Below are positions 1 through 64,000 of a stretch of 64,000 nt of DNA, one piece after another. How positions within the stretch are numbered: position 1 is the stretch's first letter; each line of letters starts with the position of its first letter. This DNA comes from an uncultured archaeon (lineage in GTDB: Archaea; Asgardarchaeota; Hermodarchaeia; Hermodarchaeales; Hermodarchaeaceae), in contig CAYFXC010000007.1 of NCBI GenBank assembly GCA_964347045.1, forward strand, positions 23,853 through 87,852, in the 5' to 3' direction. A program made the translations under genes and the position numbers. The notes below the pieces were generated by a model that ran no database searches, was not told the DNA's origin, and was given only the letters and a program-made list of their open reading frames with translations.

Positions 1-2
1 GT

Positions 3-677
3 CAAGGTTTCATTGAAATGTCAAATAATGCGGTGACAACCATTGGTCAAATAGGTTCACAATTGATTCAGGATGGTGACATCATATTCACGTATTGCAA
101 TAGTGCCACAGCCTTTAGCGTACTTAAAACAGCATCTACAATGGGTAAAGAATTTACCGTGTATGTTCCTGAAACTAGACCAAAATATCAAGGTCATATT
201 ACCGCAACATGGCTGGATGAAGCAGGTATTCCTTGCATATTGATTACAGATAATTCCCTGCGGTTTCTCATTGCTCGAGCAGATAAGGTGTTTGTAGGTG
301 CCGATTCGATTACAGCAAATGGAGCTGTTGTGAACAAAATAGGTACGAGTTTAGTAGCCCTAGCGGCTGATGAAGCAAGGGTTGACTTTTTTGTCGCTGC
401 AGAAAGTTACAAGTTTAGTCCTGCTACAATGGCAGGAGAGTTGATTGAAATAGAAGAAAGGGATGAATCTGAAATAGTATCAAAAGAGAAGCTTGCAAGC
501 TGGAAATATGTAACTGTTCGGAATCCAGCTTTCGATGTTACACCACCAGAGTATATTGATGCAATCATAACAGAACAGGGGGTTATCCCTCCACAGGGAG
601 CAATTGCGATTCTCTATCGGGAGTTTGGGTGGTATTCTACAGAACAAGCATTACCTTGGGAGCCCTACTTAAAATAA
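3..677 (+). CDS. Ribose-1,5-bisphosphate isomerase (eIF-2B alpha/beta/delta family), 5'-truncated by window edge
   Basis: Motifs TYCNS, ETRP..QG, VGADSITANGAVVNKIGT, RNPAFDVTPPEYID; frame is open back to base 3; AMP phosphorylase in the same window. Confidence 0.85.
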   Translation, partial: QGFIEMSNNAVTTIGQIGSQLIQDGDIIFTYCNSATAFSVLKTASTMGKEFTVYVPETRPKYQGHITATWLDEAGIPCILITDNSLRFLIARADKVFVGADSITANGAVVNKIGTSLVALAADEARVDFFVAAESYKFSPATMAGELIEIEERDESEIVSKEKLASWKYVTVRNPAFDVTPPEYIDAIITEQGVIPPQGAIAILYREFGWYSTEQALPWEPYLK

Positions 678-709
678 ACGACTAACTCTTGTCAAGGAGA
701 GTATCTCAT

Positions 710-1408
710 TTACTCTTTACCGAGATCCCGGATTACTTTGCGCCATTCCTTAATTCGTGATTCTGGAATACCAGTGAGTAATGAAAGGTCTCGTGGATTT
801 TCTGCACTAAGGTCAGCGAGTGATTCAACACCGAGTTCTTTGAGTTGTTTGACATCCGTACGAGTAATATCATGAAGGTCTTTGAGTTCCTTAATCGCAG
901 GTTCTTTGGCTTTTTCTTCACGAACGGTTTTTGCTTTTTCTCGCTCGTAGCGTTTTGCAGTATCAATTAATTTCTCAGCACGGTTCCGCTTTAGATCGGT
1001 TATTCGTGAAAGGCGACGAGGTGAGATTGTAGCTAAATCATGAATGTTTTTCACACCGGCTGCCACTATAGTTTCAGCGACTTTCTTTGTAACGCCGCTT
1101 AGGTTTGTCAGGTCGGTTTCAATGGGTTCGGGCTTCGGTGTAGCTTTAGTTGGTCTTGGCTTCTCAACTTTTGCTTTTGGTTTGGGAGGTTTTTTGACTT
1201 TTTCGAGTTTCGTAATACGTTTTACAAAGTCTTGCAGCAGTTTCACATTTTCAGGATGGTGTGTTTTTCGCCTATTGTCAATTGGTATTGCCATCCACCG
1301 AGCATCCGCTAGACCAATACCAGCATCTTTGAGTTCTTGATGAGTGAACCCCCGACCTTTGCGAACGTCGCCGGTTTGGGGGGCACGAATTTCGGGTCGA
1401 AATGCCAA
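710..1408 (-). CDS. rpl13e: Ribosomal protein L13e fused to C-terminal tandem helix-hairpin-helix domains
   Basis: N-terminal RKGRGFTHQELKDAGI...ARWMAIPIDNRRKT..ENV is the L13e signature; K/P linker; two HhH-type repeats (DLTNLSGVTKKVAETIVAAGV, ELKDLHDITRTDVKQLKELGV). TTG start at 1408 with GGTGA SD at 1416-1420 (ORF track start 1474). Confidence 0.8.
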   Translation of the reverse strand: MAFRPEIRAPQTGDVRKGRGFTHQELKDAGIGLADARWMAIPIDNRRKTHHPENVKLLQDFVKRITKLEKVKKPPKPKAKVEKPRPTKATPKPEPIETDLTNLSGVTKKVAETIVAAGVKNIHDLATISPRRLSRITDLKRNRAEKLIDTAKRYEREKAKTVREEKAKEPAIKELKDLHDITRTDVKQLKELGVESLADLSAENPRDLSLLTGIPESRIKEWRKVIRDLGKE

Positions 1409-1589
1409 GATTTGTTCACCATATAGCTGAGTGAAGGAGACGAGAAGAGTCCCAGCTAAAAATGTTTTGACCAATCAGCTGTCATAGGACGATTTAATTA
1501 TGTTGCTGTCGAAACCGAAAAGAGAAGAAAACTTAAATTGGTTAACATATTCGTGGGCAATTAATTACTGAGAAAGAGGTTAATCATCC

Positions 1590-2213
1590 ATGATGGGACA
1601 AAATGATAATCATCGATTGATGTCTCACACAACCACTGTAGCTGTAAAAGTAAATGGCGGCGTAGTTCTTGGTACGGAATCGCAGGCATCAATGGGTTCC
1701 CTCGTTGCAAGCGATACTGCACCAAAAATCCTACAAATAACTGATCACACGGCAATGACGATTTCAGGTTCAGTTGCAGACGCGCAGCAACTTACCAATA
1801 ATATTCGCGCCATTGCACATTTAGAAGCACTAGAAACCGGGCGTGAATTGACTGTAAAAGCGATTTCTCGATTAACTTCTTCGATTCTATTCCGTAATCG
1901 AATGTTCCCTTTAATCACCATGCTTATTGTCGGTGGAGTAGACAAAAAAGGAGGACACATCTATATGCTTGACCCGCTAGGCAGTATGTTGGAGGAGAAA
2001 AAATTTACTGCGACAGGTAGTGGATCTGTTGTAGCGTATGGTGTCCTTGAAGATGAATACAGAGATAATATGACCGTTGAAGAAGGAAAAAATCTAGTCA
2101 CAAGGGCGGTCAATGCTGCTCGAAAACGTGATATTGGTTCAGGTGGCGCTATTCAAATGGCGGTAATCGACTCTGAAGGCGTTAACATCTCCCGTGAAAA
2201 AGTATCAACTTAA
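1590..2213 (+). CDS. psmB: Proteasome beta subunit
   Basis: TTTV after short propeptide, E17, K33, SGSVADAQ, ATGSGS, RDIGSGG. Confidence 0.95.
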   Translation: MMGQNDNHRLMSHTTTVAVKVNGGVVLGTESQASMGSLVASDTAPKILQITDHTAMTISGSVADAQQLTNNIRAIAHLEALETGRELTVKAISRLTSSILFRNRMFPLITMLIVGGVDKKGGHIYMLDPLGSMLEEKKFTATGSGSVVAYGVLEDEYRDNMTVEEGKNLVTRAVNAARKRDIGSGGAIQMAVIDSEGVNISREKVST

Positions 2214-2234
2214 CTCCTTCTTGGATATACAAGC

Positions 2235-3194
2235 CTATAGGACACAACAGGCATTTCGCGTGTTGATAGTATAATCATTCTTCTCTAAGTATTGAAGCGT
2301 AGCTTTTGTTGGTTGAACAAGACGTGTTATCCCTGCATGAATAGCTAGTTGCTCCATTTGACGACGAATGCCACCTCGAGGGCGCATGCAACCAAGAGCA
2401 ATTTCAGTTTCGGGGAAAAGAAGACGGGCGATAGCACAAACTCGGGCGACATCATGAGGTGGTGGAGATTGGCTAGCTGCCATCGGTGTTCCTTTTGTCG
2501 GCATTAAAGCAATGAAAACAAGCAGCTTGGGGTTAATTGTTGATTTGATAAGTTGAAGGGCATTGAGCTCCCCAGACAGTTCTCCATTGTGGAGCCCAAT
2601 ACAGATGTGAGGGGCTATTGGAAGACTGTGTTTTTCAAGTGCCTGTAGAGTCAAAGCATAATCCTTCGTTGTACGTTGCGCTAAGCCGTATATTGTTTGG
2701 ATTGTTAAATCATCACCAACCACATCAACAGAAGCACAATCAATCCCAGTTTGTGCTAAGTTGTATGCTTGTGTGTCTGAAAGAAATCCAGTGTGGACGT
2801 TTAGAAAAAGATTGGTGGACTGTTTAATTTCAGATAGAGTAGGAAGAAAAGGTGTTAGGGGAATTTCTCCATTTTCGTTACAGCCGCCGCTGATAAGACA
2901 GCCTACACCTTTCTGGTGATGTAGATTTTTGCAAAAAGTGAGAAGTTCTTGAGGATTGTTGATAGGTTTCATTTGATGAAGAAATCTGCCAGCGCAATGT
3001 TGGCATTGTAGTTTGCAATGAGTCCCTGTAACAGAAAGTGAAGGAAAATGATCGCCAGGATTGAATAATGTTATTTTTCTTTTGAAGGCTTTTTCAGTAA
3101 GAATACGAGCTTGATAGAATAATTCCTCAAGATTATTGAAAGGCGCCACAAACCAATCATGCAAGGTATTAGCCTCATTGCCTGCGGAAATCAT
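2235..3194 (-). CDS. lipS1: Archaeal-type lipoyl synthase subunit LipS1 (radical SAM)
   Basis: CKLQCQHC radical SAM motif, GCMR motif and terminal CC; in operon with a lipoate ligase and LipS2. Confidence 0.8.
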   Translation of the reverse strand: MISAGNEANTLHDWFVAPFNNLEELFYQARILTEKAFKRKITLFNPGDHFPSLSVTGTHCKLQCQHCAGRFLHQMKPINNPQELLTFCKNLHHQKGVGCLISGGCNENGEIPLTPFLPTLSEIKQSTNLFLNVHTGFLSDTQAYNLAQTGIDCASVDVVGDDLTIQTIYGLAQRTTKDYALTLQALEKHSLPIAPHICIGLHNGELSGELNALQLIKSTINPKLLVFIALMPTKGTPMAASQSPPPHDVARVCAIARLLFPETEIALGCMRPRGGIRRQMEQLAIHAGITRLVQPTKATLQYLEKNDYTINTRNACCVL

Positions 3195-3988
3195 TTCTTA
3201 AGCCCCCGTTGAAAAGTCCAATTTGGTTTCGCATACCATGATTCAGCAATTTGTTGAGCGGATTGTAATTCAGTGTCCGTTAAGCCTTCTTCATAAAACC
3301 TAGCAGGTAATGTAGCCGATAGACCTTCAATAAGGGCTTCTTCAATTTGACCAAAAGAAGGTGCTTTTCCGAGTTCTTGATGAAGTGAGGTTAAGCTGCC
3401 TGCAGCGTTTTTAATAAAACTAGTATCAGCTTTCTGTTTATTGACTTTTAGGAAGGTGAACATTTTGTTGAGGTTTAGCGTTCGGAGGATGGTGCCATGT
3501 TGAAGAAGAGTGTTGCCACGTCGTGATTGAGCATTCCCGGAGATTTTTCTTTTTTTCACAAATAGATTTGGACAAAAGGCTTCAGAGCCTGGCGAAAATT
3601 TTGCGCTAACCCCAAGGCGGTTTAGCCCAACGAGTAATCCGTTACAAAGATGGTGATACGTTTCAATTACATCTGAAGGGAGTTGTATCTCATCCGTTCG
3701 GCAGATGATACTATAGGTAAGTTCCCCTTCAAAATCGTGATAAACTGCACCCCCGCTCGAGAGTCGGCGCACAATATCGATATTGAATTTTCGACAAGCT
3801 TCAGCATCCACTTCATCTTCAAGGTGTTGAAATCGCCCAATAGACACAGCAGAGGGATTCCAGCGGTAAAATCTGATTGTGTTAGCAGCAGTTTCTTTAT
3901 GACACGCGTCGAGTAATACATGATCAATTGCCATATTATCAAAGGCATTGAAAATACCAGTTCGTATTAGCCGCCATAATTTTGCCAT
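3191..3988 (-). CDS. Lipoate/octanoate-protein ligase (LplA/LipM family)
   Basis: NMAID, RRLSSGGAVYHD, RKISGNAQ, LQHGT. Confidence 0.92.
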   Translation of the reverse strand: MAKLWRLIRTGIFNAFDNMAIDHVLLDACHKETAANTIRFYRWNPSAVSIGRFQHLEDEVDAEACRKFNIDIVRRLSSGGAVYHDFEGELTYSIICRTDEIQLPSDVIETYHHLCNGLLVGLNRLGVSAKFSPGSEAFCPNLFVKKRKISGNAQSRRGNTLLQHGTILRTLNLNKMFTFLKVNKQKADTSFIKNAAGSLTSLHQELGKAPSFGQIEEALIEGLSATLPARFYEEGLTDTELQSAQQIAESWYAKPNWTFQRGLKK

Positions 3989-3991
3989 AAT

Positions 3992-4987
3992 CTATAGAAC
4001 TCCTGCCAGTTGGGATTCGATTTCCTTTAGGGCTTCAGCCGATGGTAACATTGGGTAGTTGAAAATAGGACCTCCAGGTTGCTCTGTGAAGAAAGGGCGG
4101 TTACAAGAAGGACAGCCAGTCGTTTGAAAAGGCTTCCCTCGTGCGATGATATCCATAAGGGTTTCTTTTGATAGCCCAAGATTCATGATTTGATTAGATG
4201 AATTGAATTGCATCTGTTTAATGGTCACAAGACGATTTTGAAGTAGATAATGAGTCAGTTGGATTCTACGATAGTGGTCAATTGCAGGGCGACTAATTTT
4301 CGCTAAAGGAGTTCCGTTCACTGGCATGAAGGGAAATAAACCAATTCTAATGCCCTTGTTGATGAGCTTTTGGAGGAGATTTATAGTTTGGCGTTCGTTT
4401 TCTCCTAAACCGATTATGAGATGAGTTGTTGTTCGCCCGGGTCCAAAGACATCTCGAGCAGATTCTAATGCTCTGAAATGCTCACTCCATGTAAAAGGTC
4501 CATTAACCCCTGTGCCCTTAATACGATTAAACAAGTTGGGGGTAATAGCGTCAAGAGAAACAGCAACCCGATCAACTCCCAATTTATAAAGATCTTGAAA
4601 TTGATTAGCATGGAGTGGAGGCAATGCTATCGAGAGAGGAACTTGAGGTAAATGGTTTCTGAAAAAGGGAATAAGTTGCAATAAATCTTTGACGAGATTT
4701 GGATAGCACAGTGTTTGGATGCAAAGGCGGTTAAATGGGAATTTTTTACAATTCTCAGCTAATGTGTCAATAATTTTGTGTACTGAGTATGCTGGCCAAG
4801 TAATACGAGAAAGTTTATTGACTTTTCCACTACTTTCGCGCGCTTGAACACAAAATGCGCAATTCGCCCCGCAACGTGATTGAGTGTAGGTCATAGTATA
4901 TGCGGTTGTAGGTTTGACATCTAATTTGCATTGAACCAGCCCAAGAAGAGCCGCCGTTCCAATTGAAAGTCGTATGGATTCTGACAT
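3992..4987 (-). CDS. lipS2: Archaeal-type lipoyl synthase subunit LipS2 (radical SAM)
   Basis: CGANCAFC motif and C-terminal TTGCPSCNRP motif. Confidence 0.82.
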   Translation of the reverse strand: MSESIRLSIGTAALLGLVQCKLDVKPTTAYTMTYTQSRCGANCAFCVQARESSGKVNKLSRITWPAYSVHKIIDTLAENCKKFPFNRLCIQTLCYPNLVKDLLQLIPFFRNHLPQVPLSIALPPLHANQFQDLYKLGVDRVAVSLDAITPNLFNRIKGTGVNGPFTWSEHFRALESARDVFGPGRTTTHLIIGLGENERQTINLLQKLINKGIRIGLFPFMPVNGTPLAKISRPAIDHYRRIQLTHYLLQNRLVTIKQMQFNSSNQIMNLGLSKETLMDIIARGKPFQTTGCPSCNRPFFTEQPGGPIFNYPMLPSAEALKEIESQLAGVL

Positions 4988-5302
4988 TTACCTTTCCTCA
5001 CTGAGGATCTACTGATGTGAATTTGTTATGCTAAATAGCAGGACATACAAGAAAAATTAGCCTTTCGGGTTTATGGCTTTCTAACATGTTACATTAGTCA
5101 AATGAAACCGTTGTTGTTAGAACGTTACTATATGTAGTGGGGAAAGATACGCATGATTGTATGTAAGTTCGGATTCCAACAGTTGATCCAGTGGATAGTT
5201 AATGATTCAATTATTATTTGGAATTGGGAATGGCAGATATTTCTAGCGGTTGAAGGTAAAACCTAAAATCAGAATGCACCTCACAATTGAATGGTGTTTT
5301 TC

Positions 5303-5851
5303 ATGCGAATATCTGGTTCAGAAGAAGAAACCAAAACTATCATTGACGTCGCTCGACTGATGCTAATTGCAGCCCGAACAGCACCCAAGGGTCGAGGAAT
5401 CGATGATCTTGAATCAATGATTTTGACAGGGAAGGAAAAAGATGCTGTAGCTAAAGAAATGTATAGAATATCCAAGGAGCCCGATGACCATTGGACGCGT
5501 GATGCAAAAAACGTAGAAGAATGTCCAGCCCTAGTTTTAATCGGACTCAAAGGCCCTAAGGCTTTAGGTACGAATTGTGGCGCATGTGGGTATGACGATT
5601 GTAGCCATATGTTGAAGACCGGGCGAAAACAAGGGCACTTCTTTGCTGGACCCACTTGTATAATCAAAGCCTTGGACATGGGTATCGCTCTAGGAAGTGC
5701 GGTAAAAACAGCTCAAATTCATAACATCGATAATCGAATCTTCTTCCGGGCAGGAGCAGCCGCATATCGACTAAAGCTCATGCCTGACTCTACGATTTTG
5801 ATCGGAATTCCCATTGCGGGAACAGGAAAAAGCCCATTTTTTGACCGTTAA
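5303..5851 (+). CDS. DUF2148 ferredoxin-like domain protein
   Basis: AARTAPKGRG, NCGACGY..C, DMGIALGSA, DNRIF.RAG; ATG at 5303 preferred to 5291 because of the GGTG SD. Confidence 0.8.
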   Translation: MRISGSEEETKTIIDVARLMLIAARTAPKGRGIDDLESMILTGKEKDAVAKEMYRISKEPDDHWTRDAKNVEECPALVLIGLKGPKALGTNCGACGYDDCSHMLKTGRKQGHFFAGPTCIIKALDMGIALGSAVKTAQIHNIDNRIFFRAGAAAYRLKLMPDSTILIGIPIAGTGKSPFFDR

Positions 5852-5869
5852 CGAGTGTTTGAATAAGAA

Positions 5870-5993
5870 TGGTAGCCCGGCGCGGATTCGAACCGCGGTC
5901 CCAAGGTTTCTCCACCATCTTGAATGTGGATCCAGAGCCTCGGATGATTGACCAAGGTGCATACCCCAAGTGAGCACTCTACACTACCGGGCT
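5870..5993 (-). tRNA. tRNA-Gln(CUG) with two introns: position 15/16 (5955-5978) and 37/38 (5908-5931); CCA encoded
   Basis: Acceptor AGCCCGG/CCGGGCT, T arm CGCGG-TTCGAAT-CCGCG, anticodon CTG at 5933-5935; removing the two 24-nt BHB-type inserts gives a canonical archaeal tRNA-Gln with A1:U72. Confidence 0.9.
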
Positions 5994-6018
5994 TCAGCGA
6001 AAAAAAGTTCAAGTTGCC

Positions 6019-6270
6019 TTATTTAGTCTTTTTGCTTTTGGTTTTCTTCTTCGGCGCAGTTGGTGTTGATACCTTGGGCTCCTCTATTCGACTAATTAAC
6101 AACCCAGAATCGAGAAATATCATGAAATTGTGATCCTCATGAATTACTTGAAAAGGAACAGGATATTGATTTGCATCTTTAACTGCATCTTTGGTAACAT
6201 AAAATACAGCACGTGCTCCGCAAATGGGACATTTGAGAGCTTTCCAGAATTTTTTAAAAGATTTAGACAT
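6019..6270 (-). CDS. Small CPxC/His metal-binding domain protein with Lys-rich tail
   Basis: KCPICG...YPVPFQVIHEDH...FLD pattern; ATG at 6270 after GGTGA SD; directly downstream of prs. Confidence 0.7.
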   Translation of the reverse strand: MSKSFKKFWKALKCPICGARAVFYVTKDAVKDANQYPVPFQVIHEDHNFMIFLDSGLLISRIEEPKVSTPTAPKKKTKSKKTK

Positions 6271-6285
6271 GCAGGATTTCACCGG

Positions 6286-7176
6286 TTACTGTAGCTTTTT
6301 TATTGCCTCAGCAATGACAGGTGCAACTGAAACATAACTTATTGCGGAGGGGACAGTATCTGTGCCCACAACGTCGATAGCACCAGCCTCATAAATTCGA
6401 ACAAGTGCATTGAGAACAAGGAGAGGATGCGTGCAAGCAACGTAGATATCTTTTGCCCCATTTTTCTTTAAAACATCAATAGCTTTGATAATCGTATTAC
6501 CTGTACTGATAATATCGTCGACAATTAGTACATCCCGATCATTGAGGTTCAATTTTCGGGGTCTAATTTCCACTGTTTCAGCATCAAGACGTTTCTTTTC
6601 AAGAGCATCATAGTCTACTGAAAGGGCATCAGCGGCAGTTTTGGCCCAAGCTCCTGCCTCAGCGTCGGGTCCAATGACAGCCGGATTATGAAGAGTATGT
6701 ATGTTGTTCATATGTTTAGCTAATGCACCCATTGCTGTCAAATCGTGTAACGGTATTGTTGTAAGAGTGTCCTGTTCAATAACGCGATGACGATGCGAAT
6801 CTATAGTGAAGATATAATCGGCACCCGCAGCCTCAATTAGCCGGCTCACTGTTTTTAGACTAATAGCTTCACCGGATTCGAATCGTTCATCTTGTCTGGC
6901 ATAAGCAAAATATGGTAAAACGGTGATGACGCGTTTGGCCTTTAGATCTTTGAGAGCATCAAGCATAAGAAAAAGTTCGATGAGAAAATCGTTGGGTTGC
7001 AATGCGAGAGATTGAACTACAATTACCTCTTCTGTTGCTACTTCACCTAGAAATCGAACATAGGTTTCGCCATCAGGAAAGTGCTTTACTTCGGTATTCA
7101 AGTACTGAGCTTTGAGCGCTTGGGCAACATTCCAAGCGAGGAATTTAGAGGGGCTTCCACTTGTAACTATGACCAT
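6286..7176 (-). CDS. prs: Ribose-phosphate pyrophosphokinase
   Basis: FPDGETYVR, PYFAYARQD, GPDAEA, VDDIISTGNT, CTHP; ATG at 7176 with GAGG SD. Confidence 0.95.
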   Translation of the reverse strand: MVIVTSGSPSKFLAWNVAQALKAQYLNTEVKHFPDGETYVRFLGEVATEEVIVVQSLALQPNDFLIELFLMLDALKDLKAKRVITVLPYFAYARQDERFESGEAISLKTVSRLIEAAGADYIFTIDSHRHRVIEQDTLTTIPLHDLTAMGALAKHMNNIHTLHNPAVIGPDAEAGAWAKTAADALSVDYDALEKKRLDAETVEIRPRKLNLNDRDVLIVDDIISTGNTIIKAIDVLKKNGAKDIYVACTHPLLVLNALVRIYEAGAIDVVGTDTVPSAISYVSVAPVIAEAIKKLQ

Positions 7177-7267
7177 GGACAGTGTCCTCACGTGACGATG
7201 TTTCTTACCAATGACTAGGTGCAAATAAGCTTAGTGGAAGCCAACAAAGAGCATAACTGTCTGTAGA

Positions 7268-8068
7268 TTACTTCGCAAGCATGTTTTCAAACCAGAGAAC
7301 AAGTGTTCGAAGACCTTCACTGGAGAGACGTTGTGAATAGATTTGGACTGCACCCGTTGCATCCATTCGACATGCTAGTGGTCGACCGATATTATCAATG
7401 ATTGGAGTAATGAAACTAATTGCATGAATTGTACTAGCGTTTCTTTGTATTTCTTTATAGAGATCTAACTTATCTAAATCACGCGCACGAATATTGACTT
7501 CATCTAAAGTGCTCCCATTGAATTCTATATCTCGAAATACTGCGCGAACTAATTCACCAGGACCTCCATTTGAGGTTCCCGTAAGATATCTGATTATCTT
7601 TCGCATTTTCTTATTATCGATATCAAACAAAGATAATCGTCCTGGATAACCAAGGACGGCAGAGGATAATATCCAAGTAGCAGCACTAACAGCACGACGC
7701 GGGACATCCATTATGAAACAAAATCCTGTTTCAGGACGCCAAAGGATCTGTGAGGTTACTGAATAGGAAACCAGTCGATATCGCCTTTCACGCCTCCCTA
7801 GTTCAGGGATTTTTATGACCCGGTCATAAGTAAGATCCAACTCGATGAATTTTGATGAGGCTTTTTGACACTGTAACACCGCATTGGGTAGAAGTTGCCC
7901 AATCCGTCTAGTACTCATTCGCCCACGTTTGCGTACAGTGGATTCTGCATCTTCTTCATCAGATATGGCAGGACCTGCAAGGTCATCTATTGTAAAACGT
8001 AGTTGAGTAAGCTTTCGCGTAACGGGGACAATGGCTCGGGTTTCAGTAATGTGGAAAGCCTGCACCAA
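7268..8068 (-). CDS. Hypothetical protein (soluble, alpha/beta)
   Basis: 266-aa ORF with strong GGAGGT SD before TTG; no family recognised. Confidence 0.75.
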   Translation of the reverse strand: MVQAFHITETRAIVPVTRKLTQLRFTIDDLAGPAISDEEDAESTVRKRGRMSTRRIGQLLPNAVLQCQKASSKFIELDLTYDRVIKIPELGRRERRYRLVSYSVTSQILWRPETGFCFIMDVPRRAVSAATWILSSAVLGYPGRLSLFDIDNKKMRKIIRYLTGTSNGGPGELVRAVFRDIEFNGSTLDEVNIRARDLDKLDLYKEIQRNASTIHAISFITPIIDNIGRPLACRMDATGAVQIYSQRLSSEGLRTLVLWFENMLAK

Positions 8069-8216
8069 TATACCTCCAACCGCCCTTTATAGGGTGCAAC
8101 TTCTATATATTTGAAAAAGCCCAGATTTTTGTCGCTTTTTTTCAAGTCCTGTAGAATGAAGGAATGATTGAAAAAGCACAGAAGAGGGATAGGCTCACAT
8201 ACCAGGAGGTCTATTA

Positions 8217-8975
8217 ATGGTTCAGAAAGACAGAGAAAAGAAACGAACCATCATCACTCCCGATGAGGAAGAACACCATCATGCTCATTCCCATGGCCAT
8301 AGTGAAAAGCATACACATAGTCCTAGTTCTAAAACCGTTGATATATCGCTAGAAGAAAATTTCATGGAACGGAATAAATCAATAGCTCGTGAAAATCGTG
8401 AATATTTTTCTAATCACGGTATTCGAACAATAAACATTTTGGGCAGTGTTGGGTCGGGAAAAACTTCGTTAATAGAAGCTATTTCACAAAAACTGATACA
8501 TCGGCGGAAAGAGATATTGGTTATTGCAGGTGATGTTACAACAACTATTGATGCAGATCGTATTGCTAAACATGGAATACAGACCATCCAGGTTAACACA
8601 GGTGTAGAATGTCACTTAGATGCAAAATTAATTCAAAAAGCGTTGGATTCCACTGATCTAGTTACAACGAAAATTATCATTATTGAAAACGTTGGCAACC
8701 TCATTTGCCCTGCAGATTTCCCATTAGGCAGTCATCTGCGACTTGTTGTAGTCAGTGTGACAGAGGGGCCTTGGATGATTCAAAAACATCCAGTTATGTT
8801 TCACGAAGCCGACATCTTAGTTATTAACAAAATTGACTTAGCTGAAGTTATGGATGTTGATGTCGACAAATTGGCACAAGACGCAAAAAACATTAATCCG
8901 AATATTAAGATTTTCCGAACTAGTGTGCGAAACGACGTTGGCGTTGATGAAGTAATTAAACATCTAGGATTCTGA
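8217..8975 (+). CDS. hypB: Hydrogenase nickel-incorporation GTPase HypB with His-rich N-terminus
   Basis: HHHAHSHGH; GSVGSGKT, ECHLDA, ENVGNLICPADF, NKID; GGAGGT SD. Confidence 0.93.
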   Translation: MVQKDREKKRTIITPDEEEHHHAHSHGHSEKHTHSPSSKTVDISLEENFMERNKSIARENREYFSNHGIRTINILGSVGSGKTSLIEAISQKLIHRRKEILVIAGDVTTTIDADRIAKHGIQTIQVNTGVECHLDAKLIQKALDSTDLVTTKIIIIENVGNLICPADFPLGSHLRLVVVSVTEGPWMIQKHPVMFHEADILVINKIDLAEVMDVDVDKLAQDAKNINPNIKIFRTSVRNDVGVDEVIKHLGF

Positions 8976-8992
8976 GAAACACTCTCAATTAA

Positions 8993-9388
8993 TCAACCGA
9001 AGCCTAAAATCTTTTCAAGCCGTGCAGCAGTTCGCTTGAGTTCAAGTAATAATGGTCCTAACCGCGCATCTTTTTCAGTAATGAAGAGAACAACAGCTAA
9101 AGGGCCACTATATCGGAGAAGAATGTAACCCCGATCACATTTAACATAGATATTATCTAATTCTCCTTTTTTGAGATTCTCCATTGCCGTTGATCCAATA
9201 GAGAGCATGGAGGAAGCTAAAGCAGCTAATTCAGTTTCTTCAATGTTTTCATTAATAGCGCTAGCCATAGGGAGACCATCGGTGGAAACTACAGCGACAC
9301 CTTGAATGCCATCCACATTCTGTTCTGCTTCTCGAAGTATTTGCATTATTGCTTCCATTGGATCCTCAATTTCTGGTGGCTCGGTCAT
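8993..9388 (-). CDS. Roadblock/LC7 domain protein
   Basis: GIQGVAVVSTDGLPMAS, LAALASSMLSIG, GELDNIYVK, ARLG.LLLE. Confidence 0.9.
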   Translation of the reverse strand: MTEPPEIEDPMEAIMQILREAEQNVDGIQGVAVVSTDGLPMASAINENIEETELAALASSMLSIGSTAMENLKKGELDNIYVKCDRGYILLRYSGPLAVVLFITEKDARLGPLLLELKRTAARLEKILGFG

Positions 9389-9459
9389 AGACAACACAGA
9401 TTACAGGCGGATATTGGAATTAACACTTGATTCAATCCTCTAAAAACCTGCGCTCGCCT

Positions 9460-10215
9460 TTAGGATTGACCTATCCACCCTAAATTCTTCACAGTGGGCA
9501 ATAACCGTTCAGTAATAGGTAGCGCCACGAGAATACCAACCATCACTTGCATGAAGTTAAAAGGTAACTCTGCGATAGCGGCATATTGGAAAATGAAGAA
9601 TTCGTAGAGAAAGTAACCTGTTATGATAACGAAGCCGCCTAAAAGCATCGCTGTAATATTCCAAGCAGCTTTCGGATCATATCTAAGCGTTAGAAAAATG
9701 GTCATTGATCCAAGAAAGATTGCAAGAATAAACCACACCCATGATGGAAGAAAGAAAGGAATTTCCCACCACGGACTCCCCCAAAGAGCAAGTTCTCCAC
9801 CAAACCGTAGAACCCCAATAGCCCCCAAACAAATGGCCAATCCCAAACCCATTCCGATTCCAAGATATCTCAGCTGTTTAGGGGCAAATCGGTCTCTAAA
9901 AGCCCAAGTCAAATACCCAACAGCGAACCCCTCAAGGCCTTTAATTACTAAGGTTCCTGGAGCATATAGAAAATACCCAGTAGCAAGATCAGCTGTCATT
10001 GATCCGATACCTCCTGCAATAGCTCCAATGATTGGACCAAACAAAATGGCTGTGATAAAAACTCCAACTTCACCTAGGTTAAAGTATCCTTGAGTTGCGG
10101 GTACAGCAATCTGAAATGAGATGGTTAACACCGCAACCAACGCTGTCATTAAGGCAGTGATTGAAAGTAGGAGCGTTTTGGGCATTTGGGGAAGTAAAAT
10201 TGAGGCGCTTTTCAT
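9460..10215 (-). CDS. ECF transporter S component (probably pantothenate-related by context)
   Basis: GYFNLGE, GGIGSMTADL..GY..YAPGTLVIKG; multi-TM; co-oriented behind a pantoate kinase gene. Confidence 0.8.
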   Translation of the reverse strand: MKSASILLPQMPKTLLLSITALMTALVAVLTISFQIAVPATQGYFNLGEVGVFITAILFGPIIGAIAGGIGSMTADLATGYFLYAPGTLVIKGLEGFAVGYLTWAFRDRFAPKQLRYLGIGMGLGLAICLGAIGVLRFGGELALWGSPWWEIPFFLPSWVWFILAIFLGSMTIFLTLRYDPKAAWNITAMLLGGFVIITGYFLYEFFIFQYAAIAELPFNFMQVMVGILVALPITERLLPTVKNLGWIGQS

Positions 10216-10251
10216 TATTATCACTTCTGACAGCTACAAGACCGTTCTCAT

Positions 10252-11178
10252 TTATGTATATCTTGGTCCGGCAAAAGATAGCCCGGAAACAAGTACCGAG
10301 TTTGGAGAAAAAAGATTATCAACTGATCGAACAACTGAATCAACAGCATCAATGTGTACCAGAGCATGAAAGGCATCACCAATCATGTTCTGTGTTGCAC
10401 CGAGTGCCCCCGCATCCATGACTTTCTCTAAAACATCCGCAACTCGCTGAGAGAGAAAGCCCACTTTTTTTGCGAACCGGTTACAAAGGCTCATAAATTT
10501 CACAGGGGTCGGGTTGACTAAAATCTGTTTTAGCACAGTTTGGCCATGACGATTAACGCTTCGTAAAGCCTCTTTTGAAAAAATAATATCTTTCTTTGAA
10601 ATCGGAGCAAAACTAGCTGTCACTATTCGATATGATGGATCAAAGGGTAACCAATCCACACGGTCATAACCTGGTGCCCCTGGTTCCAAAATTAAAATCA
10701 TGCCACCACGGATAACGCCACTAACACTCCCCAACCCTGTGGCACAACGTAATTCCGCGAAATGCGCAAATTGTCCAATACGATTTAGCGAAAGATTCAT
10801 TCCTATAGCCCGACTTACAGCCATCGCTGTGCTCACAGCACCAGCTGCGCTCGCTCCATAACCAGCACCAATTGGTACTTCCACCCTATGATCTACGCGG
10901 ATTCGATAGTTATTTTTTACTCTGCTAAGAAGCAACTTGCACACTTCACGAGTTACCATGGCTTCCGGGGCTTTTTCTCCATTAATGGATACTATCAACT
11001 GATTCGTTTCAGCAGATTCAACTTCGACTTGTGTGTACACACCTTTCTCCAAAATAAACCCTCCACCTCTCGCCCCAACTTTACATGCGTTCACCATTGT
11101 TTGTGGAGAAAAATTTGGAACATCCGCCTGAAAGAAGCTAGATATTCCTGCTGGACAGAATGCCGATGTAGATATCAT
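10252..11178 (-). CDS. Pantoate kinase-like GHMP kinase (paralogue 1)
   Basis: AFCPAGISSFF, GARGGG, VPIGAGYGASAAG, AHFAE..TGLG. Confidence 0.8.
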   Translation of the reverse strand: MISTSAFCPAGISSFFQADVPNFSPQTMVNACKVGARGGGFILEKGVYTQVEVESAETNQLIVSINGEKAPEAMVTREVCKLLLSRVKNNYRIRVDHRVEVPIGAGYGASAAGAVSTAMAVSRAIGMNLSLNRIGQFAHFAELRCATGLGSVSGVIRGGMILILEPGAPGYDRVDWLPFDPSYRIVTASFAPISKKDIIFSKEALRSVNRHGQTVLKQILVNPTPVKFMSLCNRFAKKVGFLSQRVADVLEKVMDAGALGATQNMIGDAFHALVHIDAVDSVVRSVDNLFSPNSVLVSGLSFAGPRYT

Positions 11179-11252
11179 ATAAGGTGAGCAACCGTTGCTA
11201 CTCTTCTTTAAACTAGTGGCATAAAAAGATTATTTGGTTGAAAAATTGTATA

Positions 11253-11273
11253 AAATTTAAATAATTTAAATTT
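11253..11273. promoter_or_regulatory. Perfect AT-only palindrome in the divergent promoter of the CoA cluster (candidate operator or bidirectional TATA)
   Basis: AAATTTAAAT-A-ATTTAAATTT. Confidence 0.3.
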
Positions 11274-11357
11274 GCGTTGCAGAATATTTATTTTCTCATT
11301 CAACACCACGCGGTTATGTCAGGCTCTGTAACAGAAGAAGATGGGCAGGCTTACATC

Positions 11358-12281
11358 ATGAAAAAGATTCGAACATTTTCCCCCGGCCACATCACGGGTT
11401 TCTTTCAGATATGTGATGAAGCTGAAAAGCCCCTAGAAAAGGGATCGCGCGGAGCAGGAGTCTCAGTTAACAAAGGCGTCACAACTACTGTTAAAGTAAA
11501 AGCTGCTAGAAAACCATCAATTCATATAGAAATCAACGGAACCCCATCTGCTCAATCCTCAGTCTCTGAGGGAGTCATTACCCGTTTCTTTGAGTATAGA
11601 CCTGAACAGCATTATGATGTTCGTGTAAGTCATGAAGTCGAGCTTCCTATTGGTTCTGGATTTGGAACCAGTGGAGCAGGAGCCCTAAGTTTGGCACTTG
11701 CATTGAATGAAATCTTAGAATTTGGGCTAACAGAGCTTGAGGCAGCACAAATCGCACATACCGTAGAGATTGAACAGCGTACAGGTTTAGGTACAGTGAT
11801 AGCCGAATTGGCAGGAGGAATTGAAATTCGAAGTGTGGCGGGAGGACCAGGAGTGGGACAAATTGAGATGCTTCCATCGAATAATGAGTACATGGTTGTG
11901 TGTTTGCCATTCGGTCCCATTTCTACACCCAAACATCTGATTGATCCAAGTTCCCGTAAGCGCATCAATGAACGCGGTGGCCTATTAACCGATGCCCTTC
12001 GCGAGAATCCAACTGTAGCAAATTTCATGGATTTTTCACGAAGTTTCGCCGAACATATCGAAATCATTACTACACGCGTTGAAATGGTTCTGCAAGAAAC
12101 TGATGAGGCAGGATTCACTTGTAGTTCGGCAATATTTGGTGAAAATGTTTTTTCACTTGTTCTACCGGAGCAGGTTCAAGAATTGACTGCGATATTTAAA
12201 CGGCACAAGATTCCTGAACAAGGAGTTTTAGTAATGGAAATCGATTATGAAGGAGCTAGAGTCTTAGATGCAAAAAGATGA
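11358..12281 (+). CDS. pok: Pantoate kinase (paralogue 2)
   Basis: FSPGHITGFF, GSRGAG, LPIGSGFGTSGAG, AHTVE..TGLG; first gene of pps-panE-panB-coaBC operon; ATG at 11358. Confidence 0.88.
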   Translation: MKKIRTFSPGHITGFFQICDEAEKPLEKGSRGAGVSVNKGVTTTVKVKAARKPSIHIEINGTPSAQSSVSEGVITRFFEYRPEQHYDVRVSHEVELPIGSGFGTSGAGALSLALALNEILEFGLTELEAAQIAHTVEIEQRTGLGTVIAELAGGIEIRSVAGGPGVGQIEMLPSNNEYMVVCLPFGPISTPKHLIDPSSRKRINERGGLLTDALRENPTVANFMDFSRSFAEHIEIITTRVEMVLQETDEAGFTCSSAIFGENVFSLVLPEQVQELTAIFKRHKIPEQGVLVMEIDYEGARVLDAKR

Positions 12282-13056
12282 AGTTTCACCGCGACATCCT
12301 CGAGCAACGTCTTTGCGTATTCGAGCAAAGCTTGTACACGGGTTTAAAATCGGAGTCACATCCCCCTTTGGTCTCTTTGCTCATGGAAGAGGAGAAGCCT
12401 TCGATTACCTTATTGGTGAAATCACAACGGATAACGCAAAACGAGCCATTAAGGCGGCGGTGGCTCGCCTTTTACTTGGAGAAAACTCAGTTTTATCAGT
12501 AAATGGGAATGTTGCGGCATTAGTTCCGGAGGGACTGGTAAAACTTGCAAAAGTTTCTGGAGCAAAATTAGAAATTAATTTGTATCATCGATCAAAGGAG
12601 AGAGAAGAGGCTATTGCACGAGTTCTCAGAGACGCGGGTGCAAAGGAAATCTATGGTCTAGATTCAGCCTTCCAAGAAACTATACCAGAAATTCATAGTG
12701 AACGTCGAGTAGTTGATCACCGTGGATTATTCATCGCAGATGTGACCTTCGTACCCTTGGAGGACGGGGACAGAACTGAAGGACTTGTACGATTAGGAAA
12801 ACAAGTCATTACTGTGGATTTGAACCCACTTTCTCGAACCGCACAAATGGCGAGCATTACGATTGTAGATAATGTAGTTCGTGCGGTGCCACTATTGATC
12901 AGTTCGGCTAGAAAACTTCGGAAAGAGCCTAAAAAAGCCCTTCAAAAAATCCTCGATAATTTTGATAATAAACAAAATCTCGCTGAAGCGATTCAGCTCA
13001 TAAATGAACGGTTGCACATGCTAGCAAAAACAGGACCTTCTGATATTGGGAGATGA
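12268..13056 (+). CDS. pps: Phosphopantothenate synthetase (4-phosphopantoate-beta-alanine ligase)
   Basis: HPRATSLRIR, AHGRGEAFDYLIGE, SVNGN, VPLEDGDRTE, DLNPLSRT. Confidence 0.95.
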   Translation: MQKDEVSPRHPRATSLRIRAKLVHGFKIGVTSPFGLFAHGRGEAFDYLIGEITTDNAKRAIKAAVARLLLGENSVLSVNGNVAALVPEGLVKLAKVSGAKLEINLYHRSKEREEAIARVLRDAGAKEIYGLDSAFQETIPEIHSERRVVDHRGLFIADVTFVPLEDGDRTEGLVRLGKQVITVDLNPLSRTAQMASITIVDNVVRAVPLLISSARKLRKEPKKALQKILDNFDNKQNLAEAIQLINERLHMLAKTGPSDIGR

Positions 13057-13060
13057 AAGA

Positions 13061-13951
13061 ATGGCTTTTAATCATGTAATTGTGCTTGGAGCGGGTTCAG
13101 TTGGGTCCACCTATGGTGCACTTCTTTCACAGAGGCACGACGTCACATTAATTGGAAGACCCGCACACATGAACGCTATCCGTCAAAAGGGCCTTACAAT
13201 TGTTGGGGACAGAGAAGGAACATATAAAGTTACAACTGCAACTGAAATCAAAGAGATTTTTCCTAAAACGCTTCTCATAATCACTGTGAAAGCCCATCAG
13301 TTACATGAGACACTTGTATCAGTTCGAGAGCTAATTCGAAAGGATACAACAGTTTTGCTTTTACAAAATGGATTGGGAATTAAAAAAGTGGCTCGTGACG
13401 TACTAAAAGCAAGGGAGAAAGTTATACAAGGATTTGTTGAGTTTGGAGCCGAAATCCTTGAACCTGGGCGAATCCTTGTTAGTTTAGGCTTTACAATCTT
13501 GGATTCAGATAAATTGTCAAAAGAGATAGCACAGTTCTTTAAGATGTCAGGAATCAATGTTGTAAATTCTGAAGACTTTCAAACGGATATGTGGAGAAAA
13601 GTAGTAATCAATTGCGTGGCTAATCCGTTAAGCGCAATTTTACAGGCTCCAACAAAGGAATTGGTATCACCCCTTCTAGCTAGTATTCGACGAAGCATTG
13701 TCGAAGAATGTATTGAAGTAGCCCGAGCTGAGGGAATTCAACTAGATTTGAGTATTCTTGAGCGAATTGATGCTGCTTTTCCAAATTTTGAAAACCGAAC
13801 TTCAATGTTTCAAGATATTCTACGTAGACGTAAAACGGAAATTCATTTTCTAAATGGAAAGATTGTAGAACTAGGAAAAATCCACAATATTCCCACACCA
13901 GTCAATGAAACACTTACTCGAATAATTCTATTTTTGGAGGAAAAAATGTAA
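13061..13951 (+). CDS. panE: 2-dehydropantoate (ketopantoate) reductase
   Basis: LGAGSVG, LQNGLG, WRKVVINC..NPL, TSMFQD....KTE. Confidence 0.92.
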   Translation: MAFNHVIVLGAGSVGSTYGALLSQRHDVTLIGRPAHMNAIRQKGLTIVGDREGTYKVTTATEIKEIFPKTLLIITVKAHQLHETLVSVRELIRKDTTVLLLQNGLGIKKVARDVLKAREKVIQGFVEFGAEILEPGRILVSLGFTILDSDKLSKEIAQFFKMSGINVVNSEDFQTDMWRKVVINCVANPLSAILQAPTKELVSPLLASIRRSIVEECIEVARAEGIQLDLSILERIDAAFPNFENRTSMFQDILRRRKTEIHFLNGKIVELGKIHNIPTPVNETLTRIILFLEEKM

Positions 13952-14721
13952 TGAATACAGATGAGATACGCACAATGAAGAAAAAACAAAAAATCGTTAT
14001 GCTCACGGCCTATGATTACCAGATGGCTAGAATTCTTGAAACCGTAAAAATTGACATGATTTTAGTAGGCGATAGTCTTGGTATGGTCTTCCAAGGCAAC
14101 CCCGACACTAAACAAGTTACCATGGAAGCAATGCTCTATCATACGCGAGCAGTCGCCAAAGGCGTAAAAAATACTCTAGTTGTCGCGGATATGCCGATTC
14201 ATAGTTACGATACAGCAGAAGAAGCGCTAATTAATGCAAAGCTATTATGCGAGGTGGGAGCACAGGCAGTAAAAATTGAAGGAACCCAACCTGAAGTTGT
14301 TAAGACACTACTAAACGAGGGAATTCCTGTTATGGGCCATGTAGGACTTTTACCCCAGTCCGCGGAAAAATATCGTGTTCAAGGAAAAACCCCAGAACAA
14401 GCAGATCAGATTTGGCGTGACGCATTAGAACTAGATAAGTTAGGTGTCTTTTCCATAGTATTAGAATGCATACCTGAATGGTTGGCAAGAAAAATTACTA
14501 ATGATGTCAAAACACCAACCATTGGAATTGGAGCAGGCAAGTATTGCGATGGGCAAGTTCTGGTAATCACTGAACTTCTTGGAATGGCTCGCAATGAACA
14601 TATTCCAAAATTTGTTAAGCATTATACTGACCTAAACAAGATTATCGGTCAAGCCGTTTCAGAATTCATAGAAGAGGTTCGCAGTGGTAAATACCCAGAT
14701 AAACAACATACGTATCATTAG
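13951..14721 (+). CDS. panB: 3-methyl-2-oxobutanoate hydroxymethyltransferase
   Basis: MLTAYD, ILVGDSLG, VKIEG, GHVGLLPQ, IGIGAG..CDGQVLV. Confidence 0.97.
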   Translation: MNTDEIRTMKKKQKIVMLTAYDYQMARILETVKIDMILVGDSLGMVFQGNPDTKQVTMEAMLYHTRAVAKGVKNTLVVADMPIHSYDTAEEALINAKLLCEVGAQAVKIEGTQPEVVKTLLNEGIPVMGHVGLLPQSAEKYRVQGKTPEQADQIWRDALELDKLGVFSIVLECIPEWLARKITNDVKTPTIGIGAGKYCDGQVLVITELLGMARNEHIPKFVKHYTDLNKIIGQAVSEFIEEVRSGKYPDKQHTYH

Positions 14722-14764
14722 AATTTGATAATTAGAAGAAAAAAAGAATAGGAACACGATTTGG

Positions 14765-16030
14765 ATGTCAATGGATACTCACCCCTCAAAGGACATAATC
14801 GAAACCTTAAGCACAAAACTCCGAGGCAAATCTATTGTACTCTGCGTCACTGGAAGCATTGCGGCGGTACAGAGTTCCGAAATTGCTCGATTATTAATGC
14901 GTCATGGCGCAGAAGTGGTGACTGTGTTTTCTGATGCGGCTCAAGAAATCATTCACCCACATTTGATGGAATGGGCAACTGGCAATCCAGTAATTACCAA
15001 ACTTACTGGAAAAATTGAACATGTAGCACTTGCAGGAGATCATGAAGAAAAAGCAGATTTGGTTTTAATAGCTCCTTCAACAGCCAATACTATATCGAAA
15101 ATTGCGATGGGCATTGATGATACTCCAGTTACTTCAACGGTTACAACTGCCTTTGGATCAGGAATACCGATTATTATCGTTCCAGCCATGCATGCATCCA
15201 TGTATAGACATCCAATTCTCCACGAAAATATAAAGAAACTCGAGGAGCACGGAGTTGAGTTCATAGGACCCCGAATGGAGGAAGGAAAAGCAAAAATTGC
15301 CACTCCCAAAGAGATTGTGGACAGGGTTCTTTCACGATTTGGAGCACAACATGACTTAGCAGGAAAACACTTTCTCATCACCGCAGGACCCACCCTTGAA
15401 TATATTGACCCTGTTCGTATTGTAACAAGCAAAAGCTCAGGTAGAATGGGAGTTGAAATTGCTGCAGCGGCGTTTCAAAGAGGTGCGAAAGTAACATTAG
15501 TTTATGGCCATGGAACTGTGCCTTCTCCTGAGAATATGAAGGTCATAAATGTTGAGACAACTCAAGAGATGTACGATGCAGTGGCCAACGAGTTATCTAT
15601 GCAAGATTATGATGTTGTAATCGCTGCGGCTGCAGTCGCAGACTGGACGCCAAAAGTTCGTCGAAAAGATAAAGTGCCAACTTCAAAAACAAGAACACTT
15701 TCGGTTACGTTTAAACCGACCTTGAAAATTGTTGATGCCGTCAAAAAAATGCAAAATTCCGTATATCTCGTTCTTTTCAAAGCGGAACATGATGTCTCAA
15801 ATGATGAATTAATTGCAAGAGCCCATACACGTTTGATTAAAGCTAACGCTGATTTGATCGTGGCAAACGATATTGGCCGAGCGGGAGTAGGTTTTGGAAC
15901 AGCTACAAATGAATTGTTTGTAATTAATGAAAAGAAGAAGGTTATTCACATTCCAAAGGCTTCGAAAACGAAGGTGGCACACAAACTCTTAGATATTATT
16001 AAGAAACAGATTTTAAAGAAGAGAAACTAA
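14765..16030 (+). CDS. coaBC: Bifunctional phosphopantothenoylcysteine decarboxylase/synthetase
   Basis: VTGSIAA, APSTANTISK, PAMH..MY, TAGPTLEYIDPVR, SSGRMG, AAVAD. Confidence 0.97.
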   Translation: MSMDTHPSKDIIETLSTKLRGKSIVLCVTGSIAAVQSSEIARLLMRHGAEVVTVFSDAAQEIIHPHLMEWATGNPVITKLTGKIEHVALAGDHEEKADLVLIAPSTANTISKIAMGIDDTPVTSTVTTAFGSGIPIIIVPAMHASMYRHPILHENIKKLEEHGVEFIGPRMEEGKAKIATPKEIVDRVLSRFGAQHDLAGKHFLITAGPTLEYIDPVRIVTSKSSGRMGVEIAAAAFQRGAKVTLVYGHGTVPSPENMKVINVETTQEMYDAVANELSMQDYDVVIAAAAVADWTPKVRRKDKVPTSKTRTLSVTFKPTLKIVDAVKKMQNSVYLVLFKAEHDVSNDELIARAHTRLIKANADLIVANDIGRAGVGFGTATNELFVINEKKKVIHIPKASKTKVAHKLLDIIKKQILKKRN

Positions 16031-16036
16031 ACCATA

Positions 16037-17053
16037 TCAGAGTCTTTTTAAAAGTGCTGCCCAGAGTGCATCTTCGGGGGGTTGGACTAGCGTCTTGATT
16101 GACCCGTCAAGTTCGACTATTTTTCTTTGAGTAGGATTCTTTACAACATGTCCGATAATAGATGCAGATATTCCATCATCTTGGAGGATTTTAACGAGAT
16201 TTGAAGCCTGTTTTGCTTCCACCGCTATCAACATGGCTCCGCTAGCAATAAGTTCGAGAGGATTAATATTAAAAAAGTTACAAATTTGATTTGTTTCTTC
16301 AGAAATAATCAGCTTACTGCGATTAACAATAAACCCCACCTTTGACGCATCAGCCAACTCATGTAAGCCGTTAGCCACACCTCCTTCTGTTGGATCATGC
16401 ATTGCAGTAACAGCGCCTGTAGATATCGCTTTGAGCGCTTCAGGAACAACACTGATTTTGTGAATAAACTTTTGCGCACGATTTATCAATGAATCATTGA
16501 AGTTTTTCCGCAAGATCTTTTCTCGTTCGGTGGCTAGAATTGCTGTTCCTTCAATTGCAACGCCTTTGGTTAGAATAATCGAATTATCAGGCTTTGCTTG
16601 AGTAGAAGTTACAAACTGATTCTGTTCTGCTACACCTAACATGAATCCAATGATAATCGGTCGCTGCAGGCTAGGGGTTACCTCACTATGACCACCTATG
16701 ATGCTGACTTTCAAATCTTTAGCCGCAGAATCCATTGACGCCATAATTTCTTTCAGCATTTGAGATTCAGCATTTTCTGGTAACAAAATTGTTGCAAGAA
16801 ACCATCGAGGTCGAATTCCAAATGTAGCAACATCATTTGCGCATATATGGACAACATAGGCTCCAATATTATGAATAGCACCCGTGATAGGATCTGTGGT
16901 TGCAACAACTACTTTTCGCCCTATACGAACTAATGCAGCATCACGACCGATTCCAGGACCATAAATTAAATCTGAATCAGGAGCCCCTAGAAAAGGAAAT
17001 ACGCTTTTTTTTAAAATCTTTGGAGGAACTTTTCCTATGGGTAGGTTTGGCAA
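16037..17053 (-). CDS. AIR synthase-related protein (HypE/ThiL/PurM superfamily)
   Basis: GPGIGRDAA, TDPIT, ANDVAT, GGHSE, MHDPTEGG. Confidence 0.85.
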   Translation of the reverse strand: MPNLPIGKVPPKILKKSVFPFLGAPDSDLIYGPGIGRDAALVRIGRKVVVATTDPITGAIHNIGAYVVHICANDVATFGIRPRWFLATILLPENAESQMLKEIMASMDSAAKDLKVSIIGGHSEVTPSLQRPIIIGFMLGVAEQNQFVTSTQAKPDNSIILTKGVAIEGTAILATEREKILRKNFNDSLINRAQKFIHKISVVPEALKAISTGAVTAMHDPTEGGVANGLHELADASKVGFIVNRSKLIISEETNQICNFFNINPLELIASGAMLIAVEAKQASNLVKILQDDGISASIIGHVVKNPTQRKIVELDGSIKTLVQPPEDALWAALLKRL

Positions 17054-17235
17054 TTAATTGACACCTCTCAGGCATTCTGCAGGAAAAATAGTTTAAATGT
17101 GTGTTTATCAACAAAGTTAGTTGATTGGGAGATTAGATACGGACAATGTTTTAAGGTCTCGAACTCGGAGAAGGTATTAGGGCATGCAATATTGAGGGAA
17201 TCTCTCTTCACAAACAAATTTGTGGTTGGCTAGTT

Positions 17236-17910
17236 ATGAGTCAAAGACGCGAAAATTGGGTTTATGTCTGTCTTTGTGTCGTGATTGTATTAGGTTCTAT
17301 TTTTTGGTTTGTAAGGCCTGTTCCCACTATTTTTGTTGTTATAATCGCCATACTAGCAATTGGCATTATCTATGTCTACCGTGCTCAGAGTGATGAATCT
17401 TCGACAATGTCACCGAGTAGCTCAGATTCTCCCGAGGAAAAAGAAACATTAGCTTCAATTATTGAAACGTTCCAAGAACAGGATTCGGTTTTAGAACCGA
17501 CTCTTGAGTTAGATGAAAAAACTCCTGATTCACTTGTTACTCCCTCTGCTCTTCAATCCATGCCAGAAAAAGAATCGAAGGAATCAATTAGAGCGCTTCA
17601 AGAACGTATTACAGAATTAGAAAAGCGAGTGATATCATTAAAACAGCAACTCGTAGGTGATCCAATTCCTAGTAGCGAAGATATAGTTTCAGCTTCCGAT
17701 AAACAAGAATACAGAGAGGAGGAACTTTCAGAAAAGGCAACCCAGCAACTATTGGACACTCTTGATGAGAAGCTTGCGAAAGGCGCAATCTCCAAGCAGT
17801 TATACACCCAGTTACGCGACAAGTATATAGCGAGGATGGAGAAAGCAAAAAAGAGACACAAAGCATCTGCTATTCCGGGGAAAAAAGACTCAATTACAGG
17901 TGACACGTGA
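17236..17910 (+). CDS. Membrane-anchored (2 TM) coiled-coil protein with C-terminal SHOCT-like helical hairpin
   Basis: Two N-terminal hydrophobic helices, IRALQERITELEKRVISLKQQL heptads, LDEKLAKGAISKQLYTQLRDKY. Confidence 0.75.
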   Translation: MSQRRENWVYVCLCVVIVLGSIFWFVRPVPTIFVVIIAILAIGIIYVYRAQSDESSTMSPSSSDSPEEKETLASIIETFQEQDSVLEPTLELDEKTPDSLVTPSALQSMPEKESKESIRALQERITELEKRVISLKQQLVGDPIPSSEDIVSASDKQEYREEELSEKATQQLLDTLDEKLAKGAISKQLYTQLRDKYIARMEKAKKRHKASAIPGKKDSITGDT

Positions 17911-17913
17911 AGC

Positions 17914-18711
17914 ATGCCGAGTAAGCGAACGTCTGCCATCATTGGAATATGGGTATTAGTAGCGGTCACCCTAATCGTTGATGCTTTTTTCTTTTCAGGA
18001 GTCTTGCTTGATAGTCTTTTTCCTGGTTTAGGCGGTATAGTAAACGTCCTAATCTTTGCCTTGATTCCATTCATTGCGGCAAGTTTTTTACTGGACCGTC
18101 GCACGACGCCATCACCGGCTGCAGGACAATCTCGTTCACCACCTCAAGGCGCACGTTCCGCATCAGGGGAACCGTTCAGCAGTGCTAGACCTAAACCGCG
18201 GATCAAACGGGATAAACGAGCGGCTCAACTTGAAACCATTGTCGTTGAACCAAGAGCAGTGGGAAACAACAGTATTCAAGCAAATTCTCAAGATACCACT
18301 TCACCGATCTCTCAACAGACTTCACCAAGTTCTAGATTCCTGCGATCTCGCCGACCGCATTCTGAAGAAGCTGTTGAAGTTGACCAACAGGTTCAGGAAC
18401 AGCTTGATGCAATTGAGCTTGAGATGGCTAAGCTGGAAGAACAACTTGAACAAAATGGAGTTTCACCCGCCCCATCAAATTCTGATTCGGTATCAAATTT
18501 GGAAGTGAATGAGCCTGTCTCAAACACTGTAACTCCTACAACAAAGTCTAGTGGTAATTCACTTTCGGGTGAAGAAGCAACTTCAGAACTTCAAGCTATA
18601 GATGAACTCCTAAAACGGTTGGAACAACGGAAACGCGCAGGAGGCGTAGAAGAAGAAACTTACCAACGCCTTCGTGAGAAGTACCTAAAACGACGTTCAG
18701 AACTGACCTAG
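17914..18711 (+). CDS. Membrane-anchored (2 TM) coiled-coil protein with C-terminal SHOCT-like hairpin; architectural paralogue of the upstream gene
   Basis: Two TM helices, VQEQLDAIELEMAKLEEQL heptads, LEQRKRAGGVEEETYQRLREKY; GGTGA SD. Confidence 0.75.
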   Translation: MPSKRTSAIIGIWVLVAVTLIVDAFFFSGVLLDSLFPGLGGIVNVLIFALIPFIAASFLLDRRTTPSPAAGQSRSPPQGARSASGEPFSSARPKPRIKRDKRAAQLETIVVEPRAVGNNSIQANSQDTTSPISQQTSPSSRFLRSRRPHSEEAVEVDQQVQEQLDAIELEMAKLEEQLEQNGVSPAPSNSDSVSNLEVNEPVSNTVTPTTKSSGNSLSGEEATSELQAIDELLKRLEQRKRAGGVEEETYQRLREKYLKRRSELT

Positions 18712-18737
18712 CTTTCATATATTGTTGTTATTAATCG

Positions 18738-19409
18738 CTAGGCACGGTATTTGATTACCATTGAAATGATAATATCCGCAGCGTCTTTCGCCTTATCAGT
18801 GGTCTGCCCAAGTAGTTGAATAATATCATGGAGTAGTACGAGAGTTGAACATTCCATCTCATGCTCAACAAGAAGTTTTAGGGTTTCAAATTCAACATCG
18901 CGATTCTTTTCTCGAATCGGATAGACTGAATGCGCTTTCCCTAGGGCGGCATCGAAGTCTTTACTTAATGCCACGATACTTTCCACAACTGCTTCTGTAG
19001 CTTGCACACAAAGTTTAGCCATATCACTGAGTGATTCTTTTACATCAAGATCAATTGGTTCCCCAATAATTCGCATTTTTCTTACAATTAATTCAGACCG
19101 GTCAGCAAGCCCATCAACGGAGGAAATCAAGTCAAACTGACCACTACTTGTGACAGGAAGTAAGGAACTTTTGAAGAACTCTTCGTTAATTCGTTCTTCG
19201 ACCTCATCTGCTTGTAGCTCGAGTTTTAGAACTTTCTCTCCAAGCTCTTGTTCAGATTCTACCAGTCGTTTTTCAGGGCGCTTTTCCAGTATTATACTGA
19301 TGTATTCATAAAGAGCTTGGACAGTTTTCAGTACAAGTTCAGCATGTTCCACAATGAGGTTCCGAATGGTATCTTCTTGCTTTCTTCGCCACACTATTCG
19401 AGTCACCAT
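18738..19409 (-). CDS. DUF47 / PhoU-like phosphate transport regulator
   Basis: LELQADEV, VDGLADRSE, TDKAKDAAD; helical repeat pattern. Confidence 0.8.
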   Translation of the reverse strand: MVTRIVWRRKQEDTIRNLIVEHAELVLKTVQALYEYISIILEKRPEKRLVESEQELGEKVLKLELQADEVEERINEEFFKSSLLPVTSSGQFDLISSVDGLADRSELIVRKMRIIGEPIDLDVKESLSDMAKLCVQATEAVVESIVALSKDFDAALGKAHSVYPIREKNRDVEFETLKLLVEHEMECSTLVLLHDIIQLLGQTTDKAKDAADIIISMVIKYRA

Positions 19410-19480
19410 GAAGTATTTATTGTTACAAACAGATAGGGCTACTGGATTTTAAAGATTTGACTTGTGGCGAATTTTCAGAA

Positions 19481-20260
19481 TCAAAACTTATGACGCCGAA
19501 ACTTCATAATAGGCAAATTTTTTCGGACTGTCTTTATTTCTTCAAGATTTACTATCGCTTCAATTAGTTGAGGCGCATCGTTTGCCTGTGCTAAGGTTGT
19601 ACCGGCAGGATCTATAATTGCACTGCGTCCCCCAAAAAGGCGTTTTCCGTCACTTCCGACTCGATTACATCCAATTACAAATACTTGGTTTTCAATCGCT
19701 CTCGCGCGAAGTAATGTAGCCCACACGGCTATTCTTTCAGCAGGAAACTCAGCTGGACAGAAAATTACTTGCGCACCATTTTGAGTTAATCTTCCAGCGA
19801 GTTCAGGGAAACGTAAGTCAAAACAGATCATAACTCCGAAGAGCCCAAGTTCAGTTTTGAATATTGAAGCTTCAAAGCCAGCTGAGAGGAATTTGTCTTC
19901 CTGGAACGGAGGAAATAAATGGATTTTATCATAATGTCCTAGCAATTTTCCATCTTTTCCAATCAAATGGCACGTATTGTAGATCTCTGTACCACGTTTT
20001 TCTAAGATGCTACCTGCTACAATAAAAATACGAAATCGACCTGCTAGATCACGCAATAACCCAATAGAGTGACCTTTTGGTGATTCAGCAAGGCTATTCG
20101 CTTTATCTAGGCAATAGCCCGTTGTAAAAAGTTCTGGTAAAACTATTAGGTCAACTTTGCGAGTTGCGGCCTCCTTTACCATTTGAACTGCTGTTTCGAG
20201 ATTAACTTCTTTGTTCCCTAGGGCAACATCTATTTGGGCACAGGCAATTCGAAATTCCAT
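19481..20260 (-). CDS. Carbon-nitrogen hydrolase (nitrilase/omega-amidase family)
   Basis: LPELF, YDKIHLF, ICFDLRFPE, RARAIENQ (E-K-C triad). Confidence 0.92.
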   Translation of the reverse strand: MEFRIACAQIDVALGNKEVNLETAVQMVKEAATRKVDLIVLPELFTTGYCLDKANSLAESPKGHSIGLLRDLAGRFRIFIVAGSILEKRGTEIYNTCHLIGKDGKLLGHYDKIHLFPPFQEDKFLSAGFEASIFKTELGLFGVMICFDLRFPELAGRLTQNGAQVIFCPAEFPAERIAVWATLLRARAIENQVFVIGCNRVGSDGKRLFGGRSAIIDPAGTTLAQANDAPQLIEAIVNLEEIKTVRKNLPIMKFRRHKF

Positions 20261-20358
20261 AACAATCTAGCCCTCTACATGCTTACTCAAAAATGCTGGT
20301 AATAACATTCAAGCAAGCAAAGCCTTTATCTTCAGGAGGTTTTTATGACCGCACGTTG

Positions 20359-20721
20359 ATGACTGTGACTGACATTGAATTGAAACCTTCAACGCTCATG
20401 AAGCTGAAAGATTTGGACAACCTTGTGCGGTTGGTTCATTGGTGGGCGGCACGCGAACGTACAGCTACAATCCTTTATTTCAAAAAAGGAGACAAATATG
20501 TCATGGGCACAATGACATCAATACCAGGTTGGTATAATCTTGAAGGCCTTCCCTTGTTCCTTTATGTGGAAACGGACAAAAAACCAAAAGGAATCTTCAT
20601 TAAATACAAAGCAGATCCAGAAGAACAATGGGATTATGCTAAGGGGACTTTTGATCGAACTTGGATGTACATCCCACTTATTGAACTCTCTGTAATTCCA
20701 GAGTTTCTCAAGAATCTCTAG
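20359..20721 (+). CDS. Hypothetical protein (resembles a conserved archaeal family)
   Basis: Open frame, LKDLDNLVRL...PLFLYV...YIPLIEL..P; start uncertain (20293 or 20359). Confidence 0.65.
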   Translation: MTVTDIELKPSTLMKLKDLDNLVRLVHWWAARERTATILYFKKGDKYVMGTMTSIPGWYNLEGLPLFLYVETDKKPKGIFIKYKADPEEQWDYAKGTFDRTWMYIPLIELSVIPEFLKNL

Positions 20722-21920
20722 TCTTCGATTTCCTCGATTTTATCTTGCTTTTCAATTGATTCAGCATCTTCCAGTATTTGTCTTTCTAATGAATCTGTTT
20801 CCTCAACAAGCACTTCATCCAGCTCCATTATTTCATCAGGTGCCGCGAAGAAGCTGATTGTAAAAGCAAAGATGAAGATCAGACTTGATCCGACCATAAG
20901 CGTTGGACGGAGCCAGATGGCTGAAATACTGAAGAAGCCATTAAGTACTTCGACAATGAGAAATGATGCAGCGAACAGGATGCCAATTATTGAAAGTTTA
21001 AGATTCCCCCCGAGCCCTACTGCGAATTTAACAAGATAGACAATAGCGATTATTCCAAGACAGAGATAATTGACATAACTGATGTTTCCAAGGGTTCCGG
21101 CAAATCCTATTGGATCCGGAAAAGCTAGATTGTAGGTTAAACCTGAATTTACCGAGAGAGAGAAGACAGGCAGGAAGGGATTTAGCAGCACCCAAAAAAC
21201 AACAAAGAGGACAAGTTCAGTAAAACGAATTAACCATAATTTTTGGCTATCGCTATGCTGAAGTTTACCACTTTTATCCAAAGTCCCATAAGATAGATGA
21301 AGCAAAGAGCCGATCGCAAGAGCATTGACAATACAAAGTGACGTAAAGTACAATGGATCAAAAAGCAGCCACCACGCAGTGAAAATAATCCCTACAATTG
21401 CAATAAAGTATTGGAACCAAATGACAGTTAGATAGATAGGCACAATCGCCAGCAGAATGAAAAGGATGAGAGTATAACCTAATCGTGTGCCTTGGCTTCT
21501 TTGCCATATATTTTCTGAACGATGAACAATTCGATAGGCCAAAATAAGGGCTGCAAAAATCGCAAGAGGAGGAGAAATGAAAGGAAAAATGAAGAAGGCG
21601 AGTATTATAAGTGTGTTGAAGCTATAGAGCATTCTCCATCGGAGGGGAATGAGGTTGCCTTTTTTATTCATGATTTCTGAGGCATTGATGGTTCGTTCTC
21701 GAAAAATGACTACAAAGAGAATCCAAGGAAAGGCAAAAATAGCAGGCATGATGAGATAACGAAAGATACTGGAGAGAGGTAATTCAATTAATCCGGGTAT
21801 TAGCGGTGCATAGAATGAAAGGATAAAGATCAGAATTATGAAGTAGGAAACCACGCAAATTGCAACGACTATTGGGAGAAGATTGCTTGATCGCTTGGCA
21901 TGAGCGTAAATGAATGACAT
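20718..21920 (-). CDS. Multi-pass membrane protein with acidic C-terminal tail
   Basis: About ten hydrophobic segments; no family recognised. Confidence 0.75.
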   Translation of the reverse strand: MSFIYAHAKRSSNLLPIVVAICVVSYFIILIFILSFYAPLIPGLIELPLSSIFRYLIMPAIFAFPWILFVVIFRERTINASEIMNKKGNLIPLRWRMLYSFNTLIILAFFIFPFISPPLAIFAALILAYRIVHRSENIWQRSQGTRLGYTLILFILLAIVPIYLTVIWFQYFIAIVGIIFTAWWLLFDPLYFTSLCIVNALAIGSLLHLSYGTLDKSGKLQHSDSQKLWLIRFTELVLFVVFWVLLNPFLPVFSLSVNSGLTYNLAFPDPIGFAGTLGNISYVNYLCLGIIAIVYLVKFAVGLGGNLKLSIIGILFAASFLIVEVLNGFFSISAIWLRPTLMVGSSLIFIFAFTISFFAAPDEIMELDEVLVEETDSLERQILEDAESIEKQDKIEEIED

Positions 21921-22072
21921 GGCTGCTCGCTAGCGATTAAGCAAATTCACCGTTTTTAATTTGCTGTCTACTGTGCGCTTCGTCTACCAAAGAGGAGAAA
22001 TGCTTAAATGCTGTTCACAACTTAAACGCCCATATACTTTACAACCATAAACTATGTTGGAAGGTGTAACTA

Positions 22073-23155
22073 ATGAGACCGATTAAGGTTGCTATTGCAG
22101 GGCTTGGTAATTGCGCATCTGCGCTTGTGCAAGGCGTGAATTATTATAAAGACGTCAACGGGCATGAAGACCGAGTAACAGGCCTTATGCATCCATCCTT
22201 TGGAGGTTATTTACTACGGGACATCAAATTTGTTGCCGCTTTTGAAGTTAACGCAGGAAAAATCGGGAAAGATATCAGCAAGGCAATCTTTGTTCACCCC
22301 AATTGCGTAATCAAATTTGCTGAAACACCAAAACTTGGAGTTAAGGTTCTACCCGCACCCATAATGGACGGTGTAGCCGAACACATGTTTGGCGCATTTG
22401 ACGTATACGATACAAAAACAACTACACCAGTTAATGTAACCGAAGAGCTCCGCAATGCGAATGCAGAAATTCTAATAAACTTCCTTCCGGTTGGGAGTGC
22501 CGAAGCCTCGCGTTACTATGCCCAAGCAGCCTTAGATGCCGGATGTGGTTTCATTAACTGCATCCCTGAATTCATTGTTTCTGATAGTAAATGGCAAGAC
22601 AAATACCGAAAAGCCGGACTGCCAATGGCAGGAGACGACATTAAAAGCCAAGTGGGCGCTACCATCCTCCATCGCGTCATAGCCCAACTATTATCTGATC
22701 GCGGAATCGAGATTGACGAAACCTACCAACTTAACATAGGTGGAAATACAGACTTTGAAAACATGCTTGCAGAACACCGCTTGAAAAGTAAAAGAATAAG
22801 CAAAACTGAAGCCGTTACGAGCATTCTTGATTATCCAGTGCCCACACGTATTGGACCTAGCGATTATGTCCCATTTCTCGATGATACAAAGGTCTGCTAT
22901 ATCCACGCAAAAGGTAAGAAATGGGGGGGAATGCCAATCCAAATCGCATTAAAACTATCTGTTGAGGACTCCCCGAATAGTGCAGGGGTTGTTGCAGATG
23001 TTATTCGTGCCACCAAAATCGCATTAGATCGTGGAACTAGTGGTCCTTTGATGAGTATTTCAGCTTATTCATTTAAGCACCCACCAGAACAGATTGAGGA
23101 CAGCATTGCTAAACAACGAGTTGAAGAGTACATCCAAGGAACTCGTGAACGCTAG
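22073..23155 (+). CDS. ino1: myo-Inositol-1-phosphate synthase
   Basis: GLGNCASALVQG, GDDIKSQVGAT, QLNIGGNTDF, EDSPNSAG. Confidence 0.96.
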   Translation: MRPIKVAIAGLGNCASALVQGVNYYKDVNGHEDRVTGLMHPSFGGYLLRDIKFVAAFEVNAGKIGKDISKAIFVHPNCVIKFAETPKLGVKVLPAPIMDGVAEHMFGAFDVYDTKTTTPVNVTEELRNANAEILINFLPVGSAEASRYYAQAALDAGCGFINCIPEFIVSDSKWQDKYRKAGLPMAGDDIKSQVGATILHRVIAQLLSDRGIEIDETYQLNIGGNTDFENMLAEHRLKSKRISKTEAVTSILDYPVPTRIGPSDYVPFLDDTKVCYIHAKGKKWGGMPIQIALKLSVEDSPNSAGVVADVIRATKIALDRGTSGPLMSISAYSFKHPPEQIEDSIAKQRVEEYIQGTRER

Positions 23156-23169
23156 TTTACGCAATTAAT

Positions 23170-23367
23170 TCAATCGTCTGAACTTTGTGGCATCGTGAGC
23201 GGTGAACCTGAAATCCAAAGTTCGCGTTTAAGAAGATCACGAATAGCCACACGAATCGCTTCACTTCTCGTCGGATATGTTCCTCTATCAACCAGTGTAT
23301 CAAGCCCTCGAACATAGGCTTTTGGGAGTTTAACGGATACCAAATGCAAGCGTATTACCCGGGACAT
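23170..23367 (-). CDS. Ribbon-helix-helix transcriptional regulator (CopG/CdrS-like)
   Basis: VSVKLPK....LD.LV.RG.YPTRSEAIRVAIRDLL. Confidence 0.88.
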   Translation of the reverse strand: MSRVIRLHLVSVKLPKAYVRGLDTLVDRGTYPTRSEAIRVAIRDLLKRELWISGSPLTMPQSSDD

Positions 23368-23528
23368 ACCCTGACCTATATCTGGATATTATAAAAACAC
23401 TTTCGCTCGATTCGAATCCGGCTTTCTCCTACTCGGATTTTTCGGAAAAGCCTTTTAAGAAACTCTGACACGAGACACTACAAAATCACCACTAGCGAGT
23501 GGTAACCACAAAGGAGCGATTATTCATA

Positions 23529-25046
23529 ATGGAAAAAATGCCACCTAAAGAACTCCCATACACAACGAAATCAGTATGTCCCGAATGCTTCTGTGTTATA
23601 GAAGCCACCATTTACGAAGAAGACGGCAATGTCATGATCAAGAAAGAATGCACAGAACACGGTGAATACAAAGACACATACTGGTCTAGTGCATCGGAGT
23701 TTAATCGGGCCTTTCAATTCGCCTACAAAGGTATTGGTCTAGAAAACCCTCGAACCGAAACCGTAAACGAATGTCCCAATGATTGTGGTATCTGCCCGAA
23801 TCATAAAACACACACCAATCTCGCACTTATTGATGTTACAAACCGATGTAACCTAGAGTGTCCGATTTGTTTTGCACACGCTGGAAAAGCAGGATACGTC
23901 TATGAACCCACTCTAGATGAAATTCGTGCAATGTTAGAAAATCTTCGTGCTAATAAACCGGTACCTGCACCTGCAGTTCAATTTGCAGGTGGCGAACCAA
24001 CAATGCGAGCGGATTTACCGGAGATTATCAAAATTGCGAAAGAGGTTGGTTTCCCTCATGTGCAAATTGCCACAAATGGCTTATTACTGGGTCAAAAGGG
24101 TTATCCGAAGAAGCTGGTTGAAGCCGGTTTGAGTACAGCATACCTACAATTTGATGGCGTCACGAAGGAACCCTATCTCGCAGCACGAGGCGTGAACCTA
24201 CTCTCTCAGAAAATGAAAGCACTGGAAAGAAGTCGTGAAGAAGGACTTCACAGTATCGTTCTTGTTCCAACACTTGTACGTGGCGTGAATGATGACCAAG
24301 TCGGCGATATCATTCGATTTGCGGTCGAAAACAATGACATTATCCGTTGTATCAACTTCCAACCAGTATCGATTACTGGTCGGATTGATGCGGATCAACG
24401 CAAAGAGATGCGAATCACGATTCCTGATTTAACGCGGCTTGCAGAAGAGCAAACGGATGGGATAATTAAACAAAGCGACTGGTACCCCGTTCCTTTTGTA
24501 ATGCCCTTAGCAAGAGCACTTGGTGCAAGATCAGGAACACCAATGGTGGAATTTTCAGAACATCCTGCTTGTGGTATGGCTACATTCATTGTCATCGACG
24601 ACGACGGTAGCTGGGCCCCAATAACAAAATACGTACAGGTCGAAAAATTCCTTGGAACTCTTGAAAAAATGGCAAAAGATTTTGAAAAAGGAAAAGGCTG
24701 GCGCGGAAGCCTGCGCGGAGTCATGGGAGCTATGCGTTTCTTCAAGAAGAAAGGGTTACTATTCAGACTTGCTGATAACCTGCTTCGGAAAAAGGACTAC
24801 GATGCACTAGCCGAATTCATGAAACGCATTATAATGATTGGATCAATGCATTTCATGGATCCATACAATTTCGATCTTGAACGTGTTGAACGATGCGGAA
24901 TTCATTATGCAATTCCAGATGGTCGGATTGTACCATTCTGCGCAATGAACTCTTTTCATCGTCCAAAAATTGAGCAACAATTTGCCATGCCTTTAGAGAA
25001 ATGGCAAGAAGATCATCCTGGTAAGAAGCTGAACGCGCAAGCATAG
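23529..25046 (+). CDS. tes: Tetraether lipid synthase (GDGT macrocyclic archaeol synthase, radical SAM)
   Basis: N-terminal SVCPEC...C.EHG, CPNDCGICPNH, CNLECPIC, HPACG, C-terminal RCGIHYAIPDGRIVPFC; ATG at 23529 with AGGAG SD (alternative GTG 23499). Confidence 0.88.
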   Translation: MEKMPPKELPYTTKSVCPECFCVIEATIYEEDGNVMIKKECTEHGEYKDTYWSSASEFNRAFQFAYKGIGLENPRTETVNECPNDCGICPNHKTHTNLALIDVTNRCNLECPICFAHAGKAGYVYEPTLDEIRAMLENLRANKPVPAPAVQFAGGEPTMRADLPEIIKIAKEVGFPHVQIATNGLLLGQKGYPKKLVEAGLSTAYLQFDGVTKEPYLAARGVNLLSQKMKALERSREEGLHSIVLVPTLVRGVNDDQVGDIIRFAVENNDIIRCINFQPVSITGRIDADQRKEMRITIPDLTRLAEEQTDGIIKQSDWYPVPFVMPLARALGARSGTPMVEFSEHPACGMATFIVIDDDGSWAPITKYVQVEKFLGTLEKMAKDFEKGKGWRGSLRGVMGAMRFFKKKGLLFRLADNLLRKKDYDALAEFMKRIIMIGSMHFMDPYNFDLERVERCGIHYAIPDGRIVPFCAMNSFHRPKIEQQFAMPLEKWQEDHPGKKLNAQA

Positions 25047-25109
25047 GTGTTAGCTTCCACCCCTTCCCTTTATTTTGGTGTATGTGCCTAATAGAATCGG
25101 CGTTGTGTT

Positions 25110-25688
25110 TTGACATCGCAAAAGGCTTTATTGAAACCCGCTACGCGTCTTCTTGGAGTAGCGGAAAGTGGATTTGTAGGTGCTAGTGATACGATTCTTG
25201 GTGGGGTCGTAATGCGCAGGGATTTGTTAATCGATGGTATGGCTTGGAGCAAAGCTACCATTGGGGGAGTTGATTCCACTCAAGCGATTATTCGAATGAT
25301 TGAATTTCTTGAACGCTCTGACATAAACGGCCTAATGCTGCATGGTACTATTATCGCTGGATACAATATCATCGATATGGCCAAGCTGTTTGAAAATTTT
25401 TCTTTTCCGATAATTAGCGTTACCAAGAAACCTCAAGAAGATTTGAAAGAGCATCTAAAATCGACCTTTTCTCTCGATTGGGAAAAACGGTGGAAGATAG
25501 TTCAACGAAATGGCGAAATTAAGTCAATTGAAGTTGAGCCTAATTCCTATGTATTTGTTCAGTTTACAGGGTGTGAATTGGAAGTTGTAAAAGGAGTTAT
25601 CAAACGTTTTACCCATTTTGGAGGTTTACCGGAACCAATTCGTGTGGCACGGATATTGGCTCGTTCTCTAGTCAAAACAAGCAAATGA
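25110..25688 (+). CDS. DUF99 family protein (endonuclease V-like fold)
   Basis: RLLGVAES.F, GVVMR.D..IDG, GG.DST, AGYNIID, PEPIRVA. Confidence 0.85.
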   Translation: MTSQKALLKPATRLLGVAESGFVGASDTILGGVVMRRDLLIDGMAWSKATIGGVDSTQAIIRMIEFLERSDINGLMLHGTIIAGYNIIDMAKLFENFSFPIISVTKKPQEDLKEHLKSTFSLDWEKRWKIVQRNGEIKSIEVEPNSYVFVQFTGCELEVVKGVIKRFTHFGGLPEPIRVARILARSLVKTSK

Positions 25689-25714
25689 AGTTAGAACGAG
25701 ATTGCTCTGAGAGT

Positions 25715-26812
25715 TCAGGGTTCAAACTTGAATTCGCCCAGGAGCAATTCAACAATTTCGAGGTATCCTTCTGCAGGGAGAAGTGTGAAGTAATTTTGTG
25801 CTGTGTAACGCGATTGAAGAAGAAAATCTTTGAAAAGTAACACATTGAGAGCTCGTGTGAACGTATGGGAAGAAGAGGAAACCCCCATTTCTTCTAATAT
25901 TTGTTCAAATTGCGTGAATAAACTTGATTTATTTACATAGATGTGTCCTGGATGAGTTGTAAAATACCTTCCTATGGCTTGCAGAAGAACAACTGTAGTG
26001 GCATCTAATTCAGTGAGACTTGAAAGATGATCGTTCCAAAAATCGTAGTGAAGGGTTCTTGAGTTAATACAGGATTGGCGAATCAGATTAGCTGAGATAC
26101 ACGAAGATGTAGTAAGTAGAGGATACAGATTTTGAAGTAGTTCAATAATCGTAGCAGGTCTTTGGAAGTCTAGAATGCAGATTAGATCAGCCATAAACTC
26201 AGTTATATGAGATGGAAGGGAGTAAGGGAAAACTTCTGCAACTCGTTGTTTAATTATATCCAAAAATTGATGATCTGTAAAAGGTTCTAACTCTATGACC
26301 ACGTCAAGAAATTGTAATGTGTTAAGCCCTAATTGTCGAGGGTAGTATCTTGGCGCTGTTGCCATTGAGGGAATCGCATTTTCTTTACAAACACTAAGCA
26401 ACTTTCCATAAATTTCACAGGTTTGGGTATTAACATCATCAAACACAAAGACAATTGGAGCCTCAGATTTACGTAGAAGACGCTTTAGTAAGGTCCATTG
26501 ATCTGGAAGTGAGTTTGTTAAATTTCGAATTGGGGCTAGAGAATGGAGAGTATCAGAAACGATTTCAGTGAAGTGTTTTCCTTGGAATCGAATAAATGGA
26601 AGCCGATAATGACCTAATTCTTGCTGTCCAAAAAAGCGGAGAAGCGTTGTTCTACCAATTCCAAAGCTACCATGAACTAAGATATTTAATGAGTTAGTAG
26701 AAGAGCAGCTTGAAGCAAAGAGATTCGACAGAATTGCAAGTTCTTGATCCCGATGAAGAAGCTTCGCCGGCAAATAATTCGCATTGAATAAAGCATCTAA
26801 TGAAGCCACCAT
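25715..26812 (-). CDS. Divergent Cdc6/Orc1-like AAA+ protein with degenerate catalytic motifs
   Basis: NYLPAKLLHRDQEL, GSFGIGRTT, FVFDDV, EPFT..QFLDIIKQRV, C-terminal winged-helix-like region. Confidence 0.75.
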   Translation of the reverse strand: MVASLDALFNANYLPAKLLHRDQELAILSNLFASSCSSTNSLNILVHGSFGIGRTTLLRFFGQQELGHYRLPFIRFQGKHFTEIVSDTLHSLAPIRNLTNSLPDQWTLLKRLLRKSEAPIVFVFDDVNTQTCEIYGKLLSVCKENAIPSMATAPRYYPRQLGLNTLQFLDVVIELEPFTDHQFLDIIKQRVAEVFPYSLPSHITEFMADLICILDFQRPATIIELLQNLYPLLTTSSCISANLIRQSCINSRTLHYDFWNDHLSSLTELDATTVVLLQAIGRYFTTHPGHIYVNKSSLFTQFEQILEEMGVSSSSHTFTRALNVLLFKDFLLQSRYTAQNYFTLLPAEGYLEIVELLLGEFKFEP

Positions 26813-27030
26813 AGTAACTATCCATTTTGCGATTTCCGTTAGAACCTATTTAAACTACAATACGATTTAGCAAACAAACAGCAGGCAGAGGAGACTGAAA
26901 GTAATCTTTTTGCATCCCTTCTTTTTCGATGCTCGCAACACTGTTGAAAACCTTATAACGGCAAGAGCAACCTTGATATAGGAAACAACGAAGAAAACAA
27001 CGTAGTCAGGTATAGAGGATGTAATGGACG

Positions 27031-27738
27031 ATGGCTGAGACACCATTCAAAGACCTACAGAACCTTATGAGAAGAATTGAACAATCAACGGGCCTGGAGG
27101 CCCTAGCTGTTGTAACACGCGAGGGCATTCGTCTAGCTTGTGCCGTAAGCGGTGATGTCGACTCGGATATCTTCTCTGCTGCCACAGCTACTCTTGTCAA
27201 TGTTGGCGAAGAAACTCTACGACAATTAAGTCAGGGTTCTCTTTCTGAAGTGATTCTCAGAGGGAACAAAGGCTTTACTATTATTATGCGGGGAACACCA
27301 GAAACACTCCTTGTTGGTGCAAGTCGAGATCAAATTCGTCTCGGATACTATATCGGTCTCATGAAAATCTATGCAACTAAGGTTACGAAAATAATGGAAT
27401 CTCATCCTCTCGAACCGGACCAACTTCTTGGTTTTAGAAAAATGCCTGCGACAGCGGATATAGGCGTTGCAGAAGCGGTTACTGAACCTAAACCATCAGA
27501 AGAGCTCATTTCCACTGAGATCACTCAAGAGTCAATATCCGAAGAGGCTGAAACGATTACACCAGCCACTGAGGAAGAGCCCTCACATGCTGAACCCACC
27601 ATTGCCCCTGTTGAGGAGCCCGGCCTTGAAACTGTTAGTATGTCAGAGGTAAGCGGCGATGTAAACGATGTATCGGTGGATGATAAAGAAGCCATCCTTG
27701 CCGCACTCAAAGCCTTGGGTTTTGATGAGCCGGATTAA
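27031..27738 (+). CDS. Roadblock/LC7 domain protein with long acidic tail
   Basis: LAVVTREGIRLA, FSAATATL, GSLSEVILRG.KG, RLG; E/P/T-rich linker and terminal helix DKEAILAALKALG. Confidence 0.88.
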   Translation: MAETPFKDLQNLMRRIEQSTGLEALAVVTREGIRLACAVSGDVDSDIFSAATATLVNVGEETLRQLSQGSLSEVILRGNKGFTIIMRGTPETLLVGASRDQIRLGYYIGLMKIYATKVTKIMESHPLEPDQLLGFRKMPATADIGVAEAVTEPKPSEELISTEITQESISEEAETITPATEEEPSHAEPTIAPVEEPGLETVSMSEVSGDVNDVSVDDKEAILAALKALGFDEPD

Positions 27739-27823
27739 CTTGCTACTCTTTCTTTGCAAGCAATAATTTTATTGAAGAATAGTAACTGTCGAGCGCTACG
27801 ATTGTTTTCCACCAAGGAGATTT

Positions 27824-28516
27824 TTACACAAATAACCCCAACAACGCAAGTGCAACAAAAACACAAAGAAGCATCACGGCTCCGAATACAACCAAAGCCT
27901 CCAAGAAGTTCCCAAAGCTCCATGTAAATTCTGGCGTCGTAATACGCTCTCCAAACACATCTCTAAGCATTTTTTCAAACCAAGTATCCTCGTAGACAAG
28001 ATGCGAGGGTTCTTCCAAGGTAAGCATAATGCCAAATAAATCCGGAATAATTTCGGCAGGATCATGTGCATATTCGTATTCAATCTCATATTCTTTTTTG
28101 CCTTCTACTCGGTAAATGCGAAGATCTAGATCATCCATCTCCAAAGTTTCAGAGAATTTGAATGGATCCATTACAAGAGCAATTGCTTCGGGAAAGAAAG
28201 CTTGATATCGAAGCTGTGTAGACACGTCTGTTCCAGACATAAATACTCCAAGACCGGGGTGCGTATGATGCCAACCAATGATAACTTCATCCATTCCCCT
28301 TTCAGATAGCTCTTCGGCAAGAATCGCCATGTCAGCATCATTGATGTAAACATGCGTCCTTGATCCCCTTTGTCGTGGGAAAGTAGCTCTTGTGACAATA
28401 ATCTTATCCCGTTTTATCTTTCCAATGAGAAACCCACCGATTTCTGTTCGACCGGCACGAGCAGCCTTACTCAACATTAGTGACAGGATGCCTGGGTAAA
28501 TCTCAATTTTGCGCAC
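27824..28516 (-). CDS. JAMM/MPN+ metalloisopeptidase (Rpn11-like) with C-terminal transmembrane anchor
   Basis: EIGGFLIG and IIGWHHTHPGLGVFMSGTD (complete E..HxHx7Sx2D); hydrophobic helix at the extreme C-terminus. Confidence 0.88.
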   Translation of the reverse strand: MRKIEIYPGILSLMLSKAARAGRTEIGGFLIGKIKRDKIIVTRATFPRQRGSRTHVYINDADMAILAEELSERGMDEVIIGWHHTHPGLGVFMSGTDVSTQLRYQAFFPEAIALVMDPFKFSETLEMDDLDLRIYRVEGKKEYEIEYEYAHDPAEIIPDLFGIMLTLEEPSHLVYEDTWFEKMLRDVFGERITTPEFTWSFGNFLEALVVFGAVMLLCVFVALALLGLFV

Positions 28517-28606
28517 TCGCTAAACCCCTGCAACCTAAGAGTAAGATAAGACTAAAAAGCCTTACTTGTTGTTTTCAGCATAAGCCGATTTGAACCGTGT
28601 TAACCA

Positions 28607-31183
28607 ATGCGTCCATTAAAACCTCCCTTTAGTTTAGCCCTAGTTCCAGAGAAGAAACGAGAGCTTGCAGCATTCATCATTGTGTTTCGCCCAAAACGAT
28701 CAAATTTACCGATATTACGGGCACGTATCAAGTTTCAGATGAAAGAAGGAAGACTTCGACCAGCGAAGCTTTGGCTAGTTCAAAAGGGAGGCATCAAACC
28801 CGTTGACCCAAGAACCTTTTTGAACTGGGTACGGAATGCCGAATATGTTGCCATCCCTCGATCGCCACGTTTTCCATTTTTAGCAGAATTAAAAGGAATG
28901 CTGCGAGATTTTGGCGTAAAAGATCCTGTGATAGTTCGGGCTTGCAGTTCATGCATTACAGACGGCAGGTTGACTATGTTACGCAAGCAGCAAGTATACC
29001 GACTTGAAGGTCAACCAGTATGTTACAAGTGTGCCTCCCGGGAGTTGACGAATCGCCTTCAATCGATAGACGTTGAAGTTTCGAAGAAAGCCTATGGCAG
29101 TTTAGAAACAATGTTGCAACGGTTACAATCGGTAGAAAAGGTTGCATCTTTTCTTTCATCACAATTTCGTCCAAGCCAAAATCCTGCCATGACACTATAT
29201 GATCAGGTTCAAGCAGTCAAAGAACCTGAAGAAAAAGTGCCTCTTGCGACGCTACCAATTTCATCGAAATTAATACAGGTCTTTGAAAAGTCTGGAGTTG
29301 AATTTCTCCTCCCAATTCAAACCAAGGCTTTGAATGCTGGATTACTAGACGGCAACTCAATTTTGGCTGTCTCGGATACAACTAGTGGAAAATCCCTAGT
29401 AGGTGAGCTTGCCGGATTAAACACTGCAATGCAAGGGAAGGTCTACATTTACTTATCGCCTTTGGTCGCATTAGCTAATCAAAAATACCATGAATATCGT
29501 GAGAAATTCGAGCCCCTTGGATTACGTGTAGCAATTCGCGTTGGTATGAGCGGTATTGATGTCGGAGAAGAAGCACTTGTTATTGTCGACGATGATGTCA
29601 CTGATGCAAACATTATAGTTGCTAGTTATGAGGGATTCGATTATTTACTTCGATCAGGAAAAGCTGACAAGTTTGGTGATGTTGGCGTTGTTGTCATCGA
29701 TGAAATCCAAATGGTTGCTGATGAGGACCGAGGACCAGAACTAGATGGCTTAATCACACGTTTACGAACGCTCTTTCCAAACGCCCAATTAGTAGCATTA
29801 TCAGCAACCGTTGGAAACCCGAATGAATTAGCTCAAGAGCTGGAATTGGAACCAGTCATTCTTCGTGGTCGCCCTGTACCTTTACAACGTCACTTGATTA
29901 TGGTGCTTACAGAACCGGATAAACTAAGAATTATTGCAGATCTTAGTAAATCTGAATACAAGCAAAAAAGCTCATATGGTTTCCAGGGGCAAACAATTGT
30001 ATTTACAAATTCTCGTCGAAGTACACACTCGATTGCAACAGAACTTCAAAAGCAACGAATTCTTGCTAAAGCATATCATGCCGGAATGACATATCCTCAA
30101 CGACGTCAAATCGAAGATGCATTTGCATCAGGAAAAATCGCTGTTGTTGTTACAACGGCGGCATTAGCCGCAGGTGTGGATTTTCCGGCTAGCATGGTTA
30201 TTTTTCAAAGTTTAATGATGGGAACAAAAACTTTGAGTGTTGGCGAATTCACACAAATGCTAGGTCGTGCGGGTCGACTTGGAAAACATGATGTTGGAAA
30301 AGCTGTGTTACTAGCAGAAATCGGAAGAAGATATTTTGGAGATGAACCCAAAACCGAAGAAGAGGTTGCTTTGGATTTATTGAATAACCCTATTGAAGAA
30401 GTACACCCAGAAGCAACCTTCGAACAATCCGTTGATCAGCTCCTTGCAACTCTATCATGTTATGATACAATACCGCGAACGCACCTAGAAAATGCTTATC
30501 AACGATTATTATCTCGTACAGTAACATTCAATGAGGGACTTCGGTTTTTAAAGCGACATAATCTTGCTACCCAAAGTGGACAAGAAGTCATGCCCACGGA
30601 GTTGGGTCGAGCTGCGGCAATTTCATATTTCTCAGCTTCCAATGTCGCAGCTATTCAAGAATATCGCTACAATACCGCGGATTCCTTATCAGTTACTCTT
30701 GAACCGCTAAGGAACGCATATCTATCACCCAGATTACAAAGTGAAATTGAGCGCACTCTTCGCACCCGCTTTGCTACCAGATTATTTGCTGGTGCGGTAT
30801 TAGATCTAATGAGTACAAAGCGTAGTCGACGACTAAAACGACTACCAAGATGGGTATTACGAACATTTAGTAAATGGACAGTAGACTTCTTCAATTGCCA
30901 TTGTAATGAAAACCCTTTCTGTGATTGCGGGATTTGGAAAGTGTCGAAAGCCGTTTTAGAAATGCGCTATCGTGGGTTCACACCATCACAAATAAACTCA
31001 GCATTTCTTGAAGAGTATGAGCTATTCATCTATCCCGGCGACATCTTTAGTTTTCTTGATAACCAAGTGCATATACTCCAAGGCATCATTCGAGTGGCAG
31101 AGGTAATTGGACGATATGAATTAGCTGAAAACGCCGCCAGGGTAATTGAAGCAATTGAAAATCCAATTCATACCGGAGTTTAA
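28607..31183 (+). CDS. Archaea-specific Ski2-like SF2 helicase (DUF5814-type)
   Basis: LLPIQ, TTSGKS, DEIQ, SATVGN, YHAG, QMLGRAGR; Cys clusters at both ends; YPGD motif. Confidence 0.9.
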   Translation: MRPLKPPFSLALVPEKKRELAAFIIVFRPKRSNLPILRARIKFQMKEGRLRPAKLWLVQKGGIKPVDPRTFLNWVRNAEYVAIPRSPRFPFLAELKGMLRDFGVKDPVIVRACSSCITDGRLTMLRKQQVYRLEGQPVCYKCASRELTNRLQSIDVEVSKKAYGSLETMLQRLQSVEKVASFLSSQFRPSQNPAMTLYDQVQAVKEPEEKVPLATLPISSKLIQVFEKSGVEFLLPIQTKALNAGLLDGNSILAVSDTTSGKSLVGELAGLNTAMQGKVYIYLSPLVALANQKYHEYREKFEPLGLRVAIRVGMSGIDVGEEALVIVDDDVTDANIIVASYEGFDYLLRSGKADKFGDVGVVVIDEIQMVADEDRGPELDGLITRLRTLFPNAQLVALSATVGNPNELAQELELEPVILRGRPVPLQRHLIMVLTEPDKLRIIADLSKSEYKQKSSYGFQGQTIVFTNSRRSTHSIATELQKQRILAKAYHAGMTYPQRRQIEDAFASGKIAVVVTTAALAAGVDFPASMVIFQSLMMGTKTLSVGEFTQMLGRAGRLGKHDVGKAVLLAEIGRRYFGDEPKTEEEVALDLLNNPIEEVHPEATFEQSVDQLLATLSCYDTIPRTHLENAYQRLLSRTVTFNEGLRFLKRHNLATQSGQEVMPTELGRAAAISYFSASNVAAIQEYRYNTADSLSVTLEPLRNAYLSPRLQSEIERTLRTRFATRLFAGAVLDLMSTKRSRRLKRLPRWVLRTFSKWTVDFFNCHCNENPFCDCGIWKVSKAVLEMRYRGFTPSQINSAFLEEYELFIYPGDIFSFLDNQVHILQGIIRVAEVIGRYELAENAARVIEAIENPIHTGV

Positions 31184-31956
31184 TCGTCAAAAATGAAATA
31201 TTTCCTGTTTCCTAGTACATAGGTAAGTATTGAATTAAATTCTGTTTCAACGACTTGAGTTGAACTTGAAGAAGCGGTTGGGTCTGTTTGCATTTCGATG
31301 ATAATCCATTCTTCAAAACTTGCGGGATTAAACGCTTCGAATTCCATTTTATCAATGCGGAATGTCCAAATTCGGTTAGTATCACTGAATCTATTACGTA
31401 CTAAGGCGTCCTTGAAAGGTGAATATAACCGATTCTTTTGTCCTCCTAGAAGAAATCGTGCCTTTTTCATCCCAGAGATGAGAGAGATATTTCTAGGTAC
31501 AATGCTTTGCTCTTCGATGAGAGTACGGGGAAGTCCACCCTCCGTGGTTATCGTGAGGATTTGACCTGAATCTTCAACAGTTCCTTTTTTGATTACTAAT
31601 GTGCGAATAATTTCCTGGACCTGTTCAACTGAAGCTTGTTCAAGAGGATCTAATATTTCTGGGTTTATGATGTCAAGAAGTGGAATTGGTTCACGCGGAC
31701 GCATTTTTGTTGGATCAAATATAACTGCACCGACAAGATATTCTACATCCACTGGTTTTCCTTTAATCATAACTTGTCCTTTGACGACGCCCGGACCAAT
31801 AAAGGCTGAACGCACAACTTCCTCTTGAAGAAAGCTGAATAATTGCCTAGAGGCAATGAGAAGTTCTCCGCCAAGAGTAATTTTTTCTCCCAGGATCGTG
31901 AAACCCGGAATAACATAATCTAATACCCAAAGAAGGGGTGGGTTTTCTTCAGTCAT
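31180..31956 (-). CDS. Hypothetical protein
   Basis: 258-aa ORF co-oriented with the upstream gene; no family recognised. Confidence 0.7.
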   Translation of the reverse strand: MTEENPPLLWVLDYVIPGFTILGEKITLGGELLIASRQLFSFLQEEVVRSAFIGPGVVKGQVMIKGKPVDVEYLVGAVIFDPTKMRPREPIPLLDIINPEILDPLEQASVEQVQEIIRTLVIKKGTVEDSGQILTITTEGGLPRTLIEEQSIVPRNISLISGMKKARFLLGGQKNRLYSPFKDALVRNRFSDTNRIWTFRIDKMEFEAFNPASFEEWIIIEMQTDPTASSSSTQVVETEFNSILTYVLGNRKYFIFDD

Positions 31957-31976
31957 GTTAATTCATCTCAATGCAT

Positions 31977-33194
31977 TCAACTTTCATTATTGCTTGGTTT
32001 TGAGCGAAGTTCAGGGATTTTTGCCAATAGGTTCTCAAGGACGTAATTTTCAATTTGTGCTCGATAATCCTCCCCCGCTAAATTTTGGATTTCGCGTAAT
32101 TCTTTTCGAATCACAGTTTTCTTCGAGCGAGTCCAAGAAAATCTATTATCCAAATCAAAAATGATGGTTGTTCCGATTTTATCAAGTGGCGTACCTTGTT
32201 CGATTAGATTATCTGTGACTGTTGTGATTTTTTCGCTTAAGAACGGAGCCCGTTCATCGGGTTTTTTCATTGAAGCGAGCCATACATCTCGTTCCAGATA
32301 ATCTAAAGGCGTTTGTAAAGGAGGACCCATTTGGGGTCTTGCTGGGAAAGGTGCAGAAACGAAACCAAACTTCGGTTTTTCATCAAGCGATTCTGGTGGA
32401 GATGGTGAAACCTCAATTAGAATTTCGCCAGCAGTATTTGAAGAAACGGTCTCAAGTGGTCCTTGGACTTCTTTAATCAGGAGTTGAATTTCACCAAGTA
32501 TTTTTTCCATTAACCGGGATTCTTCTTCCTCTTCGTCTTGTTGACTTAGAGATTGCTCATATCGTCGTAGCTTAATCAGCAAAGAGGCACGAGCGCCATT
32601 TATAGCATCATCAATTTCAGAATTCGTAGATCCGATTAATCCCCCCGTAATCGCTCGAATTGCAAGTGTAATTTTTGCACCCTCATGATCATTTAACCAT
32701 CGTTCAATTAAGGGTTGAAAATAGCAATCATTGATTTTTTTTCTTTGCGCTAAAACCGCAATAACTTGTTCGTTTGCGGGTTCAATTTCATCAGAAATAG
32801 TTCGTTCAAGATTTACTAAATTTCGAAGATCGGTCAGTAGTATTTTGCCAAGTTGTCCATAAAGATATTCAATCCATTTCCCTTCCGTTATAGCTACTTC
32901 TCGTTGATATGTATCGATTTCAGGAACCGGCCTTCCTATTTGGGCTCGACGATCAAATTCCTGCATAAGAATACGGCAAGAGGGTTTGGGGTCTGGAATA
33001 ACTCCATCTAACATAACCCTATATGCTACTCGGGCAACCTCAAGATGAACACAACATTCGTCAGCAATAGCGAGTGCGGCATCATCAGGTACACGTGCAA
33101 CTTTCTCGTCTAGCGTTCCATAAGTCGATTCAAACTCTTCAGCTATGCGCCGACTTAAACGCCGTATTTCATCTTCATCAACATAATGGCTCAT
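31977..33194 (-). CDS. Hypothetical, mostly helical protein
   Basis: 405-aa ORF, acidic and helical; no family recognised. Confidence 0.75.
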   Translation of the reverse strand: MSHYVDEDEIRRLSRRIAEEFESTYGTLDEKVARVPDDAALAIADECCVHLEVARVAYRVMLDGVIPDPKPSCRILMQEFDRRAQIGRPVPEIDTYQREVAITEGKWIEYLYGQLGKILLTDLRNLVNLERTISDEIEPANEQVIAVLAQRKKINDCYFQPLIERWLNDHEGAKITLAIRAITGGLIGSTNSEIDDAINGARASLLIKLRRYEQSLSQQDEEEEESRLMEKILGEIQLLIKEVQGPLETVSSNTAGEILIEVSPSPPESLDEKPKFGFVSAPFPARPQMGPPLQTPLDYLERDVWLASMKKPDERAPFLSEKITTVTDNLIEQGTPLDKIGTTIIFDLDNRFSWTRSKKTVIRKELREIQNLAGEDYRAQIENYVLENLLAKIPELRSKPSNNES

Positions 33195-33308
33195 ATCCTA
33201 TCATTCCTCGACATCAGTTTATACAGCTTTTCCGCTTAGTAGCCACAAGGATACTACAAAGTAGTTGTGGATTGGCTTAAGTGTTATGGCAAAGGGCGAG
33301 TAAGATAT

Positions 33309-33325
33309 TATTCGTCTGACGAATA
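33309..33325. promoter_or_regulatory. Inverted repeat upstream of mat (candidate operator)
   Basis: TATTCGTC-T-GACGAATA in the divergent intergenic region. Confidence 0.4.
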
Positions 33326-33394
33326 TTCGAGGATGTAAAGAGGAAATTCTTAAAAATCAAAGTCATCCATCCGGGCTAACCCAAGGTGAAGAAA

Positions 33395-34612
33395 ATGTCC
33401 CGAAATATCGCTGTTACGAAAGCATTTACACTTCCCATCGAAGATCAATCACTAGAAATCGTTGAACGGAAAGGGAAAGGTCATCCGGATACAATTCTTG
33501 ACGCCATTGTTGAGAATGTTGGTGTGAAATTCTGTAACTATTACATCGACAATTTTGGCGGAATTCTCCATTACAATGTTGACAAAGGCTCAATTGCTGG
33601 AGGACGTGCTCAAGTAGACTTTGGTGGGGGAGAATTATTAGAACCGATTTACATTTGTGTTGTGGGCCGAGCAACCACAGAAGTCTTCAAAGAAGGGAAT
33701 TTACTCAGGGTTCCTATTGGAACTTTGACCCTTGAATCGATGAAGAAAACATTACAAAATACATTGCGTTTCCTAGACCCAACACAACAAGTTATGATGG
33801 ATTACAAAATAAAACCCGGTTCGGCCGACCTCACACATGTTTTTGATCATTCAGTTGATGACATTCCTCGTGCAAATGATACTAGCTTCGGTGTTGCGTT
33901 TGCGCCCTTTTCAGAAACCGAAACACTCGTGTTTGAGATGGAACAACTTCTGAACTCGGATGCCTTCAAAAAGAAGCATCCAGAAGTTGGTGAAGATATC
34001 AAAGTAATGGGACTACGAACCAACAGCGATATCAAACTAACCGTCGCGGCGGCGATGATTGCACATCTAATTCCCGATGCGGATCACTATCAAGGAGTTC
34101 TCGATGATGTAAAGAATGCTGTACTTGATAAAGCGGCGAAGATTACTGAACGTGAAGTTAGCGTGGTTGTTAACTCTGCGGATGACCCTCAACGAGGTAT
34201 GTACTATTTGACAATTACAGGAACATCTGCTGAGATGGGAGACGATGCTGGAGTAGGAAGAGGTAATCGTGCAAATGGATTGATTACTCCTTGTCGACCG
34301 ATGAGTCTTGAAGCTACGGCGGGAAAGAACCCACAAAACCATGTTGGGAAGATATACAATGTCTTAGCCCAACGCATCGCTGACCGAGTAATTTCTGAGG
34401 AACCCAAAGTTTCAGAAATCGCAGTCAAAATTCTAACACGAATTGGATATCCAATTGACCAACCATTAATCGCTTCAACTGAGGTAATCGCAGATGAACA
34501 AGCCTCTTGGAGGGCTGTCGAAAAAAATGTCGCAGCGATTGTTGACGCGGAGCTTGAGGATGTCTGTTCTGTTCAACAATTAATCTTAGATGGAAAAGCC
34601 CGTCTATTCTAG
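33395..34612 (+). CDS. mat: Archaeal S-adenosylmethionine synthetase
   Basis: EIVERKGKGHPD, ANDTSFGV, GEDIKVMG, GRGNRANGLITP, GKNPQNHVGKIYN; GGTGA SD before ATG 33395. Confidence 0.96.
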   Translation: MSRNIAVTKAFTLPIEDQSLEIVERKGKGHPDTILDAIVENVGVKFCNYYIDNFGGILHYNVDKGSIAGGRAQVDFGGGELLEPIYICVVGRATTEVFKEGNLLRVPIGTLTLESMKKTLQNTLRFLDPTQQVMMDYKIKPGSADLTHVFDHSVDDIPRANDTSFGVAFAPFSETETLVFEMEQLLNSDAFKKKHPEVGEDIKVMGLRTNSDIKLTVAAAMIAHLIPDADHYQGVLDDVKNAVLDKAAKITEREVSVVVNSADDPQRGMYYLTITGTSAEMGDDAGVGRGNRANGLITPCRPMSLEATAGKNPQNHVGKIYNVLAQRIADRVISEEPKVSEIAVKILTRIGYPIDQPLIASTEVIADEQASWRAVEKNVAAIVDAELEDVCSVQQLILDGKARLF

Positions 34613-34645
34613 CAGAAAAAAATCACGATAAGAGAATAAGCGACA

Positions 34646-34849
34646 TCAAAGTCCAAGTTGAACCAAGATGAGATGCACACCAAACCCAACAGCCAACGCA
34701 ATAAAAATAATTGCTATAATCATTTTCGACCAAGGAGGCTGGCGAGCCTTTTCCACCATATAAACTAGCCAGATTGCGAGAATAATACCAAAGGCAATTA
34801 GAAGTGCGCCATATACAGAATACCAGGGAAGAACCAACGACCATTGCAT
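34646..34849 (-). CDS. OST5/TMEM258-like oligosaccharyltransferase small subunit
   Basis: Two TM helices, LLIAFG....IWLVY.V and GFGVHLILVQLGL, aligning by eye with the TMEM258 pattern LLAIG....WFFVYEV / GFGVLFLLLWVGI; AGGTG SD. Confidence 0.65.
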   Translation of the reverse strand: MQWSLVLPWYSVYGALLIAFGIILAIWLVYMVEKARQPPWSKMIIAIIFIALAVGFGVHLILVQLGL

Positions 34850-34943
34850 GTTTGAAAACACCTTTAGATATTAGGAGAGAGTGAACCGCTTGCCCTTTTT
34901 AATTATTTTTGGTTTCGGTGATAAAGGCAGTTAAAGAATGTTG

Positions 34944-35696
34944 TTAAACTGTCATGGAATGTTTCTTATTGAATTCAGACTCATCGACGTGTAGTTTGCG
35001 ATGTAAAATCCCGCTCCGCTGGGTTTTCAACCGCACTTCTTTCGAGGTTAGTTGTTTCATGTCCGGCGGAAATATCAGATCTTGAATCTCATAGGTATTC
35101 TCAATGAGCAAAGAAGAAAACTCTGAAGGAACATCCTCAGCGAAATCAGGTACGAGTTCATGGAGAAGCTCTTGAACGAATTCAGTTCCTGAAGGAACTT
35201 GAGTTGTACTGAATTTGAGTCGTTCACTAAGTGGAGGTTCTTTCTGAGCCGATGGAATCTTTGCTTTCGTTTTATGAAGCCATCCTATTTTGGTGGATAA
35301 ATTACAAAAGATGTAAGCGTTTTCGCCGACACTCTCATAAAGAAGAGCCGCTTGTTTTGTAGTGAAGCTCCCGACTAGTTTTGACTGGTATAATAAAGTT
35401 CGGGGTTTCTTTTTCGACGGCGCTGCTTCAAATCCTAAATCTGCTAGAATCTCGTCGAGTGGTTCATAGCCTAAAATAATCCCTGAAAGCGACACGGTTT
35501 CTACAGGGACCATTGTAAGCATAACTGTTGCAGGTAGATCCTGATACATGAATGTTGAACGAACTTTGACTTTACCCACCTTGGTTATGGTTATTTCAGT
35601 AGCAGGTCCAGGATATTCGCCTCTACCATATCGAAGAAAAGCACGGTGCACGGAGCTATCTACCGAGTTGGTTAGTATCTTGGTTATGAAATGCAT
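34944..35696 (-). CDS. Hypothetical protein (resembles a conserved archaeal family)
   Basis: HRAFLRYGRGEY N-terminal motif, 250 aa. Confidence 0.7.
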   Translation of the reverse strand: MHFITKILTNSVDSSVHRAFLRYGRGEYPGPATEITITKVGKVKVRSTFMYQDLPATVMLTMVPVETVSLSGIILGYEPLDEILADLGFEAAPSKKKPRTLLYQSKLVGSFTTKQAALLYESVGENAYIFCNLSTKIGWLHKTKAKIPSAQKEPPLSERLKFSTTQVPSGTEFVQELLHELVPDFAEDVPSEFSSLLIENTYEIQDLIFPPDMKQLTSKEVRLKTQRSGILHRKLHVDESEFNKKHSMTV

Positions 35697-35824
35697 ATAC
35701 TCAGCACCAATTCATGGTTATAGAAGCTATTCAAAAATCATTAGGTTAGATATTGTCTGAAACGCATATCTTTTTACTATGATGAATGCTTCATTTTTCC
35801 TATTAGCGTTTTGAGGTTCTTGAA

Positions 35825-36379
35825 TTGAGCAAAGAGAAAAGTTGGAAACGGGAAATCATTGAAGACGCGATTATAATCGGGCTTGTATTAGTAATCGTTT
35901 GGGGAACGGGCATCGGGCTGCAGAGTTATCTTCAAACACCATCCCCGTTACTAGCTGTTGAATCGGCGTCTATGGAACCCACACTTTATCGTGGCGATCT
36001 TGTAATTGTCCGAGCAGTAGATCCAACCACATTACAAGTAGGAGATATCGTAATTTATAATGCTTCATCATTACTTGGTAATATTCGTGCTGTACCTATT
36101 GTTCATCGCATTGTAAATATCTATTACGAATCAGGTGAACTCCGATTTACGACTAAAGGAGACAATAACCCATCTAACGATCCTTTATTTCGGACTGCGG
36201 ACGATATCATTGCCAAGGTGATTGGTAGCATACGGTATCTGGGATTTATCACGCTTCTGTTGATATCACCCTATGGACTAACATCGATTATTGCATTGAT
36301 AGTGATTTTCGTTGTTACAACATTGCTTTTTGATAACCTTGTTCCACGAAAACCTGATGAAGAACTCGAAAATCCATAG
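35825..36379 (+). CDS. sec11: Signal peptidase I, Sec11/SPC18 type
   Basis: N-terminal TM, SASMEPTL.RGD, PIVHR, TKGDNN (Ser-His type). Confidence 0.92.
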   Translation: MSKEKSWKREIIEDAIIIGLVLVIVWGTGIGLQSYLQTPSPLLAVESASMEPTLYRGDLVIVRAVDPTTLQVGDIVIYNASSLLGNIRAVPIVHRIVNIYYESGELRFTTKGDNNPSNDPLFRTADDIIAKVIGSIRYLGFITLLLISPYGLTSIIALIVIFVVTTLLFDNLVPRKPDEELENP

Positions 36380-36505
36380 CAGAAAGAGCAAGGATAGGCA
36401 GATACTTTTTAACCATATATTAGAAAGTCTATGATGTTCAAACTTCTGCTCCAAGGCGATTCCTGGGAGAAGTGACACAGAACGAGAATTAAGTAGGCGA
36501 TTTAA

Positions 36506-38107
36506 ATGACTGAAGCAGTGACTTTTGAATCAATCTCACCAGCTGATTTCTTCTACCGAAACCGGTCAATCGCCGGTTTTGATAACAATATGAGAGCATT
36601 ATACACAGCTGTTCGTGAACTTGTGGAAAATTCCCTTGATGCTTGTGAAGATGGTGGATTCCTTCCAACAATTGATGTAAAGTTAAAAGAGGTCTCACCT
36701 AGCTGGTTTAAACTTCGTGTCCAGGATAACGGTATTGGTGTCCCCCGTGATCATATTCTCCCTGCTTTTGGACAAATTCTATATGGTTCGAAATATGAAC
36801 ACAAGCAAGCGCGTGGCCGCTTTGGCCTTGGTGGAAAGATGGCATTTCTTTTTGGGCAAATCACGACCAGCGAACCATTGCATGTCACATCCGCCCCCGT
36901 TGGTGGTGATCATGTCTTTGAGGTGACTTTACGACAGGACATTGAAGAAAACAAACCAGAACTAATGAAATGGGAACGCCGGAAAAATCGAAATGACGAG
37001 CGTGGGTGTACACTAGAGTTCACCTTGGAGGGTAACTGGCGAACTGCAAAGCGTTTTATCCTCGACTATATCGAACAAACCGCCCTAATTACACCCTATG
37101 CTAATCTCTCGTTTACGGAGCCTGATGGAACCGCCCATAAATACAAACGTTCAGTGAAGAAGCTGCCTCCCCCACCTCAATCAGTTAATCCCCACCCAAA
37201 GGGGATGGATATAGAACAGCTTTCCCGAGTGGTCGAGAATACAAGAACCACTGATATGGTGACATTTCTGCGTACTCATTTTCATCGTGTTGGACCTAAA
37301 ACCGCTAAAGCCTTCTTAAAAACCATTAATATGCCCTATTCCCAAGATCCCAGAGGGCTCAAACCCAATGATTTGGTTAAAATCGCTCGTGGTTTTGAAG
37401 AGTTTAGTAAATGGTTACCCCCCGATGCTCGAGTTCTTTCACCCCTAGGAATAAAACTCTTAGAAATGGGGATCCGTTCAACACTAAACCCAGAATTTGT
37501 CCAAGTGACTCAACGCCCGCCAAATAGCTATGGAGGTCATCCCTTCATTGTTGAATGTGGACTAGCTTATGGCGGTGGTGTTCCGTTGAAAGAATCGATA
37601 ATCATCTATCGGTTTGCCAATCGAATTCCATTGATTTTTGATGAGTACAAAGATGTTGCGGCTAAGGTGATTCGGGCAATTCCCTGGTCCCGATACCGAA
37701 TTCGTCCTGGTATGCCCATTGCGGCTTTTGTTGCAGTAGTAAGCACTAAAATTCCTTTCAAGACCGCAGGTAAGGAATTCATTGCAGATCTCACTGAATT
37801 AGAGCACGATATCCGTATGGGATTGATGGAATGTGCACGGAGTCTTAAAGGCCATTTACGCCAGAAAGAAAAAGTACAACGAGAACGAGTTCGCGCCAGT
37901 GTTTATGAAAAATACCTTCCAATTATTGCGCGGGATATTGCAGCATTAGCTGGAAAACGTAAGGTCCCGGATACAAAACCTCTTGTTCAAAGTGCGTTGA
38001 CGATAGAACTTGAAGGAGAAGAAGAACTAGAAGAGCTACCCCCCGCCGAAGAGGGACTTTTGGAAGAATCTCCACCAGAAGTTGAGAACCCTGAGGAGGA
38101 GGAATGA
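36506..38107 (+). CDS. top6B: DNA topoisomerase VI subunit B
   Basis: ELVENSLDA, DNGIG, GSKY..QARG.FGLG, RFANRIPL, KIPFKT.GKE. Confidence 0.97.
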   Translation: MTEAVTFESISPADFFYRNRSIAGFDNNMRALYTAVRELVENSLDACEDGGFLPTIDVKLKEVSPSWFKLRVQDNGIGVPRDHILPAFGQILYGSKYEHKQARGRFGLGGKMAFLFGQITTSEPLHVTSAPVGGDHVFEVTLRQDIEENKPELMKWERRKNRNDERGCTLEFTLEGNWRTAKRFILDYIEQTALITPYANLSFTEPDGTAHKYKRSVKKLPPPPQSVNPHPKGMDIEQLSRVVENTRTTDMVTFLRTHFHRVGPKTAKAFLKTINMPYSQDPRGLKPNDLVKIARGFEEFSKWLPPDARVLSPLGIKLLEMGIRSTLNPEFVQVTQRPPNSYGGHPFIVECGLAYGGGVPLKESIIIYRFANRIPLIFDEYKDVAAKVIRAIPWSRYRIRPGMPIAAFVAVVSTKIPFKTAGKEFIADLTELEHDIRMGLMECARSLKGHLRQKEKVQRERVRASVYEKYLPIIARDIAALAGKRKVPDTKPLVQSALTIELEGEEELEELPPAEEGLLEESPPEVENPEEEE

Positions 38108-39456
38108 ACGCGGAGAGGAAGAAAATGGCAGAAACTACACCTGATCAAATCATCAGACAACTTACGCGCCGATGGAAGCCCACAAAGCGCCTTACCAAGC
38201 TATTAAGAATTGACTCTAATCGCCTTCGTCGAGTCCTGAAGAAAATGGAAGAAGAGGGATTAATTGAAGCCCGAAAACGGGGAGGCCAGCTTGAGTGGCG
38301 ATTAGTGAAAGGAGAAGCAAAACGAATACGCCAAATCAAAAAAGAGCCAAAAGCATTCAAAGAAGAACAAAAAAATTCTGAGCAAATTCGTTCGGAGATG
38401 AAAGGGGTTGGACAATCACTATATCGAACTCTATCAAAAGGCGAATTTCCAGAAATTGAACTACCAAGTCGAAGTACGGGAAACATCCGTTTTGACCAAG
38501 AACTGGGTCAATACGTTCTAGCAGGAAAGACAGTCACACGATCGACAAAAAATGTCGGTCAAATCCGTAGTTTTAGTCAATTTATTTGGGTTATGCGATT
38601 TCTGAAAGAGCTTCTGACTGAAGGAAAATCAAGCACTTTACGAGATATTTATTATCAATCCTTTGGGTACGGCGTGAAATTCGGTCAACAAAGTGAAAGC
38701 GATACAACAATCACTGATGTTGAAGCCAAACTTAAAACCCCTCGTGAATCATTTCGAGTTTTCCCAGAAGAACGGGCCGCCATCTATGGCGATCTTACCA
38801 TCGAGTATACGTCCCCACAAAAATATGCAGGTAAGCAGGTGAATTGCACTGATCACCCCGATGGCCTTATGATTGGTCCTTATTTGACATCCGCAAAATT
38901 CATCAAATGTAAAGCCAAGAAAGTAATCGCCATCGAATCCGGCGGCATGTTTACGCGTTTCGTAGAGGATGGAGTCCATGAAACACACGATGCGCTGCTC
39001 ATTCATACTGCAGGTCAGGCACCCAGGAGCGTTCGGCGCACAATACGAAGGCTCCGATATGAGTTGAATTTACCAACGTATCTTTTCGTGGATGCAGATC
39101 CATGGGGAGCTCATATCGCCATGGTTATCATATCCGGAAGCGCTTCTGCGGCACATTTACGAGGCCTTGCTACACCTGATGCAATTTGGATGGGCGTTTG
39201 GGCCTCGGATATTCAGAAATACAATCTCCCCAGTGACGCTTTTACAGACACCGACAAAAAACGAACACAAGATTTATTGAAAGATCCGCGCTATCAAACC
39301 AAATTCTGGCAACAAGAATTGAAGATGTTCTTAAAGAATCAAAGAAAAGCTGAACAACAAGCTTTCAGTCGCTATGGCTTGAGTTTCGTCACTGAAGAGT
39401 ATTTGCCAAATAAGTTTAAAGAAATTGATAAGCTTCAACGTCAAGGCATTCTCTAA
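38104..39456 (+). CDS. top6A: DNA topoisomerase VI subunit A with N-terminal winged-helix extension
   Basis: TLRDIYY, Q.ESD, IESGGMF.R, DADPWG, KAEQQA; ATGA overlap with top6B. Confidence 0.96.
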   Translation: MNAERKKMAETTPDQIIRQLTRRWKPTKRLTKLLRIDSNRLRRVLKKMEEEGLIEARKRGGQLEWRLVKGEAKRIRQIKKEPKAFKEEQKNSEQIRSEMKGVGQSLYRTLSKGEFPEIELPSRSTGNIRFDQELGQYVLAGKTVTRSTKNVGQIRSFSQFIWVMRFLKELLTEGKSSTLRDIYYQSFGYGVKFGQQSESDTTITDVEAKLKTPRESFRVFPEERAAIYGDLTIEYTSPQKYAGKQVNCTDHPDGLMIGPYLTSAKFIKCKAKKVIAIESGGMFTRFVEDGVHETHDALLIHTAGQAPRSVRRTIRRLRYELNLPTYLFVDADPWGAHIAMVIISGSASAAHLRGLATPDAIWMGVWASDIQKYNLPSDAFTDTDKKRTQDLLKDPRYQTKFWQQELKMFLKNQRKAEQQAFSRYGLSFVTEEYLPNKFKEIDKLQRQGIL

Positions 39457-39553
39457 TTTTTTTCATTCCAAAGAAATTAGGGTTGTCAAGCCAGAATTCT
39501 TTTGTAGTGTGAAGATGCCATTCTAATGTCTAAAATCTTCTGATGTGACAAAG

Positions 39554-40807
39554 ATGGCAGATGTTAATTTCCTATATGGTTCGGAGCAAATTCGCCTAAA
39601 AATTCCCGATAGGAATTATCTAGGTTTGTTAGATGCTAAACCTGTTGAAGGAGTAACTGACCCAAATAAAACCGTAACAAAGGCTATTTTGAATCCAATT
39701 GGCTCCCCACAGCTAAGTGAAATCGCTCAACCAGGACAGTCTGCGGCAATTGTGGTTGATGATCACACTCGAGGACTACCTTGTCATTTTATGATTAATC
39801 CCCTCATCGAACAACTACAAGGCGCGGGTGTCAAGGAGAAAGATGTTACCATTATTTTTGGGACAGGAACACACAGAGCAACGACTCTCGAAGAACAACA
39901 AAACCTCTTATGTGATGTAGCGTGTAATGAGCACCAGATTTCAGTTCACAGTTGCGATGCAAAAAACTTGGTTAATGTTGGTACGACATCTTATGGTACC
40001 AAAGTGGAAATTAATCGAATATTCCATGAAATGGATCTTCATATACTCACAGGAGATATTGGCTACCACTATTATGCTGGATTTGGTGGAGGACGGAAAA
40101 GCGTGCTCCCAGCAATAAGTGGACGCGCAACCATTAATAAAAATCACGGGATGTTGACACATCCAAAAGCGTCCACAGGTAATCTAGAAGAAAACCCCAT
40201 CCACCTTGATATGACCGAAGCTGCCAAGCTAGCCCGTACCGATTTTATAGTGAATATTGTACGAAACACAAAAAAAGAAATTGTAGCGGCATATGCAGGA
40301 GATCTTGAACAGGCTTTTCTAAAAGGCACTGAATTTGCAGATTCAATGGGCCGGTTGAAAATCAAAGAAAAGGCTGACATAGTGATAACCAGTTCTGGAT
40401 ACCCAAAGGATATCAACTTGTATCAAGGAACTAAAGCTATGGTACATGCCCTAGGCGCTGTACGAGATGGAGGAGTGTTAATTGCCCTTCTAGAATGCCG
40501 CGAAGGGATAGGAAATCAAGTCTTTGAAGAGTGGGCACATAAATATCCGTCTTATGAGGAGCTAAGTCATCAGATACAGACCAATTTCATCATGGGAGGT
40601 CACAAAATTTTCTACATGGCTCAAGGTGCGAAACGAGTCCATCAGTATTTAATCTCAGATCTTGATCCTAAAGAACTAGAACAATATTATTATGTAACGC
40701 CATTCAAATCCGTCAAGAATGCATTAGACGCAGCTTTTGAACAAGTAGGACGAGATTCCACCATATGGGCTATGCCTCATGGAACTGATGTTCTTCCATC
40801 AGTTTAA
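39554..40807 (+). CDS. larA: Nickel-pincer-dependent LarA-family racemase/epimerase
   Basis: VDDHTR, GTGTHR, HYYAGFGGGRKS, DINLYQ..K; substrate not assignable. Confidence 0.85.
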   Translation: MADVNFLYGSEQIRLKIPDRNYLGLLDAKPVEGVTDPNKTVTKAILNPIGSPQLSEIAQPGQSAAIVVDDHTRGLPCHFMINPLIEQLQGAGVKEKDVTIIFGTGTHRATTLEEQQNLLCDVACNEHQISVHSCDAKNLVNVGTTSYGTKVEINRIFHEMDLHILTGDIGYHYYAGFGGGRKSVLPAISGRATINKNHGMLTHPKASTGNLEENPIHLDMTEAAKLARTDFIVNIVRNTKKEIVAAYAGDLEQAFLKGTEFADSMGRLKIKEKADIVITSSGYPKDINLYQGTKAMVHALGAVRDGGVLIALLECREGIGNQVFEEWAHKYPSYEELSHQIQTNFIMGGHKIFYMAQGAKRVHQYLISDLDPKELEQYYYVTPFKSVKNALDAAFEQVGRDSTIWAMPHGTDVLPSV

Positions 40808-40842
40808 TTCAACTGCATTAATAATAGTAGAGCAAGGTCGAC

Positions 40843-42069
40843 TCAGGGAAAGGGTACTAAGAATCCTGAGGTCAGCGGTGGGAGAAGTAAAATTACCATC
40901 ACAAATGAAATAGCTCCAATAATCATTCTCCAAGCACTTACAGGCGAGACATCGTCAACCGGTCCTGGGTGTCGTCCCGCAAAGAGAAAGAATGCAATTA
41001 ATGCCATAAACCAATAGCCAAAGATAAACAGAATAAAAATTCCGATAAAAGAAACCAATCGGTGATATCTTCCTCCGACTAGTGCACGTGAGACATGTCC
41101 TCCATCAAGTTGACCGATTGGAAAGTAATTGAGAGCAGTGATAAGAAATCCTACCCATCCGGCAAATGCAACGGGATGAACATAAGCAGTATACCCTGGA
41201 GGAATACCAAAGGTAATCAGAAGCCAAATCAGGTCGAAGAGAATTGGTGTAGGAAGGGGGCTGGGAGGTAATCCAAGTGATTGTACGAAGACCATTAATT
41301 GAGAAAATTCAGTGGGACTGAGAATTGGGCTCATCGACAAGCCAACTACCACAACGATTATAGAGACGCCGAATCCAACAAGAGGTCCACTAATTCCAAG
41401 ATCAAAAAGACTATCTCGTGTAGGTGGAGGGGACCGTTGGACAATAAGTGCTCCAAAGGTTCCATAATAGAAGCCTGGAATGAAATAGGGCATCGAAGCT
41501 TCGACTTGATGATATCGGCTTGCTCCAACATGTCCGAATTCATGAAGCCCAATAATGGCAAGGAGTGCAATAGTATACGTGATCATGACAATGTAAGGAT
41601 TATACGGAATCCTGAAAATTTCAACATGAATGTAAACAAAGGCTACATCGGTTGCAAAGAACCAGCCGGCTAAGAGAACAGTAAATACAGTGGCAACAAA
41701 AAGAATGATGTTCATTGTGTAACTGCTAGCCCGTCGAGGAGGAGGTGCCGGGACTAGTTTGATAACTGTGCTCTTTTCCCCAGTTCCTTCAAAGAGTTCA
41801 ACCTGTCGGATTACAGCAAATAAATTATGTGGTTGTAGTCGTTCAGTGAGGCGAGCAGACCGCTCTTTCATTTTCGAATCCACTTCGACGACAAAAATTG
41901 GTAAATTATCTTGAGCGTCAATGTATGCATAGCTAACAACGAATTCTTCTTTGACGATGTCTCGTAGCTTAAGAAGGTAGGTATCCGGAATGAAAGAATC
42001 TCCACCCGAGAAAGAAGAATCATATTCCGTCTTGGACTCATCGGGTGTTGAAGTTTCTTCATTAGACAA
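40843..42069 (-). CDS. Site-2 protease (peptidase M50)
   Basis: HEFGH, GP..G, LNYFPIGQLDGGH. Confidence 0.92.
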   Translation of the reverse strand: MSNEETSTPDESKTEYDSSFSGGDSFIPDTYLLKLRDIVKEEFVVSYAYIDAQDNLPIFVVEVDSKMKERSARLTERLQPHNLFAVIRQVELFEGTGEKSTVIKLVPAPPPRRASSYTMNIILFVATVFTVLLAGWFFATDVAFVYIHVEIFRIPYNPYIVMITYTIALLAIIGLHEFGHVGASRYHQVEASMPYFIPGFYYGTFGALIVQRSPPPTRDSLFDLGISGPLVGFGVSIIVVVVGLSMSPILSPTEFSQLMVFVQSLGLPPSPLPTPILFDLIWLLITFGIPPGYTAYVHPVAFAGWVGFLITALNYFPIGQLDGGHVSRALVGGRYHRLVSFIGIFILFIFGYWFMALIAFFLFAGRHPGPVDDVSPVSAWRMIIGAISFVMVILLLPPLTSGFLVPFP

Positions 42070-42185
42070 AGAATATCACCGTAAAACTCTATGCACGCCA
42101 GAGAGACAACACTCAAAAAGCTTTCCAAATAGTCAGTCGATGAATTTTTAATACCTAATTGTTAGCACTCTAATAGCTGATTTAA

Positions 42186-42671
42186 TTGACCGAACTACAA
42201 GGCTTCGTTGTACGAAAGGCTGAACCAAAGGACATCCCTACAATTATGCAAATCAATCTTGATACCCTGCCAGAAAACTACCCTGAATATTTCTTTCGTC
42301 AAATTCTAGAAAGATATCCCGAAGCATATTATGTTGCAGAAACTGAAGGCAAAGTTATTGGGTATATAATGTGTCGCATGGAAGGGGGCATCTCGAATTT
42401 TGGATTACGTTGGGTTCGTCGAGGTCATATTGTAAGTGTCGCGGTTCTGCAGGAATATCGACGACAAAAAATCGCATCGAAACTAATCAAACAATCTATG
42501 AAAGCCTTAGAGACCGTTTATGCAGCAAAAGAAATCATTCTTGAAGTCCGAATCAATAACCATGCTGCAATTCAGCTCTATGATAAACTCGACTTTAAAC
42601 GAATCCGAACTTTACGAACCTACTACCGCAATGGTGAAGATGCCCAACTAATGGCAATTAAATTAAAGTAA
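42186..42671 (+). CDS. ard1: N-terminal acetyltransferase Ard1/Naa10-like
   Basis: LPENY, GHIVSVAV..YRR, LEVR..N, YY.NGEDA. Confidence 0.9.
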   Translation: MTELQGFVVRKAEPKDIPTIMQINLDTLPENYPEYFFRQILERYPEAYYVAETEGKVIGYIMCRMEGGISNFGLRWVRRGHIVSVAVLQEYRRQKIASKLIKQSMKALETVYAAKEIILEVRINNHAAIQLYDKLDFKRIRTLRTYYRNGEDAQLMAIKLK

Positions 42672-42756
42672 CACCGGATTTATGAAGAACGAAAATTTGA
42701 TGAAATACCCTAATGGTTTCCCAAAACTACTATAATTCTCAAAGGAGAGTCATCCC

Positions 42757-44280
42757 TTGAAGTTAAAAGCCCAAATTCTTGATGTTGACACAGGTGGTGT
42801 TCACAAAATCTTACTCAACCCTGTTGAGATCACCCATTTAGCAATGTTCGCAGGTGAACGCGTCCTTCTCAAATATCGTAAGGAAGAAACAGTTGCCATT
42901 GCAGAATCCACCTCTCTAGTTGAACAAGGAAAGGTGGGGATTCTAAATCAGGTACAACGCGAATTGAATGTAAAAGAAGGCGCCTTTGTAGAAGTTTCTA
43001 GCGATGTTAAACCGACATCGATCAGAGCAATTCGAAAAAAAATGGATGGGTTAACTTTGACAGGCGAAGAAATCGAAGCCATAGTGGAAGACCTAGTAAC
43101 TGGTCGTTTATCAGACATAGATATCGCCGCTTTTTTGGTCTCTGAACAAATCCGAGGATTATCATTAGAAGAAACCGTCCACTTAACCCGAGCTATGGCT
43201 GAAGAGGGAGAGCGTCTAGATTTTGGTACAAATGTGTTTGACAAACATAGCATTGGTGGAGTACCAGGAAATAAGGTCTCATTAATCATCGTACCCATCG
43301 TAGCAGCGGCCGGACTCTTAATTCCCAAAACTAGTAGTCGAGCCATCACAAGCCCCAGTGGGACTGCTGATACCATGGAAGTTCTTGCAGATGTTGAATT
43401 CAGTGTAGAAGAATTACAACAAATCGTAAAGGATGCAAAAGCATCCATTGTTTGGGGAGGCGCATTGAATCTCGCACCTGCAGACGATCTCTTTATTCAA
43501 ATTGAACATCCTCTTCAAATCGATCCTCAGCCTCAAATGATTGCCTCAATTATGTCGAAAAAACTCTCAACAGGAATTCGATACATGGTTTTAGATATAC
43601 CTACAGGCGAAGGCTGTAAAGTCACCACTATGGAAGAAGCTAGAAGACTTAGCCATGATTTCATTACTGTTGGTAATGAGCTAGGTATTTCTGTTCATTG
43701 TGCTGTGACATATGGCAGCCAACCGGTAGGTCACGCAATTGGTCCAGCACTCGAAGCCAAAGAAGCATTAGAAACGCTCATGGGAGGAGGCCCAACAAGT
43801 CTTATCGAAAAATCAACGGGATTAGCGGGAATATTACTGGAAATGGGTGGTTTAGCTGTTCGTGGTGCAGGACGAAAACTAGCTAAAGAGATACTGGCTT
43901 CAGGAAAAGCTTTAGAGAAAATGCGAGAAATTATCAAAGCGCAAAATGGCAAACCCGAGATCACCCCTAAACAGATACCTATTGGAACTTACACCTATGA
44001 TTTGACTGCGCCCTCTGATGGATACGTGGCCACTTTAAATAACCGCGCCTTGGTTCGAATCGCCAGAGCAGCAGGAACACCAAAGGTTCATGGGGCCGGT
44101 CTTTATTTACACGCAAAGATTGGCTCCCGAGTAAAGGAGGGAGATCCAGTTCTAACCATTTATGCGGAAACCGAAGGAAAACTTGATGACGCCATTGATG
44201 TTGCCAAAAGCTTAATGCCTTTCACAGTAGAAGGAATGCTCCTTCACACATTGACCGATACAGAAGAATTCAAGCAATGA
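42757..44280 (+). CDS. AMP phosphorylase
   Basis: DKHSIGGVPGNK, PKTSSRAITSPSGTAD, LAPADD; N-terminal archaeal extension. Confidence 0.93.
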   Translation: MKLKAQILDVDTGGVHKILLNPVEITHLAMFAGERVLLKYRKEETVAIAESTSLVEQGKVGILNQVQRELNVKEGAFVEVSSDVKPTSIRAIRKKMDGLTLTGEEIEAIVEDLVTGRLSDIDIAAFLVSEQIRGLSLEETVHLTRAMAEEGERLDFGTNVFDKHSIGGVPGNKVSLIIVPIVAAAGLLIPKTSSRAITSPSGTADTMEVLADVEFSVEELQQIVKDAKASIVWGGALNLAPADDLFIQIEHPLQIDPQPQMIASIMSKKLSTGIRYMVLDIPTGEGCKVTTMEEARRLSHDFITVGNELGISVHCAVTYGSQPVGHAIGPALEAKEALETLMGGGPTSLIEKSTGLAGILLEMGGLAVRGAGRKLAKEILASGKALEKMREIIKAQNGKPEITPKQIPIGTYTYDLTAPSDGYVATLNNRALVRIARAAGTPKVHGAGLYLHAKIGSRVKEGDPVLTIYAETEGKLDDAIDVAKSLMPFTVEGMLLHTLTDTEEFKQ

Positions 44281-44290
44281 GCTGGTTCAG

Positions 44291-45469
44291 TTGACTGACA
44301 CCCACGTCTATGAAAGGGGCCGCATATTAACAAGTGAACCTGTAGTACACAAAGGCTTTCATATTTTCCGGCGAGAAGCGATTGTAGCTGTTGCCCTCTT
44401 CGTGTTTTTCCTTCTATCACTCTTCGTATTTCAAAATCCTTTGATATTAGTAATTGGAACAATGGCATTTGCTCTTTGGTTAACTTTCCGAGCTTCACAT
44501 GTTGCAATTGATGGATTAGAATCATTAGGAGCTTTAGCCGGATTAAGCGCTTATTTCATCGGTGTCCTTTCATCACTTGCATCCAATACTCCTGAAGCCG
44601 TTGTAAGCGCCCTAACCGCATGGCGTGGTTATGCAACGGGTAATCTTGAGCTAGTCGAAATCGCTGTTTTGAGCGTAGTTTTGGCAGCAGGGTTCAACAT
44701 ATTACTCCTTGGCATTGTTGTGTTTCTTTCAACTCGAAAAACGGGAGTTGTTAAAGTTCCTCGTCAAGTTGTTGAAGATGATACTGATTTAATGCGATGG
44801 ACAATTGTCGTAATGACGCTTCTTTTTGCATTTGGAGTTTTACATTATATTAACCAACTCATTCACGGAGTCATTCCTGAGCTCACTTTTCTTCCCCCCG
44901 TCTTGGGATTTCTAATGGTACTCTCGTATGTTTTATACGCGATTTATGCTGTCAGGAAGCCATCAGCGAAAGATAAACCTGTTCCTACACCACGGCATTC
45001 AAAGCGAACTTCCGCATTATTATCCCTCATAGGTTTTGTGGGCATCTTTATTGCTGGATACCTTTTAGCAGAAGCAGTAGAGCTCACATTTGAATTCGTG
45101 CCTTGGACCGGAATTGGAATTACTGAAACCCAACGCATTTCCGTTATGGCACTAATTATTGGAGCCGCAGGAGCCCTTCCTGAACATGGCATCGCTGTTA
45201 TTGCGGCCAACAAGGGCAAAGCCGACATTGCTATTGGCAACACTTTAGGCGGTACAACACAGGTATTGTTACTCATCGTGGGTAGCGTAGCTATGTTTCT
45301 TCCTCTTCCTCTCGATTCAGCCGTGCTTCTACAGCTCGCTACGGCAGCTGGTTCATTATGGTTTCTGAAACGTGCTCTAACAGATGATCAGAAGGTAGAC
45401 ATATTCGAAGGGGCAATGATAATACTGATGCAGGTGTTTGTTTTCATCCTCGTCTTAACGCCCATTTGA
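44291..45469 (+). CDS. Ca2+/cation antiporter (CaCA superfamily)
   Basis: Alpha repeats SNTPE and GALPEH...GN; multi-TM. Confidence 0.85.
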   Translation: MTDTHVYERGRILTSEPVVHKGFHIFRREAIVAVALFVFFLLSLFVFQNPLILVIGTMAFALWLTFRASHVAIDGLESLGALAGLSAYFIGVLSSLASNTPEAVVSALTAWRGYATGNLELVEIAVLSVVLAAGFNILLLGIVVFLSTRKTGVVKVPRQVVEDDTDLMRWTIVVMTLLFAFGVLHYINQLIHGVIPELTFLPPVLGFLMVLSYVLYAIYAVRKPSAKDKPVPTPRHSKRTSALLSLIGFVGIFIAGYLLAEAVELTFEFVPWTGIGITETQRISVMALIIGAAGALPEHGIAVIAANKGKADIAIGNTLGGTTQVLLLIVGSVAMFLPLPLDSAVLLQLATAAGSLWFLKRALTDDQKVDIFEGAMIILMQVFVFILVLTPI

Positions 45470-45526
45470 GATAACCGCAGATTTGTTTCCCCACTCCATA
45501 AACTCAACAAACTCTTTTAGGTAACC

Positions 45527-46288
45527 ATGAAAAAGTCAGATATCAGTTTTGAGCTAAAATCTGGTGGGAATGCAGTGTCATTTGAAAGTATAGAAGGACA
45601 AATGATGCAAATGCCAGCCACTATTCTAAATCAACTAGGATTAGTAGCACCATCAGTGCTAGCTCCAGGCATCAACTTATCCACCACTACACCAACAGAA
45701 CGTGTAGTGTTAGTTAATCTTGATAACTTTGGGTTACTTGAGGTTGCCTTGCATAAACCCCAATTTTTACTCAAAGAAGCTCGTGTCATTTTAACTTTGA
45801 ATACAAAAGATGGATTAGCCTCTAACGTAATCAATGAGCTCATTCACGGGAACCAAGCAGATGGTTTCAATCTATTTTCCTTTCTCACGCATCAAGGCAA
45901 ATCCGCGGTTCTTGTCGATCGTGAAACACAAAGAGAAAATGCTGGTCAAGCTACATTTCATTCAGCAGACACTGATATGCGAACCTACATTGAAACAGCA
46001 AAACTCTTGAATCGTTCTGATTTTCTTTACATTCACTTCCTCGATTTCGATACCCTTTACAAAGAACATACTAGCCGTCCACCATTGGAACTGGCCCAAA
46101 AACTACTTCACAGGACGGATCGGTGGTTACTCGGATTCTATAAACAGGCTCGGGCCAATACACTTTTTCTTATCCTCGGGAATCAGGGACAGCGAGATTA
46201 TGGTTTAAAGTACGAGGACAAATATCAAAACTGGGCAACTGCAAATGTTCCCATTTGCCTCGTTATATACAAACCAACCGGAGAATAA
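45527..46288 (+). CDS. Alkaline phosphatase/PglZ-like fold protein, apparently degenerate
   Basis: VVLVNLDNFG, YIHFLDFD, LILGNQG (instead of xDHG), terminal VP. Confidence 0.5.
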   Translation: MKKSDISFELKSGGNAVSFESIEGQMMQMPATILNQLGLVAPSVLAPGINLSTTTPTERVVLVNLDNFGLLEVALHKPQFLLKEARVILTLNTKDGLASNVINELIHGNQADGFNLFSFLTHQGKSAVLVDRETQRENAGQATFHSADTDMRTYIETAKLLNRSDFLYIHFLDFDTLYKEHTSRPPLELAQKLLHRTDRWLLGFYKQARANTLFLILGNQGQRDYGLKYEDKYQNWATANVPICLVIYKPTGE

Positions 46289-46295
46289 GAAAAAA

Positions 46296-46661
46296 ATGAA
46301 AGTATCAACTGAAACTGAAAATGAGATAGCAGAAGAACCCCCACGAGAACCAATAGACTCAATTGCGACTGTTCTTTTTCTTGTGTTTGGTGGGGCTCTA
46401 GGATATTTGCTAATTGGATATAGCTATGGGTTGTACCCCTTTGTTGTTGTTGGACCTATTCAGTCACTGCTACCGACATGGGATGCAGTAATTACATTTG
46501 TTGCCCTTCTCATCATCATGTTCGCTGGCCTAATAGGCGGATTAATCAGAATGCGATATTCAATTTATCTAGTCGGTGTTGTGACCCTCATTGCTATTTT
46601 CGTAATTTTGCTTTATGCGTTGTTAGCTGTCAGTCAACTAGTTGGTCCTTTACCACCTTAA
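46296..46661 (+). CDS. Small three-TM membrane protein
   Basis: Acidic N-terminus followed by three hydrophobic helices; ATG at 46296 after GGAG. Confidence 0.7.
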   Translation: MKVSTETENEIAEEPPREPIDSIATVLFLVFGGALGYLLIGYSYGLYPFVVVGPIQSLLPTWDAVITFVALLIIMFAGLIGGLIRMRYSIYLVGVVTLIAIFVILLYALLAVSQLVGPLPP

Positions 46662-46726
46662 TTGACTCAGGATAAGTCTATAAGCCAAGTAATCCATTCG
46701 AATCATATTATCGGAGATACAAGATT

Positions 46727-47707
46727 ATGACCATTGTTGATTTGCTAGATAAAGCAACTCTTCGATTTCTCCTTTTTGGAGGGAAGGGGGGAGTAGGTAA
46801 AACAAGCAGTGCCGCCGCTTCCGCACTTTGGGCAGCTGAACATGGTCGAGAAACTATTGTAATTAGTACAGATCCTGCGCACAGTCTTGGAGACTGCTTT
46901 GCCCAGGATATCAGTGGTGGAGAAGTCATTCCCATCAAAGGCGTAAAGAACCTTTACGGAATGGAAATCAACCCCCAAAAAGCATACGAAGAGTACAAAG
47001 AAACTGCACAACAATCCGACACAGGCGAAATCGGCTCGATGGGTGATATGATGGGTCTTGAGGATCTCGCAGACATGAATGCTCCTGGATCAGATGAAGC
47101 ACTTGCCTTTTCCAAAGTACTAGAATTTATTCATAAGTGCGAATATGATCTAGTTGTCTTTGATACTGCTCCTACAGGCCACACACTTCGCCTTTTAGGG
47201 CTCCCAGAAATGCTTGACAGCTTTTTTGGAAAACTCATCAAATTCCGAATGCGATTCAGTAGCATGTTTAGCCGATTAAAATCGATATTCGGACGAGGAG
47301 ACCCAAAAGGAGAAGACCGGTCTTTGGAAAATCTCGAGAACCTTAAAGTCGCCATTAATGAAGCACGGGTTGAACTCACTGACCCGACACGAACTAGCTT
47401 TGTCATTGTTATGATTCCTGAAGCTATGGCAGTATCTGAGACTGAACGCCTTTTACAAACACTCTACGAATATCAAATTCCAAGTAGCCATATTATTGTG
47501 AACATGGTTTTCCCAGATATTCCAAATTGTCAATTTTGTAGGGCTAGAAAAACCATGCAGACCCAATATTTAAGCCAAATTCATGAGATTTATGACGATT
47601 TCATGATTACAGAGATTCCTCTCTTCGAAGAAGAGATTCGGGGTATCCCTGCTCTAACACGTCTTTCAAGTTTATTGGCCACGGGTGTATTTCCAGAAAA
47701 AAGGTGA
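46727..47707 (+). CDS. get3: Get3/TRC40-type ArsA-family ATPase
   Basis: GGKGGVGKT, STDPAH, DTAPTGHT, Met-rich groove and insert, CQFC zinc motif; single domain; no ars genes nearby. Confidence 0.8.
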   Translation: MTIVDLLDKATLRFLLFGGKGGVGKTSSAAASALWAAEHGRETIVISTDPAHSLGDCFAQDISGGEVIPIKGVKNLYGMEINPQKAYEEYKETAQQSDTGEIGSMGDMMGLEDLADMNAPGSDEALAFSKVLEFIHKCEYDLVVFDTAPTGHTLRLLGLPEMLDSFFGKLIKFRMRFSSMFSRLKSIFGRGDPKGEDRSLENLENLKVAINEARVELTDPTRTSFVIVMIPEAMAVSETERLLQTLYEYQIPSSHIIVNMVFPDIPNCQFCRARKTMQTQYLSQIHEIYDDFMITEIPLFEEEIRGIPALTRLSSLLATGVFPEKR

Positions 47708-47823
47708 AAAAACTATTGAGGAAAAAGCGGCAGAATCTAATCATCGCAATAATCATGATGAGTCTAATCATTGGCAGCGTAATTGTTGGCATCATCCTTC
47801 TCAGCCTTCCTTTCTTACCATAA
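47704..47823 (+). CDS. 39-aa basic single-TM (tail-anchor-like) micro-protein, absent from the ORF track
   Basis: GTG overlaps the get3 stop (GTGA); MKKLLRKKRQNLIIAIIMMSLIIGSVIVGIILLSLPFLP-stop. Confidence 0.55.
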   Translation: MKKLLRKKRQNLIIAIIMMSLIIGSVIVGIILLSLPFLP

Positions 47824-47890
47824 ATGCTCTAGAACTGAGCAAAACTTATTAAGCGACGAGAGATGCCGTCTAGCAGTACATATTTTCGAG

Positions 47891-48106
47891 GTGCTCAGAA
47901 TTACATTTCGGTGTGCTAAATGTGGGAAAACACTTTCCTGCCCTTATTGTCAAACCCCAGTCCCTTCAATGCCTCCTAGTAATCGGTGTCCCCATTGCGG
48001 TAAGCCTTTTGCTACAACCTTGCCTTCCAGTAAATGTCCTTTCTGCGGGGCACGAATAATGTACAAGGAGCGCCCTCAAATCATTAAGAAGCTTACTGCA
48101 CGGTAA
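47891..48106 (+). CDS. rpo12: RNA polymerase subunit Rpo12 (P)-like protein with extra nested zinc ribbon
   Basis: FRCAKCG ... CPFCGARIMYKERP..IKKL.AR is the Rpo12 signature; CPYC/CPHC inserted between the outer knuckles; start uncertain. Confidence 0.7.
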   Translation: MLRITFRCAKCGKTLSCPYCQTPVPSMPPSNRCPHCGKPFATTLPSSKCPFCGARIMYKERPQIIKKLTAR

Positions 48107-48230
48107 ACACTTCACCCCAAGCAACTGAGACCTAATTCTCAACTCCATGGAGCTATCACAAGCACCTCCGTAAGCTTTTATAAGGGTTAAATTGGATATC
48201 CCTTATCACCATAATTCTATGAGGTAAATA

Positions 48231-48539
48231 ATGTCAGAAATTTGTCCTATTTGCAGTTTGCCTAAAGATATTTGTCGCTGCCAAGAATTGGCGAAGACAG
48301 AGCAGCGAATAAAAGTAAGCGTCGAGAGACGAAAATGGGGACGGGAAGTTACTCTCATTGAGGGTATAAACAGCCGAGAAATTTCACTTTCCGAACTTGT
48401 CACTAAACTCAAGATGAGATGTGCATGCGGAGGTAGTGCAAAAGAAGGTGTCATTGTTTTGCAAGGAGATCACCGCCACAACATCAAGAACATTCTTAGT
48501 GATCTCGGATTCCCCTCCGATAACATCGACGTTGCTTAA
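48231..48539 (+). CDS. sui1: Translation initiation factor aIF1 (SUI1)
   Basis: CPICSLP..C.C, RKWGREVT.IEG, LK..CACGG, LQGDH. Confidence 0.95.
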   Translation: MSEICPICSLPKDICRCQELAKTEQRIKVSVERRKWGREVTLIEGINSREISLSELVTKLKMRCACGGSAKEGVIVLQGDHRHNIKNILSDLGFPSDNIDVA

Positions 48540-48636
48540 CGCTAATCAGCTTCAGACTTGTCAATACAAGGCTTTGGATAGCCCATTGGTAGACAAATAG
48601 CAGATGCAGAGGGGGTTATACCTTCTAAATATAAGA

Positions 48637-48649
48637 GGAAAGCTTTTTG
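48637..48649 (+). promoter_or_regulatory. BRE/TATA-like promoter of tRNA-His
   Basis: GGAAAGCTTTTTG matches the GAAA-n-TTT(A/T) elements upstream of other genes in the window (e.g. near 23446, 26946, 48170). Confidence 0.4.
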
Positions 48650-48691
48650 TGGGAGGGCTTGGTTCAACATTTCTTCGTGCCGGGGCACCGT

Positions 48692-48846
48692 GCCGGGATT
48701 ATGTTGGTAAGTATTTACCAGCTCCCGAAGGTGTAAACTGGTAATTACCCAGGCGCAATGGTAGCATTGAAGCCTGTGGAACCCTATCCTCATGGATAGG
48801 ATGCTGAGAGCTTTAGGTCGGGGTTCGAATCCCTGTCCCGGCACCA
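48692..48846 (+). tRNA. tRNA-His(GUG) with three introns: 8/9 (48700-48729), 15/16 (48737-48758), 37/38 (48780-48808); A73, CCA encoded, no encoded G-1
   Basis: Acceptor GCCGGGA/TCCCGGC; T arm CGGGG-TTCGAAT-CCCTG; anticodon GTG at 48776-48778; the spliced product is a complete cloverleaf with an A15:U48 pair; lies immediately upstream of hisS. Confidence 0.85.
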
Positions 48847-48861
48847 TTTTTCACTATCAAC

Positions 48862-50397
48862 ATGAATAATAGAGAGAAGTACGAACATGAGTTGATGAAA
48901 ATGAAACGCGGAAAAGATCTAGCCGTTGGTGGATTTCGAGATTTCTACCCTGAACTTTATCAACGAATTGATAGAATACTTCAAGCCTTCCGTGAGACTC
49001 CTAAATTGTTTGGTTATATCGAATATGAGTGCCCAACAGTTGAACCACTAGAACTATATCAGTTGAAATCCGGACCATCACTCGTTGAAGAAACTTTCAA
49101 AGTCACAGATCGCAAAGACCGGCAGCTTGTATTGCGTCCAGAAACAACACCCTCTCTTGCTAGGATGCTTGCCGCCCAACAGCAGTATTATCCACGCCCA
49201 ATACGGTGGTTTTCAATTTCGCGCGTATTTCGAGATGAAACCCAACAACGAGGGCGCGTTAAGGAATTTTGGCAATTGAATGTCGATATTTTAGGCACCG
49301 AAGATGTCGCCGCTGATGCCGAAGTTATCAACGTGCTCGCAGCAATCATTCTAAGCCTTGACTTCACACCAAAAGATTTCGTTATTCGGATCAATGACCG
49401 GCGCTTAATCCAAAGTTTCATCGAATCATTGAAACTTACCAATTACACAGAGATTATACGAGTCTTAGACCGGCGCGAAAAACTCTTACAAGAATCCATT
49501 GTTGACCGGCTCACAAAAATCGGTACCCCAGCAAAAAAAGCGGACCAAATTGCCCTCAAACTTCGTCATTTCTATATTGGAAAACAAAAAGCCGAACCAA
49601 AACTTCCAGCTTCTAAAGAAATTACAGAATTGAAAAAAAGTCTTCCACAACTTCAACGTCAGGCACTTATCAATGCACTTCGAAAAACGGGTATTACTCA
49701 ACAGGCAGCAGAACGACTCACTGATTTTTCTGCAATTCGAGGAACACCAAAAGATTTCCTTAAGGCCATGGATGACATAAAACTTGACAAATCAACTCAA
49801 CGAACCTTAGGCCCTCTTAGGCAACTCGCTATGCAATTGAATGACTTAGGAATAACAGATGTCTGTGAATTTGATGCAGGAATAGCCCGGGGGCTTGATT
49901 ATTACACGGGCATCGTCTTTGAAGCTTGGGACCGCCGTACGGGATTACCTCGAGCAATTGCAGGAGGAGGTCGCTATGATGATCTTGTCGGCATTTTTGA
50001 AGGACAACGACTGCCAGGGACTGGATTCGGTTTTGGTGAGACTGTAATTTTGGAACTTGCTGAAGAAATGAACTTGCTTCCACCCCCAGAACCACCCGCT
50101 GAAATCTATTTAGCTCCGGTCTCAAAGAAACAACTAAGCAGTTGTCGAGAAGTCGCCTCACTCCTCCGAGCAGCGGGAATAAGGACACTTTTCAATGGTT
50201 TTTCATGGTCACTAACCAAACATCTTGAGGATGCCAGTAAACGTCAGATCCCATTTGTTGCTATCATTGGACCTCAAGAACTTGCCAAAAAGGTCGCTAA
50301 TGTCCGTGATATGAAGACTGGTAAAGAGCAGTCAGTTAAGATCACAAAATTAGCAGATTTCATTCAAGAAAAGCTTCAAAAAAGAACCAAATCTTGA
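48862..50397 (+). CDS. hisS: Histidyl-tRNA synthetase
   Basis: GFRDF.P, LRPETTP, RGLDYYTG, GGGRYDDL, anticodon-binding C-domain; start may be a little further downstream. Confidence 0.96.
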   Translation: MNNREKYEHELMKMKRGKDLAVGGFRDFYPELYQRIDRILQAFRETPKLFGYIEYECPTVEPLELYQLKSGPSLVEETFKVTDRKDRQLVLRPETTPSLARMLAAQQQYYPRPIRWFSISRVFRDETQQRGRVKEFWQLNVDILGTEDVAADAEVINVLAAIILSLDFTPKDFVIRINDRRLIQSFIESLKLTNYTEIIRVLDRREKLLQESIVDRLTKIGTPAKKADQIALKLRHFYIGKQKAEPKLPASKEITELKKSLPQLQRQALINALRKTGITQQAAERLTDFSAIRGTPKDFLKAMDDIKLDKSTQRTLGPLRQLAMQLNDLGITDVCEFDAGIARGLDYYTGIVFEAWDRRTGLPRAIAGGGRYDDLVGIFEGQRLPGTGFGFGETVILELAEEMNLLPPPEPPAEIYLAPVSKKQLSSCREVASLLRAAGIRTLFNGFSWSLTKHLEDASKRQIPFVAIIGPQELAKKVANVRDMKTGKEQSVKITKLADFIQEKLQKRTKS

Positions 50398-50428
50398 CCC
50401 ATCAAGGAATCTTAATTGAATATTTACC

Positions 50429-51016
50429 TTGATAAATAGAAGTGCTTTAATAGTCGTAGGATATTTTATCCTACAAATACGTTTAGGGCGATTAACTCTG
50501 AAAAAACAGGCTATTTATGGAGTCCTTCTTCTTTCGCTGATTTTCCTCATAACCAACACCACAACGGCCAACACTTCATCTAGTAGCTTTGAAACCTATG
50601 AATGGGTTGCTTCAAATCTAGAGCAAACCATCGATTATGGTAACTCAACACAAACTGTATTTTCAAACCTAAGTGGAATAACTGCCTTTGATATTCTTAA
50701 CCAAACTACATTAGTAACCTTCATTCAATTTGCATATGGCAAATTCATCCAATCAATAAATGGTGTTGAAAACAACGCCGATAACAACGGGTACTATTGG
50801 CAATACTGGGTGAACGATTACCTCGCTCCCGTTGCTGCCGATAATTATGTCCTCTCTGATGGTGATCATGTATTATGGAAATATTGTGCGCCTGAACACA
50901 CCACAACACCATCACCCACTATTAATCCGGAGCTCATTGTAGTTTTCGGAATAATTGGAGCTATAGGGGTAATCGTCCTCATCGCATCAATTTGGGCTTA
51001 TATCAAACTGCGGTGA
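50429..51016 (+). CDS. DUF4430 (transcobalamin-like C-terminal domain) surface protein with C-terminal TM
   Basis: YGKFIQSINGV, YWQYWVN, VAADNYVLSDGD; signal-like N-terminus; start uncertain. Confidence 0.8.
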   Translation: MINRSALIVVGYFILQIRLGRLTLKKQAIYGVLLLSLIFLITNTTTANTSSSSFETYEWVASNLEQTIDYGNSTQTVFSNLSGITAFDILNQTTLVTFIQFAYGKFIQSINGVENNADNNGYYWQYWVNDYLAPVAADNYVLSDGDHVLWKYCAPEHTTTPSPTINPELIVVFGIIGAIGVIVLIASIWAYIKLR

Positions 51017-51024
51017 CCTAAGAA

Positions 51025-51747
51025 TTGCGAATAAAATCAATCGTAGTATTAAGTTGCATTTTACTCTTGTCAACAGTCCTGCTTAGCGCTCAACCAACAA
51101 CGGCCCAATCCCAAGCATACGCTCATGGATTACAACCGGATGCTTTTACTTCACCAAAACTTCATTGGTTAATAACAAATGTTACAAATGAAGTTGTGGA
51201 ATTCGGGTTTGGTTCAGGTACATATTGGAAGACCCGAGCAGGCCAAGAAATTACCTTTGAAATTCATAAAATCGAGAATAATGAACTCCATGGATTTCTT
51301 ACTATCGGTAATCTTACAGTTCCAGCTAATGATTCGCGTATCGCTTCTGAACTTGTATTTAGCATCTGGCCCTGGTTCCCGGGGTTAGTCTCGCATCTTG
51401 AATGGGATACTGTTGATCAAGCTGCGATCAATGCAGCATCGAGTTTCTTCATGAATGGGAGCTTAGAAATTCTAACAACTACCACAACGAGAGCGTATGT
51501 TTACCACCAAGGTCCCTGGGGAAACCAGAACACTACCTTGATTTATGATTTGAGCACTGGAATTTTACTAGCAGGCTACACAGAGTTCTTCTTCTTAAAT
51601 GATTACCACTTAGGCATTGAATTTGTTATGCCTACAAGGAGCTCGACAAATCTGACAACTTTGCTGTTTTTTGCGACATTTGTAATCACCCTAATCATTG
51701 TTGCGTTAAGTGTCATCATTGCACGTCGAACACCCCAATGGAATTGA
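51025..51747 (+). CDS. Secreted/surface protein with C-terminal TM anchor
   Basis: Signal peptide, YDLSTGILL motif, terminal hydrophobic helix followed by RR. Confidence 0.7.
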   Translation: MRIKSIVVLSCILLLSTVLLSAQPTTAQSQAYAHGLQPDAFTSPKLHWLITNVTNEVVEFGFGSGTYWKTRAGQEITFEIHKIENNELHGFLTIGNLTVPANDSRIASELVFSIWPWFPGLVSHLEWDTVDQAAINAASSFFMNGSLEILTTTTTRAYVYHQGPWGNQNTTLIYDLSTGILLAGYTEFFFLNDYHLGIEFVMPTRSSTNLTTLLFFATFVITLIIVALSVIIARRTPQWN

Positions 51748-52370
51748 TTACCGTGAATGGTACTGGAAGAAAGTTGTCCACCCCTAAAAGTCCAGTAGCA
51801 ACCCGAGTTGCACTCATTGCAATATTCGCAGCCTTGGCTATCGGAGGAAATTATGCTCTTTTCGCACTTCCAAACGTTGAACTCTCATCAGTCATGGTAT
51901 TTCTGAGCGGATTTCTTTTTGGTCCAATTATTGGAGCCCTCGTAGGTTTCATTGCCATGGTCATCTATCAATTATGGAATCCCTGGGGGGCTTTTATCCC
52001 TCCTATTGGATTGGCAGTAATTGGATGCACTATTTTCATTGGAATTGTGGGAGGAATCGTGGGAAAAGCCCTACAGCGACTCGATTATCCGGATATTCGA
52101 TGGTTTTGGATACCAGCAATGTTCGGTCTACTTTTGACTCTCTTTTTTGATTTGGTAACTACTCTTGCTTATAGCCTTACTTTCAGCATACCATTCATCG
52201 TATCTTTCATTATGGGATTACCCTTTACGCTGATTCACATAGCCAGTAATGCCATCCTTTTTGGATTAATCACCCAACCAGTGACACAAGCAGTGCATCA
52301 GTTACAGCTAAGCCAGGCTCAACTCCGTATACAAACATTGAAGATTAAAAAAGGAGAGCTTATTGTGTGA
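51738..52370 (+). CDS. ECF transporter S component (CbrT-like, possibly cobalamin)
   Basis: IAIFAAL, LPNVE, NPWG, IHIASN; next to a DUF4430 gene. Confidence 0.78.
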   Translation: MELITVNGTGRKLSTPKSPVATRVALIAIFAALAIGGNYALFALPNVELSSVMVFLSGFLFGPIIGALVGFIAMVIYQLWNPWGAFIPPIGLAVIGCTIFIGIVGGIVGKALQRLDYPDIRWFWIPAMFGLLLTLFFDLVTTLAYSLTFSIPFIVSFIMGLPFTLIHIASNAILFGLITQPVTQAVHQLQLSQAQLRIQTLKIKKGELIV

Positions 52371-52376
52371 AGTGTA

Positions 52377-53012
52377 TTGAGGGAGAGGAATTCTGTGGAG
52401 CTCACTACCCTTTTAGACAAAACCAATCATCAAGGCCCTCCAACTCAATATCATCTTTGGCATCTTATTGCCGCATTCTACTTTTTTTGCCAAAGTAAAG
52501 CTCCTATTGGTCGATATAAACTAGGTTCAGAACTCAAACTCGGTGGCGGAAGCATACGGTCTCTCATCCGATTTCTTCGAAAGCTGGACTTAATTGAGCC
52601 TATTCAGCGTGAGGGTCATCAGCTCTCCCCTAACGGGAAACGCCATTGCAAGGCGCTCAATCACGTCATAATAAAATTTGTTGAGCTTCCACGGAGCAGT
52701 TACACCGTTGATATTTACAATTATGGTTGTCAACTGCGTCAGCTCGCTCAGTTTGTCACTGATGGTGTTCAACAAAGAGACGCAGCTATGCAAGCGGGAG
52801 CTAGTGGTGCAACAACATTCATCCAAGATCTAAATCAAGACACGCTCATCATGGCAAAAGATCATAGAATTCAGAAAAGTGAGCTCGCTATCGTCATCGA
52901 CCCTTTTAACATCGAAGTTGGCGATGTTCTAATCATTGGTTCTGGTTCAAGCAAAACCTCTGCTCAAATGGGCACTTTTGCAGCAGTTCTCACTTTAATT
53001 AGGAAAAAATAG
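52377..53012 (+). CDS. Winged-helix protein with DUF4443-type C-terminal domain
   Basis: PIGRYKL..EL.LGGGSIR, GVQQRDAAM.AGA.GATT, GDVLIIG. Confidence 0.78.
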   Translation: MRERNSVELTTLLDKTNHQGPPTQYHLWHLIAAFYFFCQSKAPIGRYKLGSELKLGGGSIRSLIRFLRKLDLIEPIQREGHQLSPNGKRHCKALNHVIIKFVELPRSSYTVDIYNYGCQLRQLAQFVTDGVQQRDAAMQAGASGATTFIQDLNQDTLIMAKDHRIQKSELAIVIDPFNIEVGDVLIIGSGSSKTSAQMGTFAAVLTLIRKK

Positions 53013-53017
53013 GGAAT

Positions 53018-53575
53018 CTAAGGCGCCGCCCTGTTAAGAATTAGTCTTGACAGTTCAGAGAATGCATAATCAACATTTGTATCATCTTTCGCACTTGTTT
53101 CAACGAATACCAATGAATTTTCTTCTGCTTTTTTCATTCCTTCTCCTGACTTCACTTTTTCTGATAGATCGGATTTATTGGCGACAAGAACTAATGGAAC
53201 ATCACCACAGGCTCGTTTGACCTCATTAAGCCAGTAATCAACTCGGTTAAACGATTCTGGATTAGACCGATCATATACCAGAAGAACACCCTTAGCTCCA
53301 CGATAATAGAGCTGGCGAATTGGACCAAATCGTTCTTGACCCCCTGTATCCCACACCTGCATGCGAAGAACATCTTCACCAACGACAATATCCTTTACAT
53401 GGAAGGCAACACCAATGGTTAGGATATATGTGGGATTGAAGATGCCTTTGACATAACGGACGAGAAGACTTGTTTTGCCGACTGCTGCATCACCGACGAC
53501 AACAGCTTTGGCAATGTGGGTATACGGGCGTTTTGTAGCAATAGGTTGGGTGGTACTTTCGGTGGGGTTGCTCAT
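53018..53575 (-). CDS. Rab-like small GTPase
   Basis: G1 GDAAVGKT, G2 T, G3 WDTGGQERF, G4 NKSD, G5 ETSAK; RabF-like IGVAF, YYRGA, LVYD. Confidence 0.93.
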   Translation of the reverse strand: MSNPTESTTQPIATKRPYTHIAKAVVVGDAAVGKTSLLVRYVKGIFNPTYILTIGVAFHVKDIVVGEDVLRMQVWDTGGQERFGPIRQLYYRGAKGVLLVYDRSNPESFNRVDYWLNEVKRACGDVPLVLVANKSDLSEKVKSGEGMKKAEENSLVFVETSAKDDTNVDYAFSELSRLILNRAAP

Positions 53576-54393
53576 AGGATTTCCATCACAATTTTTTCAG
53601 TTAGGGAATAGGTTTTCAGACGGCCTTGTTCAGTACGGATGAGCGGACTAATATGCTCAAAGACAAGAGATCGGTAGGTTTGCTTGGGCATAGTTTTTCG
53701 TGTAAGTATTAATAGTTCATGAAAAATCTGAAAGAGAACATTCCGAAATCTTGGATATTTGATTAGCTGGGGATCAATTGACTCATATGTGACTACACCA
53801 GTTTCATCGATGTAAATGCCCACCAAGGGAGGGATTTTCTCCATATTCGTTTTGAAGATGTCTTGGATTTCAGTGTTGTAAGTACGGCGTGAGACACCTG
53901 TAAGAAATCGTTGGAGAATAGTATTGAAAAATAGAGTGAACACTTCGAAGACGTCCATAACCTTCGCAGCTGATATTGTGGTTTCACCCATCCACCAAGT
54001 AAGAACTAGATCATCAATGAACTCATCAAAGCTTTTGAAGAGTTTTGTATCAGTGGTCCCATCTTCATGGAGCTCATTAAGTTGTTCTTGATACATTGTT
54101 ACGAATTGTTTGTTGAGAAGTCCTAGATATTTCCGGAAGCGTGAAGCGCTCTCACTTACATCGGTAATGAAAACAAGTAGTAAACCGTTTTCCTCATCTA
54201 TTTGAAAGAAGAATCGTCGATCTTTCATATTTACAACATTTACGTGTTGAGCTGCAACCTGTTGTGCCATATGTTCCATGCTTGCTAGAAATCCAGAAAG
54301 GAGGGCACTGTCGACATCAGATTGCGTCCACTTTCGACTATAAAGAGGAAAACCTTCGCGTAATCCGACAACATAGAAACTGTGTACTGTCAA
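53572..54393 (-). CDS. Longin-like domain protein
   Basis: FYVV..EGFPLYSR, DSALLSGFLASM..., LLVFITD, L......F...Y; stop overlaps the GTPase start. Confidence 0.7.
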   Translation of the reverse strand: MTVHSFYVVGLREGFPLYSRKWTQSDVDSALLSGFLASMEHMAQQVAAQHVNVVNMKDRRFFFQIDEENGLLLVFITDVSESASRFRKYLGLLNKQFVTMYQEQLNELHEDGTTDTKLFKSFDEFIDDLVLTWWMGETTISAAKVMDVFEVFTLFFNTILQRFLTGVSRRTYNTEIQDIFKTNMEKIPPLVGIYIDETGVVTYESIDPQLIKYPRFRNVLFQIFHELLILTRKTMPKQTYRSLVFEHISPLIRTEQGRLKTYSLTEKIVMEIL

Positions 54394-54567
54394 TGCCCTA
54401 GGACCTCTTCAATTTCCCGACCTGTACGAGCGGGTTCAAGTTTCCTCCCAGCACCGCGTTACTAAAGTATTTTGCTCATCACGAATTCAAGCCTCTGTTT
54501 TTCTGGAATTTTGTTGCTGAGGAAAGCTGAATAAGAGAAATGTTTCAATTCCAATGGGTTTGTTTTG

Positions 54568-56325
54568 ATGTCTGTGTCACAGATTGAAAACATAGAATTT
54601 TCCCAATCAAATCGCAATCAACGCCTCCAAGAACTCAAGAACACAATCTGGGACATTCTCATTATCGGAGGGGGCATAAATGGTGCCGGAGTGGCTCTTG
54701 AAGCAGCTTACCGTGGTCTGAAAGTCGCCCTCCTCGAGCAAAACGACTTTGCATTTGGAACATCCAGTCGATCCACAAAACTCGCCCATGGTGGCTTCCG
54801 ATATATTGCGCAACGAGAATTTCGTCTTTTACGAGAAGCAACTACTGAAAGGAACTGGCTTCGAGACAAAGGACTACCCCACCTAACACGCCCGACCCGA
54901 TTTCTTTATCCAATCCTGTCAGCAGGGAAAAAGAATGATATGGAGTTACCAAAAAGCATGGGGTATCTAACCGTCAGATTTGGAGCTTTCTTATATGATC
55001 TTCTTAGTGGTTTTGGTAGCTATGTGAGAGGAAAAGGCATCAAAAATGTGGAAACAATTAAGGAACTTGAACCTCTCTTAGACGCCTCCCGACTTAAAGG
55101 GGCTGTTTCTTGGTATGATTCAAACATAGATGATGCACGTTTGGTAATTGAAACTCTCAAAGAAGCATTATGGACAAACAAAGCACTTCCCATGAATTAT
55201 CTACGCGTAACAGGATTTACCCATGACTCCAATGGACGAATAAATGGCGTTGAAGCCGTTGACGTTAGTTCTTCTAAGCCAGCTAAATTACATGTTCGAG
55301 GAAAGGTAGTAATCAACACAACCGGCGTTTGGGCAGATGAGCTTCTAGCTCTGGATGGAGGGCAAGAAAACAAAATTCTTCGTCCAACAAAGGGTGTTCA
55401 TCTGAGCTATCATCGAAAGGATTTTCCAATTAATGACACAATCGCAATTAACTCCATTGATGATCGCCGTTTCTTCTTTGCTATCCGGCGAAACGAATGG
55501 GTATTAGTAGGCACAACGGACACTGACTATTCAGGAAACCCAGCAGAGGTTTATTGCACTCGCGAGGATGCGGATTATCTTCGGAATACAATCAGAGTTT
55601 TATTTCCTGAAGCTAGGGTTGAAGATGAAAATATCCAGGGAACCTATGCTGGACTTCGACCCTTGGTGGCAGAAAGTGGTAAAGCCGAAAGTGAAGTTTC
55701 TCGAAAGCATACCGTGCTAAATCGAGAAGATGGGCTTTATAGCCTCATTGGAGGCAAATTAACTTCATTCCGGAAAATGGCAGAGGACCTGTTCCTGAAC
55801 CATCTCCGAAAGACCCGAGCTGTTCATAATTTACCAAAGTTTTCAAGAAAGAGGAACCTCACAAAAATAGCCTACGCCATTACAATCACAAAAAAGGAAT
55901 GGGAAGCACGGCCTGAAGTGGCAAAATCTACGCTCAACCCATTCATCCTCCGGCATCTCTATCAAAAATATGGACGTGGAGGAATCATTATTCTTCAAAA
56001 AACTAAGGACCAGCCAGAACTAGCCAACCGCATACTGGATGTCCCAGAATACCCAATAGAAGTAGCACCATGGATTGAAGCAGAAGTAGATTACGTTGTT
56101 CAGCATGAAGCCCCACTTCATATAGAAGATGTTCTTTCCCGACGCATGGAAGCATCATGGTTAATTCGACCGGAATTCCAAGGCAAAATTGCAACTGTGG
56201 TTGCAAATCGAATGGGAACAATTCTTGGTTGGACACCAAAAACTATGCATAAAGAAGTTGCAGACTATTTGGAGTACATCCAAAAGAATAGTTTCTTTTT
56301 TAGTGGAAAAATTCCAATGCCATGA
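54568..56325 (+). CDS. glpD: FAD-dependent glycerol-3-phosphate dehydrogenase/oxidase
   Basis: IIGGGINGAG, GTSSRSTKLAHGG.RY, DDARL, GTTD, AGLRPL, GGKLT. Confidence 0.9.
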   Translation: MSVSQIENIEFSQSNRNQRLQELKNTIWDILIIGGGINGAGVALEAAYRGLKVALLEQNDFAFGTSSRSTKLAHGGFRYIAQREFRLLREATTERNWLRDKGLPHLTRPTRFLYPILSAGKKNDMELPKSMGYLTVRFGAFLYDLLSGFGSYVRGKGIKNVETIKELEPLLDASRLKGAVSWYDSNIDDARLVIETLKEALWTNKALPMNYLRVTGFTHDSNGRINGVEAVDVSSSKPAKLHVRGKVVINTTGVWADELLALDGGQENKILRPTKGVHLSYHRKDFPINDTIAINSIDDRRFFFAIRRNEWVLVGTTDTDYSGNPAEVYCTREDADYLRNTIRVLFPEARVEDENIQGTYAGLRPLVAESGKAESEVSRKHTVLNREDGLYSLIGGKLTSFRKMAEDLFLNHLRKTRAVHNLPKFSRKRNLTKIAYAITITKKEWEARPEVAKSTLNPFILRHLYQKYGRGGIIILQKTKDQPELANRILDVPEYPIEVAPWIEAEVDYVVQHEAPLHIEDVLSRRMEASWLIRPEFQGKIATVVANRMGTILGWTPKTMHKEVADYLEYIQKNSFFFSGKIPMP

Positions 56326-56408
56326 TATCGCAAACAAAAAACACCCTTTTTTTAAACCCCACAACTTTTTGAGGTTATTGTAACGAGCTAGACGGGAGCG
56401 TTACATTA

Positions 56409-56996
56409 ATGACAGCACGTTCGTTATTTCGCACAGACAGATTATGGGTTCTCATTACAATAATCTTGTTTATTTTTGCATTTATTGCACATAGCGGGAT
56501 TCAACTCACAGGCGGATATAGTGCTGGCTCCTATCTCGATATGATTCCCCATTTTCTCTTCGGAGCGGCAATTTGCGCATTTTTCCTTAGCTTCAACTTG
56601 ACCCGATCTTGGAAAAAAGCCCTCCCCCTTGTTCCCCCGCTTCTCTTGATTATCCTTCCAGCGATTTTATACACTTTGGCAACAGCTTTTGCGTGGGAAA
56701 TCTTTGAAGAATTCTTATCTATCTTCTTTCCTTGGCTAGGTATTTATTCTAACTTTTGGTGGAATGGCGTCCGTGACATCATTATGGGTTTGCTCGGGGC
56801 TACGCTCACGGCTGGGCTATACCTTTGGCATTTCCCTGTCATTGAAACAGAACACGATGTTTTAGACCACACCGGGCGGAAAACGCGTGAAATAGGTTAT
56901 ATTCCAGGAAAAGTATCAATGCACCATTGTGAGAACTGTGGATCAGTAATAGAACCAGGTTCAAGGCACTGTTCTAATTGCGGGCATAAACTCTAA
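56409..56996 (+). CDS. Membrane protein (D..H / WE..E / D pattern, DUF2238/VanZ-like) with C-terminal zinc ribbon
   Basis: DMIPHFLFG, AWEIFE, RDIIMG; CENCG...CSNCG. Confidence 0.7.
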   Translation: MTARSLFRTDRLWVLITIILFIFAFIAHSGIQLTGGYSAGSYLDMIPHFLFGAAICAFFLSFNLTRSWKKALPLVPPLLLIILPAILYTLATAFAWEIFEEFLSIFFPWLGIYSNFWWNGVRDIIMGLLGATLTAGLYLWHFPVIETEHDVLDHTGRKTREIGYIPGKVSMHHCENCGSVIEPGSRHCSNCGHKL

Positions 56997-57080
56997 TTTG
57001 CTTGGGTCCGCTGAGTTATTAGGGGGAACATAAGATATTCAAGGTACAATCGTATATGAGGGCAGGACTTGGTGAGAATT

Positions 57081-58172
57081 ATGAGCAGTGATACTGTGTA
57101 TGAGCGCTTGCGAGAACATCTGGACAACTTACCAGTTGGTTATCCAAAAACTGAATCCGGTGTGGAAATTCGTATTCTCAAACGCCTCTTCACTGAACAA
57201 GAAGCTGAAATGGCAACCTACCTAACCTATATTCCTGAGACGGTAGATCAAATTGCTCAAAGAGCTAACCGAGACTCCGAGGCTGTCAAACCGTTATTGG
57301 AACGTTTAGCTGATAAAGGATTAATATTCCGTTCCCATAAAAAAGGAAAGACAGAGTATCGTGCAGAATGGTTTGCTATTGGCATCTACGAACATCAAGT
57401 CAATAATATGACGAAAGAGTTAGCTGAGGATTTTGAGCAGTATATGGAAGAAGCTCTAATGGATGAACTTGTTGCTTCCGCAGATCCACCCCAACTCCGA
57501 GTGATTCCTGTGGCTGCTAGTCTGTCTCCTTCGATGGGCATCCTACCACATGAAGATGCCCGAGAAATCGTCAAAAAACAAAGTAAAATCGCTGTGGCAC
57601 CCTGCGTCTGTAAGCGTGAGAAAGAGGTCTTAGGAGAGCAATGTGATACACCTGAAGAAGTTTGTATGGTTTTTTCAACCGGTGCATACTATTATATTGA
57701 AAATGGATATGGACGTGAAATTATGGTGGAAGAAGCCCTTCAAATTTTGGATACGGCACATGATGCAGGCCTCGTTTGTAGCCCAAGCAACGATCAAAAG
57801 GGCTTCGTGATTTGCAATTGCTGTGGTTGTCACTGTGAAATCTTAACGAACTTGAAAAAACTGCCCAACCCTGCAAAACTCGTTGCCAGTAATTACTATG
57901 CACAAGTTGACATTGACAGCTGTAGTGGGTGTGAGACATGTATAGACCGCTGTCAAATGGATGCAATTTCTATGGAAGAGGGTATGGCAAAAATTGACTT
58001 AGATTATTGCATCGGATGTGGATTGTGCATCACTACCTGCCCCTCAGAAGCGTTATCTTTAATGAGGAAAGAGGAGACAGAAGTTGTGGTTCCCCCTGCT
58101 AACGCCTTTGAACTATATCGTGAAATCGGTGAAAAACGCCTACAGCGCAAGGTTAGTGGTTCTGATCAATGA
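57081..58172 (+). CDS. 4Fe-4S dicluster protein with N-terminal winged helix
   Basis: CVCK, CNCCGCHC, CSGCETCIDRC, CIGCGLCITTCP. Confidence 0.88.
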   Translation: MSSDTVYERLREHLDNLPVGYPKTESGVEIRILKRLFTEQEAEMATYLTYIPETVDQIAQRANRDSEAVKPLLERLADKGLIFRSHKKGKTEYRAEWFAIGIYEHQVNNMTKELAEDFEQYMEEALMDELVASADPPQLRVIPVAASLSPSMGILPHEDAREIVKKQSKIAVAPCVCKREKEVLGEQCDTPEEVCMVFSTGAYYYIENGYGREIMVEEALQILDTAHDAGLVCSPSNDQKGFVICNCCGCHCEILTNLKKLPNPAKLVASNYYAQVDIDSCSGCETCIDRCQMDAISMEEGMAKIDLDYCIGCGLCITTCPSEALSLMRKEETEVVVPPANAFELYREIGEKRLQRKVSGSDQ

Positions 58173-58223
58173 AAATATGAGTTAAATTAACTCCTGTTCA
58201 TTATTATTCCTCGATTGTTGTCC

Positions 58224-59021
58224 TCAGGGCTGTTCATTTTTCTTTTCTAGGATTACATATTGTCGCTGAGAGATTTTTAAAAATCCGAGTTTTTGGGCAA
58301 TGCGAACTGATGGCAGGTTGTCATCACCTGCACTCCACACTGGTGTGATTCTTTTTTCTTGTAAAGCCTTTGCAACTATAGAAGCTGCAGCACTCGCCAT
58401 TCCATTGTTCCGCCAATCTTTACGCGTAATAACACCAATATCTGCAAATTTTTTTGTTTGTCCAGCGGTATGCGCAATTGAAACTACTTTTCCTGATACA
58501 ATCCCACAAGCAACCACTCCATCTTCCAACATCTCACGAGGAGTGCCATATCCATGTCCTCGAAATTCTTTTGGTGCAGATTCTAGTAGGTAAAGATCCT
58601 CAACCCACAAACGCCTGACAAATTCGTGACGATATCGTTTTACAGGAGCTGAGAGGGTATAATAGAAATCTCCATAATATCGAACAGGCAGGTTCATGTT
58701 TTCTTGGATAAGCATTCCAACAGATTTCGCCATTTCAGAAGCTACATTAATACAAGTCCATCCCTGAATAGCTTGAAGCAAGGTCCATATTGCTTCCCCA
58801 TTTGTACCAAAGGCTTGTGGTTCACTGGGAGAGGCAGCGATTTGCACTAAAGCCGCCTGTATGGCAGGAAATTCACCAATAACATATGCCCGACAATTCT
58901 GTCGTCTTAGGGAATGAACTGCAAGCACCGTCTCAGGTGTATCGCCGAGAAAATTCGCTAAAATCTGCATATCGCCAGGATTCAAAGGAGTATAGAAATC
59001 AGAGCTATTCAATGCCATCAC
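58224..59021 (-). CDS. GNAT family acetyltransferase
   Basis: DIGVIT.KDWRNNGMA, N.PS.RIAQKLGF. Confidence 0.85.
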   Translation of the reverse strand: MMALNSSDFYTPLNPGDMQILANFLGDTPETVLAVHSLRRQNCRAYVIGEFPAIQAALVQIAASPSEPQAFGTNGEAIWTLLQAIQGWTCINVASEMAKSVGMLIQENMNLPVRYYGDFYYTLSAPVKRYRHEFVRRLWVEDLYLLESAPKEFRGHGYGTPREMLEDGVVACGIVSGKVVSIAHTAGQTKKFADIGVITRKDWRNNGMASAAASIVAKALQEKRITPVWSAGDDNLPSVRIAQKLGFLKISQRQYVILEKKNEQP

Positions 59022-59063
59022 TCAATTGAGTAAAATAAGCAGACGGATAATACTTAGCGCGTA

Positions 59064-59088
59064 ATAAAAAGAGAGAGGGGAGCCCTCG
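59064..59088 (-). terminator. Short hairpin plus pyrimidine/T tract after the acyl-CoA ligase
   Basis: GAGGG-CTC-CCCTC followed by TCTCTTTTTATT on the minus strand. Confidence 0.3.
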
Positions 59089-59092
59089 CAAA

Positions 59093-60859
59093 TCAATCTT
59101 CAGAGGGTTCCCATTTTTTAGCCCTTTTAGCTATTTCTTCATCACGTAGAATCCGCCGTAGAATCTTTCCCACTGCACTTTGTGGTAGTGAATCACGGAA
59201 CTCTACAGATGTGGGTCGTTTGTAACCAGCCATTTTATCCTTCGCCCAAGTGATGATCTCTTCTTCGGTCGCAGTTTGGCCGGGAGTAAGAACAACATAG
59301 GCCTTGACGGTTTCGTTACTTGGGTCGTCCTCACGGGGCAATCCAATTGCAGCCGCTAATTGGATCTTTGGGTGTTCTATTAGAATTTCCTCAATTTCTG
59401 CTGGCCAAGCCTTTAGTCCACTGACGTTGATCATATCTTTCTTGCGGTCGGTGATGATTAGGTACCCCTGTTCGTCAAAGTGTCCAATGTCACCGGAAAA
59501 GAAGAAGCGCTTGCCACCAATGGTTTTTATGGCTTCCGCAGTTTCTTTTTCTTTTTGCCAGTAGCCTTTCATGACTTGTGGTCCATGAATTGCTACCTCG
59601 CCATCTTCTCCTGTCTTTAGCTCTTTCTTGCCAGTGTCAACGTCGAAGATTTTAATGATTGTGTCAGGCATTGGAAATCCGACTGTACCGTGTTTACGTT
59701 GACGCTTATTGCTAGGGTCAGCAGATGCTAACGGAGAGGTTTCTGTGAGACCATAGCCTTCAAAAATGGTTGCGCCTGAGACCGCTTCGAAGGTTTTAGC
59801 TGTGGCAGGAGGCAAAGGCGCTGCTCCTGACGCGCAGGCTTTCAGGCTGCTTAAGTCATATTTCGCTACATTGGGATGATAGGCAATACCGGCGTACATG
59901 GCTGGAACAGAGTGTAGAAAAGTTACTTTGTAGTCTTGAATTGCAGCAAGAAGATCGGAAAGTGGTGGTTTGCCGGCTCTGGGATCAGGGACACAAATGA
60001 GTTTACTTTGCTGGTATGCAGATGCGACCATTGACAACGTCAGTCCATAGCTGTGATACCAAGGTAATGCTCCAATGTACACTTCATTCCCGATATCAAC
60101 GGGGACTGCCGGGCCGCCTTCATCCGGTTCAAGCCAAATCCATTCATTATACTGGAGAATATTAGCAAATAGGTTATAGTGGGTTAGCATTGTACCTTTG
60201 GGAATGCCAGTTGTTCCACCTGTGTATAAGATAAGAGCTATGTCTTCTTTTGGTTTGATTTTGACCTTGGGAGGGTCTGGTGGATAGTTCGCCATGATAT
60301 CCTTGTAGTGAAGGGTAATTCCTTCCTCGTAGTAGGGACTTTTGGGGATTTTACCAATAAGACTGCCAATGATGGCTGTAAACTTGGGAAGCCAAGGTTT
60401 GAAGCTGCAAACGATGACATGTTTAACTTTTGTTCCCTTGACAGCATCATAGGTGGTTGGAGTGAGTTCAGGATGGTCGAGGCAGAAGACGATTTTTGCC
60501 CCTGAATCTATTAGCTGGTGCTTGAGTTCAGGTGCTTTGTACCGTGGATTACAAGTTACTACAACCGCTCCAGCCTTTAGGATGCCAAAGAAGATTGGAG
60601 GGTAATGAGGGGCATTGGGGAGAAAGAGTGCCACTCGGTCGCCTTTTTTGATTCCGTTACTGTGAAGGAAATTGGCGATACGGTTCGCACTTTCGAGGAC
60701 CTGTTTGAAAGTTCGTTTAGTACGGAAGATAGTATAGGTTTTCTCTCCGCTTTCTTTAGCGGCTTTGTCAAGAATTGTGAAGAGAGGTTCGTTAGGATAA
60801 TCAAGGGTTTTTCGTACGTTTTCAGGCCAGTTATACTTGTGCCAGAGCATTTCTTTCAT
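59093..60859 (-). CDS. fadD: Long-chain fatty acid-CoA ligase
   Basis: YTGGTTGIPKG, EGYGLTE, GPQVMKGYW, SGDIG, DRKKD, GKILRR. Confidence 0.92.
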   Translation of the reverse strand: MKEMLWHKYNWPENVRKTLDYPNEPLFTILDKAAKESGEKTYTIFRTKRTFKQVLESANRIANFLHSNGIKKGDRVALFLPNAPHYPPIFFGILKAGAVVVTCNPRYKAPELKHQLIDSGAKIVFCLDHPELTPTTYDAVKGTKVKHVIVCSFKPWLPKFTAIIGSLIGKIPKSPYYEEGITLHYKDIMANYPPDPPKVKIKPKEDIALILYTGGTTGIPKGTMLTHYNLFANILQYNEWIWLEPDEGGPAVPVDIGNEVYIGALPWYHSYGLTLSMVASAYQQSKLICVPDPRAGKPPLSDLLAAIQDYKVTFLHSVPAMYAGIAYHPNVAKYDLSSLKACASGAAPLPPATAKTFEAVSGATIFEGYGLTETSPLASADPSNKRQRKHGTVGFPMPDTIIKIFDVDTGKKELKTGEDGEVAIHGPQVMKGYWQKEKETAEAIKTIGGKRFFFSGDIGHFDEQGYLIITDRKKDMINVSGLKAWPAEIEEILIEHPKIQLAAAIGLPREDDPSNETVKAYVVLTPGQTATEEEIITWAKDKMAGYKRPTSVEFRDSLPQSAVGKILRRILRDEEIAKRAKKWEPSED

Positions 60860-60979
60860 GATTTTTTTGCTCCATTTTTTCAGTTGGTGATAACCGAGTG
60901 TCAGTTATTGGTGTCGTTCCTATTGAATTACCTTTTGGCAGAGTGAAAAAATTCGACAAAAATCGATGAGGCGTTCTTT

Positions 60980-61656
60980 TTAGAATTTACGGTTCCCTTC
61001 CCGATAGGCAACTCTATTCATGTCTAACTTGTTTTCCAGTAGAAAATTACGTACTAATTGAGCTTCGTGTTTACTTAGGTGGCGGAGCAACCAGCCGACA
61101 GCTTTTGCTACAAAAATTCTGAGTCTTTAATGTGCGGAGTCAAGGCGTTAATATCCATTGACCATATTCTTTTCGATATTGCCCACGCATACATAGTTCA
61201 AGGTATGGAGTAATTGCCATTCGGCGCCGCCAGAAATTGTCACTTTTCCCTTTTTTCTTCAATGTGTTTCCTATTAGGGGATTTACCATCATTTGTTTCC
61301 CCCCAACCCAAGCTAAGGGATCGGTAAGTGCCCATGTATCAATATCATTGAGCCACCTATCAGTAATAGAGATGAGTTGGGGCTCTTGCATACCCTGTTT
61401 CTGAAATTGTAGTATTAATTCAGCTGCGGCACGTCTGATATCAAACAGCCGGGGCTTCCAAAGAGTAACTAAAACCTCCGAATAATTGACAGCGTCCACA
61501 ATTGTTGCATACTTTTTTGCGATTGCGCGGATGGTTGGAAGAGGTACTCCTAAAAAAATTTGGGTCAGATGTTTTCATATAGTTTTGAACTTAAATCGCG
61601 CACTTGGGATTTTGGTGCTCTTCAAGCTCGTTGATGATTAATTGCGCAGCATCCAT
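60980..61656 (-). pseudogene. alkD: DNA alkylation repair (AlkD-like) pseudogene
   Basis: Fragments YMK...LGVPLPTIR, DTWALTD, SDNFWRRR, EFFVAKAVGWLLR; in-frame TAA at 61591-61593 and frameshifts near 61552-61558 and about 61150. Confidence 0.8.
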
Positions 61657-61722
61657 TACAGTTCATTAGAAAATTGAGTTAGTACTCCAACTGAAAAAAA
61701 ATATCGGATCTGAGCGGAGGGC

Positions 61723-62790
61723 TCAGACCTCAACTTTGAGACCGAGTTCACGGACAAGTTCCTTGTATCGGTTACGAACAGTAACTTCAGTGACTCGGCT
61801 TATTTCGGCAATTTCACGTTGAGTACGTCGTTCGCCTTCTTGGATTGAGGCGATGTATAGGCTAGCCGCCGCGAGCCCTGTGGGATCCTTGCCGGCTGTA
61901 ATGCCTTTGGAACGGGCTTGGTCTACGATTTCGGCTGCTGTGTGCTGAACATCCCCGCTGAGTTCTAATGCTTGAGCGAATCGAGGGATGAAATCAGTGG
62001 GTGATGCAATTGGGATTCGGACTTCAAGTTCACGGAGGAGGAGCCGATAACATCGTCCCAGCTCTTTACGGCTAATTCGACTGTGATGAGCAATTTCATC
62101 AAGGGTTCGTGGAACCTGACGGAGTCGACAGGCTGCATAGACACAGGATGCGATCATCGCTTCGATACTTCGGCCCCGAATGAGGTGGTGTTCAATTGCA
62201 CGACGATAAAGAATTGCTGCAGCTTCTTTCACTGGACGAGGTACTCCAAGTTGACTGGTGAGCCGATCCAGTTCACTCATTGCGTAGGCGAGATTTCGAT
62301 CAATGCTGGAATGGACTCGGGTACGGATTTGCCATTTTCGGAGTCGATAAATTTGCGCCCGACGACTGGGTGCTAATTTCTTTCCATAGGCGTCGCGATT
62401 TCGCCAGTCAATCATTGTGCTTAGACCTTTGTCGTGCACAGTGTATGTCATGGGGCTTCCTACGCGACTACGTTTGTCACGTTCTTCCGAAGTGAAAGCC
62501 CGCCATTCGGGTCCTTGATCAACCATATGGGCGTCAAGTACAAGTCCGCAATTTCTACAGATAATCTCTCCGCGAGTGATATCGCGGATCACCTCTTGTC
62601 CACTGCAGTCTGGACAACGAGTGACTTGTTGAGGTGTCTCAGGTGGACTGACCCTTAATTTTTCTTCTACAAAAGGAGCTTCTTCAACCATTACTCTTTC
62701 GACCTTCTTTCTCCGATGAAGAGGGGACGGGGGCGTTGAGAGAGTCTGCTCTCTTGGAGCATCGTCCCAGTCCATTGGTGAATTTTTCAA
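61723..62790 (-). CDS. tfb: Transcription initiation factor IIB
   Basis: CPDC..C..CG zinc ribbon, GPEWRAF, HDKGLST, two cyclin repeats, VTEVTVRNRYKEL; extended N-terminus, start 62790 (TTG) or 62775. Confidence 0.97.
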   Translation of the reverse strand: MKNSPMDWDDAPREQTLSTPPSPLHRRKKVERVMVEEAPFVEEKLRVSPPETPQQVTRCPDCSGQEVIRDITRGEIICRNCGLVLDAHMVDQGPEWRAFTSEERDKRSRVGSPMTYTVHDKGLSTMIDWRNRDAYGKKLAPSRRAQIYRLRKWQIRTRVHSSIDRNLAYAMSELDRLTSQLGVPRPVKEAAAILYRRAIEHHLIRGRSIEAMIASCVYAACRLRQVPRTLDEIAHHSRISRKELGRCYRLLLRELEVRIPIASPTDFIPRFAQALELSGDVQHTAAEIVDQARSKGITAGKDPTGLAAASLYIASIQEGERRTQREIAEISRVTEVTVRNRYKELVRELGLKVEV

Positions 62791-62873
62791 GCCGTTTTTT
62801 CCATCGCCCGCTGGTTGCGACGGAAATTGATGCTATCATATTGTGTATTTGTGGTATTTTTCCCCGCTTTGTA

Positions 62874-62899
62874 TGGCGAAACCTTTATAAGGTTTGCCA
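62874..62899. promoter_or_regulatory. Palindromic BRE/TATA element upstream of tfb
   Basis: TGGCGAAACCTT-TAT-AAGGTTTGCCA. Confidence 0.45.
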
Positions 62900-63067
62900 G
62901 TAGGAAACCGCCTTCCAGTCTTTTAAAGCTTTCTTCAACCATATATGTAAACAACATAATGTTAATGATAGCTTTACACATATCTTTGTATTACCCGACT
63001 AAAATCCGTTTTTTTATGTGTTTTCACAAAATAATAAGATTGTAGAAAAAAATGTCATTTTTTGAAG

Positions 63068-64000
63068 TTATTTAGTGGTGATTTCGATTCCATCTTTGGT
63101 GACAAGGAAGGTGTGTTCTGCTTGAGTGACACGACTACCTTTGGTGTCAGCGAGAACACTGTATTGACGAAGCGCTTTTTTCGTAGTGAGTTCGCGTAAC
63201 CCGAGAGCCAAACTGAGTTTAGAAATATGTTTAGCAAGATATCGTCGGCTAAATGGAAGACTCTTGAATTCACGAGCTACAAGACGAACAATATCTCGAG
63301 CACCACGAGTTCGAACAGGAATTCGTGCCGGATTTAAACTGTATATGTAATACTGTCCTGTTTCATGTACACTACCAGAGCCAGTAGTGGCAAAGGTTTC
63401 GAGTGCATAAGCTTCCCCTTCTTCAAGAATAGATCCATGAGGAACAGCGATATTGGGCAGGTTTTTAGATCCATGCAGGATGTACTCATCGAGTTGATGA
63501 CCACTGAGATCACGAATTGGACGATACCCATATCCTCGAATGGTATCTTCGATTATTTTCCCAAGATCTTTGCTATTAGTTTTCGGTCTTATGAGAAGGA
63601 GAGCTTTGTTTAGGGCTTCACGACTGGCTTCAACAAGGGTTTCTAGTTGGGGATCAAAGCTGACGGAGAACGCTGTGTCAGCGATGTGTCCATCTATATG
63701 GACGCCAATATCTACTTTAACGACGTCTCCTTCCTGAATCACTGTTGTGTCTTCTTCAGGGCTAGTGTAATGGGCTGCAATTTCGTTCAAAGATACGTTT
63801 GTAGGAAAACCAATTCCACCACCAAGTTCGACTATTCGCGCTTCTGCCACTTCACAGATGTCAAGGGCTCGCGCCCCAATTTTAATTTGTGGAATCATTT
63901 CTTCGCGAACTTGGCTAGCGATTTTACCAGCGCGGCGATATTTTTCCTCTGCTTCTTCCTCTTCTGCTTCTTCCTCTTCTGCTTCTTCCTCTTCTGCTTC
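63068..64000 (-). CDS. map: Methionine aminopeptidase type II, 5'-truncated by window edge
   Basis: FPTN.S.NEIAAHYT, DIGVH.DG.IAD, GHQ....LH, ETF, QAEHT; frame is open to 64000 (KYRRAGKIA). Confidence 0.95.
   Translation of the reverse strand, partial: EAEEEEAEEEEAEEEEAEEKYRRAGKIASQVREEMIPQIKIGARALDICEVAEARIVELGGGIGFPTNVSLNEIAAHYTSPEEDTTVIQEGDVVKVDIGVHIDGHIADTAFSVSFDPQLETLVEASREALNKALLLIRPKTNSKDLGKIIEDTIRGYGYRPIRDLSGHQLDEYILHGSKNLPNIAVPHGSILEEGEAYALETFATTGSGSVHETGQYYIYSLNPARIPVRTRGARDIVRLVAREFKSLPFSRRYLAKHISKLSLALGLRELTTKKALRQYSVLADTKGSRVTQAEHTFLVTKDGIEITTK
63948..64000 (-). repeat. 15-bp coding tandem repeat (GAAGCAGAAGAGGAA)n encoding (EAEEE)n
   Basis: Three exact units at 63956-64000 plus a partial unit; runs off the window edge. 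Confidence 0.9.

Follow-up and report, generated by a model that had tools for sequence, protein, structure and literature searches.

A candidate acceptor-strand decoy in the leader of a three-intron tRNA-His gene from an Asgard archaeon

Introduction

Archaeal tRNA genes can carry non-canonical as well as multiple BHB introns, as has been documented for Thermoproteales, DPANN and Asgard lineages (PMC4090602, PMC4033280, preprint 10.64898/2026.10.13.758758), and the route by which such introns arrive in Asgard tRNA genes is left open by the 2026 preprint. A role of flanking, non-tRNA sequence in splicing has been described for split and permuted tRNAs, in which complementarity between leader and trailer builds the BHB (Nanoarchaeum, Caldivirga, Thermofilum and Cyanidioschyzon; PMC3218864, PMC3978253). 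In keeping with this, the two reviews of archaeal tRNA introns (PMC4090602, PMC4033280) use the word ‘leader’ for split or permuted tRNAs only; it has no occurrences in the Asgard tRNA-intron preprint (10.64898/2026.10.13.758758), nor does it appear in the Atabeyarchaeia paper or the 2025 EndA structure paper. In the literature covered by our search, which leaves out some older key works, we found no published description of a leader that mimics the acceptor strand in a contiguous tRNA gene, just as the initial annotation of this locus knew of none.

Here we analyse the tRNA-His(GUG) gene in a window of 64,000 nt, i.e. the whole stretch of DNA under study, whose numbering is used for all bare coordinates below. 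The window comes from a 2.58-Mb MAG (G000) that is 89% complete and encodes two EndA paralogues (188 and 199 aa) as well as an RNase P RNA (177 bits). The EndA genes are located in the regions G000 C7:6355-6609 and C1:239537-239797. The leader of this gene contains a copy of the acceptor 5′ strand that we interpret as a probable decoy in the splicing of an intron at position 8/9.

Results

Neither ARAGORN nor Rfam calls a tRNA in the raw window because the tRNA-His(GUG) gene (48692-48846) is split over four exons by introns at 8/9, 15/16 and 37/38 (Table 1). When the three introns are removed in silico, ARAGORN calls a 74-nt tRNA-His(gtg) with a cloverleaf and a GUG anticodon. We fixed the exon/intron structure with the help of intron-less genes of the sister genus and of the archaeal cut-site rule, according to which the four bases ending 2 nt before one cut pair with the four that end 2 nt before the other. 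All three introns have a predicted 4-bp central helix (H) flanked by 3-nt bulges, and the junction left by intron 1, GCCGGGAU joined to GGUGU, is the sequence found in the intron-less genes. Among relatives, indels in intron 2 are confined to the loop of its h′ hairpin. Alternative parses of the D-arm with GCGC/GCAU, or with an intron between positions 26 and 27, were ruled out: the 15/16 BHB parse was kept because a G-to-A change in G009 and a 3-nt insertion in G012 fit nothing else. The gene is neither split nor permuted, its exons being colinear, contained within 155 nt and served by a single promoter. As a separate observation, a conserved alternative hairpin at 48752-48776 (CAGGC-G-CAAUG-GYAG-CAUUG-AA-GCCUG), which reaches from the 3′ end of intron 2 into exon 3, is the dominant element of the predicted folds and stands in competition with the BHBs of both intron 2 and intron 3.

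Table 1. Features of the tRNA-His(GUG) locus (window coordinates).
Feature	Position	Strand	Remarks
Putative BRE/TATA-like promoter element, GGAAAGCTTTTTGTG	48637..48651	+	Invariant or nearly so in 12 congeners and the sister genus
Leader copy (candidate decoy) of the acceptor 5′ strand, GTGCCGGGG	48677..48685	+	Mimics positions -2 to 7; complementary to 48836-48844
Spacer, CACC	48686..48689	+	Complementary to exon 2 G9-G12; predicted to provide intron 1 with its outer BHB helix (h); base-paired in the MFE structure
True positions -2 and -1, GU	48690..48691	+	No encoded G-1; AA in G009, AU in G017
Exon 1, GCCGGGAU, tRNA positions 1-8	48692..48699	+	Invariant across relatives; equals intron-less sister-genus genes; ARAGORN on spliced sequence
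Intron 1 (8/9), 30 nt	48700..48729	+	h′ arms 48703-48710 / 48715-48722; CCCG 48724-48727 pairs with C3-G6
Exon 2, GGUGUAA, positions 9-15	48730..48736	+	Relatives; sister-genus genes; ARAGORN on spliced sequence
Intron 2 (15/16), 22 nt	48737..48758	+	H GUGU:GCGC; h′ CUGG:CCAG with variable loop; removal gives cloverleaf
Exon 3, positions 16-37, anticodon GUG	48759..48779	+	ARAGORN on spliced sequence; relatives
Intron 3 (canonical 37/38), 29 nt	48780..48808	+	Absent from 3/4 sister-genus genes; h′ hairpin covaries
Exon 4: anticodon stem 3′ strand, T arm, acceptor 3′ strand UCCCGGC (48836-48842), A73, encoded CCA	48809..48846	+	

The usual archaeal and bacterial form of tRNA-His has G-1 opposite C73. 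Here an encoded G-1:C73 is absent, the gene having U-1 (48691) and discriminator A73 (48843), with positions -2/-1 varying among relatives (GU, AA, AU); a search of the 89%-complete genome for Thg1 (PF04446) gave no match. The HisRS gene hisS (48862-50397) begins 15 nt past the CCA of the tRNA.

Upstream of the gene, CGTGCCGGG is present at 48676-48684 and, 13 nt further on, at 48689-48697, where it constitutes the true 5′ end of tRNA-His; the same two positions had been picked out in the initial annotation, along with the capacity of the upstream copy to form 9 bp with the 3′ end of the tRNA. This helix, GTGCCGGGG (48677-48685) with TCCCGGCAC (48836-48844), consists of eight Watson-Crick pairs and a terminal G-U. 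The annotation had also stated that the BHB of intron 1 makes use of tRNA bases 1-6. The borrowing of acceptor bases stands and its extent does not: the central helix is formed by C3-G6 with CCCG (48724-48727), a 4-bp helix at the positions set by the cut-site rule, and bases 1-2 at most extend the outer helix. The real acceptor 5′ strand can therefore not serve the acceptor stem and the splice motif together. The bulges predicted for intron 1, A7-U8-U and A-A-G9, agree with the rule, and its h′ hairpin covaries; with h coming from the leader spacer and extra unpaired bases (GUGC) opposite the 3′ bulge, the predicted motif is relaxed there. The pairing of the spacer with G9-G12 had been overlooked in the annotation; the pairing of the leader with the 3′ strand, the other part of what now appears as a two-part clamp, had been proposed there. 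Taken by itself, a 9-nt repeat is unremarkable, with ~9 loci in the window carrying 9-nt direct repeats no more than 30 nt apart as compared with ~8 expected from Markov shuffles; the significance of the repeat comes from its position, conservation and recurrence.

As for position, the first T of GGAAAGCTTTTTGTG lies 35 nt before the leader copy, and in ordinary tRNA genes of the same genome 32-41 nt separate this element from +1. The same spacing from element to leader copy, 34-41 nt, is found in the tRNA-Leu, -Ser and -Thr genes described below, and in all four genes the real 5′ ends are displaced to 12-42 nt downstream of the copies. From this spacing we place the transcription start a few bases before the leader copy, and promoter geometry thus agrees with the earlier suggestion that a promoter-like element would start transcription just ahead of it. 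The copy would accordingly be part of the transcript, and its location suggests that this is where +1 lay ancestrally.

Promoter, copy, spacer, exon 1 and intron 1 occur in the same arrangement in 12 full-length congener loci and in one more that is truncated by the contig end. To see whether the leader copy co-occurs and co-varies with the 8/9 intron in related genomes was a check proposed in the initial annotation. The copy is kept in 14/14 genomes with the intron (13 congeners and G017 of the sister genus) and is absent from 3/3 sister-genus genomes without intron 1 (G015, G016 and G018). Across the 12 full-length sequences, the helix between copy and 3′ strand is 99% paired and that between spacer and G9-G12 is 100% paired. 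Changes in the leader helices are one-sided and of the wobble type (three C-to-U and one G-to-A): in the copy, C gives way to U at position 3 and G to A at position 7, and the spacer variants UACC and CACU remain paired through G-U. A U at the helix end is the sole exception, and leader substitutions almost always preserve pairing. Because the partner strands are invariant exon bases, double-sided covariation is impossible in the leader helices, and the one-sided changes are therefore consistent with leader pairing rather than proof of it. The C3-G6:CCCG pairs are retained in 12/12 genomes, one of them as G-U. In the hairpin of intron 1 the sequence has been overhauled over that same evolutionary span, and 6/8 pairs show compensatory changes.

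The HisRS proteins of the two genera are only ~65% identical. In the sister genus, G017 has both the 8/9 intron and a homologous leader, GUGCUGGGA, followed by ACGC, which is able to pair with G10-U13. In G015, G016 and G018, GUGCCGGGAU lies 28 nt after TTTTT, i.e. at the same distance from the TATA element as the copy in intron-bearing genes. In a HisRS tree that took in two of these three intron-less genomes (G016 and G018), the sister genus is monophyletic and the intron-bearing G017 is sister to G016 plus G018, which points to one loss of both intron 1 and copy and makes the co-loss a single evolutionary event. Recombination between the direct repeats after intron loss would yield exactly the spacing seen.

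We then scanned the whole genome, matching the T-arm/3′-acceptor strand of each tRNA against upstream complements. The scan found three 8/9-intron genes, namely tRNA-His, tRNA-Leu(UAA) and a tRNA-Ser(UGA) on contig C59, and in each the leader copy matches the gene's own acceptor strand (GCCGGGG in His, GCGGGGG in Leu and GUCGGGA in Ser; 13, 42 and 17 nt upstream, respectively). In ~35 other tRNA genes of the genome there is no leader copy within 60 nt. A tRNA-Thr(GGU) of another Asgard family has the copy GCCCCGG 12 nt upstream, which is kept in 5/5 genomes, and here the intron interior and the spacer diverge. In support of the placeholder idea, three further 8/9-intron tRNAs (Leu, Ser and Thr) each have a copy of their own acceptor strand. 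With a strict 7/7 pairing test over all sequences compared, 20-22 of the 25 with an 8/9 intron pass, and the remainder have a slightly degenerate copy; among other tRNAs ~4 of ~105 pass by virtue of a chance heptamer, all of them GU-rich or limited to a single genome. In all four tRNAs the central BHB helix falls on acceptor bases 3-6, although in Leu the run of G lets folds shift to 4-7, and the spacer that follows the copy pairs with the start of exon 2 (e.g. CACC:G9-G12 in His and GAGC:G10-C13 in Thr).

The tRNA-Leu(UAA) gene (G000 C1:237963-238117, L031, minus strand) has a 23-nt 8/9 intron and a conserved 35-nt leader beginning GCGGGGG, which is antisense to the D-arm and the start of the anticodon stem in exon 2 and would act as a 35-nt clamp. 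Substitutions in this leader are mostly of the wobble type, with a few breaks, each in a single genome. By eye, the leader looks like a degenerate repeat of the first third of the tRNA itself, D-arm included. The tRNA-Ser(UGA) gene (G000 C59:1388-1552, L032) is a second gene for this tRNA, located on a 2.8-kb contig. It is interrupted at 8/9 and again by a canonical intron of 13 nt, and its leader copy can form 10 bp with the 3′ end, G73-C75 included. No structural orthologue of it turned up in the 20 relatives searched, and it may therefore be a strain variant, a mobile copy or contamination.

Further candidates were tried and rejected. The tRNA-Pro(GGG) gene (G000 C1 near 211,000, minus strand), first taken for an 8/9-intron gene without a copy, has a D-loop intron in which the acceptor is uninvolved; this intron is 28 nt long, with a palindromic CUAG:CUAG central helix, and is flanked by a CTAGAT duplication. 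It also contains GACCGGC, complementary to acceptor bases 3-8. Rfam tRNA matches in G024 that start at model position 9 were considered as additional 8/9-intron genes, and Thr alone qualified. Two other loci caught our attention along the way. L052 (G006:C36:2706-2804) is a second copy of the 3′ two-thirds of tRNA-Leu(UAA), 94% identical, whose upstream region, GAAGGGGC, lacks the complementarity needed for pairing to the 3′ acceptor strand; the locus may represent a split gene, a rearranged one or a pseudogene. L163 (G024:C5:19311-19370 region) is an initiator-type tRNA (AGCGGGG acceptor) with an apparent intron inside the T-loop. Overall, ARAGORN finds only 33 tRNAs in G000 and the Rfam tRNA model no more than 16 in G024, which is 95% complete: a considerable fraction of the interrupted tRNA genes in these two genomes escapes standard tools.

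We modelled precursor and spliced folds, together with pair probabilities, using ViennaRNA. For the His precursor the predicted probabilities are 0.89 for the copy with the 3′ strand, 0.98 for the central helix, 0.83 for the spacer with exon 2 and 0.00 for the true acceptor stem; across the wild-type precursors P(H) is 0.85-0.98 and P(copy:3′ strand) 0.89-1.0. If the His leader is replaced by a 3-nt, a sister-genus-type or an A-rich one, the true acceptor rises to 0.98-0.99 and the central helix drops to 0.01. Changing the copy heptamer alone to AAUAAUA in Ser and Thr gives P(true acceptor) ~0.98 and P(H) ~0, and leader removal acts likewise in His, Ser and Thr; in Leu the heptamer-only mutation does not restore the true acceptor in the model. 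Shuffled GC-rich leaders still allow the H helix in 21/30 trials. The same model predicts next to no BHB formation (probability ~0) for intron 2 or for intron 3, the canonical one, and its absolute values are therefore unreliable. With this qualification, the model favours the earlier proposal that the copy would hold the 3′ strand before splicing, the copy being predicted to pair with P ~0.9 and the BHB helix to form with 0.98 in its presence as against 0.01 without it.

Before splicing, the leader-bound, BHB-competent His fold is favoured by 7.3 kcal/mol. In the fully spliced His RNA the leader-bound fold (-39.4 kcal/mol) is still 3.3 kcal/mol more stable than the true-acceptor fold (-36.1 kcal/mol), and after in silico splicing P(copy pairing) remains 0.91-1.0 in all four tRNAs. 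Displacement is therefore unexplained by secondary-structure energetics, and the notion that the leader copy is displaced once intron 1 has been removed does not hold as a spontaneous event in the prediction. Release would have to draw on tertiary folding of the tRNA, on a GUGC/GCAC hairpin within the leader, on the binding of RNase P or on some further factor.

Discussion

Introns near the 5′ end of a tRNA create a folding conflict, in that the splice motif and a very stable acceptor stem need the same bases. Our preferred reading, to which we give a probability of about 65%, is that the leader of pre-tRNA-His is a functional decoy and clamp for splicing at 8/9. On comparative evidence, the core idea of the initial annotation, a placeholder for the 3′ strand that is tied to the 8/9 intron, is well supported. 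Since CACC pairs with the start of exon 2, the leader would clamp both the 3′ strand and exon 2, and so extrude exon 1 and the intron as a BHB.

The mechanism might operate as follows. One part of the leader, GUGCCGGGG, would pair with the 3′ acceptor strand as a mimic of the acceptor 5′ strand, and the other, CACC, would engage the first bases of exon 2, G9-G12. With both parts in place, the GC-rich 3′ strand would be unable to sequester the real 5′ strand and the BHB would gain its outer helix, with exon 1 and intron 1 extruded as a stem-loop in which C3-G6:CCCG pairing lets the splicing endonuclease cut at 8/9. Ligation would lower the bias towards the leader-bound fold from ~7 to ~3 kcal/mol. 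At that point the leader could fold on itself through GUGC/GCAC, and the tertiary folding of the tRNA, the binding of RNase P or both would finish the change-over to the true acceptor stem, with the leader being removed. On this reading the copy presumably pairs in vivo and would be needed for splicing, and splicing may precede RNase P cleavage, as suggested in the initial annotation.

The main rival is that the copy is a non-functional footprint, an ancestral exon 1 or a duplication from the arrival of the intron that was left in the leader and has not decayed. Such an origin would account for a copy situated exactly at the +1 position of ordinary genes and of the intron-less sister-genus genes, for a Ser copy that runs into a degenerate copy of the first exon-2 bases, for the resemblance (again by eye) of the Leu leader to the tRNA's own D-arm, and for copy position 7 being free to vary. 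A mere relic would, however, have had to persist since the split of genera with HisRS ~65% identical, over a time in which the intron interior became unalignable. Its changes are biased to transitions that preserve pairs, four gene families that differ in acceptor sequence share this architecture, and the copy vanishes along with the intron. We regard a footprint without function as improbable, yet still the most serious competitor; an origin as a footprint and a present function may well be compatible.

The remaining alternatives are far less probable. The two copies could delimit a fourth, mini-intron: their palindromic CCGG motifs would pair as a central helix, 13 nt (48686-48698) would be excised and the upstream copy would become the mature 5′ strand. 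By sequence inspection, CCGG:CCGG with 3-nt flanks obeys the cut-site rule in His and Ser, and mini-introns of 12-13 nt do occur in this genome. The scheme fails for Leu, which has no palindrome, and for Thr, where the cuts are out of register; only 6 nt are available, with no h′ helix possible; the conflict between acceptor and BHB would return for intron 1; and the downstream copy, with U8, is invariant, whereas the upstream one shows variation at positions 3 and 7 and, in G013, a deletion. A related candidate, in which EndA makes the mature 5′ end through a CACC:GGUG central helix and a cut at -1/+1, was rejected: His is in register, yet the other cut would come to lie within exon 2, and for Thr the geometry does not work. 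Archaeal integrative elements duplicate parts of tRNA genes, and the copy sits at the predicted transcription start, which lends some initial appeal to an att-type partial duplication left by an integrative element, or to a promoter-proximal or initiator DNA element. We rate both as very unlikely, given that the sequence follows each tRNA's own acceptor strand with no common motif and that nothing but RNA pairing on this strand accounts for the C-to-U changes. As to an att remnant, the copies are 4-35 nt apart (just CACC in His) with no integrase or element; at the tRNA-His locus neither a target-site duplication nor an att remnant is recognisable, and the downstream flanking ORF is HisRS.

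A leader-encoded decoy, our favoured interpretation, would explain how near-5′ introns are tolerated and predicts an enforced order of maturation steps. A much wider generalisation, which we put forward tentatively and regard as doubtful, is that acceptor-strand decoy and exon-2 clamp make up a general, undescribed class of cis-acting leader, obligatory wherever an archaeal BHB borrows acceptor bases and fixing the order of processing, with the decoy being the retained original exon 1 because it sits at the ancestral +1. If this were true, introns of this kind would arrive downstream of the former 5′ end, either by insertion of a cassette made up of a new exon 1 and the intron or through partial duplication, and for one intron class there would be a concrete answer to how Asgard tRNA introns are gained. 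For annotation, a TATA element spaced as usual from what is only a pseudo-5′ end, with the real 5′ end and an 8/9 intron further on, is a simple signature that could help to locate heavily interrupted tRNA genes that tRNAscan, ARAGORN and Rfam miss.

The principle of a competing strand that holds a segment until an earlier processing step is done is familiar from the anti-terminators of attenuators and from U3 snoRNA/5′ ETS pairing, which delays the 18S central pseudoknot. To these the tRNA-His leader is an analogy of principle only, with no sequence or family relationship. The introns themselves are of the known archaeal BHB type, those at 8/9, 15/16 and 37/38 being predicted to share the 4-bp helix and 3-nt bulges, and this genome has two EndA paralogues, as is the case for the broad-specificity heterotetrameric enzymes. 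Works on archaeal BHB introns (PMC4090602, PMC4033280, 10.64898/2026.10.13.758758) describe the introns and their motifs but not the leader element. The closest likeness is to split and permuted tRNAs, where flanking non-tRNA sequence also pairs to build BHB helices for EndA. There, the leader joins two transcripts or permuted ends and is cut off by EndA at the BHB; the tRNA-His described here, by contrast, is encoded by a contiguous gene whose leader the BHB cuts do not remove, and a segment of that leader would occupy the 3′ end as a mimic of the acceptor strand.

Follow-up and report, generated by a model that had tools for sequence, protein, structure and literature searches.

A tRNA-His gene with A73 and no encoded G-1 beside a long histidyl-tRNA synthetase in Hermodarchaeia: a candidate G-1-independent pair

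The locus described here lies in a window of 64,000 nucleotides, the whole stretch of DNA that was analysed, from the MAG of an uncultured member of the Hermodarchaeia (G000), and it is composed of a tRNA-His(GUG) gene interrupted by three introns (48692-48846, + strand) and, directly downstream, of hisS, the gene for the histidyl-tRNA synthetase (HisRS). Once spliced, the tRNA is a 74-mer, called tRNA-His(GTG) by ARAGORN, that folds as a normal cloverleaf and has a variable loop of 4 nt. The features of the locus are as follows.

48640-48649, + strand: TATA/BRE-like element AAGCTTTTTG, read from sequence, upstream of the tRNA-His gene
48676-48685, + strand: second copy of the acceptor 5' strand, CGTGCCGGGG, in the leader, 13 nt ahead of the genuine one
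48692-48699, + strand: tRNA-His exon 1, nt 1-8, GCCGGGAT
48700-48729, + strand: tRNA-His intron 1, 30 nt, between nt 8 and 9, BHB-like
48730-48736, + strand: tRNA-His exon 2, nt 9-15, GGTGTAA, 7 nt, kept in all relatives
48737-48758, + strand: tRNA-His intron 2, 22 nt, between nt 15 and 16, canonical BHB
48759-48779, + strand: tRNA-His exon 3, nt 16-37, anticodon GTG included
48780-48808, + strand: tRNA-His intron 3, 29 nt, at the canonical 37/38 position, BHB
48809-48846, + strand: tRNA-His exon 4, nt 38-76, with A73 at 48843 and encoded CCA at 48844-48846, then TTTTT
48862-50397, + strand: hisS, encoding P0001, 511 aa from the first ATG, the single HisRS gene detected in the assembly
49228-49269, + strand: motif-2 loop FRDETQQRGRVKEF, residues 123-136 (F123-F136) of P0001
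49399-49851, + strand: enlarged all-helical insertion domain, about residues 180-330, AlphaFold pLDDT about 85-95

The neighbours of the locus are a SUI1/aIF1 gene upstream (48231-48539) and, downstream (50429-52370), genes for a DUF4430 protein, a 240-aa ORF and the S component of an ECF transporter.

Neither ARAGORN in the default mode nor Rfam at the gathering threshold reported a tRNA anywhere in the window, and tRNA-His escaped both because its gene is split by three introns. Its 3' end is visible within 48660-48870 as a T arm and TCCCGGC-A-CCA followed by TTTTT, with the complementary GCCGGGA about 150 nt upstream. Introns are present in many tRNAs of this genome, one example being a tRNA-Leu(CAA) with a 43-nt intron (5870-5993, - strand), recovered by ARAGORN in the intron mode only and missed by the default scan and by Rfam. 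In tRNA-His, introns 2 and 3 cleanly form the archaeal BHB structure, in which a 4-bp helix is flanked by two 3-nt bulges, and from species to species this central helix shows compensatory or wobble changes. Intron 2 has a GUGU/GCGC central helix, AAA and AAU bulges and a CUGG/CCAG inner hairpin, and its relatives carry GCGC or GCAC opposite GUGU, with a hairpin loop variable in length and sequence; in intron 3, the strand opposite C32-U35 (CUGU) is GCTG, GCGG, GCAG, ACGG or ACAG in relatives, and the intron is absent in genus g2. The central helix of intron 1 is formed by acceptor nt 3-6 (CGGG) with CCCG, the bulges are present and the outer helix is weak; its hairpin varies across species in sequence and in length (30-32 nt) between fixed flanks, and two g2 loci (L013 and L015) lack this intron, reading uninterrupted GCCGGGAT-GGTGTAA. 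A model with two introns, one of them a single 52-nt intron in the D arm, also produced a cloverleaf, but it failed in the relatives, GGTGTAA being exonic in the genus g2 loci, and was abandoned in favor of three introns. The D arm reads GGTGTAATGGTAGCAT, versus GGTGTAATGGTAACAT in family f6, and the tRNA body is like that of canonical Asgard tRNA-His, a resemblance suggesting that the identity set was changed in place, and that the tRNA was not imported.

The near-universal G-1 of tRNA-His counts among the most conserved identity marks of tRNAs. In the gene described here, position +1 is 48692, preceded by T at -1 (48691) and G at -2 (48690); no G-1 is encoded, the discriminator is A73 and the acceptor stem has the pair G1:C72. 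The GUG cloverleaf of a canonical tRNA-His is thus found here, and an encoded G-1 paired with C73 is not. A reading of this DNA from sequence alone (the sequence-only reading) had singled out U-1 and A73, and both are borne out; they are not there by chance, as A73 and a base other than G at -1 recur in all 15 Hermodarchaeia loci with a readable 5' end, the base being T in 14 of them and A in one. The same reading described the tRNA and the synthetase as encoded together as one locus. This holds for the Hermodarchaeia, in which tRNA-His is found directly upstream of hisS in 16 loci; however, adjacency is not diagnostic, since Anaerolineae and Woesearchaeota show it too, and their tRNAs are canonical, with G-1:C73. 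The arrangement is a recurrent one (loci L055-L088), the tRNA being located about 35-80 nt downstream of hisS in many Anaerolineae and upstream of it in Woesearchaeota/Nanoarchaeota, in all cases with G-1:C73.

The product of hisS is a class IIa HisRS, matching PF13393 at 5.7e-50 (catalytic core) and PF03129 at 4e-17 (HGTP anticodon-binding), with the HisRS of Thermoplasma acidophilum and of trypanosomes as the best solved matches, and with HisRS only among the top PDB and Foldseek matches. The first ATG is located 15 nt past the tRNA CCA, an ATAATA-like element at this place (48866-48871) is conserved in relatives, and the database homologues are 494-496 aa in length; translation probably begins at M12 or M14 (48895 or 48901), at the head of a leaderless transcript made from a promoter of hisS itself. 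In the complex of the Thermus thermophilus enzyme, G-1 is bound through its alpha-phosphate by R115 and R122 and recognized as a base by the R115 main-chain nitrogen; R7 touches the C68 backbone as well as the beta- and gamma-phosphates carried by the triphosphate form of the transcript, and the insertion domain clamps nt 72-76 (PMC4357726). In the alignment of P0001 to this enzyme, R115 corresponds to T127, P116 to Q128, Q117 to Q129, R120 to R132 and R122 to K134, with E126 and G131 also kept, while the equivalent of R7 is G23; of the 144 HisRS sequences outside the clade described below, 109 have K or R there. The set of basic residues for the G-1 5' phosphate (R7, R115, R122) is thus represented in P0001 by G23, T127 and K134. 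As R115, P116 and R122 are R116, P117 and R123 in the Escherichia coli numbering, the alignment confirms the T, Q and K that the sequence-only reading had assigned to these positions, and the loop ends exactly at 49269, as it had proposed. The pattern ET[Q/L]QRGRVKE is conserved in 17 of 17 Hermodarchaeia loci.

That the altered loop alone marks the loss of G-1 reading, as was also implied, is too simple a view. While the changes are real, the Heimdall families f13 and f4, with HisRS of the same clade, have near-canonical loops (ETPQKGR[LV]RE), different from the canonical ones solely by T at the R116 position, itself variable (R, E, N, A, K) in canonical archaeal HisRS, and yet their tRNA-His has A73 and no G-1. 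Judged from these alignments, the loop changes are not decisive, because relatives with near-canonical loops carry the same type of tRNA; P117 and R123 were therefore lost in a later refinement in Hermodarchaeia and f27, not in the switch itself. Family f4 also retains K at the R7 position, and by these comparisons the G-1 phosphate pocket is not uniformly dismantled in the clade. The features shared clade-wide are T127 and the enlarged insertion domain; Q129 (the Q118 position) is invariant in 30 clade members. P0001 is about 70 aa longer than usual, and the AlphaFold model places the extra length in the helical insertion domain, while the HisRS homologues outside the clade are 410-450 aa long and align in two stretches. 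Pfam returned only sub-threshold matches for this domain, and Foldseek with the whole model returned only HisRS.

Across the Asgard families, the following states of tRNA-His have been found.

Families f2, f5, f6, f9, f16, f19 and f21: encoded G-1 with C73
Family f15 (G056): T-1 with C73, accompanied by a Thg1-family gene at a distance of 8 kb (the classical alternative of archaea)
Families f1 (Hermodarchaeia), f4 and f13: A73 with T or A at -1; family f27 (3' half only): A73

Canonical G-1:C73 tRNA-His is present in more than 25 other Asgard genomes. Family f4 is represented by seven genomes, two of them closed (G042 and G084), with A73, T or A at -1 and AT-rich leaders, and family f13 by a single genome (G067), with A-1 and a 12-nt intron. 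In these f4 genomes (L186-L195), tRNA-His and tRNA-Glu share the acceptor stem and the discriminator (GCCCCGA...TCGGGGC-A-CCA), so that telling the two apart at the acceptor end must depend on some other feature. In f27, only the 3' half of tRNA-His is recognized, about 3.2 kb from hisS (G123:C94, L206), comprising the anticodon arm, the T arm and TCTCTGC-A-CCA, and no matching GCAGAGA 5' strand was found in about 170 nt upstream; the tRNA may be split, or it may carry a very long intron. In G056, the Thg1-family gene and the C73/T-1 tRNA-His are located at C1:153867-154244 and 161785-161855, a loose linkage. A long HisRS of about 500 aa is found in f1, f4, f13, f27 and f25, in the last of which no tRNA-His was found. 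A phylogeny of HisRS, advised by the sequence-only reading, was built with FastTree, and in it the long Hermodarchaeia and Heimdall enzymes form a single clade (SH-like support 99), with the Hermodarchaeia as a sister to f27 within it; as this is a single-method tree of 173 sequences with composition warnings, it is used for clade membership and not for deep order. The G-1:C73 families, where examined, have HisRS of another type, one example being f21, which belongs to the same class as f4 but has a different HisRS, with the loop FRDGP[VI]KKGRYREF, and a canonical G-1:C73 tRNA. Thus the type of HisRS and the type of tRNA-His go together at the family level; as the A73 families are related, this association amounts to few independent events.

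The acceptor 5' strand with a CGT prefix, CGTGCCGGG, occurs twice within 48676-48697, at a distance of 13 nt. Genus g1 and L014 have the upstream copy, L013 and L015 do not, and its position is where the real exon 1 sits in the genus g2 genomes without the duplication. In the MFE fold of the precursor, the leader copy pairs with the 3' acceptor strand, and the intron 1 BHB occupies the real bases 3-6. The TATA/BRE-like element is the likely promoter of tRNA-His, and its GGAAAGCTTTTTGTG block recurs upstream of the tRNA in the genus g2 relatives. RNase P cuts G-1:C73 precursors one position early, and the archaeal RNase P RNA is present in G000 (177 bits). The same early cut could be envisioned here, with U-1:A73 and G-2:C74 extending the helix, U-1 being retained and HisRS reading its 5' phosphate, and GT does precede +1 in 13 of the 15 Hermodarchaeia loci, which could pair with A73 and C74 to give a 9-bp helix; recognition of position -1 by HisRS is, besides, largely through the phosphate (PMC4357726). 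We consider this quite unlikely, however, as the remaining two loci have AA (L012) and AT (L014) at -2/-1, and as the -1 base of the f4 and f13 tRNAs, which are served by HisRS of this same clade, is T or A within an AT-rich leader, and A-1 cannot pair with A73. The CGT of the Hermodarchaeia also travels with the duplicated leader block and the promoter-proximal copy, and its conservation may reflect a constraint on the leader or the start site, and two of the three phosphate-holding residues of HisRS are lost. With the base at -1 varying between T and A across the tRNAs of the HisRS clade, no encoded extra nucleotide looks selected.

The completeness of G000 is 88.9%, and that of the family f1 MAGs is 72-91%. 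A canonical G-1:C73 tRNA-His, perhaps along with a second HisRS or a TLP, could in principle be encoded in the unassembled part of about 11%, tRNAs often being missed in MAGs, and the gene described here would then be accessory or decaying. A second, canonical tRNA-His, which would speak against the sequence-only reading, was not found in G000 by ARAGORN with introns, by BLAST with the mature sequence or by BLAST with canonical Asgard tRNA-His, and PF13393 matches a single gene in this genome. The best G000 match of the tRNA-His covariance model R1 (64.8 bits) falls on a tRNA-Arg, canonical tRNA-His in other Asgards scoring 66-85 bits. This model performed better than BLAST with a Hermodarchaeia tRNA fragment across the phylum, which mostly returned other tRNAs, and the relaxed mode of ARAGORN (-ps90) was discarded as noise, with 548 'tRNAs' with huge introns. 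A gap in the assembly appears highly improbable as the explanation, since at least 16 Hermodarchaeia genomes have this one pair as well, an A73 tRNA-His is present in both closed f4 genomes, in one of which (G042) no canonical tRNA-His is found among the 27 matches of model R1 at E <= 0.05, and conservation, with compensatory changes, extends over the tRNA, its BHB helices and hisS alike.

Another possibility is that G-1, or another nucleotide, is added opposite A73 after transcription, by an enzyme other than Thg1/TLP, with HisRS still dependent on position -1 as in eukaryotes. We know of no enzyme family besides Thg1/TLP that adds G-1. The eukaryote-like addition of G-1 suggested by the sequence-only reading, along with a genome search for Thg1/TLP, has found no support: PF04446 is absent from G000 and the 18 additional Hermodarchaeia genomes (0/19) and from the 62 Heimdall-class genomes (0/62), and the Thg1C domain PF14413 from the 19 Hermodarchaeia genomes (0/19), while PF04446 did have matches in the Methanosarcina control and in 14 Asgard genomes besides these. 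Each absence from a MAG is probabilistic, but the 81 combined are strong, even as a highly divergent or unrelated G-1-adding enzyme could escape HMM searches. In favor of an addition are the A73 itself, which is the eukaryotic discriminator opposite which Thg1 adds G-1, and the retention of Q129, R132 and the basic K134 in the Hermodarchaeia loop, along with the near-canonical Heimdall loops; on the other hand, TLPs of the archaeal type depend on C73, and opposite A73 the nucleotide that they add is U (PMC3245924). On balance we rate such an addition as unlikely.

The explanation we prefer, and hold to be moderately probable, is a G-1-independent HisRS/tRNA-His pair, akin to those of Trypanosoma, Acanthamoeba or Caulobacter but of separate origin. 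A G-1-independent HisRS was the other option of the sequence-only reading; it fits all of the data, as a deduction from wholly computational evidence rather than a demonstrated property. The tRNA would be transcribed with a short leader, the three BHB introns would be excised by the archaeal splicing endonuclease, and RNase P would most likely trim at +1, so that the mature tRNA would start at G1 and have a normal acceptor stem of 7 bp, with G1:C72 and followed by A73 and CCA. Its charging without a -1 nucleotide would fall to the single HisRS, of a clade confined to Hermodarchaeia and several Heimdall-class families; the GUG anticodon, A73 and the acceptor end are presumably what this enzyme reads, and the enlarged helical insertion domain may contribute, considering that its T. 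thermophilus counterpart clamps the acceptor end. The two partners probably recognize each other via a rewired rule not yet described for archaea. Weighing against this reading are the retained Q129 and R132, a K134 that might yet contact a phosphate, and, in the Heimdall members of the clade, the near-canonical loops and the K of f4 at the R7 position.

The finding is a real and coherent one, of which this window is not the only example. To our knowledge, the exceptions to G-1 have been one alphaproteobacterial clade and scattered protists, and an A73 tRNA-His has hitherto been regarded as an invention of eukaryotes. No papers on Asgard tRNA-His, Thg1 or HisRS were found in the literature searched. 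If true, the proposed pair would be an archaeal exception to G-1, of separate origin, that is shared by a whole group of lineages within the Asgards and goes with a single clade of HisRS, and it would present a natural third experiment on the rewiring of HisRS, as well as a candidate orthogonal HisRS/tRNA pair. It also places an A73 tRNA-His inside the archaeal group nearest to eukaryotes. A73 without G-1 might even be an ancient state in the Heimdall/Hermod part of the Asgards, and the one that the archaeal ancestor of eukaryotes had, but this must be considered a long shot.

Compared to the known systems, the Hermodarchaeia tRNA-His is like that of the eukaryotic cytosol, where G-1 is added by Thg1, in having A73 and no encoded G-1, but no Thg1 was found, and the human HARS matches P0001 only at 3e-34 and only over the C-terminal part. 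Some eukaryote-like sequences, one of them an MMETSP transcript, have FET[TV][QT]RGRKREH loops (FETTQRGRKREH); these sit in another clade and are not sister to the Hermodarchaeia enzymes in the FastTree phylogeny, and the resemblance is thus read as convergent. With the archaeal system of C73 and TLP (as in G056, f15), the pair shares an archaeal host and the lack of an encoded G-1, but has A73 without a TLP. The alphaproteobacterial RCS/RRCH clade, exemplified by Caulobacter crescentus, has a G-1-less tRNA-His and a divergent HisRS (Wang, 2007; Yuan, 2011, PMC3064791), which relies on G118 and a non-Watson-Crick 1:72 pair (PMC4338351). The Hermodarchaeia pair is similar in having A73, no encoded G-1, a co-varying, divergent, long HisRS and no Thg1, but it has Q129 instead of Gly at the Q118 position, and the Watson-Crick G1:C72. 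The HisRS with RPG loops form a clade separate from the Hermod/Heimdall clade, and a shared origin of the inserts, found at the same site, was considered and dismissed, the sequences being not alignable and without detectable homology. In Trypanosoma brucei and Acanthamoeba castellanii, a HisRS that is independent of G-1 goes together with A73 and with the lack of both G-1 and Thg1 (Rao et al., 2013, 2015; PMC3561963, PMC4338351). The Hermodarchaeia resemble these two in A73, the Watson-Crick G1:C72, no encoded G-1 and no Thg1 found, and resemble the trypanosomes in a motif-2 loop without the R-P of RPQ, which reads RYEAITRGRRREH in T. brucei and T. cruzi; the trypanosomal HisRS is also the second-best solved match of P0001 (3e-58), and it appears in Foldseek as well. 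They differ, however, in the lineage of HisRS, with Q118 kept, R123 replaced by K and an insertion domain about 70 aa larger, in the archaeal host, and in the three introns of tRNA-His.

Follow-up and report, generated by a model that had tools for sequence, protein, structure and literature searches.

A tRNA-His gene of Ca. Hermodarchaeum with three small introns and a leader copy of its own 5' end that probably lets the first intron splice

Introduction

Multi-intron tRNA genes were reportedly described in the Thermoproteales by Sugahara et al. in 2008. Their relaxed motifs are cut by an (alpha-beta)2 EndA with a specific loop (reviews PMC4033280, PMC4090602), and no helper leader is described in the reviews consulted. 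The intron positions given in a 2014 review are 3/4, 20/21, 22/23, 25/26, 29/30, 30/31, 45/46, 53/54, 56/57, 59/60 'etc.', with no mention of 8/9. Among Asgard archaea, the Atabeyarchaeia and Freyarchaeia have introns in 92-95% of their tRNA genes, often several to a gene and at non-canonical sites (PMC11291895, 2024), and Asgard tRNA genes can carry up to five intervening sequences each (Goswami et al. 2026, preprint 10.64898/2026.10.13.758758). The same preprint reported that tRNAscan-SE systematically omits Asgard D-arm introns, that most Asgard genomes encode two EndA paralogues, consistent with an (alpha-beta)2 enzyme, and that the introns were gained repeatedly, with gain and loss between close relatives and no arrival route identified. 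Hermodarchaeia are not named in its main text; the preprint groups sites at junctions and in the acceptor stem under 'other' and mentions no leader copy of an acceptor strand. Flanking non-tRNA sequence that pairs for splicing is known from the precursors of split and permuted tRNAs (Nanoarchaeum equitans, Caldivirga, Cyanidioschyzon merolae), in which the BHB itself is built from leader and trailer, both of which EndA removes.

Here we analysed a tRNA-His gene of Ca. Hermodarchaeum. Like the interrupted Asgard genes reported in 2024 and 2026, which likewise have several small BHB-type introns, many of them non-canonical and missed by annotators, this gene belongs to an Asgard host, has three introns, two of them at non-canonical positions, and is missed by ARAGORN and Rfam. 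It is thus a new example of a known Asgard phenomenon, that of multi-intron tRNA genes with missed D-arm introns and a two-subunit EndA. The novelty lies in the leader, where the 5' acceptor strand is present in a second copy (48677-48684); such copies were associated strictly with 8/9 introns in a census of tRNA genes.

Results

The window, meaning the whole 64-kb stretch of DNA that was analysed, is C7:23853-87852 in an 83-contig, 2.58-Mb MAG that is 88.9% complete. Comparative sequence analysis confirmed 48692-48846 on the plus strand as a genuine tRNA-His(GUG) gene with four exons and three small BHB introns. When the introns were removed in silico (48700-48729, 48737-48758, and 48780-48808), ARAGORN recognized a 74-nt tRNA-His with a regular cloverleaf and anticodon GUG. 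Removal of introns 1 and 2 alone was sufficient for ARAGORN -i to call tRNA-His with a 29-nt intron after position 37. The unspliced gene escaped detection, in that ARAGORN found no tRNA in the whole window and Rfam found no family at gathering score, as the original prediction had anticipated when it supposed that annotation would miss the gene.

All features of the gene lie on the plus strand. Exon 1 (48692-48699) reads GCCGGGAU and supplies tRNA positions 1-8, its bases 3-6 doubling as the central helix of BHB 1. It is followed by intron 1 (48700-48729), which is 30 nt long, sits at position 8/9, and has a relaxed BHB made of the central helix and an inner hairpin. Exon 2 (48730-48736) is a 7-nt, invariant GGUGUAA that supplies positions 9-15 with the 5' strand of the D-stem. 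Intron 2 (48737-48758; 22 nt) interrupts position 15/16, exon 3 (48759-48779; 21 nt) supplies positions 16-37 with the anticodon GUG at 48776-48778, and intron 3 (48780-48808; 29 nt) occupies the canonical 37/38 site with an hBHBh' motif. Exon 4 (48809-48846; 38 nt) covers positions 38-76, including the T-arm and the 3' acceptor strand, and ends in GCACCA, with the discriminator A73 at 48843 and an encoded CCA at 48844-48846. Directly after the CCA there is a T-run (48847-48851), invariant in 12/12 congeners, that likely serves as the transcription stop. A BRE/TATA-like box, GGAAAGCTTTTTGTG (48637-48651), was found upstream of every orthologue in both genera and may act as the promoter. A register with G48692 as G-1 paired to C73 was tried and rejected, since the T-stem would be broken and the acceptor and D stems would be separated by a single base. 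A 101-aa open reading frame on the minus strand (48542-48847) covers the whole tRNA gene; it has no Pfam match and was taken as spurious, and gene callers may label it a hypothetical protein.

A 4-bp central helix was found at each of the three introns. BHB 1 has the core CGGG/CCCG with bulges AU|U and AA|G, BHB 2 has GUGU/GCGC (two G.U pairs) with bulges AA|A and AA|U, and BHB 3 has CUGU/GCUG, with one U.U mismatch in this genome and a perfect GCAG in most relatives. Applying the BHB cutting rule (two 3-nt bulges, cut after the second bulge base) placed the junctions at U8|G9, A15|U16, and G37|A38. Inner helices were present at all three introns, being CUGG/CCAG in intron 2. The outer helix is provided by the anticodon stem for intron 3 and by the leader alone for intron 1, and there is none for intron 2, which is therefore of the relaxed type. 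An alternative register of BHB 1, GGGA/UCCC, was rejected as it leaves two extra bases and conflicts with the orthologues that lack intron 1.

Thirteen congeneric genomes were found to share the locus at 81-92% identity, and a sister genus contributed four more. Intron 1 is absent in three sister-genus genomes (L014, L016, L017), where GCCGGGAT runs directly into GGTGTAA, and the 8/9 junction is unambiguous for this reason. Intron 3 is absent in three of the four sister-genus genomes (L015-L017) and present in L014, and intron 2 was found in all 16 family loci. For junctions 2 and 3, a slide of 1-2 nt would give the same product by sequence alone, and it is the BHB rule that sets them at 15/16 and 37/38. 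Both were seen unbroken in an intron-free tRNA-His on two metagenome contigs (L069, L075) of an unrelated AT-rich organism. This tRNA shares a 35-nt core, GGTGTAATGGTAGCATTGAAGCCTGTGGAGCTTTA, base for base with the predicted spliced product, and in it exon 2 is contiguous with exon 3. Searched against the species-representative collection, a pattern anchored on exons 2 and 3 had no matches outside Hermodarchaeota-type MAGs, Ca. Hermodarchaeum yapensis among them. When other Asgard families were searched for tRNA-His by BLAST, 14 distant loci were returned, all of which (14/14) were other tRNAs. Two MAGs titled Odinarchaeota and Thorarchaeota (L023, L025) carry a Hermodarchaeum-type locus and belong to the same genus as the window genome, and their titles look outdated.

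Conservation and covariation were measured in an alignment of 12 congeners. Exon 1 was 100% identical and exon 3 was 99.2% identical; the exons as a whole were 99-100% identical, versus 52% for the interior of intron 1 and 67% for that of intron 3. The proposed structure paired in 95.4% of cells, compared with 37-46% when the partners were slid. Eleven pairs were changed on both sides, and none of 500 shuffles matched the observed score. The central helices of BHB 1 and BHB 2 were paired in 100% of cells and that of intron 3 in 95.8%. Compensatory change was found in 8 of the 9 pairs of the intron 1 inner helix and in three inner pairs of intron 3. The helices of intron 2 were 100% paired yet nearly invariant, giving no covariation within the genus; in the sister genus a U:A replaces U.G in the central helix. 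As a whole, intron 2 was 90.6% identical across species, well above introns 1 and 3, and all unconstrained folds placed its CCAGGC in a predicted pairing with GCCUG.GG from the anticodon arm. With the cloverleaf, the natural unbroken junctions, and the compensatory changes in 12 species, the proposal of a triple-intron tRNA-His with an 8/9 intron and a 7-nt internal exon was borne out. Its coordinates and BHB cores, including the single mismatch in the helix of intron 3, agreed with the sequence, and its remark that 8/9 is not among the familiar positions is in line with the list in the 2014 review, which ends in 'etc.'.

The original prediction had left room for another tRNA-His, and none turned up in the genome: ARAGORN with introns allowed (ARAGORN -i) gave 34 tRNAs without a His, RF00005 gave 27 matches with none at another His-like locus, and BLAST with the exons of this gene matched this locus only. 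The gene is followed 16 nt after its CCA by hisS (48862-50397, plus strand), which encodes a 511-aa histidyl-tRNA synthetase (PF13393, E = 5.7e-50) and is found at a single locus in the genome. The synteny of tRNA-His and hisS was kept in all family loci (L002-L017) and also in the unrelated L069 and L075. The match of the synthetase falls into two parts, with what appears to be an insertion lying between them at about residues 232-272. A gene for an ArsA/Get3-type ATPase (46727-47707; PF02374, E = 2e-94) lies upstream of tRNA-His and hisS.

The extra G-1 of tRNA-His, either encoded or added by Thg1 opposite C73 or A73, was not found at this locus. Position -1 (48691) is U, or A in one species, and position 73 is A, leaving the tRNA without G-1 and C73, the identity elements usual for His in Archaea. 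None of 19 family genomes, with completeness of 72-91%, yielded a Thg1 (PF04446). Most Archaea are reported to encode G-1 (PMC3061083). The tRNA-His of Trypanosoma and Acanthamoeba is G-1-less (PMC4338351, PMC3561963), and the Hermodarchaeum gene likewise encodes no G-1. Eukaryotic cytosolic tRNA-His, which is matured by Thg1, shares with it the discriminator A73 and the lack of an encoded G-1, but no Thg1 was found here. U-1 and G-2 can pair with A73 and C74. The missing G-1, the A73, the failure to find Thg1, and the incompleteness of the MAG (88.9% complete) could be taken as signs of a pseudogene in decay, or of a sequence that resembles a tRNA by chance, with His decoded by a gene that was not assembled. 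We regard this as extremely improbable, since the introns turn over in a compensatory manner among 12 species whose exons are invariant, the same single locus stands beside hisS in every family genome in which the locus was assembled, and both the promoter box and the T-run are conserved. It is instead highly likely that this locus is the single functional tRNA-His(GUG) gene of the genome, with the precursor, leader, and splicing scheme proposed below.

Two EndA-family genes were found in the genome, encoding proteins of 186 aa (L021:1222-1779) and 199 aa (L022:1465-2061), both with the N- and C-terminal EndA domains (PF02778 and PF01974). The 186-aa protein best matched the catalytic chains of crenarchaeal heterotetramers (3p1z_B, E = 6e-45). 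Its Tyr, His, and Lys at what we take to be the catalytic positions of EndA are identical to those of 3p1z_B in the alignment, which runs without a gap through the loop region ...GKPLGIRKPKTTEFDRPSQLS.... The 199-aa protein has Thr where the catalytic His aligns, and it also matched the non-catalytic partner chains 3p1z_A, 3ajv_A, and 3iey_B. Of the two paralogues one alone carries the catalytic Tyr-His-Lys, and the pair fits an (alpha-beta)2 enzyme of the type that accepts relaxed BHB motifs. The expectation of a relaxed endonuclease agrees with this, the genome encoding a probable broad-specificity type with an alpha subunit having Tyr/His/Lys and a beta subunit without the catalytic His. 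RtcB is also encoded, and we infer from these gene contents and motifs that the three introns would be cleaved by EndA and the exons ligated by RtcB.

BHB 1 poses a problem of folding. It needs acceptor bases 3-6 as its central helix, and because it uses these bases it cannot coexist with the acceptor stem. A possible solution was found in the leader. Thirteen bases upstream of exon 1, GUGCCGGG (48677-48684, plus strand) is a degenerate direct copy of tRNA bases -2 to 6 and is complementary to the 3' acceptor strand together with A73 and C74 (48837-48844). It is followed by GCACC (48685-48689, plus strand), which is complementary to G9-U13 of exon 2 and could provide an outer, exon-holding helix for BHB 1. 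Across the 12 species, pairing of the copy was kept in 100% of cells. The GCACC variants AUACC, ACACU, and GCAUC of other species still paired, in 98.3% of cells; taken together the two leader pairings held in 99.4%, and every common substitution keeps the pair. The partners are invariant exons, so that these figures express consistency and not covariation. Cross-species identity was 88% for the leader copy, 74% for the rest of the leader, 68% for the 3' flank, and 52% for the intron 1 hairpin. The promoter-like box ends a constant 30 nt from the first acceptor-like sequence, which is the leader copy in genes with intron 1 and the true 5' end in genes without it; the leader copy should therefore be transcribed. 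Intron 1 and the leader copy were present together in the 13 congeners, in G017, and in 3 metagenome variants, and absent together in G015, G016, and G018.

The precursor was folded from 48670 in two-dimensional models at 37 C without proteins. In the MFE fold, the copy paired with the 3' acceptor strand, GCACC with exon 2 (GGUGU), and exon 1 with the 3' end of intron 1; the ensemble probabilities were 0.99 for the copy and 0.81 for GCACC:exon 2 (RNAfold). The probability of the BHB 1 central helix was 0.98 with the leader and 0.23 without it, while that of the true acceptor stem was 0.00 with the leader and 0.76 without it. The cost of a strict BHB 1 was 3.8-5.2 kcal/mol with the leader and 5.2-10.5 kcal/mol without it. 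We propose that transcription would start from the promoter-like box about 55 nt upstream and end at the T-run after the encoded CCA, yielding a precursor with three BHB introns (8/9, 15/16, 37/38) that would be spliced by proteins. In this precursor the leader copy would occupy the 3' acceptor strand and so free the true 5' strand for BHB 1, and GCACC would pair with the 7-nt exon 2, both as an outer helix for BHB 1 and as a tether for the micro-exon. After splicing, the true 5' strand would displace the leader copy, and RNase P would remove the leader. Both the function of the leader and its hand-over to RNase P are what we infer. With all introns removed, the model still preferred the leader copy over the true 5' strand (probability of the true acceptor stem 0.01), and the hand-over therefore would need tertiary folding or proteins that are absent from the model. 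On the evidence of pairing, conservation, and folding, the spare copy of the 5' end in the leader probably lets intron 1 splice.

The position of the copy raised the question of which copy is exon 1. If the upstream copy were the real exon 1, the intron would be about 43 nt long and would reach from that copy to exon 2; the copy does stand at the ancestral distance from the promoter box, and in one congener (G009) it reads exactly GCCGGGAU, so that either copy gives the same product there. This reading is nonetheless very improbable. Most species have GCCGGGGC, GCCGGGUC, or GCUGGGAC at the upstream copy, which would put a non-U at position 8 and often a G.U at 7:66, and there is no inner helix beside the 5' splice site, whereas the downstream site has a 9-pair covarying helix. 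The upstream copy was rejected as exon 1 on these two grounds, the non-U at position 8 and the missing inner helix.

We further surveyed the genome for 8/9 introns and leader copies by scanning for a T-arm with CCA and a complementary 5' acceptor strand, a census that covers uninterrupted T-arms only and is not exhaustive. It gave 35 tRNA genes, 33 of which encode CCA. A normal D-arm follows base 8 directly in 32 of them, and no second fully pairing copy was present within 60 nt upstream of any of these 32. The remaining three had an 8/9 intron with a 3' end complementary to bases 3-6, and all three carried a leader copy (Fisher p = 1.5e-4 across the 35 tRNA genes); downstream control regions gave one match in 35. 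Besides tRNA-His, the genes with 8/9 introns were a tRNA-Leu(UAA) on contig C1 and a Ser-like class II gene on contig C59. The tRNA-Leu gene (C1, about 237965-238124, minus strand; L077) has a 23-nt 8/9 intron and was not called by ARAGORN. Its leader has, 42 nt upstream, the copy GCGGGGG and after it a D-arm-like sequence, and in the fold the copy takes the 3' strand with a probability of 1.0. Intron and copy were present in 14/14 aligned family members, with the copy invariant in both genera save for a one-base gap in L092. All tRNA-Leu orthologues having both, they show conservation and add no further co-transition. The Ser-like gene (C59:1403-1552; L076) has anticodon UGA, the 8/9 intron, and at least one more intron near the anticodon. 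Its leader copy reads GUCGGGAU-CUGAG, and the probability of its BHB helix was 0.85 with the leader and 0.00 without it. No full-length orthologue of the Ser-like gene was found in the family; its contig is 2.8 kb long, and the gene may be of contaminant or strain-specific origin.

These data allowed two accounts of the leader copy to be compared. The first, to which we give about even chances, is that 8/9 introns are spliceable only by means of a leader 'stand-in' copy, which would hold the 3' strand and, in tRNA-His, also splint the micro-exon. The second, which we consider unlikely though well worth weighing, is that the copy is a neutral footprint of intron arrival or of a partial 5' duplication and has no role in splicing. 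In two of the three genes the copy reaches into D-arm-like sequence and resembles a partial gene duplication: on C59, GUCGGGAU-CUGAG compares with GCCGGGAU-GG-CUGAG, and the tRNA-Leu leader resembles an acceptor strand with a D-arm. This extension in the Leu and Ser-like genes suggests that the copy may have arisen when the 5' part of the gene was partially duplicated. The His copy, for its part, stands at the site of the 5' end in intron-less genes, as if about 43-48 nt had been inserted once. A neutral relic should decay, however, and the His copy was 88% identical against 74% for the surrounding leader, 68% for the 3' flank, and 52% for the intron interior. All substitutions in the copy keep pairing, the Leu copy is invariant in two genera save one gapped base, and the predicted effect of the copy on BHB 1 formation is large in two genes. 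Moreover, an origin by duplication and a present function are not mutually exclusive.

Whether the introns have to be removed in order was also considered. According to the original prediction, exon 2 contributes to both BHB 1 and BHB 2 and the two motifs probably form in sequence. We found that their cores use disjoint bases, G9 being in the 3' bulge of BHB 1 and G10-U13 forming the central helix of BHB 2, and that forcing all three BHBs together cost 14.2 kcal/mol, less than the 18.8 kcal/mol summed over the single motifs. The BHBs are therefore structurally compatible, and the model dictates no order. An obligatory order, intron 1 and then intron 2, is a doubtful possibility, in favour of which three results can be named: the leader GCACC and the GCGC of intron 2 compete for G10-U13, the sole competition, at about 2 kcal/mol, the probability of leader:exon 2 pairing fell from 0.81 to 0.14 once intron 1 was removed, and BHB 2 cost 5.1-7.0 kcal/mol with the leader and 3.4-4.8 kcal/mol without it. 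Cutting both introns at once would also leave a free 7-nt exon held by 4-5 base pairs only. Against such an order, in addition to the disjoint cores and the joint cost, the cost of BHB 2 did not fall after removal of intron 1 with the leader in place, going from 5.1 to 6.4 kcal/mol. BHBs are usually not thermodynamically favoured alone; BHB 2 and BHB 3 never were, costing 5-9 kcal/mol, and the models say little on both. Stepwise splicing is plausible on steric grounds and as a way to retain the 7-nt exon.

Discussion

Compared with the closest described systems, the locus differs in its host and in its leader. The Thermoproteales, to which the original prediction had turned for reference, are of a different phylum from the Asgard host found here, and tRNA genes with as many as five introns have already been published for Asgard archaea. 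Of that prediction as a whole, the gene, the introns, the enzyme type, and the omission by annotators stood, and the ordered splicing and the Thermoproteales frame did not. The leader recalls the split and permuted tRNA precursors, in which flanking sequence also pairs for splicing. In contrast to these, the Hermodarchaeum leader holds a cis copy of an exon that would occupy the 3' acceptor strand and let the real 5' strand enter a BHB, and its removal would need RNase P.

With this gene, Hermodarchaeia join the Asgard lineages with heavily interrupted tRNA genes. A BHB that borrows the acceptor strand is at odds with the tRNA's most stable helix, a conflict that a decoy encoded in the leader appears to resolve. 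If true, the leader copy would act in cis as an RNA folding device dedicated to tRNA splicing, new to print, and partial 5' duplication could be a route by which 8/9 introns become fixed. If confirmed, the leader decoy would explain where such introns persist, would offer a testable handle on the origin of Asgard tRNA introns, and would make a duplicated 5' acceptor strand a simple signature for hidden 8/9 introns. A second testable oddity is a U-1/A73 tRNA-His without Thg1 beside its synthetase, in the closest prokaryotic relatives of eukaryotes.

A whole isoacceptor, His, was invisible to common tRNA finders, which bears on estimates of MAG completeness and on inferences from codon usage. 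On the whole genome, His, Gln, and Lys were missing from the ARAGORN calls, and Gly and Val had a single call each; a dozen or more tRNA genes are therefore probably hidden by introns. Within the window, at 5870-5993 on the minus strand (C7:29722-29845), ARAGORN in intron mode called a tRNA-Leu(CAA) for which the intron position given (27,43) is implausible.
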